From a phage, in sequence record PZ445448.1: a DNA stretch of 64,000 nt; one strand, 5' to 3'. The translations under genes and the position numbers were made by a program. Below, piece after piece: positions 1-64,000 of the stretch; positions within the stretch are counted from its first letter, which is position 1, and every line of letters starts with the position of its first letter. The notes below the pieces were generated by a model. That model was not told where the DNA came from. It did no database searches and saw only the letters and a program-made list of their open reading frames with translations.

Positions 1-151
1 AATGAAGTTTGTCATTGGGCAACACGCCAACAAATTTACCTAGACCCTGTGTGGCTGATTGAAAATAGTCGTTGACAAGAAGTAAGGTTAGATGTAAGAT
101 ACTCCTCACAAACAGAGTATTGATTGTTAAATAATTAAGGAGACCTCTAAG

Positions 152-406
152 ATGAAAATCATGTTGAAACCAGAATGCGTTGCAAACGACCGAGCTTTTA
201 AAGATTGCACACTTGGCGCTACTTATGAAGCAGAGTTTTGTGAGAACCCTTTGGTAAAAGCCCTTTTGGAAGAAGGGGCCCCTCTATCACAAGAAGAGCT
301 TGATGAGCTGGAAAACTCAGCACAGTGCCTTACCTTTAAAGATGATGAAGGAGACTCTGTCTGGTGCACTGTTAACGAAGTAGTTTTTGTAAAAACTGAA
401 CATTAA
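152..406 (+). CDS. hypothetical small acidic protein
   Basis: ORF starts 8 nt after AAGGAG; TTGACA-type promoter about 70 nt upstream. Confidence 0.55.
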   Translation: MKIMLKPECVANDRAFKDCTLGATYEAEFCENPLVKALLEEGAPLSQEELDELENSAQCLTFKDDEGDSVWCTVNEVVFVKTEH

Positions 407-469
407 TACTTGACAACAGCGATAGGACCTAATACAATGGTCCTATCAAAACGAAAGGGGACCACAGCA

Positions 470-730
470 ATGACCAAACAATATCAACGAATTAAAGCCA
501 AGGTTAAGCCAGACTATCTAGAGAAGGACTCTGCTTTTCGGGACTGCACAGCTGACAAAGTTTACACAGGGGCCGTCCTGTTGAACGATAAACTTGAAGT
601 AGATGTGCTGGGTAAAGAGGCCGTTATCGAGGATGACAACGGTGACTGTGTTTTCTGCACCACACGAGAGCTAGAAGTCTTAGAATATTTCGGTGAAATC
701 TTCAACTCCTTAGACGACGAGGAAGCGTGA
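470..730 (+). CDS. hypothetical protein (start moved to internal ATG, MTKQYQ...)
   Basis: ATG preceded by AAAGGGGA; promoter TTGACA..TAATACAAT with hairpin upstream. Confidence 0.5.
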   Translation: MTKQYQRIKAKVKPDYLEKDSAFRDCTADKVYTGAVLLNDKLEVDVLGKEAVIEDDNGDCVFCTTRELEVLEYFGEIFNSLDDEEA

Positions 731-1119
731 TGAAAAATATTTGGGATATCGATATCTTTGAAGCCTCTAAGCTTGACGGTGCTGATGGAGTGATTATGGT
801 GTCTGATGGCAAGGCAACACTAACTTCCGGAGATATCATCTATGCCTTGGACGAGCTGGCGCTTCTGAAATCTACCGGTAACACTTTGGAGGAGCGTCTT
901 CAAGGATTCGCTTTCAAAGAAGGTACAAATACAGCCATGATGTGCACCACACGGACAGTTCAGGTTGGTAACGGTGTCTATATGATTATTGCTGTGTGTC
1001 CTAAATTCAGCAACGTCAACAAAGATGATGCTGACGCGGTCAACGATGTGGTTGTTCTCTTCGTGGGTGACGCTATGGCAGATCTGATGAATGCAGGAGA
1101 AGCAGCAAATGAAGACTGA
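727..1119 (+). CDS. hypothetical protein
   Basis: ATGA stop-start overlap with upstream gene (translational coupling). Confidence 0.5.
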   Translation: MMKNIWDIDIFEASKLDGADGVIMVSDGKATLTSGDIIYALDELALLKSTGNTLEERLQGFAFKEGTNTAMMCTTRTVQVGNGVYMIIAVCPKFSNVNKDDADAVNDVVVLFVGDAMADLMNAGEAANED

Positions 1120-1411
1120 AAACATCACCCCAGCAGGGTTCTTAAAAGTATACCGTGAACTGCTATATACTACAGAGGACAGTGTTCTAGAGTATCCAGA
1201 ATATCTTTTGCTGTATAAGTATCTGCAGGAGGCTGGTGAAAATCTGCCAGTTAGTGCAGAAGGTGGTCCAAACTGGATATACAGCGCATGGAGAAAGGTT
1301 GACATTCTCCCAGACCCAGGTAAAGATATGGTAGTTTGGCAGCTTATCAACAACATCGGGATTCCAATCTTTGATGAAGCTGTTAAAATCTATTTTGAAC
1401 TTGACGATTAA
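1109..1411 (+). CDS. hypothetical protein (start at MKTENITP)
   Basis: ATG 8 nt after GCAGGAGAAG. Confidence 0.5.
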   Translation: MKTENITPAGFLKVYRELLYTTEDSVLEYPEYLLLYKYLQEAGENLPVSAEGGPNWIYSAWRKVDILPDPGKDMVVWQLINNIGIPIFDEAVKIYFELDD

Positions 1412-1428
1412 TATCAGGAGACCTTAAG

Positions 1429-1674
1429 ATGACTGAAGCAGTTGCTCGCGCAGGACAGAAAGTACGTTGTGTTGAAGTAGGTTTTGGTGGCAAAGGGTGT
1501 CAAAACTTGACTCAAGGCAAGGAATATGCTGTTATCTCTGGTGGTGGCGACGAAAGTATTGTGTTCGAGGGCCACATCCTGGATGCTGAAAACTTTGAAA
1601 TCTTTGACGACGATGGGGATCCGATCACCTGCCTGCTGGACGGGAATTGGGGAACTTTCGAAGTGATTGGCTAA
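1429..1674 (+). CDS. hypothetical small acidic protein
   Basis: ATG after CAGGAGACC SD. Confidence 0.5.
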   Translation: MTEAVARAGQKVRCVEVGFGGKGCQNLTQGKEYAVISGGGDESIVFEGHILDAENFEIFDDDGDPITCLLDGNWGTFEVIG

Positions 1675-1757
1675 CAAATACCTATTGTAATTTACAGAAG
1701 GGGATGCTAAAATAGTGTCTCCTTCTATGTTGTTCAAATAAAATCGGAGATTCCATA

Positions 1758-2126
1758 ATGGAACAAATGAACGATCAAGAGTCGGTTGCGATGAACGAGC
1801 AAGAACAACCTCAAGAATTTTTCTTAGGGTTAAGTAAAGATCAAGTGTCTCTTTTGCTAGTGCTTTCTTCTTTCATGGGAAGACTTCAGGAGCTCACACA
1901 ACAACCGGAGGCTGAACAATTATTTCAGGCTCTGCGTGAAGAAGAAAAATATCGTCGTTTGGACTATGCCTTAGGTTGGGTAGCTCAACAACGAGATATG
2001 CTGATGGCCCTCTCTGGGACCACAAGTTTTGCAATGGGCCTGTTGGCTCAAGTTCAGGACAAATTAATTCAAGCAGGGTTTGCACACACGGCAAACACTA
2101 ACGAAGAACAAGGAGACAAAGAATGA
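1758..2126 (+). CDS. hypothetical protein
   Basis: ATG after TCGGAGATT SD. Confidence 0.5.
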   Translation: MEQMNDQESVAMNEQEQPQEFFLGLSKDQVSLLLVLSSFMGRLQELTQQPEAEQLFQALREEEKYRRLDYALGWVAQQRDMLMALSGTTSFAMGLLAQVQDKLIQAGFAHTANTNEEQGDKE

Positions 2127-3349
2127 GCGTTATTCAACAATTCGCTAACCCGATGAATCCGCGTGAAACTGTTTTACTGGCTCACGGCATGATTAAACGC
2201 GTCAGCATCAAGCCTATCAAAGGTGCTGATCCTACAACAGGTATTAAAACCACTGTGTGGCAAGGTAAGAAAATTGAATCCAGCCACACCATCTCTTTAC
2301 TGATTTCTGAACTGGATTCCTCTGATAACCTACTTCAAGGTGGTGAAGAAGTTTGGATCAGTATGGGCGATAAGCTGCTTAAACCGGGTCATCAAGACTC
2401 TGTCTCTGTTAAAATTGATGACAAGTGGGAAACCGTAACGCCAGGATGGATCGTAAATATCCCTTTGAAGGCAAACGAGCATAACGGTAAGACCTACTAC
2501 AAAGGCTCACTGGCTAAGATGGTTAAGCTGGGTGCAGGAGAGGCTCCAGCAGCGACTCAGCAGCAAAAACAGCAACAAGGTGCACAATCACAAGGCCAGA
2601 AGCAGAAACCTCAGCAGAATGCCAATCAGGACGTTTTACGCATCTATGGTGATGTGACTCAGATTGTTGGCAACGTGGTTACTGTAAATGATCACAAGAT
2701 TGGCGAAGGTGCTATGGTTGTAACTGATGAGCAGCTTAAAGACCTGGTGGTAGGTGGTCGTGTTGCAGCCATTGTGGACAAAGACACCGGAAACATTATC
2801 AGTGGTTTCAAAGCCTACCCACCTAAGGCAGAGAACGGCACTCAAGGCCCTGGTGGCAAGCGTAAATCCTCTTACGACCCTATTGGTGTGGAGACGGGGC
2901 ATAGCATCAATGCGTTGCAGATCATCCTGGATCGTGGGTTTAAGGTAGACGACCCACTAGGCGTGGCTAAAACACTGCACGTAGTCACCATCGAGCTTAA
3001 GAAAGAGTATGCTCAAGCCACCAACCGAACTGAAGATGAAGTAGGTGCCAGTGTCGGTAATGCGGTGTTGAACGCTTGTCGCCGTATTGACAAGAAAACG
3101 AAAGTTGATGATTTTGCAGCGGCAATTACTGCAGAAGCAAAAGATGTCTTGACTAATCTGGCTGAGCCGTTGTACGATTGGATCAAGAACGGTGCTGGGT
3201 CAACTGACCATCAAGAACCTCAGGCTGCCAAACAGGAAGCAGCTCCACAGCAAAACACTGTAGACGCTCCTCCTGTAAATGATGGGGAAGATGACCCGAT
3301 GGATCAGAATCCAGCACAGTATGACTTCTGTGATGACATACCGTTTTAA
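2123..3349 (+). CDS. SSB-like protein with Gln-rich linker and C-terminal YDFCDDIPF tail
   Basis: C-terminus DFCDDIPF matches the conserved acidic tip of bacterial SSB (DFDDDIPF); ATGA overlap with upstream gene. Confidence 0.55.
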   Translation: MSVIQQFANPMNPRETVLLAHGMIKRVSIKPIKGADPTTGIKTTVWQGKKIESSHTISLLISELDSSDNLLQGGEEVWISMGDKLLKPGHQDSVSVKIDDKWETVTPGWIVNIPLKANEHNGKTYYKGSLAKMVKLGAGEAPAATQQQKQQQGAQSQGQKQKPQQNANQDVLRIYGDVTQIVGNVVTVNDHKIGEGAMVVTDEQLKDLVVGGRVAAIVDKDTGNIISGFKAYPPKAENGTQGPGGKRKSSYDPIGVETGHSINALQIILDRGFKVDDPLGVAKTLHVVTIELKKEYAQATNRTEDEVGASVGNAVLNACRRIDKKTKVDDFAAAITAEAKDVLTNLAEPLYDWIKNGAGSTDHQEPQAAKQEAAPQQNTVDAPPVNDGEDDPMDQNPAQYDFCDDIPF

Positions 3350-3363
3350 CAATTAGTTAACAT

Positions 3364-3393
3364 AGCCCTGCCCGAAAGGGTGGGGCATTTTTG
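3364..3393 (+). terminator. intrinsic terminator (GC stem, GAAA loop, T-run)
   Basis: GCCCTGCCC GAAA GGGTGGGGC followed by ATTTTT. Confidence 0.6.
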
Positions 3394-3411
3394 TATAAGG
3401 AGATCTGAAAA

Positions 3412-3828
3412 ATGACATTAGAAGATATCATTGTTAAACCTGAGAACTATGACCAATACAACCTGTCAACTCAATCTGTAGACCTTGGATGCGCCACAGT
3501 TAGTGCGTGGCTGGTTAATGGAAAAGAGCTGGACAAGTGCTTAGAAGCTCACATGTCTGTTAACAAGTTTCTGGATGAAAATACTCACTGGCTTGAGGGT
3601 GCTGGAGTATATGCTTCATGGTTGGAGAGCATGGGCTTTGACTATCAATCTGATGAAGGGTGGTGGAGCTATCTAGCTATCTGTCCAGAAACACTGCAAT
3701 GCTTCATGAAATACTCTGAAGATCTTGAGTACCGGGCGGTGGTTGATAGTGCTATTGCCCGTTATAGCCGTAAACCTTTTTCCCATGACATTAAAACTGT
3801 GGAAGAATTTGTTGAAGTTTTCTGTTGA
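3412..3828 (+). CDS. hypothetical protein
   Basis: ATG after AAGGAGATC SD. Confidence 0.5.
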   Translation: MTLEDIIVKPENYDQYNLSTQSVDLGCATVSAWLVNGKELDKCLEAHMSVNKFLDENTHWLEGAGVYASWLESMGFDYQSDEGWWSYLAICPETLQCFMKYSEDLEYRAVVDSAIARYSRKPFSHDIKTVEEFVEVFC

Positions 3829-3924
3829 CACAGGTTGAAAGGTGTGCAATTATAACTTCATAAAACGGGAGGACGTGATGAACGAAGAAAACTGGGATGT
3901 ATAACTAACAGGAGGCCACTGCCC

Positions 3925-4122
3925 ATGATTTATCGAATCCGTGTAAGAGAAGATGCACCAGGCTGTTACTTTGACTGGCGTGGGTGGTGGTTTCTCCACC
4001 CAATGGATGGACTCACAGATAGAATGCTGGATGCTGCCCTTTATACAGATACCGACATAGAGTATAATCTTTATCTGAAGGATGGTATAGATAACGGCCT
4101 GTTTGAAGCAATTCCTGTGTAA
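3925..4122 (+). CDS. hypothetical small protein
   Basis: ATG after ACAGGAGGCC SD; TTGACA promoter at about 3826. Confidence 0.45.
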   Translation: MIYRIRVREDAPGCYFDWRGWWFLHPMDGLTDRMLDAALYTDTDIEYNLYLKDGIDNGLFEAIPV

Positions 4123-4247
4123 GAGACTGTGATAGCCATGTTTTATGATCTTCCTGTAGCACCACCTGTTGAACCTGGAGAACTAAGATGATCTATGAAA
4201 TGCCAAAATTGATCCGTGACGATGCCTAAAACGCTCACACCATTATT

Positions 4248-4613
4248 ATGGGCAAACGCATGGATATTATTTGTCATAAAGATTTCTGGGAAGGAAGTTA
4301 CTTCACAGAATATTTTGGTAAACTGGACAATGGTCTGCTGATCCAGTTCTACACCGATGCGGAAAACAACATTCACTGGGAGTTCGAAACTGAAGATATC
4401 CATAAACTTTTCACCTTCCTCGGTATTAAGGTTGAGGCCAAGTTTGAAGAAGGTGAGTGCGACGATTGTGGATTCTATGAGGTAACAGATTTCTATCTCC
4501 CGAGTGGTGAGAACCTTTACTATGAGAGTCACTTCGGAAACACCAACATGCCTCAAAGCTGGGAAGAATTTTTCAGTATCGTAGAAGAGGAGCTGGCATA
4601 CCGTGATTATTGA
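4248..4613 (+). CDS. hypothetical protein
   Basis: ORF in plus-strand array; weak SD. Confidence 0.4.
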   Translation: MGKRMDIICHKDFWEGSYFTEYFGKLDNGLLIQFYTDAENNIHWEFETEDIHKLFTFLGIKVEAKFEEGECDDCGFYEVTDFYLPSGENLYYESHFGNTNMPQSWEEFFSIVEEELAYRDY

Positions 4614-5061
4614 TACTGTAAAGGGAGATTTAATCTCCCTTTTTAAGAGCGGTGCTGGTCACCTAATCCACGGTTGTAACTGCTTCCACACAATGGGTAA
4701 GGGCATAGCAAAACAGATTGCCCGTGAGTTTCCTCAAGCATTGTCAGCCGACAAAGAGACCAGACACGGTTGCCTAAGTAAACTGGGTGCGTTCTCCCGA
4801 TGGGAGCACTTATCTCCGAGAGGTATTGTCTACGGAATCAATCTGTATACTCAGTTCTACCCAGGGCCTAATGCTGAATATTTCTCAATCCTGAAAGGCT
4901 TTGAGCTAGTCAATGAGGTATTCGAGGGATCGACTTTACCATTCTACATCCCTAAGATCGGGTGCGGCATAGGCGGTTTGAAGTGGGAGCACGTAGAGGA
5001 CGTTATTAACCTCGCCACTTTTGATATAGATATTATCGTGGTGGAGTACAAAGAGTGTTGA
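4603..5061 (+). CDS. macro-domain protein (ADP-ribose binding/processing fold)
   Basis: motifs HGCNCFHTMGKGIA and IPKIGCGIGGL resemble macrodomain Gly-rich loops. Confidence 0.5.
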   Translation: MIIDTVKGDLISLFKSGAGHLIHGCNCFHTMGKGIAKQIAREFPQALSADKETRHGCLSKLGAFSRWEHLSPRGIVYGINLYTQFYPGPNAEYFSILKGFELVNEVFEGSTLPFYIPKIGCGIGGLKWEHVEDVINLATFDIDIIVVEYKEC

Positions 5062-5086
5062 CAGCCGACTTTTGAGATGGTATAGT
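5058..5086 (+). promoter_or_regulatory. sigma70-like promoter TTGACA-N17-TATAGT
   Basis: consensus -35 and near-consensus -10 with 17-nt spacer. Confidence 0.45.
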
Positions 5087-5117
5087 CACCACAACGATTG
5101 AGAGAGGGAGCACCACT

Positions 5118-5318
5118 ATGGAGACTAAAATCTTAATTCTGGCTGTGATAGATACGACCGAAGGGGCCGTGTTCGAATCTGCAGGAGGGTATTTCTACCT
5201 GCCCTACGGAAAAATAACTTCCGAACCGAGTAAAGATTCAATCCTTAAAGTGTTCCCTTGTGCTTTCTGGCTGGAGATTCTAGTAGAAGATTGCAGAGGA
5301 TTGGGGAGAGAATTATGA
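5118..5318 (+). CDS. hypothetical small protein
   Basis: ATG after GAGAGGGAGC SD. Confidence 0.4.
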   Translation: METKILILAVIDTTEGAVFESAGGYFYLPYGKITSEPSKDSILKVFPCAFWLEILVEDCRGLGREL

Positions 5319-5509
5319 GAAACAAGAAAGAGCTTTATTCTGGCGAGTGGATCAACGATCAACAGGTCGGAGAGGTAACCTGCTTCCGGTGTTTTACTCG
5401 GTACAATCTTAAAACTGCACCAAAAAGTGTTCCAAAGACTGACGGTTATTACATAAAAGAACCTCATTGCCCAAAATGTAAATGCCGATTGTACTGGAGC
5501 AATCTATAA
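5315..5509 (+). CDS. zinc-ribbon small protein (CxxC...CxxC)
   Basis: ATGA overlap with upstream gene; TCFRCF and HCPKCKC motifs. Confidence 0.45.
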   Translation: MRNKKELYSGEWINDQQVGEVTCFRCFTRYNLKTAPKSVPKTDGYYIKEPHCPKCKCRLYWSNL

Positions 5510-5513
5510 GAGG

Positions 5514-5541
5514 TTGACATCTGAAAACTGCAGTGTATAGT
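5514..5541 (+). promoter_or_regulatory. sigma70-like promoter TTGACA-N16-TATAGT
   Basis: -35/-10 hexamers. Confidence 0.45.
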
Positions 5542-5572
5542 ATACGCATAAACTAACAGAGAGCGATGTATT

Positions 5573-5764
5573 ATGGTAATTTTTAACCGGGATGGTATCA
5601 TAGTTAGACAGCACCCGTTCCTTGAATACTATCAAATTGAGCAATGGTGCTACGGGGATTGCAGTCACTCCTATGGGCAAAGTTGGGGATATCGCACAGT
5701 TTTTGAATCAACAGACCTTGACAAAGTAAGACAGAAAGTTTTAGAACTTATTAACAACAAGTGA
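5573..5764 (+). CDS. hypothetical small protein
   Basis: ORF downstream of promoter. Confidence 0.45.
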   Translation: MVIFNRDGIIVRQHPFLEYYQIEQWCYGDCSHSYGQSWGYRTVFESTDLDKVRQKVLELINNK

Positions 5765-5773
5765 GTATGATAT

Positions 5774-6106
5774 ATGGTAACATTAGAAAGACGTAAAGCT
5801 ATCGCCGCCACACTGGCAGACATCTTTTGGGATTGCAACTTAAAAGATACCAGAAATTGTGGCGCATCTGTAGATGTATTATTCCCACGGCCCACCATTG
5901 TTGCAATGGGAAACCTGTTAAACGTAGTGTACGGAGCATGGGACAAAGAAGGTGGATTCTATATCTGGCAACCTGACTACGGAGCCTGGAAAGAGGTAAG
6001 GGGTGCGGATGACTTTGGGCCTACAGTTGCTAAGATGGATGGCTGGGAAATTTATGTTGGAAACGACATGAAGCTGAAAGGCGAGATTGTTTACTGGTTA
6101 CCTTAA
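5774..6106 (+). CDS. hypothetical protein
   Basis: ORF in array. Confidence 0.45.
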   Translation: MVTLERRKAIAATLADIFWDCNLKDTRNCGASVDVLFPRPTIVAMGNLLNVVYGAWDKEGGFYIWQPDYGAWKEVRGADDFGPTVAKMDGWEIYVGNDMKLKGEIVYWLP

Positions 6107-6126
6107 GAAAGTGCAGGAGATAAAGT

Positions 6127-6372
6127 ATGAACAAAGGGTGGACATTTGTAGACGGCGTTAAAAACATGCCTCTAGGAAAGTATATCGTAGCCATGGCTGA
6201 TGAGGATGGCAATGTAGATTTCGGAGCTTGCGAGGTTGTTCTTGCAGGATCTGGTAACTATGTGAGTAAAACCGGGATAATTAACGGTCAGTTCTACTTT
6301 GATCACAACCCTGTTGTAGCGTATATGGCTATGCCAGAGTTCAAGTTCCCAAAGGAGGGTGCAGATGTTTAA
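6127..6372 (+). CDS. hypothetical protein
   Basis: ATG after GCAGGAGATAAAGT. Confidence 0.5.
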   Translation: MNKGWTFVDGVKNMPLGKYIVAMADEDGNVDFGACEVVLAGSGNYVSKTGIINGQFYFDHNPVVAYMAMPEFKFPKEGADV

Positions 6373-6562
6373 GCTTAAATCTGCATGGAACATCGCTGTG
6401 GGGGACGAGATCCGTATCCCAGGTGGAAAGACCATTATGAAGATATCTCGTATTGAGTACGAAGGTGACCGTGTATTCCACATCTTCGCAGAAGATGGTC
6501 GAGAAATTTATATACAGGCAGGTTCTCACATTTATATCCGTAAGAAAGGGGACGACAAATGA
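6359..6562 (+). CDS. hypothetical small protein
   Basis: ATG after AAGGAGGGTGCAG. Confidence 0.45.
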   Translation: MQMFKLKSAWNIAVGDEIRIPGGKTIMKISRIEYEGDRVFHIFAEDGREIYIQAGSHIYIRKKGDDK

Positions 6563-6888
6563 CAGAGATCATCATTTCAACTGCAGGGTATGTGTTCCTG
6601 ACAATCATTGCACTGACTATTTTGGTGACAGTGTATGGGTTTGTTATCCTTCCTATCCTTGAGACATTTAGTTTGTGTCGGTGTTGGAGAAAAGCTTACG
6701 GTCCACAACCATGGAAGGACTGGCCCCACCTGGTGCGCTTAGCGTTCTCTTATGCTTACGATCACTCCAGTAGTGCATGCATAACCGGATACCACGCCCA
6801 CAACTGGAGCTGGGAAGGATTGAGGAAATGGAATGTTACAAAGACCATACCTCTACGCATGTACAAACCTAAAAACAAAGACAGCTGA
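6559..6888 (+). CDS. hypothetical membrane protein
   Basis: N-terminal hydrophobic stretch; ATGA overlap. Confidence 0.45.
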   Translation: MTEIIISTAGYVFLTIIALTILVTVYGFVILPILETFSLCRCWRKAYGPQPWKDWPHLVRLAFSYAYDHSSSACITGYHAHNWSWEGLRKWNVTKTIPLRMYKPKNKDS

Positions 6889-6889
6889 T

Positions 6890-7480
6890 ACTTGAAAATT
6901 CCTGGCATATCAAGTGTAAGGGGGATTTCTAAAATGGATTTCCTCCTTTTGATATTTCACCGGGCTGGATATTTTAAAATTCTTAGAAAATCAGAAAATG
7001 GATCGAAAACTAAAATGGATTTTTCAGAGTAGGCGCGACAAGCTGAATAACTCATCCTATCGTTTGCACCATATTCCAGGCCACCATTATAGATTTCCCA
7101 CACATGCTAACCTCCCTCTACTAGAACTTCCTCCACTTGCCCTTAACCTTCTATGGTAACAATCTAACCACTATCTTGAAGTTGCGGTGCAGCTTTCCAA
7201 GTACTCGATCTACTTTTCATTTCATGGCTTGGATTTTCTGAAAATTTTTCTCGATAAATTTCTCAGTACTCGATCTGTTTTTCGTTTTCTGAATCGGATT
7301 TTCTGGAAATCGTTCCGGATCTCGACCTGAAATTTTTGGGGACGAAATCGATTTTTCGTTTTCAGAAATGGATTTTTAAAATTTCTATATGGGAATATTT
7401 TATGGGATACTGTTTTATAGGAAATTGTTACGGAGGGTAATTAGCATGCTAATTAAATTTATTAAATGCGAGGAGTTCTC
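6890..7480. repeat. gene-free AT-rich region with GGATTTT(C) repeats and duplicated AGTACTCGATCT
   Basis: at least 6 copies of (A)TGGATTTT and two copies of CAGTACTCGATCT; no ORF with SD. Confidence 0.5.
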
Positions 7481-7524
7481 ATTTAGAATTTTGAATGATA
7501 ATCATTCTCGTTTGCAGAATAACG

Positions 7525-7549
7525 GGCAGGCCCGGTGATTGTCTCCCCC
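7525..7549 (+). repeat. 25-bp core GGCAGGCCCGGTGATTGTCTCCCCC inside a longer hairpin; inverted partner at 17149-17173
   Basis: 24/25 identity to the reverse complement of 17149-17173. Confidence 0.6.
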
Positions 7550-7949
7550 GTCACCGGTGCCTGCCGTCCTTTCGATAGGTATATTGTGCCACCTGGCGGG
7601 GCCGCTGTCAACACTTTTCAAAAAATTTTTCTAACCTGATGCGCTAACCGCTGCAACCTGGCGGGGCCAGCCTGGCAGGACCTAACTGACCAGGTAGGAG
7701 AGAATGAAGGCTTGTAAACCTGGTGGGCCTATGCTATAGGACAGGTAACAATTGAAGAGGAGGTACAAAAATGAAAGGTAATGTGATCCCCTGGAAAATG
7801 TAGCTATTAATGACGCTGAGGCTATCGCCCTGGTTGAAAAGGCCATGGCGGGAGCGTTGGAACATAAAGAAGAGTACGAAAAAATGATGGTTAACCTGGT
7901 AGGGCGGCGGCAGGTGGATTCTATCATAAAAAATAATTTAAAATAATTG

Positions 7950-7977
7950 TTGACAACCGGGGGAGTCCTGCTATTCT
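7950..7977 (+). promoter_or_regulatory. sigma70-like promoter, first of the cassette array
   Basis: TTGACA and TATTCT 16 nt apart, followed by strong SD and ATG at 8030. Confidence 0.45.
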
Positions 7978-8029
7978 TACCCTACAAGGTGAACAACACC
8001 GCACTAACTAGTAAAGAGGATAAAAAATC

Positions 8030-8227
8030 ATGAACGCATACGGAATCAAAGTACGTCGCAACACTCGCCAGGTGGTCACCGATCAAGTGGTTTGCCTGGT
8101 GGATGTAACCATCAACAACGGGCAAGGCCTTTATAAATTTCGTCGCGGTCATAGCTATACCCTGCAACAGCTTAATCGTTGCGCCCTGACAAAAGGTCAG
8201 ATCAATCACTGGTTTAATAAAAAATAA
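8030..8227 (+). CDS. hypothetical small basic protein
   Basis: AAGAGGATAAAAAATC-ATG. Confidence 0.55.
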   Translation: MNAYGIKVRRNTRQVVTDQVVCLVDVTINNGQGLYKFRRGHSYTLQQLNRCALTKGQINHWFNKK

Positions 8228-8230
8228 GTA

Positions 8231-8259
8231 TTGACATACGCCCCGACACAAAATATACT
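8231..8259 (+). promoter_or_regulatory. sigma70-like promoter TTGACA-N17-TATACT
   Basis: hexamers with 17-nt spacer. Confidence 0.5.
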
Positions 8260-8291
8260 GAAATCACAAAAGACACTAAGAGGATAAAATC

Positions 8292-8690
8292 ATGAAAACC
8301 ACAACCTTTAATTTTGACAATGCCGACTTCTCTTTTTCTGATGTCAAGAACTGCCGCCGTGATCGTGGATTTTACAAGGCTTATAATCTGGTTGGCCTGG
8401 ACGATGATAATAATTTGCACGAAGTAGCGGAGATCCGGTACTATGCCGCCGCCAGCGGTAACACTAACTACTGCGTTTTTTGGATACACGACAACAAGAA
8501 CAATAAGTACGGTTATACTGGCGGCAAGGCGAGCGGTCACGGTTATGATAAAGCTAACGCAGCACTTGAGAGCGCATTAAATGCTATGGGGATCACTGCC
8601 AACGGCTGGATCTATGAAGAAGAGTTTTTGTCAGCACTTGCTGCCCACCTGGGGTATAAAAAGCACATTGTGACATGCGCCCACGAATAA
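8292..8690 (+). CDS. hypothetical protein
   Basis: AAGAGGATAAAATC-ATG. Confidence 0.55.
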   Translation: MKTTTFNFDNADFSFSDVKNCRRDRGFYKAYNLVGLDDDNNLHEVAEIRYYAAASGNTNYCVFWIHDNKNNKYGYTGGKASGHGYDKANAALESALNAMGITANGWIYEEEFLSALAAHLGYKKHIVTCAHE

Positions 8691-8782
8691 AAAAAAAAAA
8701 AATTATTGACACGCTGCAAAATTCAAGTAAACTATACACAAAAGGCGGGAATGTTTCCCGCCAACACAAAGGAAAAAAGATC

Positions 8783-9178
8783 ATGAATAAGAACGTACGC
8801 CGCATCATGAACGAACTGGCAAACGATGAAAAAATTATTGATATGCATTTGGTCAACATTTGCCGCCGTTGTGTAACATATAACAACCGCGCCGCAAAAG
8901 CGCGTGAGATGAACGCAAAAGGCACCTTAAAGCCCTTTCAGGTGGTTGTAAAATCTATAACCAGTGCAGCAGGCCAGGCGCATGACCACAACAACGGGAG
9001 CACTAATATTGATCCGTCTTACGTAATGAAACGGATCCGGACTTGCAAGAATAAAGAGCAGGTGTATAACGTCATAGATTGGCTGGACTCCCTGGGCGAT
9101 GTGGTTTATAATAGGTTTTCTGCAGCTATCGAGATCCAGCTTGACAGACTGGACGGGAAAGTACTGAAAACTTACTAA
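8783..9178 (+). CDS. hypothetical protein (start at MNKNVRR)
   Basis: promoter, GGCGGGAATGTTTCCCGCC hairpin, CA-rich leader, AAGGAAAAAAGATC-ATG. Confidence 0.55.
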   Translation: MNKNVRRIMNELANDEKIIDMHLVNICRRCVTYNNRAAKAREMNAKGTLKPFQVVVKSITSAAGQAHDHNNGSTNIDPSYVMKRIRTCKNKEQVYNVIDWLDSLGDVVYNRFSAAIEIQLDRLDGKVLKTY

Positions 9179-9180
9179 GT

Positions 9181-9228
9181 TTATTTTTAGATGGCCTTGA
9201 CGCCAGGGCCATCAATAAAGTAAACTAA
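9181..9228 (+). repeat. 45-bp palindromic element copy 1 (TTATTTTTAGATGGCCTTGAC.CCAGGGCCATCAATAAAGTAAAC)
   Basis: near-identical copies at 9800-9846 and 13511-13560; hairpin ATGGCC..GGCCAT overlapping TTGAC -35-like hexamer. Confidence 0.65.
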
Positions 9229-9257
9229 TCCCAGTTAAGCTAAAAGGAGGCTTGAAG

Positions 9258-9377
9258 ATGAGCACTACACGCCAGCACACAAAGGTAACTATTATCGTTT
9301 GCATCATTGGTTATATCCTGGCGCAAATGTTGATGGGTAGCGCCAACGGTGTCGCAAAATTTTTCTTAAACTTTTAA
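9258..9377 (+). CDS. small hydrophobic peptide (39 aa)
   Basis: AAAGGAGG SD 7 nt before ATG; single predicted TM helix; below ORF-track size cutoff. Confidence 0.45.
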   Translation: MSTTRQHTKVTIIVCIIGYILAQMLMGSANGVAKFFLNF

Positions 9378-9455
9378 TTGACAAGCTAACTTAGATCGGT
9401 ATACTAAACACATCAACGGGAAAACTTCCCAGAACACACAAAAGGAGAAAACACC

Positions 9456-9797
9456 ATGACCACTATGACCGCCGCAGAAAAAGCTATTCAGATCGCTGCC
9501 CTGAAAAAACAGATCGCAGACCTTGAGAATAAGATCGATAACTTTGAAATCGACGAGGACAAGTACGACGAAAACTATGATGAATGGTTAGACGAGATCT
9601 ACGGCGAAATTATGATCGGAAACATTTCTTTTCTTCCGTCGCGTATCCTCAAGGAGCTAGATCCTATCGCTTACCGCTGCGGATTTAGCGACTACATCGA
9701 CAGCCTGGATATTGAGGACGATGAAGAATACCAGGAATTACAGACAGAGTTGGAAGAAGCAAAAGAAGAGCTTGCGGAGCTGGAAGAAAACGAGTAA
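9456..9797 (+). CDS. hypothetical acidic coiled-coil protein
   Basis: AAAAGGAGAAAACACC-ATG; promoter and hairpin upstream. Confidence 0.55.
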   Translation: MTTMTAAEKAIQIAALKKQIADLENKIDNFEIDEDKYDENYDEWLDEIYGEIMIGNISFLPSRILKELDPIAYRCGFSDYIDSLDIEDDEEYQELQTELEEAKEELAELEENE

Positions 9798-9799
9798 GA

Positions 9800-9846
9800 T
9801 TATTTTTAGATGGCCTTGACTCCAGGGCCATCAATAAAGTAAACTT
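9800..9846 (+). repeat. 45-bp palindromic element copy 2
   Basis: sequence identity with 9181-9228. Confidence 0.65.
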
Positions 9847-9886
9847 TATACTGTTAACACTGAACTAATGCATAGGAGTTAAAACC

Positions 9887-10132
9887 ATGGCAGCACTAAT
9901 CACTAAATATTACGCCCCTACCAACACCAAAAGCGCCCGTATCATGGTAAAAGGCTTCGGACGTAAAAAGGTTTACACCTGGGATTATGCCTTAGACACG
10001 GAAGACAACTACACCAACGCGATGACAGATTTTATTAATGAGCTGAACACGCGGATCTTGACAAATTATAAAATTACCGATATTGCCTATATAGGGGAAG
10101 GCGGGATCTGTTTTGTCGGTATCGTCAAATAA
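9887..10132 (+). CDS. hypothetical protein
   Basis: AGGAGTTAAAACC-ATG. Confidence 0.55.
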   Translation: MAALITKYYAPTNTKSARIMVKGFGRKKVYTWDYALDTEDNYTNAMTDFINELNTRILTNYKITDIAYIGEGGICFVGIVK

Positions 10133-10208
10133 ACTGTTTTTTCGGTGGTCCTGGTAGCAGGGCCATCTATAAAGATAGTTTATCAATACAATGAAAGGAG
10201 AAAGTAAC

Positions 10209-10562
10209 ATGATCAGTGGGGCAAGTTTTATCATTGGCGCTATTGCTACGGCTTTAATTGTAAATAAGATCCAGGATAAAAAGGAAAGAGGAAGTACCGC
10301 CCTTGCAGAATATCCATTTTGGGCATTCAACGATAACGAAGATTATATTATAAAGTATAAAAATAAAGAAGGTGACCAAGTAACACCACGACCGATCCCG
10401 GCTTACAAAATGCAGGAAACACTATACCGCCTGGAGGCGGGTGGCGCAAAAATTGTAGACTTTTGGGGATACGACCACACAGATCAGGAAGTTATAAAGC
10501 GCCGTATCCGGGCTATTCAGGCCAATATTGAAGTTAGCAAGGGGGGAATATATGAAAATTAA
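10209..10562 (+). CDS. hypothetical membrane protein (start at MISGASF)
   Basis: AAAGGAGAAAGTAAC-ATG; N-terminal TM helix. Confidence 0.5.
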   Translation: MISGASFIIGAIATALIVNKIQDKKERGSTALAEYPFWAFNDNEDYIIKYKNKEGDQVTPRPIPAYKMQETLYRLEAGGAKIVDFWGYDHTDQEVIKRRIRAIQANIEVSKGGIYEN

Positions 10563-10749
10563 TTTCGAGAAAATTGTAAAGCGCCCTCATGATTCCGAAG
10601 AGCTGCCAGAACGCCGCCAGCGTAACAATAAACTGAATAAGCCAAAAAGGTTTGGGAAGATCTGGCGGAATCATTATGATCGTAAATTGCCGGGCCTACT
10701 TTTGGAACGTGAACGACAAGCGGAACGATACCGCCACAAAGACAAATAG
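10552..10749 (+). CDS. hypothetical small basic protein
   Basis: GGGGGAATAT-ATG; overlaps upstream stop. Confidence 0.45.
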   Translation: MKINFEKIVKRPHDSEELPERRQRNNKLNKPKRFGKIWRNHYDRKLPGLLLERERQAERYRHKDK

Positions 10750-10756
10750 CAACCAA

Positions 10757-10786
10757 CGCCCCGCCATTGTGCGGGGCTTTTTATTT
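10757..10786 (+). terminator. intrinsic terminator
   Basis: GCCCCGCCATTGTGCGGGGC followed by TTTTTATTT. Confidence 0.65.
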
Positions 10787-10966
10787 CTATCCTACGAATA
10801 GCGCCCCTGGTTGGCCCTGTAAGCGCCAAAAAGGCCCCCACCTATGCAATCGCCCCTTTAACCTGAAAACATCGCCCAGGGCCGTTTTATGGCGTTAAAA
10901 ATATCATTGACATCGTCAACAGGTTAGCTATACTAACCACATCAAAGAGAGAAAGGAGTAAACGCC

Positions 10967-11227
10967 ATGCGTAAATTAAAAAATTTTGATAAAGTTGATG
11001 TTATCCTGAATAATTTTTACTACTGCAACAACAAGGCTATTTGGTGGCGTGATAGTTCCACCGATAAAGTCAAAGCGCGCTTTCTTCAGGGGCACTGGCA
11101 AGGCCGCCCAGTGATTAAAATCATGGGGCAATTGGTAGCGTTTAAAAATTGCCGCCGTGTTGATGACGTTGAGGAGATTTTAAACATTTTGCGCCACAAT
11201 AATTTAAAAAATAGTGTTGACAAGTAA
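10967..11227 (+). CDS. hypothetical protein
   Basis: TTGACA..TATACT promoter; AAGGAGTAAACGCC-ATG. Confidence 0.55.
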   Translation: MRKLKNFDKVDVILNNFYYCNNKAIWWRDSSTDKVKARFLQGHWQGRPVIKIMGQLVAFKNCRRVDDVEEILNILRHNNLKNSVDK

Positions 11228-11244
11228 ATCTCAATAAGTATAAT
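11217..11244 (+). promoter_or_regulatory. sigma70 promoter TTGACA-N16-TATAAT
   Basis: consensus hexamers. Confidence 0.55.
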
Positions 11245-11301
11245 TAAACACACAGGCGGGAAAACTTCCCGCCACTAACAAAGAAAACAGGAGAAAATAT
11301 C

Positions 11302-11925
11302 ATGACCACCGTTAACATTACCACAGGTTACAATTTAGCTTTCGACGTGCTGACCGACGAACAAAAAGAAAAAGCCGTTGAAATGGTCCGCGAAAGAGAA
11401 GAACACAGCGGGGATAACTTTTTTGCAGAAAGTGTAATTGAAGACTATAAAGAATATATCTTTCCAGAGTATGGCCTTGAAGATACCGAAGTACATTGGT
11501 CCGGCTTTTGGTGCCAGGGCGACGGCGCATCAATCAGTGCGGAAAACGTGGATTTAGAAAAATTCTTGCGTAAAGTCAAGTCTCTGACTAAATTCCGCTC
11601 AATTCGTCACTTGTTCGGCACAATGCACGATGGCGAGCTATCCGCAAGTGTTGAGCGCGATCCATATAGCCGTTATAGTCACGAAAACACTGTAAGCGGG
11701 TACATCGATACTACATGGCTAGACCTGACCGCCAAACAAGAAAACAAAGTGGAAGACCTGGAAGAACTGATCACCGAGACGGTACGGGAGCTATCCCGCA
11801 AGGTTTACGTAGACCTGGAGGAGGCCTATCTAGAACAGTTCACCGCAGAAAACCTGATCGGCCTTATCGAGGCCAATGATTGGCGGTTTGATGTCGATGA
11901 ATATGGTGAGATGACTTTTTCATAA
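11302..11925 (+). CDS. hypothetical protein
   Basis: hairpin GGCGGGAAAACTTCCCGCC then AACAGGAGAAAATATC-ATG. Confidence 0.55.
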   Translation: MTTVNITTGYNLAFDVLTDEQKEKAVEMVREREEHSGDNFFAESVIEDYKEYIFPEYGLEDTEVHWSGFWCQGDGASISAENVDLEKFLRKVKSLTKFRSIRHLFGTMHDGELSASVERDPYSRYSHENTVSGYIDTTWLDLTAKQENKVEDLEELITETVRELSRKVYVDLEEAYLEQFTAENLIGLIEANDWRFDVDEYGEMTFS

Positions 11926-12015
11926 ATAAAGTGTTGCAATAACCTAAAAACCTGCTATATTAAAACTCAAGGGGGCAAGACGTTTGCCCCCACACAAAAC
12001 AAAGAGGAAAACATC

Positions 12016-12396
12016 ATGAAAAACACTACTAAAGCTATTGACACTGTTATGTTTAACCTGGTTACATTCCGTGAAGATATGAAAGATCTTCCACGTGAAA
12101 CAGTGTGCGATCACATTGAAAACTATCGCAAACTAATCAAAGAGTTGCCTTTAAAACGTGACCAGTATGCGGCTAACGCTATGCTTAACGCCATGATCAA
12201 AAAGATGATTCAGTGTGATTTAACTCTGGCCTATGATTATGCAGGTGGTCGTTTTGCAGTATACAATCAGCCCGTGCCTGGTATGAGCACCACCGAAGAA
12301 TTGCACGCGTTAAATCTGAAACAAGATGTATGGGATAACATGCCCCGCGTGGTGGTGTGGGCAGAAAGCGGAAAGATTTACGGCGATAATTTTTAA
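12016..12396 (+). CDS. hypothetical protein
   Basis: hairpin GGGGGCAAGACGTTTGCCCCC then AAGAGGAAAACATC-ATG. Confidence 0.55.
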   Translation: MKNTTKAIDTVMFNLVTFREDMKDLPRETVCDHIENYRKLIKELPLKRDQYAANAMLNAMIKKMIQCDLTLAYDYAGGRFAVYNQPVPGMSTTEELHALNLKQDVWDNMPRVVVWAESGKIYGDNF

Positions 12397-12460
12397 TCAG
12401 GTAACAGGCGGCATATTTGCCGCCTTATTGTTAAACAGAACTGCAAAAGAGGTACATAGA

Positions 12461-12832
12461 ATGGAATTTATTATTTTGGCTGTAGTAGTTGCCTTGTTCA
12501 ACGCCTGGATCGCTGGCAAGATAGGTAGATCCGCTTTTCTATGGTTTGTTATATCTATTTTCCTGGGAGTGGTTGCAACTATTGTATTGGTTATCCTTGC
12601 AATTGTTGACAAGGGCGATAATAGAAAGGGTAAAGTGTTTTCCGACCTGTATGACGCACAAACGTTTGTCAACGCCTATTATAGTGATCTTCCAGTCTCC
12701 CTACGCTGCAGCCTGGCACAACAGGTTTTTGATGAGGCTAAAACCAGAGACCAAGCCCATGAGATATGTTTAACTGAAGCGGATCGCCTATTTGAGAGGA
12801 ATAGAAAATATGTGGACCAGCCGTTTAAATAA
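12461..12832 (+). CDS. hypothetical membrane protein (start at MEFIILAV)
   Basis: terminator hairpin then AAGAGGTACATAGA-ATG; two hydrophobic segments. Confidence 0.5.
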   Translation: MEFIILAVVVALFNAWIAGKIGRSAFLWFVISIFLGVVATIVLVILAIVDKGDNRKGKVFSDLYDAQTFVNAYYSDLPVSLRCSLAQQVFDEAKTRDQAHEICLTEADRLFERNRKYVDQPFK

Positions 12833-12942
12833 CGCCACGTTAATTAATCCCTTTAGTGAAGATTTGAAGCCAGCCGCCTGGCGTGACGGATTCAATAACG
12901 AACGCTTTATTTTCAGGCCTGATCTTGAGGAATTTTATAACA

Positions 12943-13068
12943 ATGGATCGAACAACAGCGGAGATAATTTTTCTTGTGGTGTGCGTGGTGATAGGACTCC
13001 TGGGGGCCATTGTAAACCACGTCACTACTAACAGGAGGGAAGGGGGAGACGATGACAACCAAGGATAA
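12943..13068 (+). CDS. possible small TM peptide
   Basis: hydrophobic 41-aa ORF; competing overlapping ORF 12810-13031 in another frame. Confidence 0.25.
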   Translation: MDRTTAEIIFLVVCVVIGLLGAIVNHVTTNRREGGDDDNQG

Positions 13069-13170
13069 GCCATGCGCTGATAAGGTGCGCCGTGTTATGG
13101 TATGGCTTGAGATTATCGCCCTTGAAATATTGTTAGGCGTAGGGATGTACTTTATCGCTGTAAGTAACTA
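13052..13170 (+). CDS. small hydrophobic peptide (39 aa)
   Basis: GGGGGAG SD then ATG; followed by terminator. Confidence 0.4.
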
Positions 13171-13173
13171 AGA

Positions 13174-13203
13174 GCGGCCCCCGATCATGGGGGCCTATCT
13201 TTT
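13174..13203 (+). terminator. intrinsic terminator
   Basis: GGCCCCCGATCATGGGGGCC followed by TATCTTTT. Confidence 0.6.
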
Positions 13204-13309
13204 AAAAAATTTTTCTTCCGGGGTGTTGCAATCCGGTCCGGAATGTGGATAATAACAATCAACGGGGAGCTAATCCCCACCACCACAAAAACCAGAAAGG
13301 AGAAACAAA

Positions 13310-13510
13310 ATGAGCAACAATATCCGCGTTATTAACTTCAAAAAAGAAGAAAAAATTGCCGTGCTGATTGACGGTCAAGAAATCTTCAAGGGCGACTATG
13401 AAGATCATCAAACGGCGATTAGTATCACTCGCGTGATTGGTTATCATAATTTCTACCCCCAAGGCGCTGAGGCAGCAGTTAAACGAATCAAAGAGATTGT
13501 AGGCCTGTAA
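13310..13510 (+). CDS. hypothetical small protein
   Basis: hairpin GGGGAGCTAATCCCC then AAAGGAGAAACAAA-ATG. Confidence 0.55.
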   Translation: MSNNIRVINFKKEEKIAVLIDGQEIFKGDYEDHQTAISITRVIGYHNFYPQGAEAAVKRIKEIVGL

Positions 13511-13560
13511 AATTTATTTTTAGATGGCCTTGACTTCAGGGCCATCGATAAAGTAAATTT
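13511..13560 (+). repeat. 45-bp palindromic element copy 3
   Basis: sequence identity with 9181-9228. Confidence 0.65.
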
Positions 13561-13603
13561 AAACCCTGTTAAAATACCACGCAGTTAACAAGGAGTGATA
13601 GAC

Positions 13604-13903
13604 ATGTTTATCCAGGCTAATAATCTTTATTTCTTTGATGGTCAGATCGTAGATGGTGTGGAAGTGGAGATCACCGGGTGCCCTGGCGGTCAGGCTATGA
13701 CTTTTCGGAATAATGCCTTTGATGATTCTCATATCGTTATGAGAATGGAAGTTACGAAGCTGGACGACAAGAAAACACTTATTGACTATTCTGTGAAAGA
13801 TCATCCAGACTACCGCATGATCCATGGTGATTTGTGCATTGTTGACCGTGACAAGGTGGGCGGCATTGTGATCGCTATTGTGAACGATGTTTTCTCAAAC
13901 TAA
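13604..13903 (+). CDS. hypothetical protein (start at MFIQANN)
   Basis: AAGGAGTGATAGAC-ATG. Confidence 0.5.
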   Translation: MFIQANNLYFFDGQIVDGVEVEITGCPGGQAMTFRNNAFDDSHIVMRMEVTKLDDKKTLIDYSVKDHPDYRMIHGDLCIVDRDKVGGIVIAIVNDVFSN

Positions 13904-13920
13904 TTTCAGCAGGCGATTTT

Positions 13921-14271
13921 ATGAAAGTCAAACTATATTACCTTAATGAGCTTAACCCCCTTGCCCAGGTCCGCGCCCTAGCTAATACCTTGATTTGTGA
14001 GAAATCTGTATATTGTGTTGAGCTTAACGCCATGCGTGAACGTCTCAAAGGTGGTTACTTTGACATCCATGCTGCAATCAACGGCCTGAATATGGAATTT
14101 ATACGCTTACGTAACAGCCGCCGGAATCTGGCAAGAATGGAACAAGATCCGGCCCACCTTCGTAAGCTGGTTATTGAAAATCATCTGATGTTTAATGCCG
14201 AGGGTGATTATTACCATTTTCACCGCAAACGCTGGTACCGTGGCGGCAATACAGGCAAGAATGCAAAATAA
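13921..14271 (+). CDS. hypothetical protein
   Basis: ORF in array. Confidence 0.5.
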   Translation: MKVKLYYLNELNPLAQVRALANTLICEKSVYCVELNAMRERLKGGYFDIHAAINGLNMEFIRLRNSRRNLARMEQDPAHLRKLVIENHLMFNAEGDYYHFHRKRWYRGGNTGKNAK

Positions 14272-14308
14272 GGCCCCTAGCAGGGCCTGCAGCAATATAA
14301 TCACATAA

Positions 14309-14340
14309 AGGCCATGCGGTTGCATGGCCTTTATTATTTT
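14309..14340 (+). terminator. intrinsic terminator
   Basis: AGGCCATGCGGTTGCATGGCCT followed by TTATTATTTT. Confidence 0.65.
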
Positions 14341-14473
14341 GGCGTTACAACGGCATACGGGGCGCTTAAAAAATTTTTAAAGAAGTACTTGCATCATTCC
14401 CGACAATATGGATAATAAGAGTTGTCGAGGGGGAGGCCCCCAATCGTTGACCAGATAGATAGGAGTTAAAATC

Positions 14474-14758
14474 ATGGCTATTGTTACCGCTGGCGATGTA
14501 GTAGAAATGGAAGCAAAATACTTAAAAGCGGGTATGCACATCCTACGGAATGATCAAGAGTTATTATTAACGATGGTTGACTATAATCACGGCCAGGATT
14601 ATCCAAGCATCGACTACTTTTTTGAGTATGTTGATGAAGAGTTGAAAGAGGATGAGGCCTATTGCGGTGAGTTCTGCAACTTCTTTTGTCCTGATGAGGT
14701 TGTAAAGGTTATTTATCAACCTGGCGTAGCTTTCCCGCTGCACGCTATCAATAAATAA
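14474..14758 (+). CDS. hypothetical acidic protein
   Basis: hairpin GGGGGAGGCCCCC then AGGAGTTAAAATC-ATG. Confidence 0.55.
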   Translation: MAIVTAGDVVEMEAKYLKAGMHILRNDQELLLTMVDYNHGQDYPSIDYFFEYVDEELKEDEAYCGEFCNFFCPDEVVKVIYQPGVAFPLHAINK

Positions 14759-14813
14759 ACCTGGCGGGGCCGAAAAGGCCCCCAATTATGAAAATAAAGA
14801 GAGGCAAATCATC

Positions 14814-15047
14814 ATGATGGAACAAATTAAACGCGCCGAGGCTATTAATGGCAACGTGATCTATTTTGTCAGCAAAAACGAAAAAGGCGTACCATATGCG
14901 GCAGTAATAGTACAACCTGACGGCGATTATTGGTTTACTGTGTACGGCGCTTATTCTTTTGGGCGTCCAGTGCATGATAAAATTTTGAAAGTAGCGAACC
15001 CTACCGGGAAGAATATCACAGCAGAAAAATTTTTTGAAAATAGTTGA
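14814..15047 (+). CDS. hypothetical protein
   Basis: AAGAGAGGCAAATCATC-ATG. Confidence 0.5.
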   Translation: MMEQIKRAEAINGNVIYFVSKNEKGVPYAAVIVQPDGDYWFTVYGAYSFGRPVHDKILKVANPTGKNITAEKFFENS

Positions 15048-15122
15048 CATGACCATATAAGACTGTAATATATAAATCAAAGGGGGCAACTAACCCCACC
15101 AACTACAAAGAGGATAAAAATC

Positions 15123-15302
15123 ATGGCTATTATTGCAAAGACTGAGATCGTAGGCTTAGATTCTATTCTCCTCGCATATGAGGAAGCTATAGAAATGTAT
15201 GTGGTTTCCTATGGTGAGTATATCCGTGAATATAAATCTATTGATCTGGCTTTTGAATGTTATATCCGCCAGGTTAATAAAGCGTACGATGATTATCGTT
15301 AA
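15123..15302 (+). CDS. hypothetical small protein (59 aa)
   Basis: promoter, hairpin GGGGGCAACTAACCCC, AAGAGGATAAAAATC-ATG; below ORF-track size cutoff. Confidence 0.5.
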   Translation: MAIIAKTEIVGLDSILLAYEEAIEMYVVSYGEYIREYKSIDLAFECYIRQVNKAYDDYR

Positions 15303-15389
15303 AATAGTTTGACAACAGCCATCTTACAAAGCATAATACATAAGGCGGTGGAATGGTCCGCCACCTGGAACAAAGAAGAGGTAAACACC

Positions 15390-15635
15390 ATGAAAAGCAA
15401 TAAAGGTTATAACGGTTACAAAAACAAAACTCATTGGAATGTAAGCCTTTGGATTAATAACGATGAGTCATTGTACCGGTTGGCCCAAGGCTTTATTAAC
15501 GCCAATGCTAATCGTAATGATGCGGCGCGGGATATGATGCTTTTTCTGGAGCTAACCGGACAAGATAAGACCCCGGACGGCTTCAAGTACAGCACTACGG
15601 CGATCCGTGCCGCGATGGTTGGAATGAAACACTAA
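15390..15635 (+). CDS. hypothetical protein (start at MKSNKGY)
   Basis: promoter, hairpin GGCGGTGGAATGGTCCGCC, AAGAGGTAAACACC-ATG. Confidence 0.55.
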   Translation: MKSNKGYNGYKNKTHWNVSLWINNDESLYRLAQGFINANANRNDAARDMMLFLELTGQDKTPDGFKYSTTAIRAAMVGMKH

Positions 15636-15712
15636 AAGCACATAGCTGCCTTACCCTGGGGCTGTGGTAGCGGCCCCATGAATAAGGTTACTAACAGAAG
15701 AGAATAAACACC

Positions 15713-15817
15713 ATGAAACAGAAATTAATCGATGCAGTGATCTTGGTTATTGCCCTGGGTATTGGCCTGATTGCAACCATGTCTAATATGATCTTGTCTT
15801 CCAACGGTATCGGGTGA
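15713..15817 (+). CDS. small hydrophobic peptide (34 aa)
   Basis: AGAGAATAAACACC-ATG; single TM helix. Confidence 0.4.
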   Translation: MKQKLIDAVILVIALGIGLIATMSNMILSSNGIG

Positions 15818-15826
15818 GGTTGGCAA

Positions 15827-16042
15827 ATGATCACTAACAAAACAGGCAAAACGGAATTTTTACGCAACTTACAGATCGGCAAGCCTGAGATCTGGTACTG
15901 CACTAAAACACCACGTGACGAAATGAAAGACTTCACCGCCACGCTGCAACGGGTAAAGATATCTATCACGCAGAAAAAGGCCTTACTAGTGGTGGAAGGG
16001 GAGATCCCCCAAACCGTTGTTATAGTTGAGCGTACAGCATAG
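15827..16042 (+). CDS. hypothetical protein
   Basis: GGTGAGGTTGGCAA-ATG. Confidence 0.45.
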   Translation: MITNKTGKTEFLRNLQIGKPEIWYCTKTPRDEMKDFTATLQRVKISITQKKALLVVEGEIPQTVVIVERTA

Positions 16043-16133
16043 TTTAATTTATACAGATACCTGAAAATTAACCAACAAAGCATAAACAGGCGGTTACCGC
16101 CGCCTTAAACGTAGCAGAAAGAGGATAGACACA

Positions 16134-16418
16134 ATGAAAAAGATGATCGCAGTGGTTACCCTGGTTGTTGGACTTAATGCGCCTGTAATGGCTAAAGAGC
16201 TGGCAAAAGAGGTTAATCTAACGGATATTCATGCCGTCAATCAAATCGGGGTTACTTATCGCTTATGCCTTGCCGCTAAAACTTTTAAGGACGGCACAAC
16301 AGAGTACTACGGATTCGAGGGTATCCGGTGCGGTGAGCTTGCTCGCGACCTTAAGGAAGATCCAGACCTGGAGGATCTGCCCATAACCGTGAACGGAAAA
16401 ACTTACGTGAACCGTTAA
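16134..16418 (+). CDS. hypothetical secreted protein with signal peptide
   Basis: hairpin GGCGGTTACCGCCGCC, AGAAAGAGGATAGACACA-ATG; N-terminus MKKMIAVVTLVVGLNAPVMA. Confidence 0.55.
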   Translation: MKKMIAVVTLVVGLNAPVMAKELAKEVNLTDIHAVNQIGVTYRLCLAAKTFKDGTTEYYGFEGIRCGELARDLKEDPDLEDLPITVNGKTYVNR

Positions 16419-16420
16419 CC

Positions 16421-16555
16421 ATGAGAAAGATAATTATTACCATGGGGATCGTGGCGGCAATGTTGGCGATCTTTCCCTTTATGGTTAGGTATGTGCTGAT
16501 TAATGTTGTCCTGGTAGTCAGCGATCTGGTGTTATATATTAACTCATTGTTTTAG
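16421..16555 (+). CDS. small hydrophobic peptide (44 aa)
   Basis: ATG 2 nt after upstream stop; strongly hydrophobic. Confidence 0.35.
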   Translation: MRKIIITMGIVAAMLAIFPFMVRYVLINVVLVVSDLVLYINSLF

Positions 16556-16563
16556 GCGCGATA

Positions 16564-16755
16564 ATGACAGCGGAAGAAGTTAAAAAAGTACTGGCGGTAC
16601 TGCGTTATCATAATCATTGCAAGGTGAAGAATGATCCTGATTATCTTGATTCATCCCTTGAAGAGGATACACTACAAGCCATAAGCAACATGCAAGAATT
16701 GCTTAAGCGTATGACAGAGAAAAACCGACCGGACTACATAGGGGGTAAAATATGA
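16564..16755 (+). CDS. hypothetical protein
   Basis: ORF in array. Confidence 0.45.
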   Translation: MTAEEVKKVLAVLRYHNHCKVKNDPDYLDSSLEEDTLQAISNMQELLKRMTEKNRPDYIGGKI

Positions 16756-17063
16756 TCGCTATTACGCCAACCGTTTTAGATTGGTATCGGCAACGCATAG
16801 CGCCTCCGCTGGCTATCTTCAAAGATGCGGAAGCAAAACAACGCCGGATCTCAATACATGAGATCATCAACCTTAACGCTGGAGGCACACCATACCGCCC
16901 AGGACCTGGCCGTGAGATGGACAATACATTGGCGATCCTGAAGATACGCCGTAAACGGTCCTCCCTTACGCTGGATTCATTACACACAATGCAGTCCCCG
17001 TTCCAGGTGACTGGGAAACGGATCGCCAGGTCCTGGACAAAGGCCAATGACCGGACCGTATAA
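16752..17063 (+). CDS. hypothetical protein
   Basis: ATGA overlap with upstream gene. Confidence 0.45.
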   Translation: MIAITPTVLDWYRQRIAPPLAIFKDAEAKQRRISIHEIINLNAGGTPYRPGPGREMDNTLAILKIRRKRSSLTLDSLHTMQSPFQVTGKRIARSWTKANDRTV

Positions 17064-17148
17064 ATAAAAAGTGTTTTGGTACTGATTTTGGGGTTGACTT
17101 GTTCGGCCCCTTTTGCTATTCTTATTAAACGGGCGGCACTTGGGAACA

Positions 17149-17173
17149 GGGGGAGACAATCACCAGGCCTGCC
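17149..17173 (-). repeat. inverted copy of the 25-bp core at 7525-7549
   Basis: reverse complement GGCAGGCCTGGTGATTGTCTCCCCC. Confidence 0.6.
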
Positions 17174-17281
17174 TGTCATATAAGAACTATAAAAACCGTT
17201 GACATCTGCCAGGGGGTGGGGTAACATTTATCTTGAAGGGGCAAAGGTGCCCACACAACAACCAGAAGAGAGGAAAACACT

Positions 17282-17554
17282 ATGTCAAGCTGGATTAATC
17301 AAGAAGTCGAATCACGTTTTAATGCTATTTGGGATCTCATCGAAAAAGAAGACGGCACATCAAGCCCCTACCTCAACAATTTGGAATTCCATTTTGTGGA
17401 AGCGATGAACGCAGAACATGATCACGAAGGTGGTGCGGACGAGTTCGCTAAAGGGTATGGCTTCAACAATGCCAACGAAATGATCGAGGCGGTTGTACTC
17501 CAGGCTGAGGAAGATTATCAATTAAAAACGCTTGAATTCTGCCGCCGTAAGTAA
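17282..17554 (+). CDS. hypothetical acidic protein
   Basis: TTGACA promoter, hairpin, AGAGAGGAAAACACT-ATG. Confidence 0.55.
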   Translation: MSSWINQEVESRFNAIWDLIEKEDGTSSPYLNNLEFHFVEAMNAEHDHEGGADEFAKGYGFNNANEMIEAVVLQAEEDYQLKTLEFCRRK

Positions 17555-17614
17555 TAAGATAATGACACGGGCCGGGAGGCCCACTAATCAGAACCACACA
17601 AAGAGGTAAACATC

Positions 17615-17878
17615 ATGAAACGTCTTGATCAGCTTAAACTAGTTCAGTACATGGCCTACAAAGTTCTTGAAGTCCAAAAAGGTAGCAAAAAAGAGGTTTG
17701 CGAGAAAGCATATAAGATCTTTACCCGTAAAAAAGATGATTGGATGTTACGCCAGACCAAAAAAGCCGATATCCTGGGATACCTGGAAGAAGAGATCCGA
17801 CTTGAAGAACAAGAAGAGATCCGCCGTAGTGAGGCAGATTATCAGGCAGCTTGGGAAAACTGGATGAGCAACAAATAA
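17615..17878 (+). CDS. hypothetical protein
   Basis: hairpin GGGCCGGGAGGCCC then AAAGAGGTAAACATC-ATG. Confidence 0.55.
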   Translation: MKRLDQLKLVQYMAYKVLEVQKGSKKEVCEKAYKIFTRKKDDWMLRQTKKADILGYLEEEIRLEEQEEIRRSEADYQAAWENWMSNK

Positions 17879-18022
17879 TACAACAAGTTACATGGTCAGG
17901 GGCAATAAAGCCCCTTGATCACATAAAAATTATGCTATCCCTGGTTGACAGGGATCGGCAGTTTTGCTATATTCTTTTTTGAAGGGAAGTTGTAAGAAAA
18001 TTAACTAAGAGGTAAAAACACC

Positions 18023-18442
18023 ATGAACATTAAATCTAATAATCCGGCATATAGCTTTGATAACGCTTTTTGTCACGGTCCGGCGGCGAAAGGATTCGAA
18101 ATCGATGGTAAACTAATTATTGTCAATGTTGACGGGGAAGAGGTTGCAGTATATCCGGTGGCAGACGTAAAAAGCCGTTTACAATGCCGCATGGATGTTA
18201 CCGCCTATCAGCTTGATCCGGTCCGCATAGTTGCCCTGGTCCTGGAAGAAGAAATTAAAGCCATGCACCATAGCAACAGATTTATTGGTGACGCGCAGGA
18301 TAATATGAAAGTATGCCGCCATAAAGTTAATGAAGTGCTTAAAGAGTACGGCTATAAAGATCTTATGATCAAACGTGAGGAAAAATTCCGCTACCGTAAC
18401 GACCTGGCAAATCGGATTTTTGAAATATACGAATCATTATAA
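18023..18442 (+). CDS. hypothetical protein
   Basis: TTGACA..TATATT promoter; AAGAGGTAAAAACACC-ATG. Confidence 0.55.
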   Translation: MNIKSNNPAYSFDNAFCHGPAAKGFEIDGKLIIVNVDGEEVAVYPVADVKSRLQCRMDVTAYQLDPVRIVALVLEEEIKAMHHSNRFIGDAQDNMKVCRHKVNEVLKEYGYKDLMIKREEKFRYRNDLANRIFEIYESL

Positions 18443-18461
18443 TTTTTTAACTGAATTATCA

Positions 18462-18486
18462 AGGGGCTTAGGCCCCTTTCTTTTTG
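18462..18486 (+). terminator. intrinsic terminator closing the plus-strand array
   Basis: AGGGGCTTAGGCCCCT followed by TTCTTTTTG. Confidence 0.65.
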
Positions 18487-18489
18487 TCT

Positions 18490-20950
18490 GCTCTTCCTCC
18501 TACCACAAACGGCCCAGCCTGGCAAGTGGAATAATTGACTAGCCATCAATCCCACACACTGTACAAATATACATGGAAAATAACTATTGCATAATTTTTC
18601 ATTGTGTGGTAGCAGGTCCATTTTTACCCGTTTTCTCTCTCAAAATTGCACGTAATGCCGCTATTGCACAAAATTTAACCTGATGCACATCTTCAATATC
18701 TTGTCAACAACTAAAAATCTTTATAAGTCATACACTTACACACTCACAAAAGCGTGTTCTACGTGAAAAATCGAGTATAACTATAGCCGCCAGATCTCAG
18801 AATTTACGTACGCTCACCATTCTATAGTCTGCTAAGTATTTATTCCAACCATGGAATAACGGAATAGTCAATACCTGCATAAAATAATTATTCGTGTAAA
18901 CTGCATAACATAAATCAGCTCAGGTGTCAACATTTTTCGTAAACAGTCCGAAATTGTCACGGTGAGTTATCATAAACAGAGAAATATTTAGTCGTCTAAT
19001 GTTTACTGTACATTACTATACTGACTGGAATCATTAGATGACTAAGAGAAAGATAAGAAATAATTAACAATACAATTATTTTATCTGTAACAATAAGGCA
19101 ACTATGCAAACGAATGGCATGGCGCGACGGAGTCGCGACATAATATAAAAGCAGTAACCATCACCCCCGTGATAGTTTGTCTGCAAACTATTAATCAGAT
19201 CATAGTTGCCTTGTATTTAGTTAATCATGACATAACAAGCAAGGCAACTATAGATCTTCTAATAGTTGCCCTGCTTTTATATTATGTCATAGAAACACCC
19301 GAAGGGGTGACCAAAGGTCACCTGGCATGGCCAGTGAAAGATTATTAACTTGTTAATTGTTAACTTGCTAATTGTTTTCATGCAAACGAATGTCATGGCT
19401 TATCCTATCTGTGTAAACAGTCAAGGTGTAAACTATCCAGGCGTAAACAATCTATACGTGAACAGTGAAACATGAAATAATAACAGTCGTTATTGTGTCG
19501 AAAGTGTATAAGGTGTCATAGTATGTCAGACAAGTTTTTCTCCTCTTTGTCAAGTGCTGCATGAAAAATTTACAAGCTTGTATGGTAGCATTTTTGCTGC
19601 CCTGTTTACATTCAGTTGTGTATGTATAACCCTTGTTGTGTGGGCGTTTAGACGTCTAGACGGTTGGAAGTCCGCAGGTTAATATCTAATCTATTGGCTG
19701 CTAACTATATCCCACACAAATAGTAAGAAATATAATTGTTATGTGCGTAAACAGTAACTCATGTTATCAATCCCTGTATGTATCGCCAGTGGTGCGCATA
19801 ATGGGTATTATGTTAAATTGCCCGTAATGATAACTATTCTCACAATGATAGGTATTCTCATTCACTCCCACAAGATAGGTTGCAAATGTTGTGCCACTGT
19901 GTGAACGGCCTCACCTATTAATTTGCCTCACTGCCTCGATATTTGAGAATTGTTATAAGAATGAGAAGTATTCCCATTTCGTCCGCCTGGCAGCACTCCA
20001 GTCGCTACCGCTCATGACAGGGCAGAACTAGACCCTCTTCAGATATTTCTGGCTGACTCTTCAGGCCTGTGTGGGAAAAGCCAACCTCTCCGGCGGCGGG
20101 GAGGGGTTTGTCAGGAAAATTGCAGGTCAATTAAAAAATTTACGTGGTATATGAAGCGCTCTTCAGGTAAGGCATGTATTATGGGATGAAACCCTCTTCA
20201 GGCAATGATATTTGTGGGTGTGATATTTGCTGGAAAGCCAGATATGACGGGACTCCCGGCGGGGCAGGGGTAGTACAGACAGGGGAAATATGGAGGATGT
20301 AGTTGGGGGAGTTGATCAAACAGGTAGAGTATGGAATATGTTACAAGTATGTTAAATATGGAGGGTGGATATCTGTAGGATTTATGTGTAAAATCAAAGA
20401 CTTAAGTGGTGTTGTGGTATTTTCTATAAATAATTCAAGTTTAATAGGTAATATTTGTCTCTATCCGCTTTGTGTGGTAAACAAATTCAGATGGTGTTGG
20501 TTTACAAGTGTATACATAATATACAAATTAAAGATACAAGAAACCCCCCTCCCCCTTCGGCTACCATTCACCTTTTCCTCTGACTGGTACTTAAACACTT
20601 ATTCAGACTCTTCAGGTTATCACCCATATATCATATGGCAGTGACTGGTGTCCTCCGGCCCCTCTTTCGTCACCCGTCCGCTTCGCCATGCTAATGCCAT
20701 AGCCAATGGTTCGGTTGTTCACCCTGTTCACTCAGGTGTATCTCCATACCCCTTCAAACCGAAGAGAACAGAAAACCCGAATTACTCGGTAAAAGAAAAG
20801 AGAAGAACTTAATTTTATCAGGATAGGCAAGAATGTCAAGGCATGACTGCTCACTAAACAAGCAAACAGTCATGTGTGGGAGGTAAGTGATTGTGGTGGT
20901 AGGAAATTTAGTTGAAAGATGTGTTATAGGTGCTCCCAGCACTTTAGCCG
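18490..20950. repeat. 2.4-kb gene-free repeat-dense region (GTAAACAG iterons, AAGGCAACTAT sites, CTCTTCAGG repeats)
   Basis: no ORF with SD on either strand; multiple short repeat families. Confidence 0.6.
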
Positions 20951-20966
20951 GGTAGCTAATTGTGTG

Positions 20967-21182
20967 TCAGTCCAGTGGTTCATCACCTACTTCACTGAAA
21001 TCAATGTTCATGGTCTCCTCCCAACCATCAATCTCAGCACCAGAGTAGAGATCTTTAGGACTTACTCCCAAAGCATCAGCAACAGAGTCCATATTTAACA
21101 CCTCTGGCAGGTATGATTTATCGAATTCAAGGTAAATCAGGCCACGAGTATTGTCAGCTCCACCAAATATTTCTATCTTCAT
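20967..21182 (-). CDS. hypothetical small acidic protein
   Basis: AGAGGAGATTTC-ATG on minus strand. Confidence 0.45.
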   Translation of the reverse strand: MKIEIFGGADNTRGLIYLEFDKSYLPEVLNMDSVADALGVSPKDLYSGAEIDGWEETMNIDFSEVGDEPLD

Positions 21183-21303
21183 GAAATCTCCTCTGGAAAT
21201 GAGAGTGTGAACAGGGTTTTATACGTTCCGATGCACAGGAATTATGCACGTTTTCCTCTTCAGGCCATGCTTTAGCATGAGGAACCTGTGTGGGCTCGGT
21301 GCT

Positions 21304-21516
21304 TCATAGTCTACCACCCCTGAACTCTTCGTGCTCAGGCATAATAGAGAACCAGATATCTACGATGTCTTCCCACGTTAGGTCATCAGCCTCAGGATCT
21401 ACCTGGAGCAAAGATGGAGAATCTTCAGAATCGAAGTTTTCCTCTTGCACTGGCTCAGTCAAGGGACATATAGTCACTCCTTTGGATGTCTCTTCAGATG
21501 CATGCGTGTTTATCAT
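21304..21516 (-). CDS. hypothetical acidic protein (internal start of a longer ORF)
   Basis: acidic C-terminal half; upstream half has atypical composition. Confidence 0.3.
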   Translation of the reverse strand: MINTHASEETSKGVTICPLTEPVQEENFDSEDSPSLLQVDPEADDLTWEDIVDIWFSIMPEHEEFRGGRL

Positions 21517-21876
21517 GTTCCACCCGTGAGTATTCCGGCAACAGCCGCTATGGACGTAATGATCATCAGAATAACCACCAAAACCTCTGACAATGTTTTC
21601 ATTGTGTATCCCATATTCTCCAAACGATGTGTGGATACTATCACTGGAGCGGCAATGTGTCAACAGAAACGCCGCGAGGGTTTGGTTAAAATCCGAGCGT
21701 ATGGTGATTTGGGTCAAAACGGACGTGCGTTCTCGCTACGCTCGAAATATAGAGTTGTTTGTAGGAAGCTCTTAAACGCTCTGTAACGAGATTATCTGTC
21801 CAAGGTATGCAATCGTGCACCAGATAAAGAAAAGGACGCCACAGAGCGTCCTAGGTGTCTTAAATTTGATATTTTG

Positions 21877-22176
21877 TTATACCCATGAGGGTTTATCAAG
21901 GTTGGAGTAGCTGAAAGGTGTCAAAAGGTGATTGTCAAAATCTCTCAAACTATCCAGATCTTTCTCCTCGTCCTGACACCATCTGTGCCTACATTTATTG
22001 TTGTAGTGCATAGAATGCATAGCGTTCTGCAACTTAACAGGTACAAGTGATTCAGGAGTAGATAGTATTGTTGGGTATGCCAGAACCACCTCAAACAGTG
22101 GAAACACATCGAAACTAAAGTCTACCTCTGCAGAGGTTGATGGCATGTAAGAGTATTTAGCCGCCTTTGTAGACAT
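21877..22176 (-). CDS. hypothetical protein (start at MSTKAAKY)
   Basis: GAGGTGG SD then ATG. Confidence 0.4.
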   Translation of the reverse strand: MSTKAAKYSYMPSTSAEVDFSFDVFPLFEVVLAYPTILSTPESLVPVKLQNAMHSMHYNNKCRHRWCQDEEKDLDSLRDFDNHLLTPFSYSNLDKPSWV

Positions 22177-22184
22177 AATCCACC

Positions 22185-22511
22185 TCACACAGGTTTGATA
22201 ATACCTTTACCGAATAATTCTTCGTATCTAATCTTATCCGGATCCCACTCCTGGATAATTTCGAAGACAATATCCAACCCAGGGATAATCACTTCTCCAG
22301 TGTCAAGTTTGGCAAGAACAAAACCAGAAGGCTGAATGGTTTCCCAGTTGCGCCGATTGGAATAGAAGACCTCGAAAATATCGCCGACCTTTATCTGTTG
22401 ATCAAGATGTTCAAGATTCTCTTTCATATAGACGCAGCGGATTTTTCGTGCAGGCCATAGACCACCTGCATCACGTTCATTTAGCTCTTTTACAGTAATC
22501 GGTATACCCAT
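22185..22511 (-). CDS. hypothetical protein
   Basis: ORF in minus-strand array. Confidence 0.45.
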   Translation of the reverse strand: MGIPITVKELNERDAGGLWPARKIRCVYMKENLEHLDQQIKVGDIFEVFYSNRRNWETIQPSGFVLAKLDTGEVIIPGLDIVFEIIQEWDPDKIRYEELFGKGIIKPV

Positions 22512-22532
22512 CTCAAATCTCCTTCATAGATA

Positions 22533-22560
22533 GTAAAAAGAGGGGCCCAAGCCCCCCTCT
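22533..22560 (-). terminator. intrinsic terminator (minus strand)
   Basis: AGAGGGGGGCTTGGGCCCCTCT followed by TTTTTA on the minus strand. Confidence 0.55.
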
Positions 22561-22566
22561 TTGTCA

Positions 22567-22872
22567 TTATTCTACAGAGCGTTTGAACAGAATGTCTGCC
22601 TCAGACATGTGCTCAACCTCTTCTTCGATTTTAGCGCGACGTTTTTCAGCCTCATAGCGAATATCGAACTCGGTAGCCACCAGAGATTTGATGAATTTAG
22701 GAGAATACAGGTGATCCTGCTTCTCAACGAGAATGATATCCTTAATGGCATCTTTCAGATCTTTAATCTGAAGTTGGAGTTCTACCAGTTCTTCGATTGT
22801 TTTGCGAAGGCGATCACGCTCTGCAGTGTCAGAAGGAAGAGAGGTGAACAGTTCAACTTTAGATTTAGCCAT
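22567..22872 (-). CDS. hypothetical coiled-coil protein
   Basis: ORF with charged heptad-like sequence. Confidence 0.45.
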   Translation of the reverse strand: MAKSKVELFTSLPSDTAERDRLRKTIEELVELQLQIKDLKDAIKDIILVEKQDHLYSPKFIKSLVATEFDIRYEAEKRRAKIEEEVEHMSEADILFKRSVE

Positions 22873-22900
22873 AGTAAGAGTCTCCTTATGTTGTTTTAAA

Positions 22901-23152
22901 TTAACGTTCTACAAAAATACCGTTCAGTTCAATAACCAGGAATTTCTGGTCTTCACTATCGTCTCGTGCCAGCACCTCACAGACGTATCGGTCATCCCCA
23001 TCATCATCGCAGTCAAATACAAGACTGAGGACTTTATCATGGTAAACCTTCGCAACTACCGCCTCGTAAGTATTGCCGATTGTGAATCCAAGATAATCTC
23101 CGATGCATTTGACAACAACATGGTCTCCAGCATTTAAGTCAATCTTCGTCAT
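22901..23152 (-). CDS. hypothetical protein (start at MTKIDLN)
   Basis: AAGGAGCGCAGTA-ATG. Confidence 0.45.
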   Translation of the reverse strand: MTKIDLNAGDHVVVKCIGDYLGFTIGNTYEAVVAKVYHDKVLSLVFDCDDDGDDRYVCEVLARDDSEDQKFLVIELNGIFVER

Positions 23153-23307
23153 TACTGCGCTCCTTGGGTAATAATACTGTATGTAAAACTTTAACCAGAG
23201 ATGTGAATAACGCCCCAAAACACACCGATAGCGCTAAAACAGACAAGGCCATCATTAAAGCTTCAGTAAAATCAGTCATTCCTCACCTCTTGTTAGTCAC
23301 TATACTA

Positions 23308-23571
23308 TCATTTATCCTTGTCGTCAAGAACTTTTTTAAATCTTTCAGGGATATCTCCCGTTCTTAGATAGTTCATGACCTCGCAAGGTTCCCACTTGAA
23401 TTTCTTACAGAGCAGGGCGGCTGAGATTGTTTCATTGCGAAAAGAAAGGATATTAATATCCCACTCTGAGAACCCCAACTTCCGAAGGGTAGCTACAGAA
23501 ATCCTCACCGCAACCCAGCAGCAAAAACATGCAACAAACGCCACTGCTACAACCCACATCAGGATGTTCAT
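23308..23571 (-). CDS. hypothetical membrane protein
   Basis: N-terminal TM helix. Confidence 0.45.
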   Translation of the reverse strand: MNILMWVVAVAFVACFCCWVAVRISVATLRKLGFSEWDINILSFRNETISAALLCKKFKWEPCEVMNYLRTGDIPERFKKVLDDKDK

Positions 23572-23580
23572 ATAAGCACC

Positions 23581-23664
23581 TTACTGAAATACAAGACACA
23601 GTGTTAAGGTTACTGACCAGCAAATAATTAACAGTGCCGTTGCAACCTTGGCAAGATTTATCAT
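23581..23664 (-). CDS. small hydrophobic peptide (27 aa)
   Basis: ATGA overlap with upstream stop; AGAGG SD. Confidence 0.35.
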   Translation of the reverse strand: MINLAKVATALLIICWSVTLTLCLVFQ

Positions 23665-23948
23665 AGTGCCTCTAAGATTTCATATCCTTCGGGTCGGAAT
23701 ACAAGCCACTCCGTGGCTCCGTTTGGTCGATACGCTTTATACAGAACAACCTGGTCTCGGCACATGCACATGGCTACATAGTTTTCATCCACACCTGCAG
23801 CCTGCATTGCATCTTCTTCTCCGGCAACTGCTTTGCTTACAACTTCCTTGGTAGGCAGGTGTGCGATCAGCTCGTCACCATCATTAATTCCAAAATGGCT
23901 GAGTTCGCCGTTGGTATCTTTAATCTTAATCTTAACCAGATCTTTCAT
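23661..23948 (-). CDS. hypothetical protein
   Basis: ORF in array. Confidence 0.45.
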   Translation of the reverse strand: MKDLVKIKIKDTNGELSHFGINDGDELIAHLPTKEVVSKAVAGEEDAMQAAGVDENYVAMCMCRDQVVLYKAYRPNGATEWLVFRPEGYEILEAL

Positions 23949-24277
23949 TAGTCTTCCCCCAGGTTCAAAGGTCCTAAGATTTCATATGCCAGATTAGAAG
24001 TTACAAGAGGGTCTTCTGCGTCTTTAGTATTATACCACCCGTGAATAACCAGAGTCCCACTTTGTTTCATGTCCAACTGGAACTCTTCTGCCGTTTCCTC
24101 ATCCAGCTCCAAGATTTCCATAAGGTATTTGATGTTAGGGAGGTATGCAGCTGTTACAGTCCCCTCTACCAGACCTTCAGGCCAACCTACATCTGGATGA
24201 CAAGTAGGAACCAGATTGGTCAGCTTAATGGTGTACGCTTTTTCTGCACGAGCCTTCAGTAACGGGTCAATCTTCAT
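23948..24277 (-). CDS. hypothetical protein
   Basis: ORF in array. Confidence 0.45.
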   Translation of the reverse strand: MKIDPLLKARAEKAYTIKLTNLVPTCHPDVGWPEGLVEGTVTAAYLPNIKYLMEILELDEETAEEFQLDMKQSGTLVIHGWYNTKDAEDPLVTSNLAYEILGPLNLGED

Positions 24278-24627
24278 TATTCGTCCTCCTCTTCGGTACC
24301 TGCTTCCAGTAATAAGTTAAGAATATCTTCTGCACAAGGCTCATAGAACTCTTGGCCTTCATTATCGATGATTTTGTAGTCATCTCCGCGAATAATCAGA
24401 GGATCACTCTCAAAATTATCGAGACCTTTAACAACGACAACACGATCGATTGCCATCATTGTAAGAACTTTATCGACATCTTCCTCTGCTACACCATACT
24501 GCAGCAGAATGTCTTTGGTAGGAGGAACAGCATCCACCACAACACCGTTACCAAAACCTTCCGGTAAGTTAGCTAAAATATCTTCCGGAACCACACTAAC
24601 ATCAAAACCAGTAATTTCTACTTTCAT
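24277..24627 (-). CDS. hypothetical acidic protein
   Basis: ORF in array. Confidence 0.45.
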   Translation of the reverse strand: MKVEITGFDVSVVPEDILANLPEGFGNGVVVDAVPPTKDILLQYGVAEEDVDKVLTMMAIDRVVVVKGLDNFESDPLIIRGDDYKIIDNEGQEFYEPCAEDILNLLLEAGTEEEDE

Positions 24628-24888
24628 TTACAGCACCTCTTCGTCAACTACTTCATAAAAATGGCCTGGGATTGCAATAGCGTTCTCACCTTCACCTACA
24701 AACACAGTTCCGTCAAGAATCAACATCATAAGAGTTTCTGGAATATCCTCTTCCTGAACGTTGCCAAAACCTTTAATCAGCTCGTAGGTTGGAAGATTTA
24801 CCTCTAAGATGTCACCATCTTTAGAGCGGAAATCAACACCATCCTGAATCTCTGCCATTTCAAGGTTTTTCAGTTTAATCTTCATCAA
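24628..24888 (-). CDS. hypothetical small protein (MKIK family-like)
   Basis: N-terminus MKIKLKNLE similar to neighbouring small proteins. Confidence 0.45.
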   Translation of the reverse strand: MMKIKLKNLEMAEIQDGVDFRSKDGDILEVNLPTYELIKGFGNVQEEDIPETLMMLILDGTVFVGEGENAIAIPGHFYEVVDEEVL

Positions 24889-24964
24889 TCAGTCTCCCGT
24901 CTTGTTAAGATGAAGGTATTATTTCACACAGGGTTGGCGTTGTCAACACCTGTGTGCAAGAAAA

Positions 24965-25360
24965 TTACTGAAACAGTGCGGATAAATTACCTTCTGGTGG
25001 GAACTTATCTGCCAAAAACGGTGTTAGCACAGTAGCCTTCTGAAGATCTGGGGTCCACTCGTTGTTCAGAACATCCCAGTAGTACGCAATGTTGCTGTGT
25101 GGGTGCCGCATTACGAACTTTTTCCCTTCGTAGTCATCTGAAACCTCTACAGAAGAAATAACAACAGAATCTTCAAGGGTTTCTTCATAGAAAGATCCAC
25201 CTTCAAATTTCCAACGAGATGCAAGAGCTCCTGCCTTGAACGCTGCAGATAACGGACTGTCTGCAAGAACATACATTTCTTGCACTCTGTCGCTGCGATC
25301 TTTGCTTCTTACGTTGTATACAGTATCTGAGCTATACTCAACACGGTATAGGCTTACCAT
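24965..25360 (-). CDS. hypothetical protein, paralogue of 27167-27565
   Basis: shared segments HP.S...YW......WTP with 27167-27565. Confidence 0.45.
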   Translation of the reverse strand: MVSLYRVEYSSDTVYNVRSKDRSDRVQEMYVLADSPLSAAFKAGALASRWKFEGGSFYEETLEDSVVISSVEVSDDYEGKKFVMRHPHSNIAYYWDVLNNEWTPDLQKATVLTPFLADKFPPEGNLSALFQ

Positions 25361-25719
25361 TACCGCACCTCCTCAATAACTTCCACATCTGAGCCCACCA
25401 CAAATGCAAAAGGACAGGTTTCATGAAAGACATCCGGATCGCCGCCAAGCTTGCTAACAATCTCTCCACCACTAATAAACACAAGCTCACCGATATTCAT
25501 CAGATTGCTGAAATAGTACCCATAATGATTAAAGAATGCAGCAGGGTCAGGTAGACTAGTAGCCTCAAGCACTACATCAGTTGAGGTTACTTTCTTATCA
25601 TAACCTCTCGCCTTTTGAGATGCAAGATCTGCAGAATCCTCAGGCGACCGGAGATGCACAGGAATTGTTTCACCAATAAAGCGTACTTTCATATTATCAC
25701 CCAACAACCATAGCTTCAA
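25360..25719 (-). CDS. hypothetical protein
   Basis: ORF in array. Confidence 0.45.
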   Translation of the reverse strand: MKLWLLGDNMKVRFIGETIPVHLRSPEDSADLASQKARGYDKKVTSTDVVLEATSLPDPAAFFNHYGYYFSNLMNIGELVFISGGEIVSKLGGDPDVFHETCPFAFVVGSDVEVIEEVR

Positions 25720-25960
25720 AAGGGGTCATGAACGAATAAACGGCATCATCATCTGCTTCAGGGAATGCTCCCAAAGACTTCATGTCTGAGCCCTTGACAA
25801 ATACAAGGTTTTGATCAAAAGCTTCTTGAGGATCAATCCGATACATATTTCGTAGAATATCGCCTACCTCCTCATCAAGAGGTGAGTATGCTGTGCACGT
25901 TTTTCCGATCAAGCTTTGAGAATCAGGGTATCCACCTGAAGTTTTAAAATAAACAATCAT
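25697..25960 (-). CDS. hypothetical small protein (divergent member of MKVK family)
   Basis: shared VKG.D...GA motif. Confidence 0.4.
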   Translation of the reverse strand: MIVYFKTSGGYPDSQSLIGKTCTAYSPLDEEVGDILRNMYRIDPQEAFDQNLVFVKGSDMKSLGAFPEADDDAVYSFMTPFEAMVVG

Positions 25961-26051
25961 ATAGTATCACCTCTGGTAAGAGATTGGGATTCCTTTCCCA
26001 CAAATAATTACAAACCTTCCTTATCGAGGAAGTATGCTAATCCAAGCAGGA

Positions 26052-26321
26052 TTATTCCTCTACAATCTCATACACATCCGGAGTTACAATCAACTCTTCT
26101 CCGTTACCCGGTGCAACAAACACCACCATGCCTTCAGGTGTGTGCTTTTTAGCCATCTCGATAACATCTTCTCGCAGAGCTGGCTCCATCAGATCAAAAC
26201 CTTCACCCAGGGCATCACGAACCACCTTCATATAGTCAACTGGTTGTGCTTCGACAATCATACCTTCAACCAGTCCACAGTTTTTGTCTGCCAGCTCAGT
26301 TTTGAATAATTTAATTTTCAT
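26052..26321 (-). CDS. hypothetical small acidic protein
   Basis: ORF in array. Confidence 0.45.
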   Translation of the reverse strand: MKIKLFKTELADKNCGLVEGMIVEAQPVDYMKVVRDALGEGFDLMEPALREDVIEMAKKHTPEGMVVFVAPGNGEELIVTPDVYEIVEE

Positions 26322-26458
26322 TTAGAGGTCTCCTCAATTATTTGATATTAATAGCCGTAACCTAACACATTAACTACAACTGCGATTGCAAACATAATTT
26401 CAAAGCATGCAATCTCTACATTTGGAACTAATTTCTTGATCACACCCATTGTAGCACC

Positions 26459-26776
26459 TCATTCTCTAAAGTCAATCTTTACTTTGCCTTTCCCCTTACC
26501 TTTCTTTCCACCGCATTTAGCCAGTTGACGTGCTGCAACATCTACCATACGGTCAGTTGCCTCGTAAGCATCACTGCCTTTAGCTTTGGCAATAACTTCT
26601 TTTCCAGAATTGTCAAAAATGAACGCCATAACTTCCTGGTGATCATTTTCAACTTTTACACTCACACGTGCATAGTTGGCAGAGGGATGCAAACGCTCCA
26701 GCTTAGACATTTTGTGGGAAATGAAAGACACCATACCTTCAGTGATTTCTACGTTGCCAGTGATTTCAATTTGCAT
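26459..26776 (-). CDS. hpf: ribosome hibernation promoting factor homologue (HPF/YfiA/RaiA family)
   Basis: MQIEITGNVEITEG...KVE...DAYEATDRMVDVAARQLAK aligns with E. coli HPF MQLNITGNNVEITEA...KVEK...DMYAAIDGLIDKLARQLTK. Confidence 0.65.
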   Translation of the reverse strand: MQIEITGNVEITEGMVSFISHKMSKLERLHPSANYARVSVKVENDHQEVMAFIFDNSGKEVIAKAKGSDAYEATDRMVDVAARQLAKCGGKKGKGKGKVKIDFRE

Positions 26777-26858
26777 AACGTGTTCCTTTTAAAGAAGAGG
26801 GAACCAAACCCTCTTTGAAAACAATGATACTAAATCTGAAGCGTTGTGTCAACAGTTT

Positions 26859-27149
26859 TTACAGATTGTTGTCGATAGTTTTTAAAATATCCACAGCAAG
26901 ATCTGCCATTTTTCGAACATACTCTGCAAACTCAACAGGATCCTTGATCAAAGAATTCACAGGGTCGTACCCTAGAGCGTTCAAAATGGCTGCAGCATCT
27001 ACAACCTTCTCATCATTTGCGAAGATCTCTCCATCAAACTTGTAGGTCCATTTTGAGTCAATCTTGGCAGGGAATGATTGGTCAACGCTTGTTACACCAT
27101 CCTTTTTAAACGCTCCGGTGTTATCAGTGTCTAGAACTAAATCCATCAT
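26859..27149 (-). CDS. hypothetical protein
   Basis: ORF in array. Confidence 0.45.
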   Translation of the reverse strand: MMDLVLDTDNTGAFKKDGVTSVDQSFPAKIDSKWTYKFDGEIFANDEKVVDAAAILNALGYDPVNSLIKDPVEFAEYVRKMADLAVDILKTIDNNL

Positions 27150-27166
27150 GTTAGTACCTCACCGTT

Positions 27167-27565
27167 TCAGTTTAGCTTTTCTTCAACAACCCCATAGCTC
27201 GGGACAGAGTCAAGAGCTTTCTGGTTTAAAAGTGGTGTAGCAGAATCTGCAAACGGTGTCCAAGTTTTTGTTCTGGCATTCCAGTAATGCTTCACTCTGG
27301 AATCTGGATGCACTATAACAAAAACTTTTTCACTTGTCAACACATTAATTTCTTCTACACCCTTGCTGATAATTTCTCCGTCATAGCCACCAGTCTGGTA
27401 TCCTTCGTACCAGGTTCTTGCATATGCATAGCCAGCCTGCCAGCATGCAGCCTCCTCCGAGGTGGAGACTACGTAGAAGTCTTTCTCAAATTCTGGGATA
27501 CGCCCTTGCTTTACGCTCCAAGCTCCGCGAATTTTCATTGTAACTTTGAACAGTTTATTTTTCAC
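27167..27565 (-). CDS. hypothetical protein, paralogue of 24965-25360
   Basis: shared motifs with 24965-25360. Confidence 0.45.
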   Translation of the reverse strand: MKNKLFKVTMKIRGAWSVKQGRIPEFEKDFYVVSTSEEAACWQAGYAYARTWYEGYQTGGYDGEIISKGVEEINVLTSEKVFVIVHPDSRVKHYWNARTKTWTPFADSATPLLNQKALDSVPSYGVVEEKLN

Positions 27566-27577
27566 AACGGTTACCCA

Positions 27578-27832
27578 TCACAGCTCTACAATCTCTGCAT
27601 CTGACCCTGCCCCAAAGGCATAATAGGATTCTTCCCCGAAATAATATTCCGGTGCACCAGCAGCGATCAGGTCTGATCCCAAGATAAACACCACGTTGTG
27701 GCCTACATAACTGTGATGTTGCCGCACAGGATCATCCCACGGCAACCCTTCAAAGTATACCGCAGGAACGACCTTTCCCTTCAGGAAGGATTGTCCCAAG
27801 TAGACGTTAGAATCAAGAATTTTAACCTTCAT
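27578..27832 (-). CDS. hypothetical small protein, MKVK family
   Basis: MKVKILDSNVYLGQ..LKGKVV....ILGSDLIAAGA..E.VEL paralogous to 27822-28049 and 31469-31702. Confidence 0.5.
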   Translation of the reverse strand: MKVKILDSNVYLGQSFLKGKVVPAVYFEGLPWDDPVRQHHSYVGHNVVFILGSDLIAAGAPEYYFGEESYYAFGAGSDAEIVEL

Positions 27833-28049
27833 TCTCGTCCTCCACTATCTCTACATCCTCACCAAGGGCAAAGTTGTAGGTCCACTGGCTGTCAAAGCAG
27901 TCCTGAGATGCACCAGCGGAAATAAGATCTGCACCTTTTATTTTTAAAAGGTCAGGATAATCTTCGTTAGGGATAGCGGTAAACACTTTCCCCACTAAGG
28001 GCTCCTGACCAATATAGAAGCTTGAATCTAAAACTTTAACTTTCATCAA
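27822..28049 (-). CDS. hypothetical small protein, MKVK family
   Basis: MMKVKVLDSSFYIGQ..LVGKVF....IKGADLISAGA. Confidence 0.5.
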   Translation of the reverse strand: MMKVKVLDSSFYIGQEPLVGKVFTAIPNEDYPDLLKIKGADLISAGASQDCFDSQWTYNFALGEDVEIVEDENEG

Positions 28050-28333
28050 CGGTCTCCCTCAGGCGGTTGTGGGACGTAAACACTGTTACGAATATCGTCA
28101 GCAGTGTAGTAATAAGTGGTTCCAACCCTATCTCGGGCTGCAATGTACTCTGCTATACCAATAAGTGCCATTGATTTGGTGGCGTATCTTCCCCACTCGT
28201 TAGCTCCCCAGTAGAATTTAGACCAGTAGGGAATAATACCGAACAAATATACCTTTTGACGAACTTCCCAGTAAGTGCCTTTTCCGACAAGTTTAAACTC
28301 TACTTCACTACTGTTAATCTTTTTCATTATCAA
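28046..28333 (-). CDS. hypothetical protein
   Basis: ORF in array. Confidence 0.45.
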   Translation of the reverse strand: MIMKKINSSEVEFKLVGKGTYWEVRQKVYLFGIIPYWSKFYWGANEWGRYATKSMALIGIAEYIAARDRVGTTYYYTADDIRNSVYVPQPPEGDR

Positions 28334-28626
28334 TCTCCCTCTACCGTGGTCGGATTGTCAGTAAGAAATTGAGCATTGGCTGGAGGCACGCCTGACATTT
28401 TCCACACAACCATAAGTTTGTAACCAGGAACTCTATTAAGTGCAGATCGAGTAGAGTTTGTGCACGTATACTTTCGCTTTCCAAACCCGTTCTCCATCAT
28501 AATCCAGTACCCAGTATCTTTGTCACCAGGTATCGGTAGACCACCTTCATCAACCCACTGAATGGACCACGGCACGATGGCTACAGCTTTATATTTAAAC
28601 TTTTTAAACCACTCAAAAAGTTTCAT
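28330..28626 (-). CDS. hypothetical protein
   Basis: ORF in array. Confidence 0.45.
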   Translation of the reverse strand: MKLFEWFKKFKYKAVAIVPWSIQWVDEGGLPIPGDKDTGYWIMMENGFGKRKYTCTNSTRSALNRVPGYKLMVVWKMSGVPPANAQFLTDNPTTVEGD

Positions 28627-28721
28627 AATTCAGCCTCGCATAGACATAATCACTATAAACAGGCAAACAATGAATCCGAATGCCACGCCACCCATAAACG
28701 TTAATATTGATGCAATCATAG

Positions 28722-28907
28722 TCAATCAGCCTCGCTTGGCAACTCTTCTACCTTAACATGCCGAAAAGTGTTACCGTAATGGTTGATCCATGACATCAGC
28801 TCGCTTTCTTGCTCTTCCTCTGGGATGAACTCTCGAATGCTGACAAGTTTTAAGAAAACCCAATCACAATCTGCACCCATTCTACCAGACAGGCAATAGT
28901 GCTTCAT
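28722..28907 (-). CDS. hypothetical small protein (start at MKHYCLS)
   Basis: AGGTGGGGG SD before internal ATG. Confidence 0.4.
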   Translation of the reverse strand: MKHYCLSGRMGADCDWVFLKLVSIREFIPEEEQESELMSWINHYGNTFRHVKVEELPSEAD

Positions 28908-28923
28908 AAAACCCCCACCTGGT

Positions 28924-29118
28924 TTAGAATATTGCTTCTTCCATTGCACCTGAGAGCAACAAAGAGGTGATCTGGCTAACATTCATCTCAGACTCTACTT
29001 CCTCCCCTTTGAAAGGTTCGCGGCAGAATAGGACTGTTTCAGGACTTTTACTTCGAACAATATAATACAAATCATTCAATGTGTTGTAGTAATAAGTGTT
29101 AAAACGTAAGTTTTTCAT
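28924..29118 (-). CDS. hypothetical small protein
   Basis: ORF in array. Confidence 0.4.
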   Translation of the reverse strand: MKNLRFNTYYYNTLNDLYYIVRSKSPETVLFCREPFKGEEVESEMNVSQITSLLLSGAMEEAIF

Positions 29119-29402
29119 TTTCTAGTCCCCTTCTTAGATTTTTGTGTAGAAACGCTTTCTGCAATACGAGACAAACGTTCTTCTGAAGCCTTGCCTATTC
29201 CAGGTTTTTTGAGTGGGTTATCTTTATGACCACAATCCAATTGGATATTGGATACCTCTCCAACCTTGTAAGTCAATTCTAGCAAAAGGTTGTCGTCCTT
29301 GTCAAATGTTCTTACGATAAATTTTTTATCGTTCTCCTGAACTTCGTATCGGGTACCCGCAGTATACAGCATGGTGCCATCCGCATAGGATATCCAGATC
29401 AT
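29115..29402 (-). CDS. hypothetical protein
   Basis: ORF in array. Confidence 0.45.
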   Translation of the reverse strand: MIWISYADGTMLYTAGTRYEVQENDKKFIVRTFDKDDNLLLELTYKVGEVSNIQLDCGHKDNPLKKPGIGKASEERLSRIAESVSTQKSKKGTRK

Positions 29403-29746
29403 TGAACCTCCTTCTGCTGCAACAGCATTAACTCTTTGTTGGAGATTTTTACTGCTGTTTTTATTGTTCCATCTTCACGAAACCACGACCAGAACTCTAC
29501 AGTGTCCCCACTGTCAAGCAAAGCATACCCGTGGTAGAAGTCTTTGTCCTTAGACAGTTTCTCATCTATGTCTGCATCGACACATTCGTGATCCATAGCA
29601 TTTTGCCTGAATGCATCGGTTATACCAATGCACGCCTTGCTCTCAAGACTGGTATATCCGATATCTTTTAATTCAGTTTCCCAAGTCCAGTACCCTATAA
29701 AAGCTAAAACAGCTACCCACATTAATAACGTTTTAATCTTTGGCAT
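29399..29746 (-). CDS. hypothetical exported or membrane-anchored protein
   Basis: N-terminal hydrophobic segment LLMWVAVLAFIGYW. Confidence 0.45.
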   Translation of the reverse strand: MPKIKTLLMWVAVLAFIGYWTWETELKDIGYTSLESKACIGITDAFRQNAMDHECVDADIDEKLSKDKDFYHGYALLDSGDTVEFWSWFREDGTIKTAVKISNKELMLLQQKEVQ

Positions 29747-29808
29747 TCTCTCTACCTCTTTCTTAGTTTATTTCACTATGGCACATCCTTTGTGCCATAT
29801 CTCAACCA

Positions 29809-30270
29809 CTACTTAAATAGTAGTCCAAAATAGTGCAAAATTAACAGAAGTTGAACTACACCTAGTGCAACGGCGAGTATGTTAATCTTAGAATCGAAAA
29901 ACTTCTTAACTTTTACTCTAAAAGGTTCCTTAATGTCCTTTACGATCCTATTTATAGATGATTTCATATCCCTGATTACCATCCTAAACATTAGAGACGG
30001 ATCTTCCTTCTCTGTAATAGAATCGAAAACATACTCTCTTCGGTCATAAGGACCTCCAGATCTGCGTATTAACCTCTCCACAGAGACCTCGTACGACACA
30101 CCTGTAACGTAATCATCTATGATAAGTAGTGACGGGTCTTTATCGTCCAAGGGTATTAAAGTTATCTTTCCAGATTTTGTTAAAATTTCCCCTTTTTCAA
30201 GCAAGGTGTACCAATGCTCTCTGCCAAGACTGTTGAGGCACGTTTTTACATATTTAACAAACATCGTCAC
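29809..30270 (-). CDS. hypothetical protein with C-terminal TM helix
   Basis: C-terminus ILAVALGVVQLLLILHYFGLLF. Confidence 0.45.
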   Translation of the reverse strand: MTMFVKYVKTCLNSLGREHWYTLLEKGEILTKSGKITLIPLDDKDPSLLIIDDYVTGVSYEVSVERLIRRSGGPYDRREYVFDSITEKEDPSLMFRMVIRDMKSSINRIVKDIKEPFRVKVKKFFDSKINILAVALGVVQLLLILHYFGLLFK

Positions 30271-30452
30271 CCCTCATCGCACGTCTGATATAACCACTCT
30301 ATAAAATCTTGATACCATTCGCCCTCTGAGCGCTCCGTAGGCCAATAATCTTCACCCTCTCGTGCATTAAAATCTGAGTATTCAACTTTCCACTCCTTTA
30401 CCAGCTCGTGGAGAAGGTTTTCAGCCTGCTCTAAAGATTTATTTTTTACCAT
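30267..30452 (-). CDS. hypothetical small acidic protein (start at second ATG)
   Basis: AAGGAG SD before second ATG. Confidence 0.4.
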   Translation of the reverse strand: MVKNKSLEQAENLLHELVKEWKVEYSDFNAREGEDYWPTERSEGEWYQDFIEWLYQTCDEG

Positions 30453-30671
30453 TGCTGTCTCCTTTTTCAAGATAGTTATACATCAGAACTGCACCACCTA
30501 AGATGGCTACCAGTAACAATACCCCAGATAGCATCTCAATAAACATGGCTTGAAACACTGGAAGGCCTCCCTAAATTAACGCACCATTTTAAATACATGC
30601 TCTTTTCCCATAAAGGTGCCTGGCTAAGATCTGCGTAGAACGCAATCTCTTTAAGAACAGTATAAACAGTT

Positions 30672-30908
30672 TTAGGTGCGGTCTCCATCCCTACCCTCCT
30701 TTTTCTCCTTACGGATATTCTTGTAGTAATCAACCAAGCACATTATCACGATGAAGATAACAACAGGCCAAAAAGGTGCAGCAGTGATGATGGTGATAAA
30801 ATCATCAAACTTCACCCTTCGTCTGGACACGATGCATACACCTGTCAAGAATACCGCTGTTATAACGGACATTACCAGGTAACCTATTAGCACAACATTT
30901 ATACTCAT
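30672..30908 (-). CDS. hypothetical membrane protein (2 TM)
   Basis: two hydrophobic segments. Confidence 0.4.
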   Translation of the reverse strand: MSINVVLIGYLVMSVITAVFLTGVCIVSRRRVKFDDFITIITAAPFWPVVIFIVIMCLVDYYKNIRKEKKEGRDGDRT

Positions 30909-30938
30909 TGGTCCTCCCTTTGTAGGTTAAATTGTATA

Positions 30939-31472
30939 CTACAAATGGTCGCTGAGGGTGTCAAGAAAATTATCCCGTTCTTTCTCAGAGTTTTCATGTG
31001 TGTAGCTGAAAAACATATCGAGAATAACCTTATTGATATATTCCAGCTCCTCTGTGTTCAGATGCTTAGCAGGATCTACAATGACATCCCAAATATCATA
31101 CAGACCGCACTCATGATACCCATAACGCCACTCAATTGTCAAGCTGAGCGGCAAATCTTTACCTTCACAAACAACCTTCCATCTACATATGTTGGTATCT
31201 GGTCGTACCTGTGCACGGTACACCTGCACAAAATCCAATTTGAATTTGAGGTACTCGTCATACAATTTAAGCACAAAGCTCTCGATTTGTGGAGACACTT
31301 TTGCAGCAAACTGTGCGTATTTGTACTTGCACTGGATGATCTTTCTGCGTTTTGCAGTTAAATTTTTTGCCGCCAGTTGTTCTTCAGTGTATCTCCACCT
31401 ACGATCAACAAACGCAACAGGGTCTTTGTCCCCATAGAGGTCTTCCCAGTTAATCAGAAGCATACCTGTCAC
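30939..31472 (-). CDS. hypothetical protein
   Basis: ORF in array. Confidence 0.45.
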   Translation of the reverse strand: MTGMLLINWEDLYGDKDPVAFVDRRWRYTEEQLAAKNLTAKRRKIIQCKYKYAQFAAKVSPQIESFVLKLYDEYLKFKLDFVQVYRAQVRPDTNICRWKVVCEGKDLPLSLTIEWRYGYHECGLYDIWDVIVDPAKHLNTEELEYINKVILDMFFSYTHENSEKERDNFLDTLSDHL

Positions 31473-31702
31473 TCCTCCACAACTTCAAGGCCTTTACCGC
31501 CTCGCTCTGGCAGATTACTTAAAGATAGGTAATACATATAATCAGGAGAGATCCTGCCAGACTCTGCACCTGCAGCTAGTAAATCCTTCCCTTTAACCAG
31601 GACAACATTCTCGTTTGCAGATAGCCGTTTTGCTTCCACAATTTTACCAACACAGTCAACCAAGGAAGGGTACCCTAAATCTGTAAGAAATTTAACTTTC
31701 AT
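31469..31702 (-). CDS. hypothetical small protein, MKVK family
   Basis: MKVKFLTDLGYPSL..VGKIV....VKGKDLLAAGA..LEVVEE. Confidence 0.45.
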   Translation of the reverse strand: MKVKFLTDLGYPSLVDCVGKIVEAKRLSANENVVLVKGKDLLAAGAESGRISPDYMYYLSLSNLPERGGKGLEVVEE

Positions 31703-31739
31703 GCTACCTCCTACCTACCGTCCCTGGTAAGATAAATTA

Positions 31740-32138
31740 TTACTGAACAGAGCGCGGTGCTGGGAAGGATAACTCTTCTAAAGAGAAGATTTCATTTCCT
31801 ACCACCCAAGTTGCTGGGTCATCTGGATCAACAGGTTGGATAATCATTACCTCATCCGCCTCGCACACACGTTTCCCACCCATAGTAGCGTCAGCCACTA
31901 ACATACGCGGCTCTTCAGAAATGCACAGGTAGCCACCTCGGCCCACTGTTCCTTCCACGGGATCCTGCCCTTTGACCACAATGAATACCTTCTCTCCTGT
32001 GGAGATATTACTTTTCACACTAACAGTTTGACCAACTTTAGATGTACCGATCTTGGTGGCTTCAAACATTAAATCCCGAATTACTGTTGCATAGTTGCCG
32101 GACACTTTCTTACCTTCTTTAGTAATCTCAATCTTCAT
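31740..32138 (-). CDS. hypothetical protein
   Basis: ORF in array. Confidence 0.45.
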   Translation of the reverse strand: MKIEITKEGKKVSGNYATVIRDLMFEATKIGTSKVGQTVSVKSNISTGEKVFIVVKGQDPVEGTVGRGGYLCISEEPRMLVADATMGGKRVCEADEVMIIQPVDPDDPATWVVGNEIFSLEELSFPAPRSVQ

Positions 32139-32410
32139 AATCTAGGCTCCTTAAATGAATCTATGTAATCAATTAAATCCCAAGCATCGCGATGGGCTGT
32201 CAGAGGGTATACTTCTCCGAGAGGGATCATAGCAATAAGTCTATCAAAAACCCAGTCTGGACGCAACATTTTATGGTGATATTCCCACTCACCTTCCACA
32301 GATTTTTTCTGAGTGATCAGGATCTCTGTGTAGTGTTTCGCCTGTCTTGAGTAGATTGAAAATGACTTGTACATAAATGACCCCCTCTTGTTGAAAACAA
32401 CAATACACAA
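32135..32410 (-). CDS. hypothetical protein
   Basis: ORF in array. Confidence 0.45.
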   Translation of the reverse strand: MCIVVFNKRGSFMYKSFSIYSRQAKHYTEILITQKKSVEGEWEYHHKMLRPDWVFDRLIAMIPLGEVYPLTAHRDAWDLIDYIDSFKEPRL

Positions 32411-32725
32411 CTACCAGGTTACTGTCAAGTAGGCAACCGTATTATTTTTCTCTGGGGAGATGCCAACAACATCTACCTGCAGACCTCCTGCTCTTAAATC
32501 TCCAACAATGTGCGGGAAGTAATCTGAGAGATGCGAGGGTAGATTTATCGAAAATCCGCACCCCAGAAAGCCTGCTAACGCTTTATTTTGTATCTCCCCT
32601 ACAATCGCATCATAAATGGAGTTAAGCTCGTCAGGGAGCGTTACAGGGCGTTTTAGCGCTAGCTGGTGTAATTTGTCCTTAGCACTCATTTTCATTTCAG
32701 GTCTACCTCTGGGGGTGCCAACCAC
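32411..32725 (-). CDS. hypothetical protein
   Basis: ORF in array. Confidence 0.45.
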   Translation of the reverse strand: MVGTPRGRPEMKMSAKDKLHQLALKRPVTLPDELNSIYDAIVGEIQNKALAGFLGCGFSINLPSHLSDYFPHIVGDLRAGGLQVDVVGISPEKNNTVAYLTVTW

Positions 32726-33225
32726 ATAAACGGCGGCAAGTCTAAACGGTTTTTCTTATCCCACACAAAATATGCATATGCTTGCCCGTCAGTTCTGCCG
32801 TTTGATTGAAATGATGGACGCTTAGATATTGTGATCACAGTAGTAGGTGCATTATCAAGCCACCATTCAAATCTGGCTTTGCTTTCCAGAAAATTAAGAC
32901 GCAAAAGCATAATAACTACGTCAGCATCTTTCAACGCCTTGTCTACAAACTCACGAGCCAGGCTGTATGGTGGGTTGGTGATAATACAGTCAACATGGTT
33001 GTATTCTGTATTCAGATAGTCAACACCTTCTTGTATTTCTCCCCATGCAGATCCTAACGGCATACGGGAGTAGAACACACCTGAGGCACTATTCCTGCAA
33101 GGCTCTAAGTAGGTCCAGTCTTCTGGGAACGGAATAAGGTCATACAGCCCTTCTGCACACCACTCCGGTGTCACATACTCATCGTAGGCGTTACGTTGTT
33201 CATCAGGTTTTCTAGCACAAGTCAT
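32692..33225 (-). CDS. putative small N6-adenine methyltransferase-like protein
   Basis: catalytic-type motif ITNPPYS. Confidence 0.4.
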   Translation of the reverse strand: MTCARKPDEQRNAYDEYVTPEWCAEGLYDLIPFPEDWTYLEPCRNSASGVFYSRMPLGSAWGEIQEGVDYLNTEYNHVDCIITNPPYSLAREFVDKALKDADVVIMLLRLNFLESKARFEWWLDNAPTTVITISKRPSFQSNGRTDGQAYAYFVWDKKNRLDLPPFMWLAPPEVDLK

Positions 33226-33240
33226 GCAAATCTCCAGATC

Positions 33241-33264
33241 ATAAAAGCCCTCCGAAGAGGGCTT
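33241..33264 (-). terminator. intrinsic terminator (minus strand)
   Basis: AAGCCCTCTTCGGAGGGCTT followed by TTAT on minus strand. Confidence 0.5.
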
Positions 33265-33276
33265 TAGAATTAATGT

Positions 33277-34326
33277 TTAAGCTTCTTCGACAATTCCTGC
33301 ACCCAGGATTTTTTCATTGAGCTCTTTTGCTGTTTTAATAATATTGTCCACCAGACGCTTGCGAGTCTTATCTTTCACCTTAACCTCTTCACCGCCGTTC
33401 AGAGTAGTCTTCAATTGAGACAGAATATCCTGAAGTTCAACGACAGAGAATCTCTGCAGATCTTCTGAAGTAATCTCACTCAGGGCAATTCTGACGGTCT
33501 CGCCACTTTCCATCTGCAGATTCAGGAACACAGTGTGAACATCACCTTTCGAACCACCCGCTTTTGCAGATTCAACAGCATGAACTAACTCATCTAAAGA
33601 TGTGCACTGGTGAATCTCCGGAAGACCTGCTTCACCTAACACGCCTTCTTCATCACCTTTTGCCAGAAGCTTTTTCGGTTTTTGTCCGTTCTGGATGCGT
33701 TGTATGTTGCCTTCATCCAGAATAATAGCTCCAGTGCGTGCTGCCAGCTCTTCTCCGTCCAACCACACTTCGCCACCAGCTGTGATGGATGCGATCTCAT
33801 CTTCTGTCAGCACCCCACCGTAGTATTTTTCGATCAGGCGTTCAAAACGTTTTTTCCAGTAGCTGACCTGAGTATTCATGTTCACACCGTTACCATAAGT
33901 GCCACCTTGATAGTAGTGGAACATAAACTCTGTGTCCGGAGCCACAGTACGTTCTTTACAACCAAGCCATAAGATTGTTCCAGCAGAGCAGCACATCCCT
34001 TCAGCATGTGCAACAACGCTTGCCTGAGACTCTCGGAATGCCTGCAGATAAGCCATTGCAATGTTCACGCAACCCCCAGGGCTATTGATGATCACCCGAA
34101 TGCTTTCTTCCGGCTGAGCCATACGGATCGTCTGCAGACGAGACATATGATCTTGTAAGTCTTCCAAATCGTCGATATAAAGAACGTGGTCAACAACAGG
34201 TGTTGGGTAGCTGTATGTTTCCATGATACCGCCCGGCATACCAAACATTTTATTACTCATAGGTTCGAAACCGTTCTGTTTTTCTTTCATGCCGTGTACC
34301 ATGGTTCTGCGAGGTGTTAAATTCAT
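33277..34326 (-). CDS. ClpP-family serine peptidase with about 150-aa C-terminal extension
   Basis: INSPGG and MCCSAG(T) align with ClpP INSPGG and AASMG; downstream His in FHYYQ. Confidence 0.55.
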   Translation of the reverse strand: MNLTPRRTMVHGMKEKQNGFEPMSNKMFGMPGGIMETYSYPTPVVDHVLYIDDLEDLQDHMSRLQTIRMAQPEESIRVIINSPGGCVNIAMAYLQAFRESQASVVAHAEGMCCSAGTILWLGCKERTVAPDTEFMFHYYQGGTYGNGVNMNTQVSYWKKRFERLIEKYYGGVLTEDEIASITAGGEVWLDGEELAARTGAIILDEGNIQRIQNGQKPKKLLAKGDEEGVLGEAGLPEIHQCTSLDELVHAVESAKAGGSKGDVHTVFLNLQMESGETVRIALSEITSEDLQRFSVVELQDILSQLKTTLNGGEEVKVKDKTRKRLVDNIIKTAKELNEKILGAGIVEEA

Positions 34327-34386
34327 GAGAAATCCTTAATATTGGAAGTTGAAAGCTATTTATTTAAACCTGATTCACATTTACCT

Positions 34387-34698
34387 TTATTTAGCAATCA
34401 CTATGGAATACTTACGATTGTCAGAAGCATCACAACTCAATGATTGCCAGTCTACCACATACCACGTATCATTGTCAACAATTACTTTATCGCCTGTTCT
34501 GTAGCAGGTACTGCTTTCAATAATCCGAGACTCGATAAAGAATCTGTGTCGGCGCTCACGTAGCAACGCTAAGTTGATTATATTACCACCACTGTCCTTG
34601 ATCCACACATTCTTGGATCCTTTATTTGCCAAAATTGTCTCGCCGTTGTAGACAAACAGGCAGTATATTTTATTCAGTTTCTCTTGTATTGTAGCCAT
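34387..34698 (-). CDS. hypothetical protein
   Basis: TTGACA..TATTAT promoter on minus strand upstream. Confidence 0.45.
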   Translation of the reverse strand: MATIQEKLNKIYCLFVYNGETILANKGSKNVWIKDSGGNIINLALLRERRHRFFIESRIIESSTCYRTGDKVIVDNDTWYVVDWQSLSCDASDNRKYSIVIAK

Positions 34699-34799
34699 AC
34701 TGTCCTTCTCTCTGTTTTGTCCGATAATAATATCTAAAGCTTACCTATTTGTCAACAACTGTTTTAGATATTTAAGGGTGGAATAACCACCCTTCTGTA

Positions 34800-35588
34800 T
34801 TACTCGGAAACAGGGGTCCAAATATGATTTGCACGATCCTCAATAAGATTGAGTGCGATCTGACGACCCAACCCGGAACGAACGACATCGTCTGGACTAT
34901 CAAAGCTGATCATTCCAACCTCAGGATCTGGATGACGAGTAAAGAAATCCGTCACCCATGCAAGGCCAGATTTACCAGGGATGTCACGTTGGCTATTATC
35001 ACCCATAATTACAAGGGTGGCCTGATCAGAGATCCTTGTGATAATTGACAACATTTCTTCAGGGTTAGTTTGCTGTGCCTCGTCAATCAGGACAAAGCAT
35101 CGCTCATCGAAACTACGACCACGAATGCTTTCAACTTCACAAATCTCGATACGACTGTTCTGACCGTCTCCCAGCATTGCGGCAAAAGCACCTTTGCCAA
35201 CACGACGACAAATCGTGTCCATCATGCTTCGAAGATAGGGCCACAGTTTCTGCATTGCATTTCCGGGTTTAAATCCTGAAGTCTTTCCTGTCTGGACGTA
35301 AGGACGTGCAACAATGATCTTATCAATCTCGTTCTTACGCAGAAGATCACCTGCATATGCAGATGCCATAAATGTCTTACCGGATCCAAACACACCGTTT
35401 ACAATAATAATCTTACGTGACCCTAGATAATCAAGATACTTTTGCTGCTTCTTATTCATTGGTCGGAGAGCTGGAGCGGTGTGCTCTCTTTCGTCAGCAA
35501 ATTTCTCAGCAGCCTTACGCAGGCGATCAGATTTGCGAGCCTCTCTAGCTTCATCACGCATGCGTTTTGTTTCTTTAGCTCGACCCAT
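34800..35588 (-). CDS. phoH: PhoH-like ATPase
   Basis: Walker A GVFGSGKTF and overall PhoH-like layout. Confidence 0.75.
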   Translation of the reverse strand: MGRAKETKRMRDEAREARKSDRLRKAAEKFADEREHTAPALRPMNKKQQKYLDYLGSRKIIIVNGVFGSGKTFMASAYAGDLLRKNEIDKIIVARPYVQTGKTSGFKPGNAMQKLWPYLRSMMDTICRRVGKGAFAAMLGDGQNSRIEICEVESIRGRSFDERCFVLIDEAQQTNPEEMLSIITRISDQATLVIMGDNSQRDIPGKSGLAWVTDFFTRHPDPEVGMISFDSPDDVVRSGLGRQIALNLIEDRANHIWTPVSE

Positions 35589-35626
35589 GTTGGGACTCCT
35601 TTCAGATTGAGATGTGCCAAGTACTT

Positions 35627-35977
35627 TTACTGCAACAGTTTTTCAATAGCCGCTTCCATGCTGCTTGCAACAGCCTGAACTCGGATATTCATCTCTTCTT
35701 GGTGGATCAGCTCCTTAAGCTCTTTAATGGTAAATTCTTTAGAGAAACCTTCCACCATAATCTTGTGCAAAGATTCTTGCGTGTCTACTTGCAAGAACTT
35801 TTCCAGTTTGTTGGCAGAGGCTTCTAAATCAGCCCGAATACGAGGGTCATCTGTGCGATTCAGCATTAGGCGTAAGCCATCAAGATTAGTAGAAATAGCA
35901 TCTGCATGTTGAGTAACTAACCGTGGCAAAATGATGTCTACAAACTTATTAGCCAAATCGATACGTTCTTGTGTCAC
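35627..35977 (-). CDS. hypothetical protein (GTG start)
   Basis: ORF overlapping upstream stop. Confidence 0.4.
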   Translation of the reverse strand: MTQERIDLANKFVDIILPRLVTQHADAISTNLDGLRLMLNRTDDPRIRADLEASANKLEKFLQVDTQESLHKIMVEGFSKEFTIKELKELIHQEEMNIRVQAVASSMEAAIEKLLQ

Positions 35978-36087
35978 TGTTGCACCCCCTCTTCATCTTC
36001 ATGATGTTTCTTTTCACGCTTGTGTTTTTTCTTAAGCTCAAGCGCAATCTCTTTCTTGTACGCCTTCTTCAAGGCTTTTTTAGCCAT
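35974..36087 (-). CDS. small basic protein (37 aa, Lys-rich)
   Basis: GAGGAGGTGCCAA-ATG; below ORF-track size cutoff. Confidence 0.4.
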   Translation of the reverse strand: MAKKALKKAYKKEIALELKKKHKREKKHHEDEEGVQQ

Positions 36088-36118
36088 TTGGCACCTCCTC
36101 TGCTTTCATTTTACGATA

Positions 36119-36148
36119 ATTATACCTATCTAAACAAAGCTTTGTCAA
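36119..36148 (-). promoter_or_regulatory. sigma70 promoter TTGACA-N18-TATAAT (minus strand)
   Basis: consensus hexamers upstream of 36087 start. Confidence 0.5.
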
Positions 36149-36151
36149 CAA

Positions 36152-36625
36152 CTAGTCTACCTGAACCCAACCGCCTGATACTTTTTTAAACATTCTTTGG
36201 TTATCACTGCCTCGGAACGGTTTCTTGGTTGGTAAATCTTTTACATACTTACCGTCAATGATGATATCAGCCAGTTTAAGAACATCACTAGAGATATGGT
36301 CAAATGTGAACCCAGTATATACAAGAATAGTTTTCTTGTCACCAAATTTTTCCTTAATTTTCTCCATCAGGCTAATAATATCTGGCTCATTATAGTATGC
36401 TAAGGGTTCTCCACCCAGCAGAGAGATACCGCACACAGACGGGTTATCTAAATCTGACAAGATTTTTTGCAAGTCTTCTTCAGTGAACTCCCTCCCCTTA
36501 TCTTTTGACCAAAATGCCTGATTAAAGCAACCAGGGCAAGCGTGTGGGCACCCAGATACCCACAAGGCAGTTCTAATACCTGGCCCTTCGGTGTAAGATA
36601 TTTCTGTGTATCCGACAATGTTCAT
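36152..36625 (-). CDS. nrdG: anaerobic ribonucleotide reductase activating protein (radical SAM)
   Basis: CPHACPGC radical-SAM cysteine motif; adjacent to nrdD. Confidence 0.75.
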   Translation of the reverse strand: MNIVGYTEISYTEGPGIRTALWVSGCPHACPGCFNQAFWSKDKGREFTEEDLQKILSDLDNPSVCGISLLGGEPLAYYNEPDIISLMEKIKEKFGDKKTILVYTGFTFDHISSDVLKLADIIIDGKYVKDLPTKKPFRGSDNQRMFKKVSGGWVQVD

Positions 36626-36738
36626 AGATACTCCGCATCACATTTAGGGCAATGCCAAATAAAATCGTCTAGTGCCTTGCACCAACGAAGATTGCAACTA
36701 CATCCGCACTTGCAAATTTTATAAATACCTGATGACAT
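36622..36738 (-). CDS. Cys-rich mini-protein (38 aa), probable zinc ribbon
   Basis: AGGAGGTG SD; CKCGCSC...C...HCPKC; stop overlaps nrdG ATG. Confidence 0.45.
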   Translation of the reverse strand: MSSGIYKICKCGCSCNLRWCKALDDFIWHCPKCDAEYL

Positions 36739-36801
36739 ACTGCACCTCCTAGCTCACTGTGTGTCAATAATATGCCACATCCTTGTGGCTTTTGTCAAGA
36801 A

Positions 36802-38010
36802 TCAGCAACCACAACTTCCGTAGTGCTTAACTCGCTCGATAACTTCCGCTTGCTTACCTTTATTGTAAGGACGGGAGTTAGGACTGGAAAGATATCCAGA
36901 CACTCTTCGGATCACTGAGATATATTGTTCATCGTGGCATCCGCACGCAGGGCAGCAGAACCCTTTAGCTGTTGCACTGAACTCACCAGAGAAACCACAC
37001 TTGAGACATTTATCCACAGGTTGGTTAATACCAAAATACATAATGTGTTTATACCCGAAGTCAACAAGAGCCTCTAAAGCATCCAAGTTGTTTTTCAGGT
37101 TAGGTGTCTCTACGTATCCGATGTTGCCACCAGAGGAGATCATAGCAAAACCTTCCTCATACTCCCACTTATCAAAAGGAGAGCTATTTATCCATACTGG
37201 CTGATGGAAACTGTTGGTGAGATATTCATGCTCGTGCTTCAACACTTCCGGATATTCACGATCCAGACAGGTTGCAGCTTTATAGCATAGACTCTCAGAA
37301 GGAGTGCCGTACAAGCTAAACGCTAGTCTACTTTCCTTCTTGTATCGCTCACAAGCATCTCTCATGTGCTGAAGGATTCCAAGAGCTAAAGCCTTGTCAC
37401 CCTCTCTACCCAAAATCTGACAGGTTTCATACACACCAATATACCCAATACTGATGGAAGCGTACCCGTCATAGAAGAGTTTATCAATACTCTCTTCAGG
37501 ATCCAGGCGAGCAAGAGCTCCTTCACACCACATGATTGGGTTCTGCCCTGCCTTTGTTCCTTTTAGACGGTTAACCCTTACAAGGTGAGCCTCGTATGCA
37601 AGATCCAAGTATTCGTCAAGAACTGCAAAGAAATCAACACCTTCCGTCTTAGCTTTTGCCGCAATCATTGGTAGGTTAAGGCTAACAACGCCTAAGTTAA
37701 ATCTGCCAAGATATTTCTCCTCGCCTGTTTCCAAGTCACTGTATTTGCTAAGAAAACTCCGGCAACCCATGCTCGTTACTTTGCCATCTGTCGAGCCTGT
37801 CACTTTTCTATTTAGTGGTACAGATACGAAGTCAGGGTAGATACGTTCTGCACAGCATTCCAGAGCTAATCGTTTCAAATCATAGTTAGGATCCTCAGGG
37901 TTCATGTTGACACCCTCTTCTAGGAAGAACAGCACTTTAGGGAACACAGGTGTGATCCGTTCTTCACCAAGACCCATTTTGTGGACTTTCAAGTAATTTT
38001 TGGTAATCAT
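36802..38010 (-). CDS. nrdD: anaerobic ribonucleoside-triphosphate reductase, C-terminal exon (boundary approximate)
   Basis: C-terminal CCPACGC zinc site and glycyl-radical-type RRVSGYL motif. Confidence 0.7.
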   Translation of the reverse strand: MITKNYLKVHKMGLGEERITPVFPKVLFFLEEGVNMNPEDPNYDLKRLALECCAERIYPDFVSVPLNRKVTGSTDGKVTSMGCRSFLSKYSDLETGEEKYLGRFNLGVVSLNLPMIAAKAKTEGVDFFAVLDEYLDLAYEAHLVRVNRLKGTKAGQNPIMWCEGALARLDPEESIDKLFYDGYASISIGYIGVYETCQILGREGDKALALGILQHMRDACERYKKESRLAFSLYGTPSESLCYKAATCLDREYPEVLKHEHEYLTNSFHQPVWINSSPFDKWEYEEGFAMISSGGNIGYVETPNLKNNLDALEALVDFGYKHIMYFGINQPVDKCLKCGFSGEFSATAKGFCCPACGCHDEQYISVIRRVSGYLSSPNSRPYNKGKQAEVIERVKHYGSCGC

Positions 38011-38318
38011 TCTACCAAAGACCGAGGTATCCAGTCCTAAACTTAATGTGATAAAAGGGGTTTGCGGTCCCCACCCTTATGTTTCCACAAGGCCAGACTA
38101 TCTCTTGCCTGAAATCACACCGTGTGATTCTTAATCAGACCCCTGCGTTTCGGAATCTTCCATAATCCCTACACCAAAAGGTTAGTCGTTACAACCGCCT
38201 CACTCCTTGTGAAGCTAGTCACGGGATTGGCATAGCTTTCGCCTTAGCGTTCCCCGTTAGCCAGCGATCAGCTGACCCCTCATACTAAGGTTAGCAGAGT
38301 TTTAAAACGGCCAGTTTG
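38011..38318 (-). other. candidate self-splicing group I intron interrupting nrdD (exact splice sites not determined)
   Basis: about 308-bp ORF-less GC-rich hairpin-dense insert between two halves of nrdD; AGATAGTCTGG element; ACCTCGGT repeated at both flanks. Confidence 0.5.
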
Positions 38319-39182
38319 TTAACCGTTTACCGAGGTTAGTGTGTTGATCTGATAAAGCAACGTCTGCATGCTGTCAAACACGTCTTTATCTGTCATTTGC
38401 ATTGCAACAGTCTCAGCATCTGGCAACCAATGTTCCTGGCAAAATTTAAGGTTCTTCTCATAAGTCGCCTCAGCATACTGTGCCAAATAATGGTCAATAT
38501 GGCTCATAGTCTGACCCCCATATTGAGCACTAGCTACTGCACTAGAGATTTGGCTAAGGATTGTTGTTGCAACCCCTATTGACTTCGGCTTACTGACATG
38601 GGCGTTACCAATGTTGAATCCGTTTTCCAACATATCTGGATAATTTACCAAACAACAGTTTGTTAACGGACTGATCAAGTAGTCAAGATCATGCACATGG
38701 ATGAAGCCTTTATTGTGCTCTTCTGAAACACGGTCTGGCAGGATCTGTGTTGATGCAAGGTGTTTGCTAAGGATGCCTGCAAGCAGGTCACGATGAGTGT
38801 GTACATGATTGGTAGGCTTATTTGCGTTTTCTTTTGTAAATTCATCACAAGTTCGATCCAAGAAGCCACTAATATCTGCAAGCAGTTTTCCACCTGCCTC
38901 TCTGTTATTATCTCTTGTCTGTCTATACTGGATGTATTCTCTGGCTGCACATTTTAAACCCATATCCATAAGAGCATCTTCAACAAGGATATGGATATTT
39001 TTTACAGAGATCGTGCACTGGTCGGTTGGTAGATTGTTAGCAACAACTTCATTAACCGCGCAGGCGATCCGGTAAGCTTCTTCTTCAGTATGTCCAGACT
39101 CAAGTAAGGCGGACTCTGCCGCCTTGATCACCTTAATTCCGTTATAGAACTCTTCTCTACCGTCCCGTTTTACAACTTTCAC
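38319..39182 (-). CDS. nrdD: anaerobic ribonucleoside-triphosphate reductase, N-terminal exon (boundary approximate)
   Basis: N-terminal ATP-cone-like segment MKVVKRDGREEFYNGIKVIKA; in-frame stop lies inside the presumed intron. Confidence 0.7.
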   Translation of the reverse strand: MKVVKRDGREEFYNGIKVIKAAESALLESGHTEEEAYRIACAVNEVVANNLPTDQCTISVKNIHILVEDALMDMGLKCAAREYIQYRQTRDNNREAGGKLLADISGFLDRTCDEFTKENANKPTNHVHTHRDLLAGILSKHLASTQILPDRVSEEHNKGFIHVHDLDYLISPLTNCCLVNYPDMLENGFNIGNAHVSKPKSIGVATTILSQISSAVASAQYGGQTMSHIDHYLAQYAEATYEKNLKFCQEHWLPDAETVAMQMTDKDVFDSMQTLLYQINTLTSVNG

Positions 39183-39457
39183 TTTTTCTCTCCAAAACCA
39201 TTCTTAACAAAAGAGATGAAATCGTCGGCACCGCCTATATGGACACTGTCAAGATCGCTTTCTAAGAAGATCTGCGGCAACGTTCTGGGGACAATTGGAC
39301 TGCACTTCTCAATAAGCTCTTCTTTTGTGTAGCCCTCGCCAAGTGTCTTATATACAAAAGGCAGACCTTTGCTGATTGCAAATTCTTTTGCTCTGACACA
39401 ATGTGGGCAGTTATCCTTACCGTAAATGATGATGAAAAAAGATTTTTCGCAGCTCAT
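39179..39457 (-). CDS. glutaredoxin-like redoxin (CPHC)
   Basis: YGKDNCPHCVRAKEF active-site motif; between nrdB and nrdD. Confidence 0.7.
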   Translation of the reverse strand: MSCEKSFFIIIYGKDNCPHCVRAKEFAISKGLPFVYKTLGEGYTKEELIEKCSPIVPRTLPQIFLESDLDSVHIGGADDFISFVKNGFGEKK

Positions 39458-39460
39458 ATA

Positions 39461-40549
39461 TTAAAACTCCCAAATTTCTTCTTCAGCGTCGTTAACAGTT
39501 GTGTTGACGCGGTAGTCAGTGTTCGACATTTCTTGGTTCGCCGTCTGTTGTAATGAAGGTTTCATCCACACCTGCATAAACGGTAGCGGGTCCTTTGTTG
39601 GCGGCACAAAGTCTTTGTCGATGTCGTAGTAATCATAAATCGGTGAGCAGTTATAGTCAACCCACTCTTTAAGCAACGGTGAGTTAAGACCTATAATCGC
39701 TCTTCCTTCGCTGAAAATATAGTCACTCCAACCGTACTCTTTGGTTCGTACTTCATCAAGAATCTCTTTTAACTCCCCCTTTATCTCAAGGAAGCTTTTC
39801 TCCCATGCGGGATCATTAAGCAAGATATCAATGATGGCAAAATCACCTTTCGAATGTAGCATTTCGTCAAGCATGATTTTTTGAACAAGCTGCGCCACCT
39901 GAACAAAGATACCCTGTTCAGCTACTGCGAAAGTGCATGCAAAACTTGCAATAAACTCAATACTTTCCAGAGCTAAAAGCGCAAAAAGCGCTCTAAGAAT
40001 GCATTTCCGCACAATATCTTCTTCAACACTAGAAGGATCCAGGCGGTATTTTGCACCAATAACCTCAAGCTCTTGCATGTATTTGACAATAACGCCGGAT
40101 CTGCTCAGAACGTTTTGGTTTTCCTGAATCTCTTCTATAATCTCACGGGCATTGGGGAGGCATTGTCTAACAATCTCTGAGTAAGTTAGTGCGTGAAGAA
40201 CTTCAATCTCTGACTGTTTCATCAATAGAGTGAAAAGCTCACTATTAGTGATGAATGGTGAAAAGAGGCAGATGATCGATCTTGCCGCAACGCTATCAGC
40301 CTCCCATTGCCACATCAAGGTCTGCACCATCACGTCATAAGTTGACTTTGAGCATGTTACAAAATCTGAAATAGATTGCGACAAATCCACTTCATCCTCT
40401 GCCCAATCTTGCTCTTTTTGTTTTTTGTATAGTTCAAACAGTTGTGGATATTTTTTGTTGATAGAGTCGTACATACCCATTTGCTGTCCCAGAAACAGCG
40501 GATAGTCACCAGTTTTATGAGCGGTGTTCTCAGCATTAAATACAGCCAT
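39461..40549 (-). CDS. nrdB: ribonucleotide reductase class Ia small subunit
   Basis: ferritin-like di-iron protein immediately downstream of nrdA. Confidence 0.75.
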   Translation of the reverse strand: MAVFNAENTAHKTGDYPLFLGQQMGMYDSINKKYPQLFELYKKQKEQDWAEDEVDLSQSISDFVTCSKSTYDVMVQTLMWQWEADSVAARSIICLFSPFITNSELFTLLMKQSEIEVLHALTYSEIVRQCLPNAREIIEEIQENQNVLSRSGVIVKYMQELEVIGAKYRLDPSSVEEDIVRKCILRALFALLALESIEFIASFACTFAVAEQGIFVQVAQLVQKIMLDEMLHSKGDFAIIDILLNDPAWEKSFLEIKGELKEILDEVRTKEYGWSDYIFSEGRAIIGLNSPLLKEWVDYNCSPIYDYYDIDKDFVPPTKDPLPFMQVWMKPSLQQTANQEMSNTDYRVNTTVNDAEEEIWEF

Positions 40550-40560
40550 TATTCTACCTC

Positions 40561-40581
40561 TAAAATGGGGCCGGAAGCCCC
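40561..40581 (-). terminator. possible attenuator/terminator between nrdA and nrdB
   Basis: GGGGCTTCCGGCCCC followed by ATTTTA on minus strand. Confidence 0.35.
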
Positions 40582-40588
40582 TTTAAAA

Positions 40589-42904
40589 TTATAGTGCACA
40601 GCTTTCGCAATACGGATCTTCAACTGAACTATCTGCAATCAAAGGATAGTTCTTTCTGGTTTCATCTTCAGCCTGTTTCTTGGCATGAAGTTCCTCTGCC
40701 AAGGAGTCACCAGCACCAACCCTAGAGTTTAAATAATACCATGTCTTCATCCCGAATTTAGTGGCACGGATAAGGTACCCTAACTGCTCCTTCATTGAAA
40801 TTTTACCATCTTTCAACTTGGTGTAGTCTATGTATAAATCCGCGCTGATTGCCTGACCTGTGAATTTTTGAATCACGGCATACATATCGATCATGTCGTT
40901 AGTATCAACGTCCCAAGCCGAAGTGTAATACTCTTTCAACTCATCATAGTCAGGAACGATAAACAGCACCTGCCCTTGTGGCGACTTTTTAAAGATAATG
41001 TGCTCACGGACAGGATAAACCCCGTTAGTGGTGTTTGTTGCCAGCGAAGAGCTTTCATTAGGCATATATGCTTCAAGAACGCTATTACGTAGCCCACCAT
41101 TTTCAACGATTTCTTTACGTAACCCTTCCCAATCCTGTTTAAGAGAAGGATCTTTCACCACGCTATCGACCTCTTTGTTATAGGTGTCGATTGGTAACCA
41201 ACCTTCTGGATATTTTGTTTTATGCATCCACTCGCAGACACCACGCTCTTTTGCCAACCGTAAACTTGCCTTATGCAAGCTGTAGCTGTGAAGTTCTGCA
41301 AGATCGTGAACGAGCTGTTTACTTTCAGGAGATCCGTAAGTAACCTTGTGGCTGGCAATAAAATGTGCAACATTGGTAAGGCCAACCCCGATGGATCTGC
41401 GTTTTTTAACTGTGCTTTCCATATTTTCATACGGATATGTCATGATTTCCATAACATTGTCAATCATAAGCACCGTATAGTATGCAACATCCTCATACTC
41501 CTCTGGAGTAACCCTCCCAGCTACAAGAGATGACAGGAAGCACAATGCAACCTCTCCATCATCAGCATCGTACTTGAAGATATTACGCATATCTGAATAG
41601 CCTTTTGTCGGGAGGGCTATTTCTGCACACAGGTTACTTGAATAGATCACATCTTTAAAAGGTGTATGTCTATTCATCTCATCTGTCCAGTATACATACA
41701 GCCTTCCCACCTCAGTACGCTGCGTGATCAGTTCAACAGCAAGATCTCTGGCCCGGATCCATGTTTTAGGAATACTGTCATCTTTAGCAATACGATCAAC
41801 CTCTGCATCAAACTCCTCCATAGACATGGTGAAGATACCCTCATGCAGTTGAGGCGCGTGCTTATAAGAAACAAGCATCCAATCCAAATTCTTAGCCACA
41901 CGGTTGATAAACGACCTATTAATACCGATGGAGTAGTCCATGGTGTTGATTCTTTTTGAAGCAACAGTCATAGGGTTTCTCAAACGGATTAGCTCATCAA
42001 TCTGCGGGTCCAGTGCAAGGAATGATACTGTTGCAGAACCGCCACGTGATTGTTGTCTGTTCTCCTTAACACCAGCATCAATACCTCGATAATATGGAAT
42101 CTTACCCATATGTTTAATAGTGTTACCACGAACACCATCGCCTGCAGATCTTGAGGATAAATAGTAGCCGATACCTGCCTGGTTAACCGTCATTGTGTAC
42201 GCAACTTCACGTGCCACGCCAATAGATTTTGCTGTATCGTCAGCTTTTATTACACAACAAGATGCATACCCTGTCTTACCTGTGCGCAGCCCGTTTAAGT
42301 ACGGTGTCGGGGCATTGATTTTTAAGTCGGACAGATAAGTGTATAATTTTACAACATCGTTGATACGACGTTCTTTCGGCATATTCTTCATGACAGCCAT
42401 TGCTATCCCCATAAACATCATCTGGGGAGATTCAAACAAGGTGTCTTTAAGAGTATCCTTGATCCCGTATTTGTCGCGAAACTGTTTAAGGACTGCATAG
42501 CCATAACCGAGATCTTTACTGTGGTCAATAACAGCGTCTAAAGTGTTTAGCTCGGTAAAGCTATAACCCATATCCTCCCAATACCCTTTCTCAACCATGG
42601 TATTGTAAAATGATGGTAAGGAAGGGATCTTTGTAAACCCTCCAAAAGCCTCTTTATAAATCTGACCAATAAGAACACGACCAGCCATACGGGAATGTGC
42701 TTCGTCTTTACGGCTAACACATGAGTCTATGATAGCTTGGTTAACTTCTTTGGTTGTACATCCATCATACAGTCGTTTGTATGCATCCAGTGCAATGTGT
42801 GACCAATTGCCGTTACCGTCGTCACCGAAAATAGCTGCCTTATTTAAACGTTCTGGATCGAATGCCACTTCACATCCGTTGCTTTTAATTACCTTGGTGA
42901 TCAA
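40589..42904 (-). CDS. nrdA: ribonucleotide reductase class Ia large subunit
   Basis: N-terminal ATP cone, NLCAEIALPT active-site region, C-terminal CESCAL. Confidence 0.85.
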   Translation of the reverse strand: MITKVIKSNGCEVAFDPERLNKAAIFGDDGNGNWSHIALDAYKRLYDGCTTKEVNQAIIDSCVSRKDEAHSRMAGRVLIGQIYKEAFGGFTKIPSLPSFYNTMVEKGYWEDMGYSFTELNTLDAVIDHSKDLGYGYAVLKQFRDKYGIKDTLKDTLFESPQMMFMGIAMAVMKNMPKERRINDVVKLYTYLSDLKINAPTPYLNGLRTGKTGYASCCVIKADDTAKSIGVAREVAYTMTVNQAGIGYYLSSRSAGDGVRGNTIKHMGKIPYYRGIDAGVKENRQQSRGGSATVSFLALDPQIDELIRLRNPMTVASKRINTMDYSIGINRSFINRVAKNLDWMLVSYKHAPQLHEGIFTMSMEEFDAEVDRIAKDDSIPKTWIRARDLAVELITQRTEVGRLYVYWTDEMNRHTPFKDVIYSSNLCAEIALPTKGYSDMRNIFKYDADDGEVALCFLSSLVAGRVTPEEYEDVAYYTVLMIDNVMEIMTYPYENMESTVKKRRSIGVGLTNVAHFIASHKVTYGSPESKQLVHDLAELHSYSLHKASLRLAKERGVCEWMHKTKYPEGWLPIDTYNKEVDSVVKDPSLKQDWEGLRKEIVENGGLRNSVLEAYMPNESSSLATNTTNGVYPVREHIIFKKSPQGQVLFIVPDYDELKEYYTSAWDVDTNDMIDMYAVIQKFTGQAISADLYIDYTKLKDGKISMKEQLGYLIRATKFGMKTWYYLNSRVGAGDSLAEELHAKKQAEDETRKNYPLIADSSVEDPYCESCAL

Positions 42905-43131
42905 TTTGCTTCCTCCACTTCACTAACGTATTTATCAAGGCAGGTATCAGTATCTTGCTGGATAAAAGTATCCTCTTCTACAGAGATATTTATAATTTTA
43001 CCTGTATACTCGTCATAATAGACATCATCATACATTTTAATATCGTTTGTCAGGCCATTGAACCAAAGCCAACCAACATACTCTGCCCGACTTGCAAAAC
43101 CAAGATCCTTCCACTTGGAGTTATGACTCAT
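42901..43131 (-). CDS. hypothetical protein (start at MSHNSKW)
   Basis: AAGGTGG SD before internal ATG. Confidence 0.4.
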   Translation of the reverse strand: MSHNSKWKDLGFASRAEYVGWLWFNGLTNDIKMYDDVYYDEYTGKIINISVEEDTFIQQDTDTCLDKYVSEVEEAN

Positions 43132-43141
43132 CTTCACCACC

Positions 43142-43603
43142 TTAGCTTTCAATACCGAATAATTTTTCCAGGCGATGCAGATCTTCAAAATTGAAAGGTT
43201 CATCAACAATATGAATATCTTCAGCCTTTTCAGATTGTTTTGTATACTTTCTTACATTAACACGATCCTCTACAGGGATATCATACGGGAGATCTTGAAC
43301 AAGCATTGCCTCACCAGGTGCTTTATCTACATCTAAAATATCTACACCGTTATACATTTGTGGGTATCTAAAGTCTGCACGCATGACACCAGCAAATACA
43401 TCTGCCTTTCGATAATGTGTTGGCTTATTTTTGCATCGAACGTTTTTTCCACGAAGAACATCAATACTTTTTAAATCAAACCCTACGGCAAAGAGTGCAG
43501 CTCGGAGACCGTTTCGTGTGCGAACGTTAAACCCGGGGACGGTAGATAGAAAATCTAAAGTAACTGAAATAAATGTCTTTTTAGGAATCATAACATTACT
43601 CAT
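43142..43603 (-). CDS. hypothetical protein (start at MSNVMIP)
   Basis: GGAGACAGAT-ATG; TTGACT..TATAAT promoter upstream. Confidence 0.4.
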   Translation of the reverse strand: MSNVMIPKKTFISVTLDFLSTVPGFNVRTRNGLRAALFAVGFDLKSIDVLRGKNVRCKNKPTHYRKADVFAGVMRADFRYPQMYNGVDILDVDKAPGEAMLVQDLPYDIPVEDRVNVRKYTKQSEKAEDIHIVDEPFNFEDLHRLEKLFGIES

Positions 43604-43701
43604 ATCTGTCTCCATTTCTGGCTCACCAACAAAGTGAGCCATTATTATAGATTATCTAATACTATTAGTCAACACAAAAGTTACCTATCGCTGTGATAGG
43701 A

Positions 43702-44685
43702 TTAACCTTTCACGAAGTGGTTATTAAGCAGTTGTCTGTGCTGAACCCACCCACAAAAGTTGGCAGACCAGAATTTACCATCACGGTCTTGATGGGTTAC
43801 ACCTTCCTGCCAAGTACTGATGTCTTGTGTGATTTCACATGAAGACAGGTAGTAGTTTAAACGTTCCATTGCATTATCGTGATCCATAGGTGTTGCCTGG
43901 TGCTCGTAAGGGCTTGCATGAATACGATCCCCACCAATCAATTTTTTAGCAACACTATCTGCCTTTTCAAACGTGCTGTCAATATTTCGATAAGATACTT
44001 GTGCACAGCAACTAGCACTGATAGACAGAGCTTCTTTAGTATCGAGAATGCAAAGCTTTCCTTCTGTGTCACGTACAGCGTAGTTAAACTCTCCGTCCAA
44101 ATAAACGTGCTCTACATATGGGGTGTGCCATTGACCCGGTTTAAGGATTTCAGGAGTGCTATTCTCAAGAGCCTCCCACATACAATTAGCTAACATCTGA
44201 ATCGTAGGATCCGCATCGTGCCAGCAACGGAGGTGGAAAAAATTATTCCACTCGGTGCTTGTTACAACTGTTTTCATGCGCTGGAACGGCTCCACTAAGC
44301 GGTTACATACTTGCTTATGGTAACCAGCAAGGGCGAACTTCTCTGCATGCCAAGCGGCGTTTTTTGCAGCTTCTTTCCAAAACTCTTCAGGAGTTAGCTC
44401 CATGTCAGTGTACTCTACACGGATCTTTTGATCGTGTTCCCCACCATCTTCCATTCCTCGCTTATTTACACCGAAGCGAACTGGCATTGCCGGATTCTCC
44501 ACAATCTGTTGCAGCATCTTTCCGACAGGCACTGCACGGGAAGACATGGCGTTTCGGCTGAACACTCGGTGCGTCATAAGCTCTGAGTGAATAATTCGAG
44601 GATACTCTAGCTCAAAAGTGGTGATGCGCTTACCTTTCTCGGAAATGCTGTCAGCAATGATCTTTGCAGTGCACAGTTTTAGCAT
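43702..44685 (-). CDS. thyX: flavin-dependent thymidylate synthase family protein
   Basis: THRVFSRNAMSSRA matches the ThyX RHRxxSxNxxSxR signature. Confidence 0.65.
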   Translation of the reverse strand: MLKLCTAKIIADSISEKGKRITTFELEYPRIIHSELMTHRVFSRNAMSSRAVPVGKMLQQIVENPAMPVRFGVNKRGMEDGGEHDQKIRVEYTDMELTPEEFWKEAAKNAAWHAEKFALAGYHKQVCNRLVEPFQRMKTVVTSTEWNNFFHLRCWHDADPTIQMLANCMWEALENSTPEILKPGQWHTPYVEHVYLDGEFNYAVRDTEGKLCILDTKEALSISASCCAQVSYRNIDSTFEKADSVAKKLIGGDRIHASPYEHQATPMDHDNAMERLNYYLSSCEITQDISTWQEGVTHQDRDGKFWSANFCGWVQHRQLLNNHFVKG

Positions 44686-44885
44686 TATTTAGCTCTCCTT
44701 GTTTTAATTTTGGAAATTTCGTCTGGGTTTATGTTGGCCTTAAATGCAAGGTATCTGTTGAACATATCGGAGCACATGTCTTGGGTGATCCTGGAGGCAT
44801 ACACCAGCTTACCTCCCAGATCATACACCTCTAGCCAGTCACCGTATCTGACTACAGGATCGCCACCTTTAGAACATCTGCCCAT
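44685..44885 (-). CDS. hypothetical small protein
   Basis: ORF in array. Confidence 0.4.
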   Translation of the reverse strand: MGRCSKGGDPVVRYGDWLEVYDLGGKLVYASRITQDMCSDMFNRYLAFKANINPDEISKIKTRRAK

Positions 44886-44886
44886 T

Positions 44887-45480
44887 TCAAATACCTTCTA
44901 AAAACTTTCCTATTTTATACCAGCTATTAGCGGTATAGTCAACACTGACCTTTAACTCCTCAAATTGCTCATAAGGCGTATCTTTTAGGATTTTAATAAC
45001 TTCAGGGCGTGAAGCGAATTGGTTCAGGTATTCATGCCTGTCGTCAATTATAACATCTACAGCCACATTTCCCTTGAAATGCGTGGCGTAGAAGCCGTGA
45101 CCCTGGGTGTGATCGTCCAGATCCATAAAATCACTAGTCCAACGCTTTAAGAACCTTGATTTAGATGCAAGGTGACCTTTCTTGCATACCGAGATAAATG
45201 CAAGCTTGTGACCACGAGCCACCAAATCTTTCATAACCTCAATAGCCCCCTCTTCAGGCTTAAGAAAGTCGTAGAGGAACGGGTCACTCCAGAAATCAAA
45301 AGGCCCTATGATGTTTTCTTTGGGGCGATCAGGCCAATACTTTGACAGATCGTAATACATTAACCCATTAGAAGGTTTAGTGACTGTCTTACTGGCTGGA
45401 CCATATAAACGCTCCAACCACTCCCACCATGCTGTTCCTGAATCTACCAGTGTCAAATCTACATCAATACCGATTAACAT
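44887..45480 (-). CDS. putative HAD-like phosphatase / deoxyribonucleotidase
   Basis: N-terminal IGIDVDLTLVDS resembles HAD motif I. Confidence 0.35.
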   Translation of the reverse strand: MLIGIDVDLTLVDSGTAWWEWLERLYGPASKTVTKPSNGLMYYDLSKYWPDRPKENIIGPFDFWSDPFLYDFLKPEEGAIEVMKDLVARGHKLAFISVCKKGHLASKSRFLKRWTSDFMDLDDHTQGHGFYATHFKGNVAVDVIIDDRHEYLNQFASRPEVIKILKDTPYEQFEELKVSVDYTANSWYKIGKFLEGI

Positions 45481-46088
45481 TCTTCTTGGGCCTCTTTAGC
45501 ATCAATATACTTGCACACAATCTCCGATGCACATTCCCAAGGTGCACCTTCAGGGTTTACAACATCGAACTCAATTCCTTTTATTCCGTTCTTTTCCAGA
45601 CTTAGATAGGTTCTGGAATCATTTCCCCAGTCATATCCGACACGGTGAATACGGAACAACAACAGATCTCCACCTGTGCTGTACGCGTACTCGCTAAGGC
45701 ATGCCAGCTCCTCTTTGAATCCACCATCGGAGTAAACAACAACCCCTTTACCTTTAGGGAAATCTTTCTTCAAAGATGCGACTGCGGCTTTACCGAAAGC
45801 ATCTTCACCAAAGATAGGTTTAATCAGATTTTCACTACAATGGATCATCCATTCTCGCGGAGAAACATGCTTGCCGTCTATCATTAAGAAAGGGCAAGGC
45901 TCTTCTTTGTAGTGGCGGTCATAAAGTGCATTCCAGAGTTGAGGAGTTACACCAGCTGCCTTAATTGCCACACTGAAGAGCATCTCCTTAACCTCACGGT
46001 GGTGTGAGTTAGGAATAGCTTCCAACAAGAGATCTGCAATGTGATCCTTACCACTGCTGGGTGGGGCGTTAAGAACAATAATATCCAT
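45474..46088 (-). CDS. putative deoxynucleoside monophosphate kinase (T4 gp1-like P-loop)
   Basis: P-loop NAPPSSGKD with GKD variant as in T4 dNMP kinase; GGAGGT SD. Confidence 0.45.
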   Translation of the reverse strand: MDIIVLNAPPSSGKDHIADLLLEAIPNSHHREVKEMLFSVAIKAAGVTPQLWNALYDRHYKEEPCPFLMIDGKHVSPREWMIHCSENLIKPIFGEDAFGKAAVASLKKDFPKGKGVVVYSDGGFKEELACLSEYAYSTGGDLLLFRIHRVGYDWGNDSRTYLSLEKNGIKGIEFDVVNPEGAPWECASEIVCKYIDAKEAQEEC

Positions 46089-46291
46089 CAAAAACCTCCG
46101 TGGTATTCTTCAACTGCATCAATAATACTTTTACACTTATCTACCAGCTCGTTAGCCACTACAGCATCGTCTTCCCAAACAGCTTCCTCGATCTGATCAA
46201 GCAATGATCGCATCTTACCCATCATTTCTGGGATAAAGTCTTCTGAAAAGCTGTCTGGAATTGTTAACTTTAGTGTCATTGCGTTCTCCAA
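46088..46291 (-). CDS. hypothetical small acidic protein
   Basis: ORF in array. Confidence 0.4.
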   Translation of the reverse strand: MENAMTLKLTIPDSFSEDFIPEMMGKMRSLLDQIEEAVWEDDAVVANELVDKCKSIIDAVEEYHGGF

Positions 46292-46306
46292 TCATACTAT
46301 GCGTTA

Positions 46307-46765
46307 TTAGAAGTTTGTTTTTACACGTCCCTTTTCATCAACCTCGTTGTTGGCTAGAAGCGTTACAAAGTCTGTGAAACGGACATGAAGAACTCTTTTC
46401 TTATCAAGGTATCCTAAAGCCACCCCTGAGAAATTTAGCATCAAAGGGGCTAAAGAAGCTCTGGCACTGAAATGCTGTTGTTCTACCCTTCCAACACCCT
46501 TAGTGTAGGATGGGTTAAGATTGTAAGTTCTGAATCCCAGTTTTGTTGGAGCTTTAGAATTAAAAACAACTTTATAGCGTTTCTTACTCAACTTATGCTC
46601 CAGGATAAGCATTCCCTTATCACCCTTGATAAGTTGAAAATCTGTAAAGTGCTCTTTTAATACGAAAGGTAATGCCAGTCCCATCGCCTGCCCCCTTTGT
46701 ACCGCTGTCTCACCAAAAGCTTTTGCATCAGTAAGTTCTTTGGTCAAGTCTATGCTTTTGATCAT
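46307..46765 (-). CDS. hypothetical protein
   Basis: GGAGAC SD. Confidence 0.45.
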   Translation of the reverse strand: MIKSIDLTKELTDAKAFGETAVQRGQAMGLALPFVLKEHFTDFQLIKGDKGMLILEHKLSKKRYKVVFNSKAPTKLGFRTYNLNPSYTKGVGRVEQQHFSARASLAPLMLNFSGVALGYLDKKRVLHVRFTDFVTLLANNEVDEKGRVKTNF

Positions 46766-47546
46766 ACCTAGTCTCCAAAATGTATTGTAGTTCTTTCTTA
46801 CCTATACTCTTCATTCCGGCAGTCTTACCTGCTTCTTCTTGAAAAGAAGAATAGCATTCAGCAAACACTCTGTCAACACCGTCAACTAAAGATTTTATGA
46901 AATATGTTGATTCTTCAGATTTTGGGTCATCCTCCCCCAATACTTTTCCAGCATTATACCCAACACGTCTTACACAGAAGTCGTAGTCATCTGGAGTGCT
47001 AAAAGAAAATAACTTATTCTCCCCAATCTCTACAGGATCCCTGTTGCACGCCTTTTTCTCCCAAATTTGGAAAACACACGGCACGTCATAAGGTTTGCCA
47101 TTAAGTAGAAACGAGTTCTTAGGGCACCTTTCACTGTAGACAAGGTGCATCGACATGTCCAGTTTGTTTGCAAAAAATATTTTTTCAAATGTCCGTGGCA
47201 AGATGAAGGCTATAGCCCCTCCAAGCTCTAGCAATGATGCACAATGGTTGAAGAATTTGCAAGCTAAAGATGAATTCTTGCCAAATGGTGGGTTACCTAT
47301 GAAGACATCTGCCTTGGGATGAACCTCCAAGAAGTTTGCCTGAATGCACGGTGTTGGTCCTTCAAATTCAGGATCTGGTACTAAATCGTACGACAGTATC
47401 TCTGAAAATAGTTTTGAAAAAGAACCCCTTCCAGCAGAAGGCTCAACGTATGCACAATTCCCATACTTATCTTTTACTTTACCAACAAGATATTCTGCAT
47501 ACTCAGGGTTTGTGTAATATTTGTCGTTGGACTCTTTCTTACTCAA
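46728..47546 (-). CDS. DNA methyltransferase (amino-MTase, NPPF motif)
   Basis: motif I VEPSAGRGSF and motif IV FIGNPPFG. Confidence 0.55.
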   Translation of the reverse strand: MSKKESNDKYYTNPEYAEYLVGKVKDKYGNCAYVEPSAGRGSFSKLFSEILSYDLVPDPEFEGPTPCIQANFLEVHPKADVFIGNPPFGKNSSLACKFFNHCASLLELGGAIAFILPRTFEKIFFANKLDMSMHLVYSERCPKNSFLLNGKPYDVPCVFQIWEKKACNRDPVEIGENKLFSFSTPDDYDFCVRRVGYNAGKVLGEDDPKSEESTYFIKSLVDGVDRVFAECYSSFQEEAGKTAGMKSIGKKELQYILETRYDQKHRLDQRTY

Positions 47547-47559
47547 AGTGCCTCCAAAA

Positions 47560-47583
47560 GGAAAAGGGAGGCTTGCGCCTCCC
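47560..47583 (-). terminator. intrinsic terminator (minus strand)
   Basis: GGGAGGCGCAAGCCTCCC followed by TTTTCC on minus strand. Confidence 0.5.
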
Positions 47584-47592
47584 TATACTTGA

Positions 47593-48576
47593 TTAGATTA
47601 TCTGAATCAGGGTGTTTTTCATTTCTTCTCTGGTACGGATGTTGTTACGGTCACGAACAACAGATCCACAACCTTCGCAGCGATATGTTTTAAATGCACT
47701 CAGTTGAGTATACGCCAAAGCTTCTTCCTCGTGAAGGTGTTCTCCACCACAGCGTGGGCAACGAACCTTTGGCTCCTCGTCCTGGTAGTACAATGACATG
47801 TTTGGGTGCTGCTTAGCAAACGGGCGAGCCAGCAAATACAGTCCTTCCAGAGACAGGATATCACCAACATTATACTCCCGCATCTGTTTAAATGCCTCAA
47901 GATCGCCATGGACACACTTGATCCACATTTCAAATGTGTGATCAATCAGTTTCTGTCTGGCCAGTTGGAAGTATTTGCATGCATACTCCAAAGTGTTTGC
48001 ATTCAAACGGAATGCCTTCTTGATCATTTTAAGGGTGTCAACCTCTTTGTAGGGGCTTGTTGGAGGCAACCCGTGAAATGCAAATCGTTGGTTGGCCCAC
48101 CCGCAGTCAAAACCTGAATTGTGGGCTACTGCGACATCGCATTTATCCAGATAATACCACAAATCCTGAATCAATTCGAGATCATTGTGAATATCCTCAT
48201 CCCACATTTTGTAATCGGGAAGAGCGCAGTCAACCACACTAGGGCTGTCTAACCACTTACCTGCGAAAGTTAGCATATAAGGCATAACTTCAATACCACA
48301 GGTTTGAATGTTGGTCTTATAGTGCCCAAAGAACCAGCCGTTTGTTGGGGATGTCTCTGTATCATACACCCAAACTTTAGCGCCTTTGTGCTCTTCAAGG
48401 AAGCGCTCCGTTGCTTCTCCTACAATCTCTGACATATTCTCTTGTGCACGTTTAAGCTGTAGTCGGATCCAGCTCTCACGTGACTCACGGCCTAAAAATT
48501 CACGAGCAATTTGTCTATTAGTGTATCCCTGTTGCTTTAGTGTTAAAATTTGCTCAAGAGTTAACTTTGTCATCAT
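47593..48576 (-). CDS. putative DEDD-type 3'-5' exonuclease with N-terminal HTH and C-terminal zinc ribbon
   Basis: VWVYDTETS exonuclease motif I-like; CPRCGG...CEGCG. Confidence 0.4.
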   Translation of the reverse strand: MMTKLTLEQILTLKQQGYTNRQIAREFLGRESRESWIRLQLKRAQENMSEIVGEATERFLEEHKGAKVWVYDTETSPTNGWFFGHYKTNIQTCGIEVMPYMLTFAGKWLDSPSVVDCALPDYKMWDEDIHNDLELIQDLWYYLDKCDVAVAHNSGFDCGWANQRFAFHGLPPTSPYKEVDTLKMIKKAFRLNANTLEYACKYFQLARQKLIDHTFEMWIKCVHGDLEAFKQMREYNVGDILSLEGLYLLARPFAKQHPNMSLYYQDEEPKVRCPRCGGEHLHEEEALAYTQLSAFKTYRCEGCGSVVRDRNNIRTREEMKNTLIQII

Positions 48577-48588
48577 CGTTAAGATTCC

Positions 48589-48810
48589 TTAGTAAAACTG
48601 AAGAATGTCTTTTAAAGCGAAGTCACGATATTCGCCCTTGTCTACATCGAAGGCACGCATCAACCACTGCTCTTCTTTATGATACTCTGTAGAGCCAAAC
48701 CATAAATTAGGCTCAGTAACGCAGCGATCTGCAACAACACCTTTCCAGTTACGGTATTTCATCCTGATCAGGACTGAGTCGCAAGGATTGAATACCTTTT
48801 TCATCCCCAT
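48589..48810 (-). CDS. hypothetical small protein
   Basis: ORF, partially overlapping next gene. Confidence 0.35.
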   Translation of the reverse strand: MGMKKVFNPCDSVLIRMKYRNWKGVVADRCVTEPNLWFGSTEYHKEEQWLMRAFDVDKGEYRDFALKDILQFY

Positions 48811-49354
48811 AGAAATCTCTCTCCTCAGTTTTCTTTATAAACTCTTGCATGTAGAACTCAATAGCCTCATGCTTGGTGCACTCCGGATCAATGACAAGAT
48901 TGAGATCTGATTCTGCTCGTGCAATAATCGTAGCTTTAGAGCATCTCCTCAAGAACTTTGTCATATCATCTCTGTAGTTTTTGTGGAGCGGGAAGTCGCT
49001 GTAGTCTTTCTCCAAATAGTCAGCCATCCGGCGCAACGCCTCTGATAAACTGCAATCTGTATACTCGTTACAGTATTTCATCCAGTATTTAAGCACATAC
49101 CCCTCAAAGGTATTAGTGCATTGAGACAAAACACCCCTGCAACGACCAGTCAGATGATCATGATCTAAACAAGGCTTACGAAGTGGCTCGCACAAGATCG
49201 GATCAAGACCATCCTGCTCCTCTGACAATTCTTTTCGAAAGTTGGCTATGTCCTTAGAATCTTTTAACCACCCGTTATGAACTGGGGCTTTGACAGCTTT
49301 CTTTCTTATTTTACGCTTTGCGATAATCCCTCCAGATGAGCCCTGCCTATCCAA
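48749..49354 (-). CDS. endonuclease VII-family protein (Holliday junction resolvase-like)
   Basis: CEPLRKPCLDHDHLTGRCRGVLSQCTN matches the endo VII zinc/His-Me finger signature. Confidence 0.55.
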   Translation of the reverse strand: MDRQGSSGGIIAKRKIRKKAVKAPVHNGWLKDSKDIANFRKELSEEQDGLDPILCEPLRKPCLDHDHLTGRCRGVLSQCTNTFEGYVLKYWMKYCNEYTDCSLSEALRRMADYLEKDYSDFPLHKNYRDDMTKFLRRCSKATIIARAESDLNLVIDPECTKHEAIEFYMQEFIKKTEERDFYGDEKGIQSLRLSPDQDEIP

Positions 49355-49935
49355 TAAGCATCTGCGAGATCGGCCTTACCTTGTACCAAATTGATCCCGT
49401 CTAGGAACCCAGGTTCAGATACTTCGCAGGCCTTAACCATCAACTTTTTATCCATTGTAACAGGTTTCTTCACAGTATGCTCTTTACCTGTCTTTTTGTC
49501 AAGCTTTTTCTTCTCCTCAAAAGCAAGTTCTTCAGGAAGATGACTACGAGCAAACTTTTTGGCAGTTGTTGGTGTCACTGTGTGGACCTTAAACAGGCCG
49601 TCATTTTCACAATCAGCTAAGGCATCCCAAAGCATAATTTCAAGACCGTAAAACAACCCAGCCAGTTCACGTGTGGCATCCCCGCGTGATCCAAAGGAAA
49701 GCCCTTCCATAACCACGGTGTCAACGTGATGCGTGTGGATATAATATCTGACCTGTTTGCAGATCCAGTCAATACGCTCAGCAGCTGTTGCAAAAGAAAC
49801 CGTCCCTGGTTTCTTCTCTTTTGCAGATGAGCTTTGAGTTCGTAACACAACCTTATGAACAGGCTTTCCATCGTCCCATACAACGCAAGCTGTGTGTGTC
49901 AACGACTGGTCTATGGATAATAGACGCTCTCTCAT
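49306..49935 (-). CDS. putative RuvC-like nuclease
   Basis: N-terminal LLSIDQSLTHTACVVW resembles RuvC-fold first strand; weak. Confidence 0.3.
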   Translation of the reverse strand: MRERLLSIDQSLTHTACVVWDDGKPVHKVVLRTQSSSAKEKKPGTVSFATAAERIDWICKQVRYYIHTHHVDTVVMEGLSFGSRGDATRELAGLFYGLEIMLWDALADCENDGLFKVHTVTPTTAKKFARSHLPEELAFEEKKKLDKKTGKEHTVKKPVTMDKKLMVKACEVSEPGFLDGINLVQGKADLADAYWIGRAHLEGLSQSVK

Positions 49936-50267
49936 GCTTCCTCATCCTCCTCTCCTTCATCAGGAGCATAAGCCTTATCTTTGAACAAGACGAGAGAGCA
50001 AAGCTTAACATCTGTTTCCACACTGGTGAACATGCATAACCGCTCGCCCTCAATCAACTCACAATCCTCTTTTAAAACAGCAGACCATACACGGTCATCT
50101 GCGTAATCATCTGTGTACAGGATGTATGAAATAGTGTCATCTTCATACAACCGCCACATACCTGTGGCAACAATAAATGTATTTTTTGTTTTAATGGTCC
50201 CTGTTGTATGATCATCCTCAAAAACAGCTTCCATAATTGCACTATCTACAGAATTTTTAGTCATCAA
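49932..50267 (-). CDS. hypothetical protein
   Basis: ORF in array. Confidence 0.4.
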   Translation of the reverse strand: MMTKNSVDSAIMEAVFEDDHTTGTIKTKNTFIVATGMWRLYEDDTISYILYTDDYADDRVWSAVLKEDCELIEGERLCMFTSVETDVKLCSLVLFKDKAYAPDEGEEDEEA

Positions 50268-51403
50268 ATTGCTCCAACATTTCTAAGAACGTTAACAAGT
50301 TTTGTTTGATCATTGAATGTTCGCTTCATATACAAACAGTCAAAAATTATACTCATCCATTGACCTACGGAAATTCTACGATCAATACCATTGAAGTCAG
50401 TATACTTAACAACACCTTTCGGGAACCACTTCTTGTACTGATCAATAATAGCCATCCACATCTCCTTTGGAGTGCTGCACTGAGACAGTAGGTAGAATGC
50501 TGAGGCATCTCCGAACTTACCCTTACCGATAAGTCCCTGATACGGCTTGATGTTGTCAGCAGAGTCACCACACAGCATTTGGTATCCGAAGAACAGCATT
50601 CCGTAACCACCAACCTCTCCATTAGGCTTCATGAAGATGTTCCCCATACCGTTATCGATCAGCATAGGGGTTTCTCTTACAAAATCTCCCTTATCGTTTC
50701 GCATGGGATCGAACACAAGCCCCGGTAGTGTTCTTTGGTCCTTATCAATAGAGATAATAAACTTGTTGAACTTACCTGTTTTTTGGTAGTGGTTCCAACC
50801 TTCAAATTGCTGGATAGCTAACCAGTCGTCAGCCTCGATACCGTTGATCACTTGAGCATTATACTGCTTTTGGAGATACTGTCTTGCATCTCCAAGCAGC
50901 AGTGGTCGAAGAGTATTGTTACGGTTGGCTTTATATCTTTCCGGCATGGGAAGATCTAGTCTGAAATTACCTGTGCCTCCAAGTACCCCCACGCACCGAT
51001 CTTCCGGAATACCGAGATAATTAAGGACTGCATTAGCTTTACACTTAATTGTGTGCAAGCAGTTCTCTACAGGATCAGGGGTTTGGATATCTAAGACATC
51101 GAAATCTTCTCGTGTCCACGGAATAAACTCCTTGCCAGCCTTTTTACATGCAGCTTCACGGTTGGTATTCTCAGCTTTTAACCAACCACCAACGGTGTTC
51201 TTCTGCCGCCCCCAGAACTCTGTTCGTGTTTTAAACATCTTCTTACGTCCGGAGGCTTTGTGTGTTACCTCAATTGTCCTTTTTTCACAACTTGCTGCAG
51301 CTTGATATGCAACCTGATCGAAGTCATAATAAACTATAGCGTCAGGTTCAAGAAGATCAGCCAGACAATCTATGGACTCAATAAGTGGATATTCTCTACT
51401 CAA
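50264..51403 (-). CDS. putative flap endonuclease / 5'-3' exonuclease (RNase H-like)
   Basis: NGIEADDWLAI matches the G.EADD.IA motif of the 5' nuclease family. Confidence 0.5.
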   Translation of the reverse strand: MSREYPLIESIDCLADLLEPDAIVYYDFDQVAYQAAASCEKRTIEVTHKASGRKKMFKTRTEFWGRQKNTVGGWLKAENTNREAACKKAGKEFIPWTREDFDVLDIQTPDPVENCLHTIKCKANAVLNYLGIPEDRCVGVLGGTGNFRLDLPMPERYKANRNNTLRPLLLGDARQYLQKQYNAQVINGIEADDWLAIQQFEGWNHYQKTGKFNKFIISIDKDQRTLPGLVFDPMRNDKGDFVRETPMLIDNGMGNIFMKPNGEVGGYGMLFFGYQMLCGDSADNIKPYQGLIGKGKFGDASAFYLLSQCSTPKEMWMAIIDQYKKWFPKGVVKYTDFNGIDRRISVGQWMSIIFDCLYMKRTFNDQTKLVNVLRNVGAI

Positions 51404-51704
51404 AGACCCTCCTGTTAGTTATTCTGCAAGATGGTTGGATGCTGTAATGGAAGGCATCATCACTCTCTGCAATAAGTGACTCAACATCCCAATACTTTTC
51501 AAAAAGGAACGGATTAGACCCCCAGTGGTGGGTTATTTTCATCAAGGAGTCTGGTATCATATAACCACAGATCTTAATTACATCGCCAGGTTGAATTGTG
51601 TTTTCATGAAGGTTGCTTGCCTTCTTCAGAATCATACCTTTATGATTCTCGTTTGCATACAACTGGACAATATCTTTATCTTCAACAATAAAAATTTTAA
51701 GCAT
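51396..51704 (-). CDS. hypothetical protein
   Basis: ORF in array. Confidence 0.4.
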   Translation of the reverse strand: MLKIFIVEDKDIVQLYANENHKGMILKKASNLHENTIQPGDVIKICGYMIPDSLMKITHHWGSNPFLFEKYWDVESLIAESDDAFHYSIQPSCRITNRRVFE

Positions 51705-51763
51705 ATCTAGTTCTCCTAGTTTATAGATATCTTACCGATAATATCAGATTAATAACACTTTTG

Positions 51764-52057
51764 TCAAGACTTTTTAGTCTTTCTTGGAGAGCTTTTTGTT
51801 GATCTTTTCCTTTTGTGGTAGATTCCAAGTGCAGCGTTTTCTTGGGCGCACGTTTTAACAGTTCTCAGACAAGAACTTTCAGCTTTAGGCAGGTTTAACT
51901 CCCACCAACCAAGCCAGTAAAGTTCTGATTCAGACAACTGCTCAGATTCAGCCTTCCGATACAAGGCTTGCATACCTCTGATGATATCGTCCAGAGGTGT
52001 ATCGAATACAAAAGCTGTCTTATCGAATTTCTCTTTTACAGGTTTCTTATCCATCAA
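51764..52057 (-). CDS. hypothetical basic protein
   Basis: TTGACA promoter upstream on minus strand. Confidence 0.4.
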   Translation of the reverse strand: MMDKKPVKEKFDKTAFVFDTPLDDIIRGMQALYRKAESEQLSESELYWLGWWELNLPKAESSCLRTVKTCAQENAALGIYHKRKRSTKSSPRKTKKS

Positions 52058-52511
52058 GGTAACCCTCTATCCACGAAAAGTCAGTCTTCCACTCTGGAAC
52101 TTTACTAAGCTCACGCCACTCTGCAAAGCAGTCTCGGTAATACTCCTCTGCCATACCTTTGGTGATCTTATTCACCTTAGCCAACTGATTAACTGCCTGA
52201 GCATACTTTCCACGAATATTTGCTAACCCAGGATGCACCGATGTGTGACAATCTGGGCACAACGCTATCAGTCCGACAAGCCGGATCACTCCCTCTTCGA
52301 AAGTGTAAAGTTCATGACACTCCACTGGGTGTTTGCTGCCTTTACCGCCGCACACCTCACAGGTGTAGTTGGCTTCTCTATAGCACTTCTTGCGGATCTT
52401 ATCCCACTCACTCTTCTTTACAGCGTTTCGGAGGTTATTATACCAAGCTGTTTCTGGGATCAGTTGCACAATAAGCCTGCGTTCAGACTTCATTAAACGT
52501 CCGTCTTCCAC
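52047..52511 (-). CDS. putative HNH-like zinc-finger nuclease
   Basis: CEVCGG...HPVECHE...CPDCH arrangement. Confidence 0.35.
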   Translation of the reverse strand: MEDGRLMKSERRLIVQLIPETAWYNNLRNAVKKSEWDKIRKKCYREANYTCEVCGGKGSKHPVECHELYTFEEGVIRLVGLIALCPDCHTSVHPGLANIRGKYAQAVNQLAKVNKITKGMAEEYYRDCFAEWRELSKVPEWKTDFSWIEGYLDG

Positions 52512-52520
52512 GTATCCTCC

Positions 52521-52727
52521 TCATTCAAAGAAATGGGTACGAGGGCAGGAACCTGCCTCTCCTTGTTTCACAAGTTCGTAGAGCTCACCTTGGCTTGTCT
52601 CATAAAGGCAAATACGTTTACCATTGTCCCGATATACATCGACAAGATACGCTGTTTCACCTGCAAACACTACACCACAGGCCAGACATGCTGCCATGAA
52701 CAAAATTGCCAACAGAAAATCTTTCAT
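52521..52727 (-). CDS. small putative lipoprotein / secreted protein
   Basis: N-terminus MKDFLLAILFMAACLAC signal-peptide-like with Cys. Confidence 0.45.
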   Translation of the reverse strand: MKDFLLAILFMAACLACGVVFAGETAYLVDVYRDNGKRICLYETSQGELYELVKQGEAGSCPRTHFFE

Positions 52728-52790
52728 GGTTAAACCCTCCTAAACATTTTATGAGGCAACAATACCACGTCCGTGTGGTTATGTCAATGA

Positions 52791-53261
52791 TCAATCAAGG
52801 ACAACACCGCCTGCCTTTTTAAACACCTCGATCAACTTCTCAATCTTCTGTTCATGCTGACCATATCCAGCACCAGGTAACGAAGCCCAGCGGGAACGGC
52901 ATTTATGGATAGCCTCGTGGATACGCCCTTCGTCAATGTCGGCGAGAGCCTTGCACTCACGGATCAGTTGCAACGCAATCTTGTCCTGACTGGCAGGGCC
53001 AAAATCTGGCAATCCTAACTGTTCCATGTAGTGTTTAGCAAACTTCTCCAAAACCTGGTAACGCCCAGCAGCGGAGGAGGTAAGTTTAGCATTTAGCTTA
53101 ACGTACACACCTGGATGCTTGCTGTAATCGCTAAACAGCTTGCCACCAACTATGACATCATAGCCCCGATCCTTGGTGGGTTGTCTACCATTATCTGTGC
53201 CTTCTGAATATGCGATCATATCCAAGAAAGCTTTTCGTTGAACATTTTTATCAAGTTTCAT
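52791..53261 (-). CDS. endolysin, lambda R-like lytic transglycosylase
   Basis: QRKAFLDMIAYSEGTDNGRQPTKDRGYDVIVGG closely matches lambda R N-terminus. Confidence 0.75.
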   Translation of the reverse strand: MKLDKNVQRKAFLDMIAYSEGTDNGRQPTKDRGYDVIVGGKLFSDYSKHPGVYVKLNAKLTSSAAGRYQVLEKFAKHYMEQLGLPDFGPASQDKIALQLIRECKALADIDEGRIHEAIHKCRSRWASLPGAGYGQHEQKIEKLIEVFKKAGGVVLD

Positions 53262-53385
53262 TTTTCATACTCTCCAGTTTACTCATAACTAACCAGATCA
53301 ACAACACTACACAGTGTGGTTATGTAGGTGCCAATTGAAAAACCATCATTCGATTGGCTACCGTTACCTACTAAACCTTCCTACA

Positions 53386-54669
53386 TCATTCCAGAACCTC
53401 CCAAGTGTCTGGGTCAACATTTCGGACGCAGATACCGACAGGGAATTGGTAGTTGTTGTCTTCTGTCCTTGATTGATATTTGAAGGTGACAAACTTGCCG
53501 ATCATTTCCTGCATCCTGTCATAGCTACGCTCCTCGTGCGTGCCTTTCATCTTCATTTTAACAATAACACCTTCCTTGTCAACACAGATAAGAACACCTT
53601 CATCATTCTTATCTTTCTCAACGTCAATAACTTTCACCTCTGCGTCGTTGAACTTTTTCCATTTCAATGCTTCAGATGTTCGCTGACCGTACTCGTATTT
53701 ACCGCAGAAATTACGCATGATAGTACCTTCATATCCTTCGGACATGAATATACCAACAGATTCTTCGCAATGATCAACTGTGTACGCAAGCTCTGCGTCA
53801 ACAACCTTGATATGGTCAAGCATCAGAGTGGTAACGGTATCCTCTGCATCCATAAGATCCTTGCAGCGTCCAGACTCTGTTTCTGGATCCCACCACACCT
53901 TGTCGCTAGGAATATCAAAAATGTGATACTCCAGATCGTAGCTACAGTACCCACCGTAACGCAAATCATCACGAACAGGCTCAACATCGACAGGAATATC
54001 TACCTTGTTGAAGTTTTTGTATGTTGATAAGCCTGCCTTAATTGCTGCATGACGGCGTTTTTTATCTGCCTCATAGTCTTTATCGATCTCGGCCTGAATC
54101 TCTTCCTGTGTGCGCCACCGTTTAGCAAGAGACACTATTTTCTGCAAAGGAAGACCATGAATGTATAGTTCCCCATCAAGTTGTTTAATCCCAGTGGTAG
54201 AATGGAAAGAACGAAGTTGCTCTAAAAGCTTTCCTTGAATAGGGTAGGACTTATTACCACGGGAAATAAATTTAGGCTCACCATTTTGGAAAACAACAAG
54301 CAGACGAAGGCCATCTAACTTACGCAAGATCCAGCAAGGTAATTTAAGTGCCTTGCCACGCTTCAGGTAGTCATGCACCAGCATGGGTAAAAGATCAACA
54401 CCCTGCTCGCAATCTTCCATGTTTTCAACATACCCCAGACGGACTTGTTTTTCCCACTTGCTGATAGCCTCAAGCTCGGCCTGTTGCTCAGCTGTAGTCT
54501 CGTTGGCACGACCTACGTTCTTAGGTGTGCATACCGTCTCTTTGTACTGCAGTTTACCATCAAGCTTGCCAAACTCTACGATAACCTTATCACCATCCGT
54601 GAATACTTTCCACTGTTGGTAGCTGCCATCTTTATTCAGTGCGTACAGTGTTGTTTTGATCTGATGCAT
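53386..54669 (-). CDS. ATP-dependent polynucleotide ligase (DNA ligase-like)
   Basis: nucleotidyltransferase motif I KLDGLR; later EGTIMRN and KWKKF motifs. Confidence 0.55.
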   Translation of the reverse strand: MHQIKTTLYALNKDGSYQQWKVFTDGDKVIVEFGKLDGKLQYKETVCTPKNVGRANETTAEQQAELEAISKWEKQVRLGYVENMEDCEQGVDLLPMLVHDYLKRGKALKLPCWILRKLDGLRLLVVFQNGEPKFISRGNKSYPIQGKLLEQLRSFHSTTGIKQLDGELYIHGLPLQKIVSLAKRWRTQEEIQAEIDKDYEADKKRRHAAIKAGLSTYKNFNKVDIPVDVEPVRDDLRYGGYCSYDLEYHIFDIPSDKVWWDPETESGRCKDLMDAEDTVTTLMLDHIKVVDAELAYTVDHCEESVGIFMSEGYEGTIMRNFCGKYEYGQRTSEALKWKKFNDAEVKVIDVEKDKNDEGVLICVDKEGVIVKMKMKGTHEERSYDRMQEMIGKFVTFKYQSRTEDNNYQFPVGICVRNVDPDTWEVLE

Positions 54670-54938
54670 TACTCGGCCTCTTCCTTAAAAATTTTAAACA
54701 TCTCTTCTTTACTCATTACCAACCAGTCTCCCATAAAGTCAACTAGCCAATCTCCCTGGTACAAGACAAGGTTACCAAAAGGCTCGACAAGCTCACACAT
54801 GCGACGAAGATCTCTGGTCCGAACAGGTGACGATGTAAACACACCTGTATCAATCCACCGTTGCAGATCAGATACTGATGAAGAGCTTCCGTCAAACTGA
54901 TGTGCTTCTACAGGTTTAGCAAGATTAAATAACGGCAT
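54669..54938 (-). CDS. hypothetical protein
   Basis: ORF in array. Confidence 0.4.
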   Translation of the reverse strand: MPLFNLAKPVEAHQFDGSSSSVSDLQRWIDTGVFTSSPVRTRDLRRMCELVEPFGNLVLYQGDWLVDFMGDWLVMSKEEMFKIFKEEAE

Positions 54939-55233
54939 TGCAGTCCTCCTTCTGTAGTAGGTCTTTTATAGGATAAACAAGTAAGTGTGGGTCGTAATAA
55001 CGTATAGTCCTATTCTGCCACACTATGAACTTTATTACAACCAAATTTACAATATCTTTATCACCATGTAGCCCAACACACACATTTGTCCATATTTTGT
55101 GGTTGAAGACCTTGCTATCGATGTAGATTTTAGTGTCAAACTTATCCTCCATTCTACCAATAAGTTTGATCAGCTCCTTCATCTGGTCGCCAAACACAGC
55201 ATCTTTTTCAAGATCTCTGGAATGCTTGTACAT
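54925..55233 (-). CDS. hypothetical protein
   Basis: ORF in array. Confidence 0.4.
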   Translation of the reverse strand: MYKHSRDLEKDAVFGDQMKELIKLIGRMEDKFDTKIYIDSKVFNHKIWTNVCVGLHGDKDIVNLVVIKFIVWQNRTIRYYDPHLLVYPIKDLLQKEDCNAVI

Positions 55234-55295
55234 AACTGACTACCTCACTGCATACTTTCCATAGTAAGTAAAGCCGGGTAATCCCGGCTATGTTG

Positions 55296-56009
55296 TTAAA
55301 TATACTCTGTTACATCCTTGAAGCTCGAAGGCTTCATAATCTTACCTTTACTGTCAAGGAATATAATAACTTTATTGCCGTTGTAGAACTCCTCTTTAGC
55401 AACGAAACCTTCGTAGCGACCACCAAAACGACGCTCAAGATCTTTAATCTCCAACTCGATGAGTTGTTCAGCAGGCATATCTGCACTGGCACCGTGTGAA
55501 TGCCGTAGATGGTTGATCCGTGCAAACTTACTGTCATTAGATTTTAGAACCTTCCGCATCATCCCACACACATCCCCGCTAAGCTGGAACAGCAAAGCTG
55601 TTGATAACTCCGCTAGTCGGTAAGCTGACGCTCTTTGCTTGGATGTGTTTTTCGCAGCGATCAGTGTATCATAGAACTCACCGATCTTGAACTTAAGACC
55701 TCGCGGATTATCAAACAGGTTTGACCACTTTTCGTGGTTATCATTAACAAGATAAGCTGCATAACTTGTGACAACGTGAAGATCGCAGGCCTCTTTTAGC
55801 AGGTGATCTCCACCATCACCTTTCTCCAGCTCTTCCAAAACCTCATTGAACTCTTCCTCAATGAAGCTAAGCTGTAATTCGAATGGTGTGTATGATTTTT
55901 TCACTTTAGCTGCCACACGGTTCCAGTTTTCCACCCAGTTGGCAGACCAAAGGTAGTTTTCAGGCTGGGACAGTTTTTCCAGGTTGTCGATCAGTTTAGT
56001 ATTCAGCAT
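55296..56009 (-). CDS. putative MazG-like nucleotide pyrophosphohydrolase
   Basis: IEEEFNEVLEELEKGDGGDHLLKEACDL resembles the MazG EExxE...D metal-binding helix. Confidence 0.4.
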   Translation of the reverse strand: MLNTKLIDNLEKLSQPENYLWSANWVENWNRVAAKVKKSYTPFELQLSFIEEEFNEVLEELEKGDGGDHLLKEACDLHVVTSYAAYLVNDNHEKWSNLFDNPRGLKFKIGEFYDTLIAAKNTSKQRASAYRLAELSTALLFQLSGDVCGMMRKVLKSNDSKFARINHLRHSHGASADMPAEQLIELEIKDLERRFGGRYEGFVAKEEFYNGNKVIIFLDSKGKIMKPSSFKDVTEYI

Positions 56010-56022
56010 TAAAGGTCTCCTT

Positions 56023-56784
56023 TTAAAGTTCCATAAAGTTTTCTACAGTTTCAATAAATGCTTTATCAGAGAAAGCGTCAACAGCACCGTTAAACCATAC
56101 AGGGATCCCGCGATCCTCATATTGATAAAGGTCGCTACGTGAAATGCCACTTCCATCTGCACTCTGCGAATCATACTTGTTTACAATCAGCAGTTTTGTG
56201 CCTTTACAAGTAGCAGGAAACAATTCCCAGTTAAAATTAATAACTGTGTTAGAACAACCTACCAGGATCACCATATCATTGCTTGTGAGAGATGTCAACA
56301 GGTCATACATGTCTGTATACTTAGGAGCAACCTCACCGAAGAACACTACATTGGGCTTAACCCAGGTATACTTGCCTGTATCTACCTCCGTGTATCCGAT
56401 ATTTTTAATTACATCATTACCTTCAGCATCTTCGTAGGTGATTTCAGGCAAATACCCGTGGACATGTAAAATATCTTCATGTTTTACACCAGCACGCTCC
56501 AGCAAATCATCTACATTGGTAGTAAGGTTGATCACACGACCAGACCAGCGGGAATACCACTCAGCGATCCGAAGATGTGCAAGGTTAGGATCAACACTGC
56601 CCAGAGCTACACGACGTGCATTGTAAAAGTCATGCACCTTATAGTAGTTCTTGGCAAAGGTGTGGATGTTGCACACCTCATCGATGCTGAAATTCTCCCA
56701 CATTGCAGTGCTACCAGATCGGAAAGTGGGAATACCAGATTCAGCGCTCAAACCAGCACCGGAGATAATAATCAGTCGTCGCAT
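56023..56784 (-). CDS. Sir2-family NAD-dependent deacylase / ADP-ribosyltransferase
   Basis: GAGLSAESGIPTFRSG Rossmann/NAD motif at N-terminus. Confidence 0.75.
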   Translation of the reverse strand: MRRLIIISGAGLSAESGIPTFRSGSTAMWENFSIDEVCNIHTFAKNYYKVHDFYNARRVALGSVDPNLAHLRIAEWYSRWSGRVINLTTNVDDLLERAGVKHEDILHVHGYLPEITYEDAEGNDVIKNIGYTEVDTGKYTWVKPNVVFFGEVAPKYTDMYDLLTSLTSNDMVILVGCSNTVINFNWELFPATCKGTKLLIVNKYDSQSADGSGISRSDLYQYEDRGIPVWFNGAVDAFSDKAFIETVENFMEL

Positions 56785-56792
56785 AAGTGTCC

Positions 56793-57143
56793 TCAGTAGA
56801 TGTTTTGTTTAATCTCTATTCCAAACTTCTTGAATGAGTCAGCAGCAAGCATAAATTTACGAGCTGCCGATGGATTAGAAGTATGCACGAAAATAATCAC
56901 GTTGTCAATAAGTGGTGGCTTTCCGAATACAAGTTTCTCCTCTAGCGCAGAGAAGCAGTCGTACCCTTCAAGCACTTCACCTAGATCATTGTCAAAATGC
57001 CACTCAGAAACGCGCCTGTAGAGCTTTCTATTATCGTTAATAAAATCCATGAACTCAGAAGAGTTCTTCAGCCAAAGAGCATCTTGGATTCCGTAATTTG
57101 ACGGATCTCTCAAGTCATCTAGCCACACAATCAACTTCTTCAT
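56793..57143 (-). CDS. hypothetical protein (start at MKKLIVW)
   Basis: ATGA overlap with RNA ligase stop; GAGGA SD. Confidence 0.4.
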   Translation of the reverse strand: MKKLIVWLDDLRDPSNYGIQDALWLKNSSEFMDFINDNRKLYRRVSEWHFDNDLGEVLEGYDCFSALEEKLVFGKPPLIDNVIIFVHTSNPSAARKFMLAADSFKKFGIEIKQNIY

Positions 57144-58075
57144 TGCATATAGTCCTCGTTGTGAAAATAGCAATCAAGTATCTCACGGCGTTCCTGCTCC
57201 AGGAGGCAGTTCCACACATCTTCTGTGTAATTGCTACGAATGAAGTTTACCATGCCATAAAACTCTTCGTCAATACGTTTAAAGATATCATCATCCCAAA
57301 TCTTCCAAGCTTTACCCCTCATTACGGCCTTCCGTGCCAAATAGTATGGAGACTTGATCTTCAGCTGCAGGTCATAAGGGTAGTAAGGCTTACGGATCAT
57401 ATACCCTTCGCCCCTTGTTTCTGCAGCTAATTCTTTTGCATAGCTGAACGGGATTTCACGCAAAGTGTGAGGACGTTTTGCACCAAGGTATTTGGCAATC
57501 CCATCTAAAGCTGCTTCTGGTAGCATTATTCCAGAATCATTATATCTGCAACCTATCAAATATGCGCCATGGTCTTCTTGAACAATATGCGGATCTGAAG
57601 GGTGACAAATTTCAAACATGAATGTCATGTTTTCATTGCCCATAACCTTCTTGATAAGATCTAAATTACCACATTGCTCTTGGATGGTTTCCTTTGCAAG
57701 GTTACAATATGGAGAATCAAGAGACCCGGTTGTTGAGAACAATAGGTCACCTTTATGAGATGATACCACACCAAGGAATCCGTTCTTTTTCTCTACCGCA
57801 GTCACAAGCTTATTGTCAGGCAGGTTGGTGGAGTTTTCTCCCAAGTTAAACACTTTTGTGAAGGGCCATGCCACAACATTTCCTTCATTACCTACAACAA
57901 TGCCTCGGCACTCCAGTAAACGAGGGGACAAATGCCATAAATTGTTGTAAAATACTTTTCTAGCATATTTATAGATCTTTAACCCGAGATCTGGGTAATA
58001 CCTACTGGTTACAAGACCTTTGTCAACTAGGTCGTCTGCATTAAAATACTTCATCATACGTTCCTCATTTGTCAT
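57140..58075 (-). CDS. RNA ligase 1-like (T4 RnlA family)
   Basis: LLECRGIVV, KVFNLGEN and VEKKNGFL align with T4 Rnl1 ALECRGIMF, KFFNLNEN and TKEDGSL. Confidence 0.6.
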   Translation of the reverse strand: MTNEERMMKYFNADDLVDKGLVTSRYYPDLGLKIYKYARKVFYNNLWHLSPRLLECRGIVVGNEGNVVAWPFTKVFNLGENSTNLPDNKLVTAVEKKNGFLGVVSSHKGDLLFSTTGSLDSPYCNLAKETIQEQCGNLDLIKKVMGNENMTFMFEICHPSDPHIVQEDHGAYLIGCRYNDSGIMLPEAALDGIAKYLGAKRPHTLREIPFSYAKELAAETRGEGYMIRKPYYPYDLQLKIKSPYYLARKAVMRGKAWKIWDDDIFKRIDEEFYGMVNFIRSNYTEDVWNCLLEQERREILDCYFHNEDYMQ

Positions 58076-58175
58076 TTTGTCAGTCTATCCTGCCACACAA
58101 ATAACCTAGTGTCAACACTTGAAATTAACAAAACAGTTAGATATACTATCGTTGAAATTAAAACGGAGGGTCACT

Positions 58176-58586
58176 ATGTCTAAAATGCTATATATCGTGC
58201 GTGGTCTACCAGGGTCTGGCAAATCAACACTGGCAAATGCGCTATCTTTAGAGGGTCTGTATCCACATTTTGAGAACGACATGTTCTGGTATGACGATGA
58301 CGGCAATTACAACTGGGATGCAAGTAAAGTAACACTCGCAGCGAAATGGTGCAAAGATAACGTAGAAGATATGATGCGTATGGGATACGACCGTATCGTG
58401 GTAAGTAATACGTTTACAAAAGAAAAACATGTGCAGGAATATGTTGACATGGCAATCAGTCATGGGTATAGTTATACCGTGATCGTGGTTGAAAACCTCC
58501 ACGGTAATAAAAGCATTCATGATGTTCCAGACAAGGTTGTGGATCGTATGGAACGCCAGCTTAAAAACTGCATTAAACTTAAATGA
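58176..58586 (+). CDS. P-loop kinase (polynucleotide kinase-like)
   Basis: Walker A GLPGSGKST; GGAGGG SD; divergent from RNA ligase gene. Confidence 0.55.
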   Translation: MSKMLYIVRGLPGSGKSTLANALSLEGLYPHFENDMFWYDDDGNYNWDASKVTLAAKWCKDNVEDMMRMGYDRIVVSNTFTKEKHVQEYVDMAISHGYSYTVIVVENLHGNKSIHDVPDKVVDRMERQLKNCIKLK

Positions 58587-58593
58587 GGAATGT

Positions 58594-59148
58594 ATGAAAT
58601 ACTTTGTAACAAGCGACACACACTTTCTCCACCAGCGGGTCATGGAGTTTGATTCATGTCAAAAACACAGATCTCAGTATGATCACAATCTTGACAGTAT
58701 GAATGCGGGAATCATCGCCGAATGGAACTCTGTTGTGTCACCTGCAGACACTGTGTTCCACTTGGGAGATATTGCGTGCACTAATGATAAGAATATCAAC
58801 AACTTACTTCCAGATATTCTAAATATGTTGAACGGACATATTATTCTTGTTCGTGGCAACCATGACACACGGACGACTGTCAGAATTATGAAAGAGTTCG
58901 GTCATGAGGTTGTAGATTATTACGAGCTTCGCCACAACAAGAATTTGATCTGTATGAGCCATTACCAGTTTGCAAAGTGGAACAGAAAGCCTCACGGATC
59001 AGTCCAACTGTTCGGTCATGCTCACGGAACCACACAGCAGTTGTTTGGCAGGCAGTTTGATGTCGGTTGGGATGTGTGGGGGAGACTCTTACCATTAGAA
59101 GAGGCATACCGTATTGCAATGAGTCTTGCTATTGACAGCTGGGAGTAA
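58594..59148 (+). CDS. metallophosphoesterase (calcineurin-like phosphatase)
   Basis: motifs TSDTHF, GDIA and RGNHD. Confidence 0.6.
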   Translation: MKYFVTSDTHFLHQRVMEFDSCQKHRSQYDHNLDSMNAGIIAEWNSVVSPADTVFHLGDIACTNDKNINNLLPDILNMLNGHIILVRGNHDTRTTVRIMKEFGHEVVDYYELRHNKNLICMSHYQFAKWNRKPHGSVQLFGHAHGTTQQLFGRQFDVGWDVWGRLLPLEEAYRIAMSLAIDSWE

Positions 59149-59195
59149 TCCCTGCTATTTTAAAGAAAATTGCCACACAAGGAGAATCAGGAGAT

Positions 59196-59546
59196 ATGAA
59201 AGATGGGGATAAGCTGCTATATCTTAAAGTCCCCCTTGAAATACTGTCTATGTCAAAAGTTTTGAATGACACAACTGGGGAGGTTGTTGTTCTTGACTTG
59301 TATGACAAGATCGTATACTGCTACCTGCACAACTGGTATAAGCTTGGAGGAAGTTCACGCTTCACACCCAGCACAAGGAAAATTGCAGCAGATGTTGGGA
59401 TAAAGAAAACAAAAGCAGCAGCGTGCGTTAAAACTTTAGAATGTGCAGGAGTGGTTGAAATATCCACACAAGGGAGAGGTAAAAGATGCACATTTTCCAA
59501 AGTTTTGCCACCAGAAGAGGTTATTCGAATGTCAACAACTGGTTAG
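59196..59546 (+). CDS. putative DNA-binding protein (winged-helix-like)
   Basis: ORF with SD; C-terminal segment TRKIAADVGIKKTKAAACVKTLECAGVV; immediately upstream of hairpin repeat array. Confidence 0.4.
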   Translation: MKDGDKLLYLKVPLEILSMSKVLNDTTGEVVVLDLYDKIVYCYLHNWYKLGGSSRFTPSTRKIAADVGIKKTKAAACVKTLECAGVVEISTQGRGKRCTFSKVLPPEEVIRMSTTG

Positions 59547-59620
59547 ACCAGTAAAAACTTAAATATCTGTACTATAAGGATTCGTATGTTTTATGTTCGC
59601 TCTGGAACAGAGGTTAGTAA

Positions 59621-59703
59621 CTGTCCGTGATACGGACACTACTGTCCGTCACGCGGACACATCTGCCCGTAATACGGACACTAACTGTCCGTGATACGGA
59701 CAC
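59621..59703. repeat. four tandem 21-22-bp units each holding a 7-bp-arm hairpin (CTGTCCGTGATACGGACAC)
   Basis: units start at 59621, 59642, 59663, 59685; TGTCCGT / ACGGACA arms. Confidence 0.7.
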
Positions 59704-59850
59704 ATAAAGAATATAACTAAAATAACTAAATAATAAAAAATAAAAGATCTAGTACTTATGGTACTAAGTACATATACTTAACTTATGTAGAATATACTAG
59801 ATCCTAAGTACCATGTTTTAAATTTATTACTTACTATGGGTAGTGTCGGC

Positions 59851-60100
59851 CCTTCATTGGCACTCGCCTACGAGGGGCGAGATGCCGGGCCTCCCTGGTG
59901 CACACAATAACAGAAGTGCATACATGCAGGTCTGGTAACATGTGTGGGAGCGAAGCGATAGCGCAGGCCAAAGGCCGAGCACTGATGTGGACCACCGACG
60001 AAAGCTTGCCAGCGCCGTAAGGAGTCGGTTGAGAGTCTCCCGCGCGAGCTTGGATGAAGTTTATGTGTGGAAACGGACAAGAAGGCCCCTAAATCGCTCC
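59851..60100. ncRNA. candidate structured RNA or regulatory element (GC-rich island)
   Basis: abrupt GC rise; nested hairpins such as GGCACTCGCC-TACGAG-GGGCGAGATGCC; no credible ORF. Confidence 0.25.
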
Positions 60101-60206
60101 ACAGCTATATAAACTATACCAGGTAAGGCAATCGCACCAGTTTGATAGAAAAGCTCGTTACAAAGCGATACAGTGAGTTTTTCTATAACTTGAAGAGGAG
60201 GTAGTT

Positions 60207-60785
60207 ATGAGTCCACGCAAAGATGACCGTGAAAAGATTGCAAAACGTTATCAGAATGAAGAACAGATGGAGAAAACTTTCAAGTGGAAGCCAGGTTTCC
60301 AGCGTAATCATTCTAACGCTCGTGATCGTAAGCATCCGGATAAGTGGTTAACACCGCCAAATGATGGCATTCAGGTTGGTGATGAGAAGGAGCTGTCACC
60401 TGGAAAAGATGGCAACTACATTCGAACTAAGGAAGCAGGTCCAAAGGATGACAGCTATCTTGTAGATAAGGTTCTTGACGGTGTTGATGTAGGTGTTGAC
60501 ACTGTACGAAACCTTTTTCTTGGTTGGTATCGCACAGGGTTTTTCGACATCAAGGCTATTCGTCGTGTTTGTGATATTAAAAAGTCTGCCTACGATGATG
60601 ATTCCCTACATCGCACTCTGAGACAATACTCAGAGAGATACGGTCATCCAGTTATCACTCTTGACGATATTAACGAAGTTATGTATCATGTAGAGGTTGT
60701 TGCAGGTAGGTTCGGTGATGCATATCTCGGTATTCTCTCTGCAAAGGATGAGGTAATGTTAAATAAGATTTACTATGAACGCTGA
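60207..60785 (+). CDS. hypothetical protein
   Basis: GAAGAGGAGGTAGTT-ATG. Confidence 0.5.
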   Translation: MSPRKDDREKIAKRYQNEEQMEKTFKWKPGFQRNHSNARDRKHPDKWLTPPNDGIQVGDEKELSPGKDGNYIRTKEAGPKDDSYLVDKVLDGVDVGVDTVRNLFLGWYRTGFFDIKAIRRVCDIKKSAYDDDSLHRTLRQYSERYGHPVITLDDINEVMYHVEVVAGRFGDAYLGILSAKDEVMLNKIYYER

Positions 60786-60795
60786 GGGGCGATTA

Positions 60796-60984
60796 ATGAA
60801 CAATCCGGTAGCAAAGAACTGTAATAAATTCAACAAGTCTGCGATTCACACTGACAGGAAAAAGAGTTGGTTTCCTGACATTGACGAGGAGCTTGAGAGT
60901 TACTTTGAAGATTTAGTCACCAATGCAGAGGAGGTTGCGATTAAAGAATACGCAGACAGGAGGGATAAGGCCGGAATCTGTTGA
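60796..60984 (+). CDS. hypothetical small protein (start at MNNPVAK)
   Basis: GAGGGG SD. Confidence 0.4.
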   Translation: MNNPVAKNCNKFNKSAIHTDRKKSWFPDIDEELESYFEDLVTNAEEVAIKEYADRRDKAGIC

Positions 60985-61060
60985 CAAAAATAATGTTACC
61001 TGATAAGATCTGCAATATGATGTGATACAATTTTAACTTACGAGGTCTACAGGTAATGCT

Positions 61061-61303
61061 ATGTTTAAGGTTAAGCTCGTTTTTCGTTCCATGAATGAGG
61101 ATTATTTAGAAGATGAAGGTGAATTTCGTGCACTGGATGATGCAATAGATTTTGCCAACGACTTAGCTTGTATGAATACGGGTTATGGGCTATGCTGTTG
61201 GGATGGTGGTGTTCAGATCGGTGATAGCAAGATCTTCTACTTCTACCCTGAGCCCGATAACAAACAAATTAAGTATGTTTTATTTATTTGTGCTTTACAA
61301 TGA
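61061..61303 (+). CDS. hypothetical protein
   Basis: TTGACA promoter at 60973; ORF. Confidence 0.45.
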   Translation: MFKVKLVFRSMNEDYLEDEGEFRALDDAIDFANDLACMNTGYGLCCWDGGVQIGDSKIFYFYPEPDNKQIKYVLFICALQ

Positions 61304-61329
61304 GGTTGTTTTCGTGTATCATGATGAAT

Positions 61330-61620
61330 ATCCAATTTAAAGATGAATTTGATGGCTTTATCTCCGGATGCTTTGAAACAGGGTTCGGAGAAGACTGAGT
61401 TCCCCTTAGAGGGCTTGATAGTGCACCACACTTAAAATGGTAGGGGCAGCCAGCACATGACGATGTGACTCCAGCCAACCTGTAACAAGGTCGAGCCGAA
61501 GCGCGGGTAATAGGCCTCTGGTAACCCACTTGTTGGGTCTTGCTGGTCCAGGACGCTGGACAAGTCGCAGGGAACACCACCCTGCGGCGAACTTGACAAT
61601 CAGTATTTGCTATGATAAAA
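61330..61620. ncRNA. candidate structured RNA or leader (second GC-rich island)
   Basis: GC-rich with perfect hairpin CGCAGGG-AACACCAC-CCTGCG and others; no credible ORF. Confidence 0.2.
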
Positions 61621-61649
61621 TCCACCTATCACGTGATAATGGAGGAAAC

Positions 61650-61988
61650 ATGGCGGATACAACTAAAAAGCGTCGCCGTAGAGGCAGACCTCTGAAAGAG
61701 GAGTCCAACGCCATTCAGCTAGAGAAGAACATCCTTGATATGAAGGAATCTTTTATAGCGATGGTTCCAGAAGCTCACAAAGTTTTAAGAGAGCTGATGT
61801 TGGACCCGAAAACCAAACAAAATATTCGTCAAAGCATTGCAGAGTATGTTCTTGATAAGGCAGACCGAATGCAGGAAGAATATGATGAGATGTTTGGTGA
61901 AGAGGAAGAGGTGGTAGTAGAAGAGGCTGAAAAACCAGCACCTTTTATGCCATTCACCACAGAAATACAGCCTGTTGGCAATAGTTAA
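61650..61988 (+). CDS. hypothetical protein with AT-hook-like KKRRRRGRP motif and acidic C-terminus
   Basis: TGGAGGAAAC-ATG; TTGACA-N17-TAAAAT promoter upstream. Confidence 0.5.
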   Translation: MADTTKKRRRRGRPLKEESNAIQLEKNILDMKESFIAMVPEAHKVLRELMLDPKTKQNIRQSIAEYVLDKADRMQEEYDEMFGEEEEVVVEEAEKPAPFMPFTTEIQPVGNS

Positions 61989-61997
61989 AATATTTTC

Positions 61998-62026
61998 TTG
62001 ACAAACTTTGCTTAACAGTGTAATAT
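61998..62026 (+). promoter_or_regulatory. sigma70 promoter TTGACA-N17-TAATAT ahead of tRNA cluster
   Basis: consensus hexamers about 60 nt upstream of first tRNA. Confidence 0.5.
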
Positions 62027-62084
62027 TGTAAACATGGTCTCCCACCTTTTCTGGCGGCTAAGGTGTAAAAGAAAGCCACCCAGT

Positions 62085-62159
62085 GCCCTGTTAGCTTAGT
62101 GGATAAAGCAGCGGCCTTCTAAGCCGTTGACACTGGTTCGAGTCCAGTACGGGGTGCCA
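62085..62159 (+). tRNA. tRNA-Arg (anticodon TCT)
   Basis: cloverleaf folded by hand: acceptor GCCCTGT/ACGGGGT, anticodon loop CTTCTAA, T-loop TTCGAGT, encoded CCA. Confidence 0.75.
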
Positions 62160-62163
62160 AATT

Positions 62164-62250
62164 GGGGAGTTATCCCGTAGAGGTAGCGGTGTAGACTGTA
62201 AATCTATTGTCATTGCGACTCGGGTGGTTCGACTCCACCACTCCCCACCA
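62164..62250 (+). tRNA. tRNA-Tyr (anticodon GTA), long variable arm
   Basis: acceptor GGGGAGT/ACTCCCC, anticodon loop CTGTAAA, T-loop TTCGACT, CCA. Confidence 0.7.
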
Positions 62251-62364
62251 AATTTATATTTTTAGATGCATAAATAATACAGATAATGGCATTGATATTT
62301 ATCGTCGTTTATACTAGTCACTAACTGCTCGAAAATCAGTGTCATTATCAGTATAATTTATAAA

Positions 62365-62455
62365 GGAGGGTAGGGAGCAATGGTGCTCAAGCGGTCTTGA
62401 AAACCGTCCCGTTGAGGATGACTCGATGATGGTTCGATTCCATTACTCTCCGCCA
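62365..62455 (+). tRNA. tRNA-Ser (anticodon TGA), long variable arm
   Basis: acceptor GGAGGGT/ACTCTCC, anticodon loop CTTGAAA, T-loop TTCGATT, CCA. Confidence 0.65.
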
Positions 62456-62553
62456 CATTGTTGACCTTGTAATTAAGCGAAAGCCGGAAGCAGAACCGGA
62501 TTATCAAATGTTACAGTCGTCATCGCCGACTAGCAACATGGTCAACATACTGA

Positions 62554-62650
62554 GCTAGGTAAGCCCTTTGGCAAGGGCGAGGATTTTTAATCCTGAAAAT
62601 AGACGAGGTAGTCGTTGAATACATAGGTGGTTCGATTCCATCACCTAGCA
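62554..62650 (+). ncRNA. 97-nt tRNA-like element with irregular anticodon region
   Basis: perfect 7-bp acceptor GCTAGGT/ACCTAGC, D-arm, T-loop TTCGATT, but about 10-24 nt too long and no clean anticodon stem. Confidence 0.35.
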
Positions 62651-62657
62651 CCTTTTT

Positions 62658-62733
62658 GCTGATGTAGCACAATCGGTAGTGCAATTGATTTGTAATCAAT
62701 AGGTTGTAGGTTCAAGTCCTGCCATCAGCACCA
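62658..62733 (+). tRNA. tRNA-Thr (anticodon TGT)
   Basis: acceptor GCTGATG/CATCAGC, anticodon stem ATTGA/TCAAT loop TTTGTAA, CCA. Confidence 0.8.
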
Positions 62734-62734
62734 A

Positions 62735-62809
62735 GGCCCTGTAGCTGGAAGGTTCAAGCAAGCGACTCATAATCGCCAGACGGTGGTTCAATTCCACCCA
62801 GGGCCACCA
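62735..62809 (+). tRNA. tRNA-Met or Ile2 (anticodon CAT), elongator type
   Basis: acceptor GGCCCTG/CAGGGCC with G1-C72, anticodon loop CTCATAA, CCA. Confidence 0.7.
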
Positions 62810-62820
62810 AATAGTAAATA

Positions 62821-62897
62821 CTCCGCGTAGCTCAGCTTGGTAGAGCGCCTGATTTGGGATCAGGAGGTCGAGTGTTCGAATCACTCCGTGGAGACCA
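62821..62897 (+). tRNA. tRNA-Pro (anticodon TGG)
   Basis: D-arm GCTCAGCTTGGTAGAGC, anticodon stem CCTGA/TCAGG loop TTTGGGA, T-loop TTCGAAT, CCA. Confidence 0.8.
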
Positions 62898-62943
62898 CTT
62901 TCAGTTATACTTTAAACATATATAAACAAAAGGAACCTTTAAA

Positions 62944-63213
62944 ATGTATACACTTAAAATTGTAGAGCGTGTAAATCCAACTCATACCGTAGATTTTCGT
63001 GACGATTTCAATCCTCTGGCTGTAAATCTTCGAGAGTCATATCATGAACTCAGCTGCGATGCAGTGGTGGTCTTTTTTGAAGACAACTCTGAAGGGGCGG
63101 TAGCTTGTGTTGTTGATAGTGAGCAGAAGTTTTATATTTACAGAGATGTAGATGCATACTTGATGAATGAAAACGCAGTTACTGTTAGAATCATCCACCG
63201 AGTGCCTCGATAA
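62944..63213 (+). CDS. hypothetical protein
   Basis: AAAGGAACCTTTAAA-ATG. Confidence 0.45.
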   Translation: MYTLKIVERVNPTHTVDFRDDFNPLAVNLRESYHELSCDAVVVFFEDNSEGAVACVVDSEQKFYIYRDVDAYLMNENAVTVRIIHRVPR

Positions 63214-63266
63214 GTATTAGTCTCCTTTTAGTTAGTTTCGATCTATTTAGGTTACTCAATTTTAAC

Positions 63267-63300
63267 CCGCCCCGTTAGCTGTATAGCTGCGGGGTTTTTT
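63267..63300 (+). terminator. intrinsic terminator
   Basis: CCGCCCCG...CGGGG followed by TTTTTT. Confidence 0.6.
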
Positions 63301-63318
63301 CGTTTCTGGAGCCTTAAA

Positions 63319-63717
63319 ATGATTTCAGGTTTAACATGGCTGAGTAGGTATAGAGGGATCATAAAAGGTTTAGTTTTTGCAGCGGCTATAGGTACAGCTT
63401 ATCTTGGGGCCGTGTATTGGTTTAACTCTAAGCTTAATGAAGCCTACCAAGAAGGTGTGTTAGCAACAGAGTTGAAGTGGGAACGGATCCTTGATCAGCA
63501 ACAAAAGCAGGCCGACAAAATTAAAATGGGCCACGCAGAGGAGGTTAAAAACCTTGAAAAATCCCTTTCTGATCTACAGGATAAATTAAATATAGCTGAG
63601 AGGGCAGGTAGAGAAAAGCAGATTATCTACCTCCAATCACCTGAAGGTAAGAAGTCAACACTTCCTGATCAGCTTATAGATATTTATAATGAGAGTATCA
63701 ATCAGGAGGATCGATGA
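63319..63717 (+). CDS. putative inner-membrane spanin (Rz-like)
   Basis: N-terminal TM helix then long charged coiled coil; o-spanin gene starts at its stop. Confidence 0.5.
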   Translation: MISGLTWLSRYRGIIKGLVFAAAIGTAYLGAVYWFNSKLNEAYQEGVLATELKWERILDQQQKQADKIKMGHAEEVKNLEKSLSDLQDKLNIAERAGREKQIIYLQSPEGKKSTLPDQLIDIYNESINQEDR

Positions 63718-64000
63718 GAGTTGCCACACTGTTTATTGCGTGCTTGTTATTATGTGGGTGTGCAACCAGCGTTGAGAGAGAATACAAGATTGACCCTCCG
63801 GATGTAGGAAGGTTGATTGTTAAACCCCCAGAAGGTGCCATGAAACCACCTGCTAAGGCTATGCCTTTGAAGAAAGGTGCGCCAGATGCAGTGAATTCTG
63901 GCATTATGAGGGATAATAATCTGTCTTGTAGCAATGATAGAGCTAAATTGATCATTTTGCAAGACTATATTAGAACACTGTTTCCAAAGGAGAGAGGTTA
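63714..64000 (+). CDS. putative outer-membrane lipoprotein spanin (Rz1-like), 3'-partial at window end
   Basis: signal peptide with lipobox-like LLCGC; Pro-rich mature part; ATGA overlap with i-spanin. Confidence 0.5.
   Translation, partial: MRVATLFIACLLLCGCATSVEREYKIDPPDVGRLIVKPPEGAMKPPAKAMPLKKGAPDAVNSGIMRDNNLSCSNDRAKLIILQDYIRTLFPKERG

Follow-up and report, generated by a model that had tools for sequence, protein, structure and literature searches.

The window analysed here, 64,000 nucleotides of phage DNA (record PZ445448.1), comes from a Vequintavirus, an rV5-like coliphage. Phages of this kind are widely isolated and are used in biocontrol of E. coli O157 and in therapy cocktails. Since 2013 a 2.5-kb “non-coding” box has been a blank on the Vequintavirus map. 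The box is free of ORFs, is flanked by two convergent gene blocks and holds the repeats described below. The small proteins encoded on its flanks are without Pfam domains and fall into PHROGs of unknown function. No homolog of 19988–20960 was found in E. coli genomes, so the region is not host-derived, nor is it satellite-mimicked in that genome collection. Labels of ‘DNA translocase/FtsK’ on neighbouring small genes in some records had raised the idea of a phage KOPS reader, which we dropped because Pfam shows no FtsK-type domain there. The 64 kb contain 10 occurrences of the KOPS-like GGGNAGGG, where about 8 would be expected (our own estimate), and the three in the repeat region are due only to the G/C tracts of that region; Chi is absent near the genome ends.

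On the evidence of three database records from different laboratories, 19529–19987 is the direct terminal repeat (DTR) of the phage. Phage Gotham (MT682716) has an annotated 459-bp repeat_region at both ends (PMC7471380) that maps to these coordinates, and OX460980 and PP261279 each have one of their ends exactly at 19529. At the right boundary the sequence reads …CCGCC|TGGCAGCA…, and record MT884009.2 was opened exactly at 19987|19988. Two reports class Vequintavirus packaging as permuted or headful (PMC8407724; PMC13211470), in which case 19987|19988 would be a pac cut. Conservation was counted over 15 Vequintavirus genomes, with identity taken relative to the window; it is 0.9–1.0 across the DTR and collapses just outside it, where the spacer varies by indels as long as about 68 bp, the cut-site-like GCAGCACTCC is repeated in some inserts, and the phage bov11CS3 has an unrelated spacer.

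19529–19987, no strand: direct terminal repeat, 459 bp, single copy in the window, matching the annotated Gotham repeat
19985–19995, plus strand: right DTR boundary box GCC|TGGCAGCA, presumably cut by terminase at 19987|19988
19996–20034, no strand: hypervariable spacer outside the DTR, identity 0.53 in the 20000–20019 bin and 0.80 in the next bin

Copies of the 9-mer and two related units

The 9-mer CTCTTCAGG occurs exactly eight times in the window (20057, 20159, 20194, 20608, 21256, 37492, 44383 and 45250), always on the plus strand, against 0.41 ± 0.60 expected from shuffles. Five of these copies are non-coding and lie within 1.2 kb (20057–21256). The remaining three are coding, each an in-frame CCT GAA GAG (Pro-Glu-Glu); synonymous shuffling yields 1.0 where 3 were found (P = 0.07), and a genome-wide role for them was rejected because Pro-Glu-Glu codon usage accounts for them. 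By chance, four of eight random sites would fall within 552 bp with P of about 1.5e-4, and five of eight within 1.2 kb with P of about 1.5e-5.

20035–20043, plus strand: degenerate copy CTCTTCAGA, an 8/9 match, 48 bp outside the DTR boundary
20050–20112, plus strand: unit A, TGGCTGA-CTCTTCAGGCC-TGTGTGGG-AAAGCCA-CCTCTCCGGCGGCGGGGAGGGGT, from its alignment with unit B and a conserved block at 20040–20100
20057–20065, plus strand: copy 1, CTCTTCAGG(CC), opening unit A; identical in 14 of 15 genomes
20159–20167, plus strand: copy 2, inside the 20-mer ATGAAGCGCTCTTCAGGTAA; identical in 14 of 15 genomes
20187–20278, plus strand: unit B, CTCTTCAGGC-GATATTTGTGGG-GATATTTGCTGG-AAAGCCA-CTCCCGGCGGGGCAGGGGT, from its alignment with unit A
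20194–20202, plus strand: copy 3, CTCTTCAGG(CAA), opening unit B; identical in 15 of 15 genomes
20608–20616, plus strand: copy 4, CTCTTCAGGTTATCACC, invariant among the 15 genomes (compare CTCTTCAGGCCATCACC in A7_1)
21256–21264, plus strand: copy 5, CTCTTCAGGCC…CCTGTGTGGG, in a 121-bp spacer between two minus-strand genes

An earlier, sequence-only reading of this region had reported five same-strand copies. Its coordinates are correct to within about 4 nt, and four of the copies are exact; the first, at 20035, matches at only 8 of 9 positions, and the copy at 21256 had been overlooked. In most relatives the 20035 site reads CTGTTCAGA, CCCTTCAGA or CTATTCAGA, so it is not a conserved member of the set. 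The same reading would have set the repeats aside had the 9-mer been scattered at random through the genome. It is not, because the non-coding copies are confined to 1.2 kb and the coding copies are Pro-Glu-Glu codons. A search upstream of late genes had been suggested as a check: in JohannBauhin, a close relative, neither strand of the 50-kb late structural module contains a copy. Scans of IMG/VR for CTCTTCAGG-N15-45-CTCTTCAGG and for CCTGGCAGC-N62-92-CTCTTCAGG returned only unrelated, mostly coding matches, with no locus resembling the window in the latter, and a literature search on the motif and on the T7 SRL/SRR arrays gave nothing usable.

The repeats begin 48–70 bp beyond the right DTR boundary, and copies 1 to 5 lie at +70 (the first conserved copy), +172, +207, +621 and +1269 bp from it on one strand. 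Copies 1–3 are thus at most 215 bp from the cut, with copies 4 and 5 at 621 and 1269 bp. The core is 9–13 bp and the spacing irregular (102, 35, 414 and 648 bp between the non-coding copies, with 22 bp from the degenerate 20035 copy to copy 1). Some copies share more than the core: ATGAAGCGCTCTTCAGGTAA and the 20-mer surrounding copy 3 agree at 85% of positions, and copy 5, which lies antisense within a minus-strand operon, resembles copy 1 with an 18-nt insertion.

Units A and B are truly related: they align with 52 identical columns over the 63 nt of unit A (score 30, against −4 ± 6.4 for shuffles) and share, in the same order, CTCTTCAGGC, GTGGG, AAAGCCA and CTCC(C)GGCGG..GGG(G/C)AGGGGT. They had been described as degenerate tandem units of about 120 bp. 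The pairwise alignment proposed as a check bears out their relatedness, and the tandem arrangement falls away: the units start 137 bp apart and Tandem Repeats Finder detects no array at 20030–20620, which makes them two dispersed related modules and not a regular tandem repeat.

Conservation in Vequintavirus and a counterpart in a second genus

Copies 1–4 are kept in 14–15 of the 15 genomes, whereas the spacers at 19988–20030 and 20100–20120 are hypervariable and segments adjoining the copies fall to 35–55% identity to the window. Around copy 5 the block 21256–21300 is conserved, with the 9-mer kept in 14 of 15 genomes, and 21220–21255 is variable. Conserved copies among variable spacers are in keeping with islands of function, not with conservation of the region in general. 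Some phages have the unit-B sequence GGCGGGGCAGGGG as the 3' part of unit A, which suggests gene conversion.

To the right of unit B lie an AT-rich stretch and a block that is more uniform than its surroundings.

20350 to about 20540–20550, no strand: AT-rich stretch, GC 0.29–0.33, between plus-strand G-rich and plus-strand C-rich stretches
20540–20920, no strand: ultraconserved, unannotated non-coding block of 381 bp, holding copy 4, a C6TC5 tract (20544–20556) and a minus-strand sigma-70-like promoter
20812–20839, minus strand: predicted sigma-70-like promoter TTGACA-16-TAAAAT with extended TG, a consensus match (11/12), pointing leftwards to the repeats and the DTR

The 381-bp block is at least 99% identical in 85 of 118 records and at least 95% identical in the other 33 (most of the matches listed reach at least 98%), compared with 84–96% for its flanks. 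Across the 15 genomes only about 20 columns vary, between 20552 and 20910.

A second genus, that of A7_1 and UPEC06, has no BLAST-detectable similarity to the window in this region and still carries the boundary box and the motif in the same order and orientation. In UPEC06 the two genome ends are identical over 462 bp and stop at GCC|TGGCAGCA, and this 11-mer is also present in A7_1, A73 and W70. Beyond the boundary, A7_1, UPEC06 and A73 have a hypervariable spacer and then CTCTTCAGGCC about 100–120 bp out, an 11-mer common to copy 1 of the window and A7_1 and colinear with the boundary box. Shared k-mers run in the same order in both genera, from the DTR interior through the boundary box and the motif to GATATTTGTGGG, and unit B aligns with the A7_1 module at 6394–6512 (z = 3.6). 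The CTC-N3-AGGC sites of A7_1 number five, against 0.65 expected, and every one lies on the plus strand between 6404 and 6915; CTCTTCAGGCC is the first and the last three (6862, 6884 and 6906) are 22 bp apart. A core with a variable middle, CTC-NNN-AGGC, would be expected of a protein that contacts its site in two parts. W70 is without the proximal copy, an ORF being inserted there, and LTH01 has CTCTTTAGG, so the proximal copy is not strictly indispensable in this clade. In phAPEC8 (Phapecoctavirus), neither the motif nor an excess of shared k-mers is present in the gap downstream of the shared 139-aa gene.

Of the functions first suggested for the units, a duplicated regulatory or cis-acting element has gained support, as A and B are paralogs, all 15 Vequintavirus genomes conserve them and the second genus has a recognisable counterpart. 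The suggestion of a decaying tandem duplication has not: there is no tandem array, the units are conserved across the genus and the copies are under purifying selection.

Packaging, replication and other readings of the array

A genome end adjoins the array, and its copies hold a fixed orientation and are conserved against a variable background, as at pac and cos sites. Our tentative reading is that the CTCTTCAGG copies are pac-like protein-binding sites in a cis-acting region flanking the right DTR boundary. Packaging or end recognition is the most likely role, with a replication origin as the main rival; we infer that a protein binds, what that protein is and that it acts in packaging rather than replication. 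Together with the extended modules CTCTTCAGGC…GTGGG…GGCGGGG(A/C)AGGGGT, CTCTTCAGG would offer same-orientation sites to a sequence-specific DNA-binding protein. A candidate is a small-terminase-like recognition subunit of the phage, which would bind the array on concatemeric DNA; no small terminase subunit (TerS) is annotated in the examined module of a relative. The bound array might position the nuclease for the cut at …CCGCC|TGGCAGCA…, 70 bp from the nearest conserved copy, and might also determine the direction in which DNA is packaged and the terminal repeat duplicated.

Pac and cos sites are about 150–300 bp long. Against packaging, the present array extends over 0.6–1.3 kb at irregular spacing, with copies 4 and 5 far from the cut. 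The lack of an annotated TerS, the departures from the proximal copy in W70 and LTH01 and the permuted or headful classification of Vequintavirus packaging also weigh against it. All non-coding cis-elements of the phage may moreover be crowded into the single ORF-free box, which makes adjacency to the terminus weaker evidence than it looks. The anatomy of array, AT-rich stretch and promoter fits a replication origin too.

In an origin, the repeats would be iterons bound by a phage initiator or helicase loader, 20350–20540 would unwind, and transcription from the minus-strand promoter (20839–20812) would activate or prime replication through a G-rich RNA ending in G5AG6 and a U-rich run. The rV5 authors were unable to locate an origin (PMC3606486), and the direct repeats here have one orientation, some with a 22-bp period (20035/20057; 6862/6884/6906 in A7_1). 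Around the AT-rich trough the local GC skew flips sharply, from +0.3..+0.7 to −0.3..−0.5, and the strong sigma-70-like promoter in the ultraconserved block aims at it. On the minus strand, 20556 to 20530 reads G5AG6 and then a T-rich run, resembling CSB2, which serves priming and termination in human mitochondrial DNA (PMC5027508), but in the mitochondrial system G-tracts with at most 11 guanines give almost no extra termination (PMC5027508). The skew also has the polarity of converging, not diverging, leading strands, and skew at large scale tracks gene orientation (PMC3606486). With no DnaA box (TTATCCACA, up to one mismatch) in 18400–21300, no initiator-like gene adjoining the box, whose flanking small proteins are without Pfam domains, and a core of only 9–13 bp at irregular spacing, we regard an origin as rather unlikely. 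The P4-iteron-like octamer core TGTTCAC is not enriched (10 found, 10.5 expected).

A role in transcription or RNA seems improbable to us. The copies would then be part of a plus-strand phage-specific promoter, or would act as CCUGAAGAG in minus-strand read-through RNA, marking where a long 3' UTR or ncRNA is processed, terminates or binds a protein. Such RNA could exist: no strong minus-strand terminator is predicted from 20770 to 20000, all five non-coding copies would lie on one RNA if transcription from the operon or the 20839 promoter runs on leftwards, and the 21256 copy sits in an intergenic spacer of a minus-strand operon. Rfam, however, gives no match at E ≤ 1 in 17500–22500 and only noise (eukaryotic and archaeal families) at E ≤ 10 in 19900–21000, and single-sequence folds, computed on both strands for the units, the entire cluster and the ultraconserved block, have z between −1.9 and +1.2. 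The minus-strand CUGAAGA matches the hammerhead core, CUGANGA. Rfam includes hammerhead ribozyme families, and this lead was rejected for want of an Rfam match or significant fold. On the plus-strand side, the phage-specific promoter-like elements suggested by the sequence-only reading find no backing: none of the 18 sigma-70-like sites in 18000–22000 coincides with a copy or has hexamers at the right distance from one, no plus-strand gene lies downstream between 18442 and about 58 kb, copy 5 is antisense within its operon, and the JohannBauhin late module is devoid of copies.

Lower still we place the view that the repeats have no function and are local-duplication remnants, or recombination or repair by-products at the terminal-repeat junction, kept because the region is young or homogenised. 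Paralogy of units A and B, the gene conversion suggested by GGCGGGGCAGGGG and duplication-type indels in the DTR-flanking spacers would suit it. It does not sit well with copies that persist while adjoining segments drop to 35–55% identity, or with a motif, strand and boundary-relative position that recur in a genus without BLAST-detectable similarity there. We consider it very improbable that the copies are strand-specific sites of nicking or modification, or restriction targets or decoys. All eight exact copies are on one strand, and the motif contains CTCTTC, the EarI/SapI core, as well as CTTCAG, which reads CTGAAG (Eco57I/AcuI) on the opposite strand. Single-strand interruptions occur in T5 and phiKMV-like phages. 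The three coding copies, however, are Pro-Glu-Glu codons, the absence of copies from 50 kb of a relative means that the pattern is not genome-wide and strand-specific, and no nicks in rV5-like DNA are reported in PMC3606486 or PMC7471380.

A further proposal, speculative and of low probability, would make the ORF-free box a combined end-processing and replication-priming module. Host RNA polymerase would transcribe from the 20839–20812 promoter, and the G-rich transcript would stall at the CSB2-like G5AG6 and U-run (20556 to 20530), at the edge of the AT-rich stretch, giving a primer in the form of an R-loop or hybrid G-quadruplex; on the other side of that stretch, the CTCTTCAGG...GGGG(A/C)AGGGG modules would bind a phage protein that couples initiation to cutting and duplication of the terminal repeat. 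If true, this would be mitochondrial-type priming in a coliphage, physically tied to terminus formation.

Uses and likeness to known systems

The analysis puts the physical genome ends inside the ORF-free box and gives a conserved cut-site box, GCC|TGGCAGCA, with a flanking repeat array; both are concrete, mutable candidates for cis-acting packaging or replication signals. They could serve to correct genome orientation and annotation, as many records were opened arbitrarily or called “circularly permuted”, to engineer Vequintavirus phages and packageable plasmids, and to judge transduction risk. General concepts are unchanged, since repeat arrays beside phage termini are already known.

Iteron origins (lambda ori, plasmid iterons, the P4 ori/crr octamers) resemble the present region in having one-orientation direct repeats, some at about 22 bp, beside an AT-rich stretch and a promoter. 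Their units are usually 17–22 bp, whereas here the core is shorter, the spacing irregular, and initiator gene and DnaA boxes are missing from the vicinity. Lambda cos consists of cosQ, cosN and cosB, with sites R1–R3 bound by gpNu1, and sets packaging polarity. It shares with this locus a cut site with a one-sided adjoining array of sites, bound in lambda by the small terminase; it differs in its 12-nt cohesive ends, its site of about 200 bp and its IHF-dependent bend, in contrast to terminal repeats here, and there is no sequence similarity.

In SPP1 pac, three sets of direct repeats flank the terminase cut (PMC4737164). As here, several sets of short direct repeats in the SPP1/SF6 pac (boxA, boxB and boxC around the pacC cut) lie in leader or non-coding DNA and flank a sequence-specific cut. 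Related phages conserve these repeats only moderately, and they function nonetheless (PMC4737164). SPP1 packages headfuls from pac, whereas our phage has short exact terminal repeats; the sequences are dissimilar, and the small terminase binds in SPP1/SF6 where binding is predicted here. The SPP1 site, about 0.3 kb, spans the terS promoter and gene start, unlike the present 0.6–1.3-kb array, which is far from the terminase genes.

In T7 and T3, short repeat arrays (SRL/SRR) and pac signals reportedly flank a 160-bp terminal repeat. The likeness lies in a short exact DTR, same-orientation short-repeat arrays just internal to it, a promoter close to the terminus and duplication of the terminal repeat as concatemers are packaged, a general mechanism (PMC10438801). 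rV5-like phages are without an RNA polymerase of their own (PMC3606486), in contrast to T7. The T7 arrays are on both sides, with a heptamer at regular spacing, whereas here the CTCTTCAGG family occupies one side and unrelated repeats occur on the other flank.

The 9-mer cluster and its non-coding setting

The 9-mer CTCTTCAGG is found as eight exact copies in 64 kb, 8/8 on the + strand, against 0.41 expected.

Exact copies of CTCTTCAGG in the window
20057, +, exact match, copy 1, opening unit A (20050-20112)
20159, +, exact match, copy 2
20194, +, exact match, copy 3, opening unit B (20187-20278)
20608, +, exact match, copy 4
21256, +, exact match, copy 5
37492, +, exact match, coding copy
44383, +, exact match, coding copy
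45250, +, exact match, coding copy

The sequence-only reading had described clustered same-strand repeats here; those at 20057, 20159, 20194 and 20608 are indeed exact, but the sequence at 20035, its first copy, is CTCTTCAGA. The chance probability is approximately 1.5e-4 for four copies in 552 bp and 1.5e-5 for five in 1.2 kb. The three distant copies need no special explanation: they lie inside - strand genes, all three in frame as CCT GAA GAG (Pro-Glu-Glu), and for the eight PEE tripeptides in the sampled genes, synonymous-codon shuffling gives an expectation of 1.0 such 9-mers (P=0.07). For late genes, where a search had been proposed, the close relative JohannBauhin was examined: its 50-kb late structural module, from terminase to tail fibres, lacks the 9-mer on both strands. 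What counts as signal is thus the five non-coding same-strand copies within 20057-21264.

The surroundings match approximately 120 Vequintavirus (rV5-like) Escherichia phage genomes at 92-96% identity over 2.6 kb. Genes on the + strand stop at 18442 and those on the - strand at 20967, and the approximately 2.5 kb between them, which includes the flagged stretch 20030-20620, is geneless in careful annotations. In the rV5 genome paper it appears as a grey box, labelled "non-coding", which "contained no ORFs"; the authors reported no terminators between the flanking genes 163 and 164, and considered the origin not definable (PMC3606486). The small proteins flanking the box have no recognisable domain, and no homologue of 19988-20960 occurs in the E. 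coli genomes searched, so the region is not host-derived. The last gene ahead of the box (18023-18442; 4501-4920 in L141) encodes a 139-aa protein of unassigned function that is approximately 89% identical in Phapecoctavirus, a different subfamily, where the gene also lies approximately 1-1.2 kb from several record ends and the non-coding DNA downstream is unrelated. Approximately 19 "Campylobacter phage" records (MG0656xx, UNVERIFIED, host listed as C. jejuni) share 88-95% identity with this region of the E. coli Vequintavirus, which suggests wrongly assigned hosts or contaminating coliphages.

The terminal-repeat boundary in two genera

Window 19529-19987 is the direct terminal repeat (DTR), present once as in a concatemer, because its edges coincide with the 459-bp terminal repeat annotated at both ends of the Gotham record, with the exact start of OX460980 and exact end of PP261279 (19529), and with the opening of MT884009.2 exactly between 19987 and 19988, at …CGTCCGCC|TGGCAGC…. 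The CTCTTCAGG cluster starts 48-70 bp outside the right boundary. PhageTerm analyses in two reports classed Vequintavirus ends as permuted or headful (PMC13211470, PMC8407724); on that view too, the terminase has a preferred cut at 19987|19988.

In an alignment of 15 diverse Vequintavirus genomes over 18400-21300, DTR conservation is 0.9-1.0, whereas both flanks, 19300-19520 and 19988-20030, are hypervariable and contain indels (large in some phages at 19300-19520), and some right-flank inserts repeat the cut-site-like GCAGCACTCC. Next come two conserved islands, 20040-20100 with copy 1 and unit A, and 20125-20290 with copies 2 and 3 and unit B; a stretch of 35% identity (20100-20120) separates them. 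Copies 1-4 are kept in 14-15 of the 15 genomes and the 20035 sequence is not; copy 5 heads a conserved block in an otherwise variable intergenic spacer. Since the copies stay intact amid hypervariable spacers, they are under purifying selection and not decaying; the decaying tandem duplication proposed earlier is not supported. The two longer units are related, as had been noted, with 52 identical aligned columns (score 30 versus -4 +/- 6.4 for shuffles) and the insertions carried by unit B. Tandem Repeats Finder reports no array, and the supposed ~120-bp tandem units are therefore two related modules 137 bp apart rather than a regular repeat.

Besides Phapecoctavirus, the Septuagintavirus-like phages A7_1, A73, W70, LTH01 and UPEC06 carry the 139-aa gene that lies left of the box. 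A7_1 has the same convergent architecture and no BLAST similarity to the box, yet shares 13 11-mers with the window versus 1.5 expected, and four shared words are colinear.

Colinear words shared by the window and A7_1
19805 (A7_1 6091), GTATTATGTTAAAT, DTR interior
19985 (A7_1 6302), GCCTGGCAGCA, boundary
20057 (A7_1 6404), CTCTTCAGGCC
20207 (A7_1 6941), GATATTTGTGGG

The first 462 bp of UPEC06 equal its last 462 bp, and this repeat begins GACAA… (GACAAG… in the window DTR) and finishes …GTGCC|TGGCAGCA; the two genera have thus conserved the length of the terminal repeat and the sequence at each of its boundaries. A hypervariable spacer follows the boundary here as in Vequintavirus. Approximately 100-120 bp outside the boundary, A7_1, UPEC06 and A73 carry CTCTTCAGGCCATCACC and LTH01 CTCTTTAGG; in W70 the site of the proximal CTCTTCAGGCC module is instead occupied by an inserted 483-bp ORF, W70_248 (~1716-2198), perhaps a mobile or homing element. 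Relaxed CTC-N3-AGGC sites number five in A7_1 versus 0.65 expected, all on the + strand within 6404-6915, the last three 22 bp apart, and unit B aligns to the A7_1 module at z=3.6. In phAPEC8 neither the motif nor a surplus of shared k-mers is seen.

Several smaller features surround the boundary. A second short repeat family, GATATTTG, has three of its five window copies in this region (19938, 20207, 20222; all + strand), alongside GATATTTC at 20042, and recurs twice in A7_1 as CGATATTTG (6939, 6963), GATATTTGTGGG being common to both genera. Insertions of 30-70 bp directly outside the right boundary (homologous to 19988-20034) in six genomes resemble degenerate duplicates of the cut-site sequence (…CTGACAGGG(A/C)AGCACTCCTGT…) and may serve as alternative cut sites or be fossil ones. 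Repeats in the left flank (19000-19528) are unrelated to CTCTTCAGG.

Left DTR flank
19341-19376 and 19411-19452, tandem 15-mers
19137-19154/19271-19288, perfect 18-bp inverted repeat
19202-19251, CAAGGCAACTAT palindromes

Proposed packaging sites or a possible replication origin

The array has a short core in one orientation, some 22-bp phasing, and order and strand fixed relative to the conserved cut-site box; the core is bipartite, with central variation tolerated in the sister genus. Such anatomy, conserved against hypervariable spacers, is the one that an array of protein-binding sites would have. With the array adjoining the DTR boundary in both genera, we tentatively favour putative pac-like recognition sites. 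These would recruit and orient packaging or end-processing machinery on concatemers, which would cut at 19987|19988 and also serve terminal-repeat duplication, in general a requirement of short-DTR phages (PMC10438801). The array belongs among the cis-acting repeat arrays adjoining phage genome ends. A well-documented analogue is SPP1 pac, with three direct-repeat sets around the cut (PMC4737164). Others are lambda cosB and the repeat arrays of T7. JohannBauhin (1-50000) has an intron-split large terminase gene with no small terminase subunit annotated beside it and with genes annotated as spanins immediately upstream; the DNA-recognition subunit of this packaging system is therefore a postulated one.

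The main rival is a replication origin, which the features of the array suit as well and which we rate as less likely. The array leads into an AT-rich trough (GC 0.29-0.33), flanked by a sharp local GC-skew flip. The DNA past this trough includes a block of 381 bp whose identity reaches at least 99% in 85 records out of 118 and at least 95% in the remaining 33 (coding and non-coding flanks 84-96%).

Ultraconserved block
20540-20920, unannotated, non-coding, Vequintavirus records (n=118)

The block holds a near-consensus sigma-70-like promoter predicted to point leftwards, whose predicted transcript ends in G5AG6 plus a U-rich run, like the mitochondrial CSB2 priming element; in that system, however, G-tracts with 11 or fewer guanines are nearly inactive (PMC5027508). 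The copies are not DnaA boxes. TGTTCACC is the iteron of the phage P4 origin; the heptamer TGTTCAC shows no enrichment across the window (10 versus 10.5 expected).

Of the duplicated regulatory unit suggested earlier, relatedness and conservation stand and a cis-acting role is favoured. Phage-specific promoter-like elements are rejected: no copy falls on a sigma-70-like site, no + strand gene lies downstream and the JohannBauhin late module has no copies. A known RNA or a stable fold is rejected too: in Rfam nothing matches at E<=1 and E<=10 adds noise alone, and for both strands of the units, whole cluster and ultraconserved block, fold z-scores are -1.9 to +1.3. Published work already covers the non-coding box and, in a single phage, the 459-bp repeat; we found no paper describing where this repeat sits within the box, the conserved boxes at its boundaries, the ultraconserved block, or the CTCTTCAGG/CTC-N3-AGGC array with its modules. 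The main use lies in annotation and engineering of a much-used phage group.

Further features of the region

In the skew inversion (20050-20750), values of +0.3..+0.7 over 20050-20450 give way to -0.3..-0.5 over 20500-20750; it is centred on the AT-rich stretch 20350-20550 (GC about 0.3), each strand being G-rich 5' of the centre. The ultraconserved block has no Rfam hit, significant fold or convincing ORF; its rare polymorphisms cluster at 20631-20633 (CCAUAU/AUAUGG hairpin loop) and 20704-20708, and it contains the tandem 9-bp repeat TGTTCACCC TGTTCACTC (20716-20733). On the - strand its edge (20544-20556) reads GGGGGAGGGGGG then TTTCTTGTATCTTTAATTT, that is, G5AG6 with a T-rich run to about 20530, approximately 250 nt downstream of the sigma-70-like promoter (20839-20812) and likened by sequence resemblance to the G5AG7 CSB2 termination/priming element of human mtDNA. 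In A7_1 the terminal repeat has G5AG5AG5 at its right edge (6274-6290). Within a seven-tRNA-gene cluster (62085-62897), ARAGORN calls a 99-nt "tRNA-???" at 62554-62652 with a four-base anticodon (atcc), which may contain an intron, resemble a frameshift suppressor or be degenerate.

Follow-up and report, generated by a model that had tools for sequence, protein, structure and literature searches.

Twelve small minus-strand genes of an rV5-like Vequintavirus fall into three families, A with five copies, B with two and, tentatively, C with five, and all of these copies are under purifying selection and are kept across the genus. Our preferred reading, to which we would give about an even chance, is that they are old duplicates in a non-late accessory array and encode individually maintained proteins that act by binding other proteins. 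No enzyme domain was detectable in family A, B or C. The genes were analysed in a stretch of phage DNA of 64,000 nucleotides (PZ445448.1), referred to here as the window, and in their region it shares 99.6% identity with Escherichia phage nomine. The region measures 6.9 kb and is matched by 121 related phage records. An earlier note on this DNA had proposed local duplication and divergence of tiny genes, and this is correct on a wider scale than it described, with 12 genes, 3 families and an A-A-B arrangement that occurs twice.

Gene Families of the Array

Read as transcribed, the genes follow in the order A3 ... A2-A1-B2-y-HPF-C5-A4-A5-B1-C4-C3-C2-C1, where A2-A1-B2 is cassette 1 and A4-A5-B1 is cassette 2. 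The stop and start codons of neighbouring family members overlap or almost abut. Every open reading frame named in the earlier note was found on the minus strand, at the coordinates given below; all other genes described here are on the same strand.

Cassette 1 begins with A2 (27822 to 28049; 74-75 residues, annotated ATG at 28046), the stop of which overlaps the start of A1 (27578 to 27832; 84 residues) by 11 nt. In the alignment A1 has 16 extra residues inserted between strands 2 and 3. Cassette 2 begins with the divergent A4 (25697 to 25960; 87 residues), followed after a gap of 4 nt by A5 (25360 to 25692; 110 residues, ATG at 25692); the stop of A5 and the start of B1 share TAATG, with GAGGAGG before it. 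A3 (31469 to 31702; 77 residues) is a singleton upstream of the main cluster. BLASTP linked A1 and A3 to A2 with E values of 9e-14 and 2.4e-5, respectively, and profile searches brought in A4 (E=8e-7) and A5 (E=2e-5, or 6.7e-6 with a profile built without A5). The hhalign probabilities were 99.9% for A1-A2, 95-96% for A3 against A1 or A2, and 64% for A1-A4. Family A is thus as real as the earlier note had held it to be, with A5 as a fifth member beside the four listed there.

The third genes of the cassettes, B2 (27167 to 27565; 132 residues) and B1 (24965 to 25360; 131 residues), match each other with E=2.3e-7 and have the motif HP.S....YW......WTP in common, for which the earlier note gave a schematic spacing. 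The two-member family B proposed there also holds. We considered known repeats and domains for this family. Matches to designed Kelch proteins in the PDB owed their score to one match of about 3 bits repeated six times, with no stretch significant singly, and GGYDG, a candidate for a shared Kelch-type motif, is absent from B1. A WW-like domain around YW...WTP was likewise discarded, as there was no Pfam WW or Kelch match.

The grouping in PHROGs, which is independent of this analysis, agrees with these assignments. The clusters are phrog_5009 (A1-A3), phrog_13920 (A4), phrog_13661 (A5) and phrog_7379 (B1, B2), all annotated as 'unknown function', and the direct HMM matches of A and B members range from E 1e-32 to 1e-75. 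A1 (3.6e-32), A2 (1.3e-36) and A3 (8.3e-36) match phrog_5009 over its full length, and B1 (2.1e-66) and B2 (5.2e-74) each cover 131/131 profile positions of phrog_7379. The match of A4 to phrog_5009 is marginal (E=1.2e-4), and A5 has no direct match to that HMM, being linked through the window and family profiles only. In PHROGs family A is spread over three clusters, with no remark on fold, function or paralogy. All 34 wider family A sequences match phrog_5009, so the clusters were already catalogued.

Chance or compositional likeness among short acidic reading frames with a common MK(V/I)K start and E(I/V)VE end is hardly credible as an explanation. It is refuted for families A and B by similarities far above chance, with E values of 1e-5 to 1e-14 against all six-frame reading frames of the window, in a search where the non-coding frames served as internal control; the PHROG grouping and 46 external clusters with the same motif point the same way. 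What it can draw on comes from family C, the statistics of which are weak. Families A and C are alike in their MK.K start and E.VE end, and no profile-level link was found between them, hhalign aligning only an 11-residue N-terminal stretch, so that the visible pattern is partly convergent.

Family C, which the earlier note had overlooked, is the weaker grouping and spans 23661-24888 and 26052-26321. Its tentative members are C5 (26052 to 26321; 89 residues), which precedes cassette 2, C4 (24628 to 24888; 85-86 residues), C3 (24277 to 24627; 116 residues, net charge -22), C2 (23948 to 24277; 109 residues) and C1 (23661 to 23948; 95 residues), with pI values of 4.05-4.7. No hhalign probability in this family exceeds 34%, and its HMM needed an inclusion threshold relaxed to 0.03. 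Some GenBank annotations describe C5 as a ribosome hibernation factor (S30AE), an assignment that we reject, as C5 has no Pfam match and PF02482 is found only in the neighbour at 26459-26776.

That neighbour (26459 to 26776) is a homolog of the ribosome hibernation factor S30AE/HPF (PF02482, E=1.8e-12), annotated thus in MZ501102. It is outside families A, B and C and lies between the two cassettes. Between it and cassette 1 is y (26859 to 27149), which encodes an acidic protein of 96 residues unrelated to the families. In the metagenomic variant P0012, y and B2 are one fused protein.

Two sigma-70-like promoters are predicted on the minus strand, each matching the consensus at 11 of 12 positions: TTGACA-17-AATAAT at 24918 to 24946, in the gap between B1 and C4, and TTGACA-17-TATCAT at 26824 to 26852, upstream of the hibernation-factor gene and cassette 2. 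A consensus scan placed perfect -35 boxes in intergenic gaps, and within 20-35 kb there are 18 copies of TTGACA on the coding strand against two on the opposite one. The rV5 genome paper (PMC3606486) describes 33 sigma-70-type promoters and assigns the array to the same transcription unit as the replication genes; paralogs or duplications go unmentioned in it.

Predicted Fold and Distribution of Family A

The AlphaFold2 model of A2 (pLDDT 91) is an SH3-like five-strand barrel, and family A has the features of an SH3-like small beta-barrel, namely five highly bent antiparallel strands within about 60-70 residues. G-x-D-L-I-x-A-G-A forms a conserved strand-helix motif. The model of A2 compares with a TM score of 0.80 to the BFVD entry A0A5B9MW73, a protein of 87 residues from Shigella phage CM1 that, judged by its length, is presumably the ortholog of A4. 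PsaE, the KOW domains of Spt5/NusG, eukaryotic SH3 domains and the C-terminal domain of retroviral integrase have the same fold at an identity of only 4-23%; unlike these, family A is strongly acidic and has, after strand 3, a short helix with the G-x-D-L-I-x-A-G-A motif. As far as the models go, the likeness is at the level of fold and should not be taken to show homology or a common function. Nothing relevant came from a profile search of PDB sequences with family A. Neither KOW/NusG-Spt5 (PF00467) nor SH3 domains (PF00018 and related) gave a Pfam match to any A member at E<=1.

Among 1.84 billion representatives only 46 clusters were found at E<1e-3, with the same motif and mostly 65-87 residues long. 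They occur in phages only, often as tandem arrays (five copies in L020, three in L017 and two in Vibrio phage CHOED) or as repeats fused in one polypeptide (two domains in P0032, three in P0028). The copies adjoin DNA polymerase A in L019, L020, L018 and CHOED and a primase-polymerase in L017, and wider family A genes are usually within replication or early modules. The association with polymerases may lack functional meaning, because replication modules gather small reading frames of all kinds.

The proximity of polymerase and primase genes would suit a nucleic-acid-binding SH3-like domain of the Sso7d, KOW, Tudor or integrase C-terminal type, acting as a replication or transcription factor, as would an A domain of Vibrio phage CHOED that is in frame with an HNH-HTH homing endonuclease. 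We nevertheless find this quite improbable. In the apparent fusion the A domain starts with an ATG of its own, which GGAG precedes by 6 nt, and a free-standing A gene comes next; a homing endonuclease may have inserted itself ahead of an independent A gene. The net charge of family A members (-1 to -10) and their pI (4.05-5.4, with a median of 4.5 among the 34 wider members) are unfavourable for binding nucleic acid, and the Pfam result for KOW and SH3 domains given above also speaks against it.

Possible Modes of Action

Under our preferred reading the mode of action would be binding rather than catalysis, as the fold, charge, context and analogy with other phage proteins suggest. The A proteins of neighbouring genes probably associate, a view suggested by the fused forms in other phages, and may also bind the B protein, with which they are translationally coupled. 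Their most likely targets, given their small size, acidity and host-type promoters, would be basic proteins of the host or the phage, for instance those that handle nucleic acids, which they would sequester or modulate during takeover or replication. Each paralog would have acquired a non-redundant partner of its own, and this would account for the retention of all copies. In T7, gp5.5, gp5.7 and gp5.9 are small acidic inhibitors of host factors, and their genes lie beside the DNA polymerase gene; Gp2, Ocr and p56 are further acidic phage inhibitors. Between these proteins and family A we would draw an analogy in mode of action, one without a sequence relationship or a confident structural one.

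The hibernation-factor gene between the cassettes, a placement conserved in L011, L012, L021 and L022, raises the idea that families A, B and C remodel or silence host ribosomes together with its product. SH3-like barrels resembling family A are indeed present in ribosomal proteins L24, eL14 and eL6, and family B was compared with an eL20/LX-like or PurS-like alpha/beta fold. The model of family B is poor, however (pLDDT 57), and its matches are unreliable. What is more, the PDB is rich in ribosome structures, both folds are generic, and the relatives of family A in other phages adjoin polymerases, not translation genes. We therefore regard a ribosome-directed module as more improbable again than binding of nucleic acids by family A.

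Duplication History and Selection

The A-A-B triplet occurs twice, an outcome with P=1.1e-4 in 200,000 random orderings of 37 genes, which suggests block duplication. The best partner of C5 is C4, the C gene adjoining the other cassette. A three- or four-gene cassette, A-A-B(-C), may thus have been duplicated as a block, with tandem amplification of C afterwards and with the y-HPF pair now parting cassette 1 from C5. Simple block duplication predicts that A2 is closest to A4 and A1 to A5. This is not seen, A1 and A2 being mutual closest relatives and A4-A5 the weakest A pair, so that further events, for instance gene conversion or tandem duplications that took place separately, have to be assumed.

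It is conceivable, if rather unlikely, that the cassette is itself a functional unit. By analogy with the naturally fused A-A and A-A-A proteins of other phages, adjacent A paralogs would make up a pseudo-dimeric SH3-like scaffold, and this scaffold and the translationally coupled B would form a host-takeover complex, the cassette having been block-duplicated for a second target. Family A would then be a new phage-specific class of acidic SH3-like domains tied to replication modules; inhibitors of host enzymes for DNA processing or defence would be an example.

The duplications that our preferred reading takes to be old have saturated synonymous sites (paralog pS 0.66-0.92), which points to old age and makes paralog dN/dS uninterpretable. 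The divergent relatives L021 and L022 (ClpP 69% identical) retain the order A3, A2, A1, C5, A4, A5, B1, and C4-C1 are also kept in L022. B2 is 29% identical to the B1 of L021 and 28% to the B1 of the window, compared with 39% between B1 orthologs. From this order and these identities the duplicated set is judged to be older than the genus. B2 is missing in both relatives, its slot being replaced, and two A-A-B triplets are therefore not universal.

The earlier note had seen in these genes a locus under host-parasite arms-race selection. This would make them anti-defence or counter-defence paralogs diversified in ongoing conflict, each tracking a different host immune protein, a proposal that we consider doubtful. 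The proteins are small, acidic and expressed from host-type promoters, as such a role would have it, and the families are lineage-specific: a search of the 16 kb that follow ClpP in Seunavirus FENT2 and Mydovirus KB57, from two sister genera, found none of them. In the divergent relatives A1 is split, in addition to the replacement of B2, and a rare A2/A1 hybrid, made by unequal crossover, is found in two metagenomic contigs. Compared with L021 and L022, A1, B1 and C3 (29-44% identity) rank with the faster-evolving genes. An accessory host-interaction role is compatible with these features.

Selection on the orthologs, on the other hand, does not support an arms race. Pooled values of dN/dS, from pairwise Nei-Gojobori comparisons of the window with APECc02, FV3 and Aya, were 0.11-0.15 for A, 0.02-0.06 for B and 0.07-0.13 for C, with no difference from neighbouring genes (0.11-0.18), and ongoing diversifying selection is not seen. 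Presence and absence among related phages, which the earlier note had suggested looking at, does not support it either: at least 80% of the 6.9-kb region is covered in 114 of the 121 records, all copies are found in the four genomes examined in detail, and tblastn gave two matches per family in practically all complete records. Among about 120 isolates, nearly all have the same number of copies, and C5 is 95-100% identical in 117 records. The age of the duplications also argues against the proposal, and a literature search gave no link between the Vequintavirus genes of the region and anti-defence activity. As these old and conserved copies show, 'duplicated tiny genes' are no sure sign of an active arms race.

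The twelve genes are shared by about 120 sequenced rV5-like phages, among them phages used for biocontrol, phage therapy and typing of E. coli O157. With three families and a repeated cassette, twelve ORFans become three problems, and the cassettes suggest A2+A1+B2 and A4+A5+B1 as sets for co-expression. Family A is compact, confidently folded in prediction, restricted to phages and found beside polymerases in unrelated phages, so that a functional result for one member would apply to many others.

The 'hyperplastic regions' of T4-like phages are paralog expansions in plastic accessory regions of large lytic phages. The array resembles them in its clusters of tiny ORFans between core modules, local duplication and mosaic replacement. 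It differs in the unusual stability of its paralog set within the genus and in a duplicated unit that seems to be a multi-gene cassette and not a single gene. Mosaic blocks relative to FV3 lie at 28046-28626 and 30672-31472.

The Array Contains Paralogous Small-Gene Families

The region 24900-31800 has matches in 121 phage records, 114 of them with at least 80% coverage at 90% identity or more. Nearly all are Vequintavirus, rV5-like myoviruses of E. coli, and Escherichia phage nomine is 99.6% identical over this region. In the annotated relatives MZ501102 and NC_041869 the stretch appears as a long minus-strand series of "hypothetical proteins," broken by a ribosome hibernation factor homolog (HPF, 26459-26776 in the window). 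The array is bordered upstream by genes for a DNA methyltransferase, a ClpP-like protease, and PhoH. The rV5 genome paper places it in a transcription unit with nucleotide-metabolism and replication genes, apart from the late genes, and lists 33 E. coli-type promoters; paralogs or duplications are unmentioned there (PMC3606486).

We compared all 561 open reading frames (ORFs) of at least 35 aa in the six frames of the window with one another, the non-coding frames serving as an internal null. The top pair in the whole window was A1 (27578-27832) and A2 (27822-28049), with E=9e-14, followed by B2 (27167-27565) and B1 (24965-25360), with E=2.3e-7; A3 (31469-31702) matched A2 at E=2.4e-5. These genes, like the other members of the families described here, are on the minus strand. 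A profile of A1-A3 found A4 (25697-25960) at E=8e-7 and an ORF at 25360-25719, overlooked in the earlier note, at E=2e-5. This fifth member, A5, has its annotated ATG at 25692 on the minus strand, encodes 110 aa, and was found again at E=6.7e-6 by a 34-sequence profile built without it. PHROGs independently assigns A1-A3 to phrog_5009 and B1 and B2 to phrog_7379. When hhalign was run all against all on 20 ortholog profiles, the probabilities were 99.9% for A1-A2, 95-96% for A3 against A1 or A2, 73.5% for A5 against A1 or A2, 64% for A1-A4, and 95% for B1-B2. The E-values obtained against the six-frame null, the PHROG grouping, and the profile-profile probabilities bear out the earlier proposal that the array holds paralogous small-gene families, and the alignments within A and within B show similarity beyond chance level. 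A further neighbouring paralog pair was seen on the plus strand at 152-406 and 410-730 (BLASTP E=1e-5, 30% identity over 77 aa).

No member of A, B, or the tentative family C described below has a match in Pfam or NCBIfam, and a word-indexed protein search with A and B returned only near-identical Vequintavirus proteins. PHROGs had already clustered the paralog families, without a function, and the genus is well sequenced; the feature is real but ordinary, a set of old, conserved ORFan paralog families. What is refined here is the fifth A member, the tentative family C, a repeated A-A-B cassette, an SH3-like acidic fold, purifying selection, and, in phages outside the genus, an association with replication modules. 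These refinements are unsurprising, and useful for annotation and for the design of experiments.

A Probable Third Family

A profile built from C3 (24277-24627) and C4 (24628-24888) had as its best three non-self matches among the 561 ORFs C1 (23661-23948), C2 (23948-24277), and C5 (26052-26321), with E-values of 0.006, 0.02, and 0.34, respectively. With the inclusion threshold relaxed to 0.03, the profile search converged on exactly C1-C5. By hhalign, C3-C4 scored 34% and C1-C3 and C1-C4 about 10%, and among the 20 profiles the C-C pairs ranked directly below the A and B pairs. On these profile comparisons family C is probable, not proven.

No profile links among A, B, and C were found by hhalign of the window and ortholog profiles. 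Kinship of A and C was considered and rejected: the window profiles align at 11 N-terminal residues only, with 3% probability, and the ortholog profile pairs reach at most 4%. The MK.K...E.VE pattern seen in both families does not speak for homology.

Several records, among them NC_041869 (gp082) and MN850612, label C5 "sigma 54 modulation factor." C5 has no S30AE or any other Pfam match, PF02482 matching only the neighbouring HPF gene, from which the label was probably transferred. Eighteen "Campylobacter phage" records (host C. jejuni; MG0656xx) also match region 24900-31800 at megablast level. Their A2, B2, and C5 proteins are ~90-100% identical to those of the window, and the host label looks doubtful.

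Gene Order and Origin of the Duplications

In the direction of transcription (falling coordinates) the order is A3 ... A2-A1-B2-y-HPF-C5-A4-A5-B1-[promoter-like site]-C4-C3-C2-C1, where y is an unrelated 96-aa acidic gene (26859-27149, minus strand). The A-A-B triplet is thus present twice (P=1.1e-4 from 200,000 random orderings of the array's 37 genes). C5 stands before the second triplet and C4, its best partner, after it. Going beyond the evolutionary and structural description, we infer that a cassette underwent block duplication, which would explain the repeated A-A-B order as well as the affinity of C4 and C5. Block duplication alone leaves the closest kinship, that of A1 and A2, unexplained. 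Since these two are mutual closest relatives, the model also needs gene conversion between adjacent copies or independent tandem duplications. Such exchange between neighbours does happen, as the following variant indicates. In two metagenomic Vequintavirus contigs (L011 and L012, both at 4001-4213) a single 70-aa A2/A1 hybrid takes the place of the pair, with the crossover at a 9-nt identity, GCTGGTGCA, that encodes the conserved AGA. The E. coli Chi sequence is GCTGGTGG; GCTGGTGCA at the crossover shares 7 of its 8 bases. Further rare variants are a fusion of B2 and y (P0012) and truncated forms of B2.

Two divergent relatives, L021 (assembly GCA_002973135.1) and L022, whose ClpP is 69% identical, have retained the arrangement A3 ... 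A2-A1 ... HPF-C5-A4-A5-B1, at identities of 29-76%; L022 keeps C4-C1 too, and its A1 is split into two (3070-3204 and 3216-3329). In both, the B2 slot (7264-7584 in L021, 3332-3622 in L022) is occupied by an unrelated basic protein of ~100 aa that is probably helical. B2 is 29% identical to the B1 of L021 and 28% to that of the window, while the two B1 orthologs are 39% identical to each other. B2 is therefore equally far from both, and the B duplication is older than the split from these relatives; B2 was lost or replaced later in the L021/L022 lineage.

Each Copy Is under Purifying Selection

Synonymous sites are saturated between paralogs (pS 0.66-0.92), so the duplications are old and paralog dN/dS is meaningless. 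For orthologs, the window was compared with APECc02, FV3, and Aya, the most divergent isolate. Each member had a dN/dS of about 0 to 0.3; pooled by family, the values were 0.11-0.15 (A), 0.02-0.06 (B), and 0.07-0.13 (C), and the remaining array genes gave 0.11-0.18. All twelve genes were found in 4 of 4 genomes checked. That every copy is under purifying selection implies that each A, B, and C copy has its own role. The earlier note had taken local duplication and divergence of tiny genes as typical of loci in a host-parasite arms race, a reading to which we give lower weight.

Two mosaic blocks on the minus strand, 28046-28626 and 30672-31472, show 62-74% and 52-55% protein identity to FV3, respectively, and their genes are 85-99% identical to those of Aya, which is otherwise more divergent than FV3. 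The pattern of identities suggests allelic replacement through recombination.

Family A Outside the Genus

When the family A profile was run with HMMER against the complete set of 1.84 billion representative proteins, only 46 clusters matched at E<1e-3. Almost all have a length of 65-87 aa and the motif MKVKLL-GGY-G---GKVV-A----I-G-DLI-AGA----Y-F---E-E-VEE. Fused A domains occur, two in P0032 and three in P0028. The 1140-aa P0059, a low-complexity repeat protein, was a false positive, and no recognisable extra domain was present in the fusion partners in P0040, P0045, P0049, and P0058, which lie on contigs too short to show their genomic surroundings.

Among isolated phages, family A is found in Vequintavirus, Vibrio phage CHOED, one Proteus podovirus, and one other coliphage. 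IMG/VR contigs 40-50 kb long contain A arrays too: L020 has five copies and L017 has three. The A genes adjoin DNA polymerase A (L018, L019, and L020) or a primase-polymerase (L017), or lie in the early or recombination region of integrase-bearing contigs, one exception being L016, where they adjoin head genes. B and C were found by tblastn in Vequintavirus records only, and the 16 kb downstream of ClpP gave no detectable homologs of A, B, or C in either Seunavirus FENT2 or Mydovirus KB57. In CHOED (L005, 4557-5409) an HNH-HTH homing endonuclease ORF runs in frame into an A domain, followed by another A gene that stands alone. The in-frame domain has its own internal ATG with GGAG 6 nt upstream, and because of this and of the second A gene, the endonuclease could have been inserted ahead of an A-A tandem rather than forming a functional fusion.

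Structure, Coupling, and a Possible Role

The AlphaFold2 model of A2, from a 10-sequence alignment, is confident, with a pLDDT of 91 and a pTM of 0.79, and consists of five strands with a short helix following strand 3. Foldseek against predicted viral structures returned only uncharacterised small phage proteins. One of them, 87 aa long and from the Vequintavirus Shigella phage CM1 (TM 0.80), is presumably the A4 ortholog, judged by its length; several more have near-consecutive accession numbers and may come from one other phage. For B, a Kelch/WW reading was rejected, the PDB match to designed SAKe Kelch proteins (E=2e-8) being an artefact that arises from six identical repeat matches of 3 bits each; the eL20/PurS hits were not trusted either, the B model having a pLDDT of 57.

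We favour the view that A, B, and C are non-catalytic binding proteins, which would be made from host-type promoters in a non-late programme. A literature search turned up nothing on what these genes do, when they are expressed, or whether they counter host defences. The A proteins have a pI of 4.05-5.4 (median 4.5 across 34 wider family members), the C proteins 4.05-4.7, with a net charge of -22 for C3, and B1 and B2 have 4.7 and 7.8. Many small acidic phage proteins bind basic host proteins, and the acidity of A and C would fit this pattern. Binding to DNA or RNA is a rival of lower weight, as the acidity argues against direct contact with nucleic acid. A ribosome-directed role, considered with HPF lying between the two triplets, is likewise given less weight than the favoured binding role.

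The genes within the triplets are closely packed. The A2 stop and A1 start overlap by 11 nt, A4 and A5 are 4 nt apart, and a TAATG preceded by GAGGAGG is common to the end of A5 and the start of B1. Such overlapping or abutting arrangements are typical of translational coupling. The fused A-A and A-A-A polypeptides suggest that neighbouring A paralogs associate with each other, and B, tightly coupled to them, may share a complex with them.

A consensus scan gave coding-strand sigma-70-like promoters with a perfect TTGACA, some of them in gaps between genes, at 26852-26824 and 24946-24918; in the 20-35 kb stretch the coding strand carries 18 copies of TTGACA and the opposite strand two. At 24918-24980 (minus strand) an 8-bp inverted repeat, CACACAGG-N16-CCTGTGTG, flanks the -35 box of the promoter-like site in the B1-C4 gap and might act as a terminator, or as an operator that overlaps the predicted promoter.

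Elsewhere in the window, seven tRNA genes are clustered at 62085-62897 (plus strand); for the one at 62554-62652 ARAGORN gives a four-base anticodon, with the amino-acid identity undetermined. Near the plus-to-minus strand gene switch, ~1.7 kb (18621-20303) without an ORF of at least 60 aa has the lowest GC in the window (0.38) and may be the "non-coding" box in the figure of the rV5 genome paper.

Follow-up and report, generated by a model that had tools for sequence, protein, structure and literature searches.

A diverged HPF/YfiA-family protein maintained by rV5-like coliphages and its possible part in ribosome hibernation

Introduction

Ribosome hibernation decides whether starved bacteria restart protein synthesis, and starved cells are what the phages of gut and wastewater hosts mostly meet. 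Among described bacterial proteins, those close to the one considered here are the short hibernation promoting factor of E. coli (HPF, or YhbH; structures 2rql, 4v8h and 6h4n) and YfiA/RaiA (protein Y; 1n3g and 4v8i), and contacts with rRNA have been named for the HPF of Thermus (TtHPF). Domains of this family occlude the A, P and E sites together with the path of the mRNA, and in TtHPF it is Tyr31 that stacks on A773 of h24, Arg86 and Arg93 that hold phosphates at the base of h44, and Arg103 that stacks on G676 of h23, the linker following alpha2 (His104-Gln107, Pro109-112) overlapping the SD duplex/mRNA path close to the position of RMF (Flygaard et al. 2018, PMC6177447). In the passages of later papers that cite Polikanov et al. 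(2012), the C-terminus of YfiA is described as reaching the RMF site and blocking 100S formation.

Phages, too, encode proteins of this fold. ORF144 of coliphage rV5 was named a sigma-54 modulation factor in the original genome record (DQ832317), its product (ABI79209) was placed among virus-encoded ribosome-associated proteins by Mizuno et al. (2019, PMC6375957, Nat Commun 10:752), and Mathieu et al. (2020, Nat Commun 11:378) mentioned the gene, “as already described”, for five new phages of the rV5 type; phage hpf, which has carried an annotation ever since the rV5 record and is treated in two papers, is thus already known. HPF-fold proteins of ~110 aa are also encoded by jumbo coliphages with Enterobacteria hosts (Cronobacter phage GAP32, K4F6Q6; Escherichia phage PBECO4, L7TII8; phrog_8990), and Acb4 of Bacillus phage SPO1 (anti-CBASS 4; 9E4W), a cyclic-nucleotide sponge from a small-gene cluster, has a monomer resembling both V. 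cholerae HPF (4HEI) and dsRBDs (Chang et al., PMC11722364). What a known gene can still offer is a sharper question about mechanism, and it is towards this question that the new elements of the present analysis are directed, these being the selection data, a syntenic sister lineage, the conservation of the promoter, the absence of a close donor and a comparison of the binding surface and tail with those of other family members.

The hpf locus and its representation in public records

The window, i.e., the whole stretch of DNA analyzed (64,000 nucleotides of record PZ445448.1), belongs to a Vequintavirus (rV5-like coliphage, a myovirus of E. coli). In a 2.5-kb stretch around hpf it is 100% identical to phage nomine (MN850649), and 120 phage records match this stretch; in 118 of them (~98%) the protein was recovered by tblastn, one copy each, with identities of 90-100% in every record except a mis-filed Salmonella contig. 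The window protein is 100% identical to the copies in phages nomine, naam and JohannBauhin and 99% identical to that of rV5, whose ORF144 is the same gene (105 aa, same position, same promoter); the window copy has R, not G, at residue 104, and nothing else of substance sets the two apart. No second S30AE copy was found in the window. The gene and its parts are as follows:

26459..26776, minus strand: hpf-like CDS, ATG start, 105 aa and stop; orthologue of rV5 ORF144 (ABI79209)
26513..26776, minus strand: S30AE (HPF/YfiA) domain, residues 1-88, beta1-alpha1-beta2-beta3-beta4-alpha2
26462..26512, minus strand: Lys/Gly-rich C-terminal tail (GGKKGKGKGKVKIDFRE), residues 89-105, predicted to be disordered
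26783..26788, minus strand: Shine-Dalgarno-like AAGGAA, 6 nt 5' of the hpf ATG, found by reading the sequence

The 105-aa open reading frame and its translation, as first quoted in the earlier note with the tail KCGGKKGKGKGKVKIDFRE included, match 26459..26776 (minus strand) exactly, and in the Murica record a ribosome_binding_site is annotated at the same place as AAGGAA. The surroundings, described in that note as an array of small proteins, are indeed of this kind, as none of the 10 neighbours tested had a Pfam match and curated records call them hypothetical.

The names found on the records range from “sigma 54 modulation factor”, “ribosome hibernation factor”, “hpf” and “RaiA” to “hypothetical protein”, and in several of them the true hpf goes by “ATP-dependent protease La type I”, which is wrong. 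The records of nomine, APECc02, A6-1 and inoa also bestow “sigma 54 modulation factor” on an 89-aa neighbour (26052..26321, minus strand); since this neighbour has no Pfam match, it was rejected as a second such protein, and the label is a propagated annotation error. As for the hosts indicated, 18 GenBank “Campylobacter phage” records (MG0656xx, host C. jejuni) contain an HPF 96-99% identical to the window protein, and two of those listed are ~98% identical at the DNA level to window positions 25500-28000; the C. jejuni label of these records looks doubtful.

Family membership and predicted fold

The protein is, with a certainty that is complete for practical purposes, a member of the HPF/YfiA family, as the earlier note had proposed: a profile HMM search recovered the family above curated cut-offs for both Pfam PF02482 (Ribosomal_S30AE; 48.3 bits against a gathering threshold of 23.7, E 1.8e-12, residues 3-88 covering profile positions 1-83 of 88) and TIGR00741 (HPF/YfiA family; 45.9 bits against 40.9), and a PHROG match was also obtained. 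When HMMER was run against the PDB, the E. coli HPF chains 2rql, 4v8h and 6h4n aligned over residues 1-89 (E ~5e-12), and the residue pattern on which the original proposal had drawn (MQ-ITGN-VEITE, KVE, D-Y-A-D---D-ARQL-K) can be found in this alignment. The best-scoring NCBIfam model was the HPF equivalog NF007780 (55.8 bits, E 4.5e-15), the cut-off of which (125) was nevertheless missed, as was that of the RaiA/YfiA equivalog NF007654 (17.6 bits against 158). The protein is nearer to short HPF than to YfiA, and the curated thresholds treat it as equivalent to neither; the RefSeq name “RaiA” seen on phage records is, given the NF007654 score, a generic one.

AlphaFold2 predicted the canonical beta-alpha-beta-beta-beta-alpha topology with a mean pLDDT of 83.6, two helices lying on a four-stranded sheet, and the fold as modelled matches that of ribosome-bound HPF. 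The dimerisation domain of long HPFs, which follows a linker in proteins of ~180-190 aa in total, is absent, the phage protein consisting of 105 aa and a single domain with nothing folded past alpha2. The window has no RMF homologue, nor was one found among 50,697 phage records (the query having been checked against 6h4n_v), and any dimerisation would therefore depend on the RMF of the host.

The S30AE proteins of GAP32 and PBECO4 have ~21-22% identity to the present one, fall into a separate PHROG and come from a different genome type, and are for these reasons regarded as an independent acquisition. Acb4 is also a small phage protein (96 aa) encoded among small genes, but it is a tetramer in which three strands are flanked by helices, as opposed to the four-stranded sheet predicted here; neither a sequence match to 9E4W nor a tblastn match in SPO1-like phages was obtained, and membership in Acb4 was rejected.

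Selection, relatives and origin

For the domain, Nei-Gojobori dN/dS was calculated from 13 codon-aligned Vequintavirus hpf copies and amounted to 0.08-0.10 overall, with 0.02-0.06 in those pairs that diverge most (dS up to 0.8); a value of 0.174 is given for host HPF (E. coli vs Klebsiella) in a preprint. The gene is under strong purifying selection and functional for the phage. The neighbouring small genes gave 0.06-0.36, meaning that the whole small-gene array is constrained and that hpf is typical of it and not exceptional. A pN/pS of 0.235 for hpf was discarded as an artefact of the ungapped trimming of 106-aa variants, the codon-aligned value being the 0.08-0.10 given above. That a hibernation factor is kept under strong selection throughout a genus suggests that phages tune ribosome hibernation.

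An orthologue (P0004; 103 aa, ~64-65% identity) is found in the same small-gene array of a sister lineage, on contigs of about 125-137 kb whose flanking DNA is ~75% identical over a quarter of its length, and synonymous sites are saturated between the two versions of hpf. This lineage is absent from the cultured-phage collection, in which the matches to E. coli HPF come nearly all from Vequintavirus. Contigs assigned to it from Logan and ENA (L004-L007, 16-126 kb) represent an uncultured relative of Vequintavirus with a 64%-identical hpf, their DNA being ~75% identical to phage-collection records over about a quarter of the region, and the NCBI entry for the sister-lineage protein is filed under “Escherichia coli”.

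Further afield, HMMER was run exhaustively over 1.84 billion cluster representatives and, at E up to 1e-3, returned 22 proteins, with the sister lineage in first place and all the rest at 45% identity or less, and a word-indexed homology search together with an IMG/VR scan added few relatives (5 proteins and 2 loci). One candidate from these searches, P0126 (1160 aa, 8 matched stretches), turned out to be an unrelated repeat protein. Identity to Enterobacterales HPFs is 36-41%, whereas those HPFs are 77-100% identical to E. coli HPF. Recent capture from a host, as suggested in the 2019 paper, is not supported by these figures and does not fit, because beyond the sister lineage no donor above 45% was found. 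The phage HPF clade is old or fast-evolving, and it is now isolated.

The same data bear on whether hpf might be a functionless passenger gene taken from a host. Such a reading could point to an in-frame N-terminal deletion of six residues in inoa and to frameshifted tails in two records, but it is contradicted by the selection data (dN/dS of 0.02-0.10 with dS up to 0.8) and is at odds with the retention of the gene by ~98% of related genomes and by a sister lineage whose copy is 64% identical, with its own conserved promoter and with the lack of a close donor, so hardly any credence can be given to it. The deletion in phage inoa (MN850593; L017 1495-1794) lies between two EIT repeats, MQIEIT[GNVEIT]EG, and costs the protein the greater part of strand beta1; natural variation or a fault in the assembly could account for it.

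Promoters and flanking sequence

Two sites bear on how hpf and the gene that follows it might be transcribed:

26824..26852, minus strand: sigma70-type promoter TTGACA-17-TATCAT, 11/12 in a consensus scan; equivalent to P144 of rV5
26448..26475, minus strand: promoter-like site TTGACT-16-TACAAT, TG-extended, uncertain, 10/12 in the scan; a predicted promoter in the Gotham record

The first of these carries the label “Sigma70-type promoter; P144” in DQ832317 and is a predicted promoter in the Gotham record as well, and all eight copies that were aligned, that of the diverged lineage L004 included, have its core, AACTGTTGACACA, unchanged. As a sigma70-type promoter is read by host RNA polymerase, hpf is probably expressed early in infection, judging from the type of promoter. 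Five copies of an extended -35 motif, CTGTTGACA, are present in the window, where 0.94 would be expected and none of 100 shuffles reached five. This excess suggests a shared promoter class; the copies lie at 3822, 21658, 26847, 56293 and 60978, one of these being the hpf promoter. A leader hairpin considered between promoter and start codon (~26795-26815, minus strand) was rejected, its z-score being -0.57 with 55 of 200 shuffles as good, and it is absent from the sister lineage.

The second site spans the last hpf codons (AAG ATT GAC TTT; K-I-D-F) and the ATG of the next ORF. TTGACT-16-TACAAT is kept in Vequintavirus, and L003 has TTGACT..TATAAT. The ORF in question encodes a hydrophobic product of 33 aa (MGVIKKLVPNVEIACFEIMFAIAVVVNVLGYGY; within 26348-26475, minus strand) and starts 9 nt past the hpf stop, which its RBS overlaps. 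Synonymous diversity drops about fourfold from the domain (pS 0.169) to the tail (0.038), and with a promoter-like site and an RBS overlapping this end of hpf, the conservation of the tail may be partly a matter of DNA.

Ribosome-binding surface and C-terminal tail

The phage proteins were aligned with 18 diverse bacterial members of the family; a basic residue stands at each of nine positions in 12 or more of the 18. Six of the nine are kept (K22, K25, R28, R83, K87 and K91) and three are lost in both phage lineages (R17 to V, K80 to V/T and K89 to G/S), and four basic residues, R37, K59, K64 and K66, have been gained and conserved. The TtHPF sequence in the alignment is identical to chains 6gzq and 6gzx over residues 2-114, and the rRNA contacts described for Thermus were read across from it: Arg93, one of the two h44 contacts, has its equivalent in K87, whereas Tyr31 and Arg86 correspond to L29 and V80, i.e., both of these contacts are lost, and in the region of Arg103 stands the K/G tail. 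E. coli HPF keeps the equivalents of Tyr31 and Arg86, as Y30 and K80. Set beside that protein as a whole, the phage one has no equivalents of R17, Y30, R33 and K80, exceeds it in length by 10 residues, its Lys/Gly tail (net charge +5) standing in place of HKDKLKQH, and is encoded in a small-gene array behind a sigma70-type promoter of its own; it also scores under the equivalog cut-off, and in the published test discussed below no ribosome association and no effect on 100S particles were seen.

The tail is modelled with pLDDT below 50 (residues 90-105). The 18 residues past ARQLAK carry a net charge of +5, where the tails of E. coli HPF (8 residues) and YfiA (26 residues) carry +2 and -3. YfiA has the same fold and, like the phage protein, a flexible extension past alpha2, yet its sequence is distant (~25% identity, NF007654 at 17.6 vs 158) and its longer tail is acidic at the end, the phage tail, with its 18 residues, being strongly basic. 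The segment KGKGKVK aligns with the TtHPF linker's start, YVGKRHS, and a path of the tail towards the RMF site can be proposed from this alignment. In the sister lineage the tail is also basic and ends in K-W-D-Y, where the window protein has K-I-D-F. One-base indels in the GGGGAAAGG G/A run alter the last tail residues in Murica (99 aa) and APECc02 (101 aa); they may be sequencing errors, and for this reason these variants are not taken as a sign that the tail is dispensable.

The published ribosome-association test and the possible function

The rV5 protein, which is 99% identical to the one in the window, has already been put to an experiment. Mizuno et al. (2019, PMC6375957) expressed it in E. 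coli from pBAD24 by arabinose induction and detected its peptides in the cell extract but not in purified 70S/100S, and no discernible change in 100S was seen, the cells having few 100S particles. Late-exponential cells (OD600 of 1) were used, and the protocol comprised a sucrose cushion with 0.5 M NH4Cl (20 h), an 18-h gradient and a second pelleting (20 h); growth phase, a genuine loss of binding and dissociation during the salt washes were named by the authors as possible causes. High salt is a routine means of stripping hibernation-type factors off ribosomes, which is why this negative weakens the ribosome claim without refuting it: tight binding is less probable in its light, and salt-sensitive binding, as expected of a peripheral factor, is still compatible with it. 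Of the idea that the phage copy is an HPF homologue that silences or preserves host ribosomes, it is the homology that stands, the function being plausible but weakened by the absence of the orthologue from 70S/100S.

Silencing is the less likely half of that idea, since the expressing cultures reached an OD600 of 1 with unchanged ribosome profiles. An active shut-off of host translation during takeover would fit a family whose domains block the tRNA sites and the mRNA path and a promoter of early type; the members of this family, however, bind vacant ribosomes, their site overlapping that of bound tRNA and mRNA, and a general block would hit phage mRNAs just as much. Together with the growth of the arabinose-induced cultures and their unaltered profiles, this leaves a shut-off factor very improbable.

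The reading preferred here, tentatively and at a little short of even confidence, is that a diverged short-type HPF parks vacant ribosomes in a YfiA-like, salt-sensitive and tail-assisted manner. According to it, host RNA polymerase would transcribe hpf from the conserved sigma70-type promoter, probably early, and the domain, if it follows the mechanism of the family, would occupy the channel for tRNA and mRNA that lies between head and body in the vacant host 30S/70S. The Lys/Gly tail would follow the post-alpha2 path of other members to the mRNA exit/anti-SD region beside the RMF site, and idle ribosomes would be parked reversibly as 70S monomers, as with YfiA, with no shut-off of translation. 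Binding would probably be weaker and more sensitive to salt than that of host HPF: the grip of the core appears weakened, the flexible polylysine tail reaching towards the anti-SD/RMF region might compensate for it, and a weakened core combined with such a tail would make for an electrostatic, hence salt-sensitive, interaction. Exclusion of RMF is possible by analogy with YfiA. The sequence, in other words, predicts both salt-sensitive binding and RMF exclusion, two rRNA contacts having been lost and a basic tail standing where the linkers of YfiA and long HPFs meet the RMF site. In favour of parking are the family fold, the purifying selection, the retention of the gene and its promoter in both lineages, the six basic positions still present (K87 among them) and a tail that is basic in both lineages and aligns with the TtHPF linker. 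Against it stand the lost contacts and basic positions, the missed HPF equivalog cut-off, the low identity to Enterobacterales HPFs, the absence of the protein from the published 70S/100S fractions and, for the tail, the frameshifts in two records and a low synonymous diversity that an overlapping promoter or RBS may explain.

A related possibility, proposed in print by Mizuno et al. (2019, PMC6375957), is that the viral HPF competes with host HPF, YfiA or RMF, thereby preventing or reversing 100S formation and leaving the ribosomes of a starved host free for phage mRNAs. The phage protein has the HPF fold and part of the basic surface in common with its would-be competitors, its extended basic tail aligns with the TtHPF segment near the RMF site, and the YfiA tail, in the citing passages mentioned in the Introduction, blocks RMF likewise. 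The absence of an RMF homologue from the 50,697 phage records means that no dimerisation partner is brought along, and the phage comes from wastewater and its relatives from faeces, where hosts are often starved. A factor occupying the HPF site, however, itself blocks the binding of tRNA and mRNA, and competition alone does not, for that reason, activate ribosomes; moreover, no effect of expression on 100S was seen (although these particles were few in the cells) and no ribosome association was detected. Such competition therefore seems improbable, if still worth some weight.

The same evidence from the ribosome fractions, read at face value, would suit an HPF fold that has left the ribosome altogether and now has another RNA, or else a small ligand or host protein, as its target, e.g., in anti-defence. 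Besides the absence from ribosomes in the published test, both lineages have lost two contact equivalents and three basic positions and gained R37, K59, K64 and K66, the HPF equivalog cut-off is missed, and the clade stands apart, the sister lineage being its one relative above 45% identity. The HPF-like fold of SPO1 Acb4 is a precedent for such a change, and T7 Gp1.2 is among the weak fold matches. A new function of this sort is nonetheless judged unlikely, at about the same level as the competition just described.

A more specific proposal is that of a phage-adapted hibernation factor in which two core rRNA contacts have been traded for a lysine-rich tail threading towards the anti-SD/RMF site, and which either parks host ribosomes as 70S monomers, quickly and reversibly and with RMF excluded, or displaces host HPF/RMF. 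This proposal is doubtful, with perhaps slightly more in its favour than either of the two alternatives last considered. Were it true, the ribosome pool of starved gut hosts could be exploited or protected by the phage, and the protein would amount to a viral counter-measure to hibernation or a hijacking of it.

Other features of the window

Away from hpf, ~2.5 kb (18443-20966) carry no annotated CDS and separate a plus-strand block, which ends at 18442, from a minus-strand block, the last gene of which occupies 20967-21182. GC content drops to 0.36 between 18500 and 19500. Repeats with a common ATAGTTGCC, some inverted and some direct, are concentrated at 19088-19279, and 19137-19154 forms a perfect inverted repeat of 18 nt with 19271-19288; no Rfam match was obtained in this gap, which may be an origin or a regulatory region. 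Towards the end of the window lies a tRNA cluster (62085-62897, plus strand) with genes for Arg(tct), Tyr(gta), Ser(tga), Thr(tgt), Met(cat) and Pro(tgg), and at 62554-62652 there is a 99-nt tRNA-like gene with a Rfam tRNA score of just 35.5 bits, to which ARAGORN assigns a four-base anticodon (atcc).
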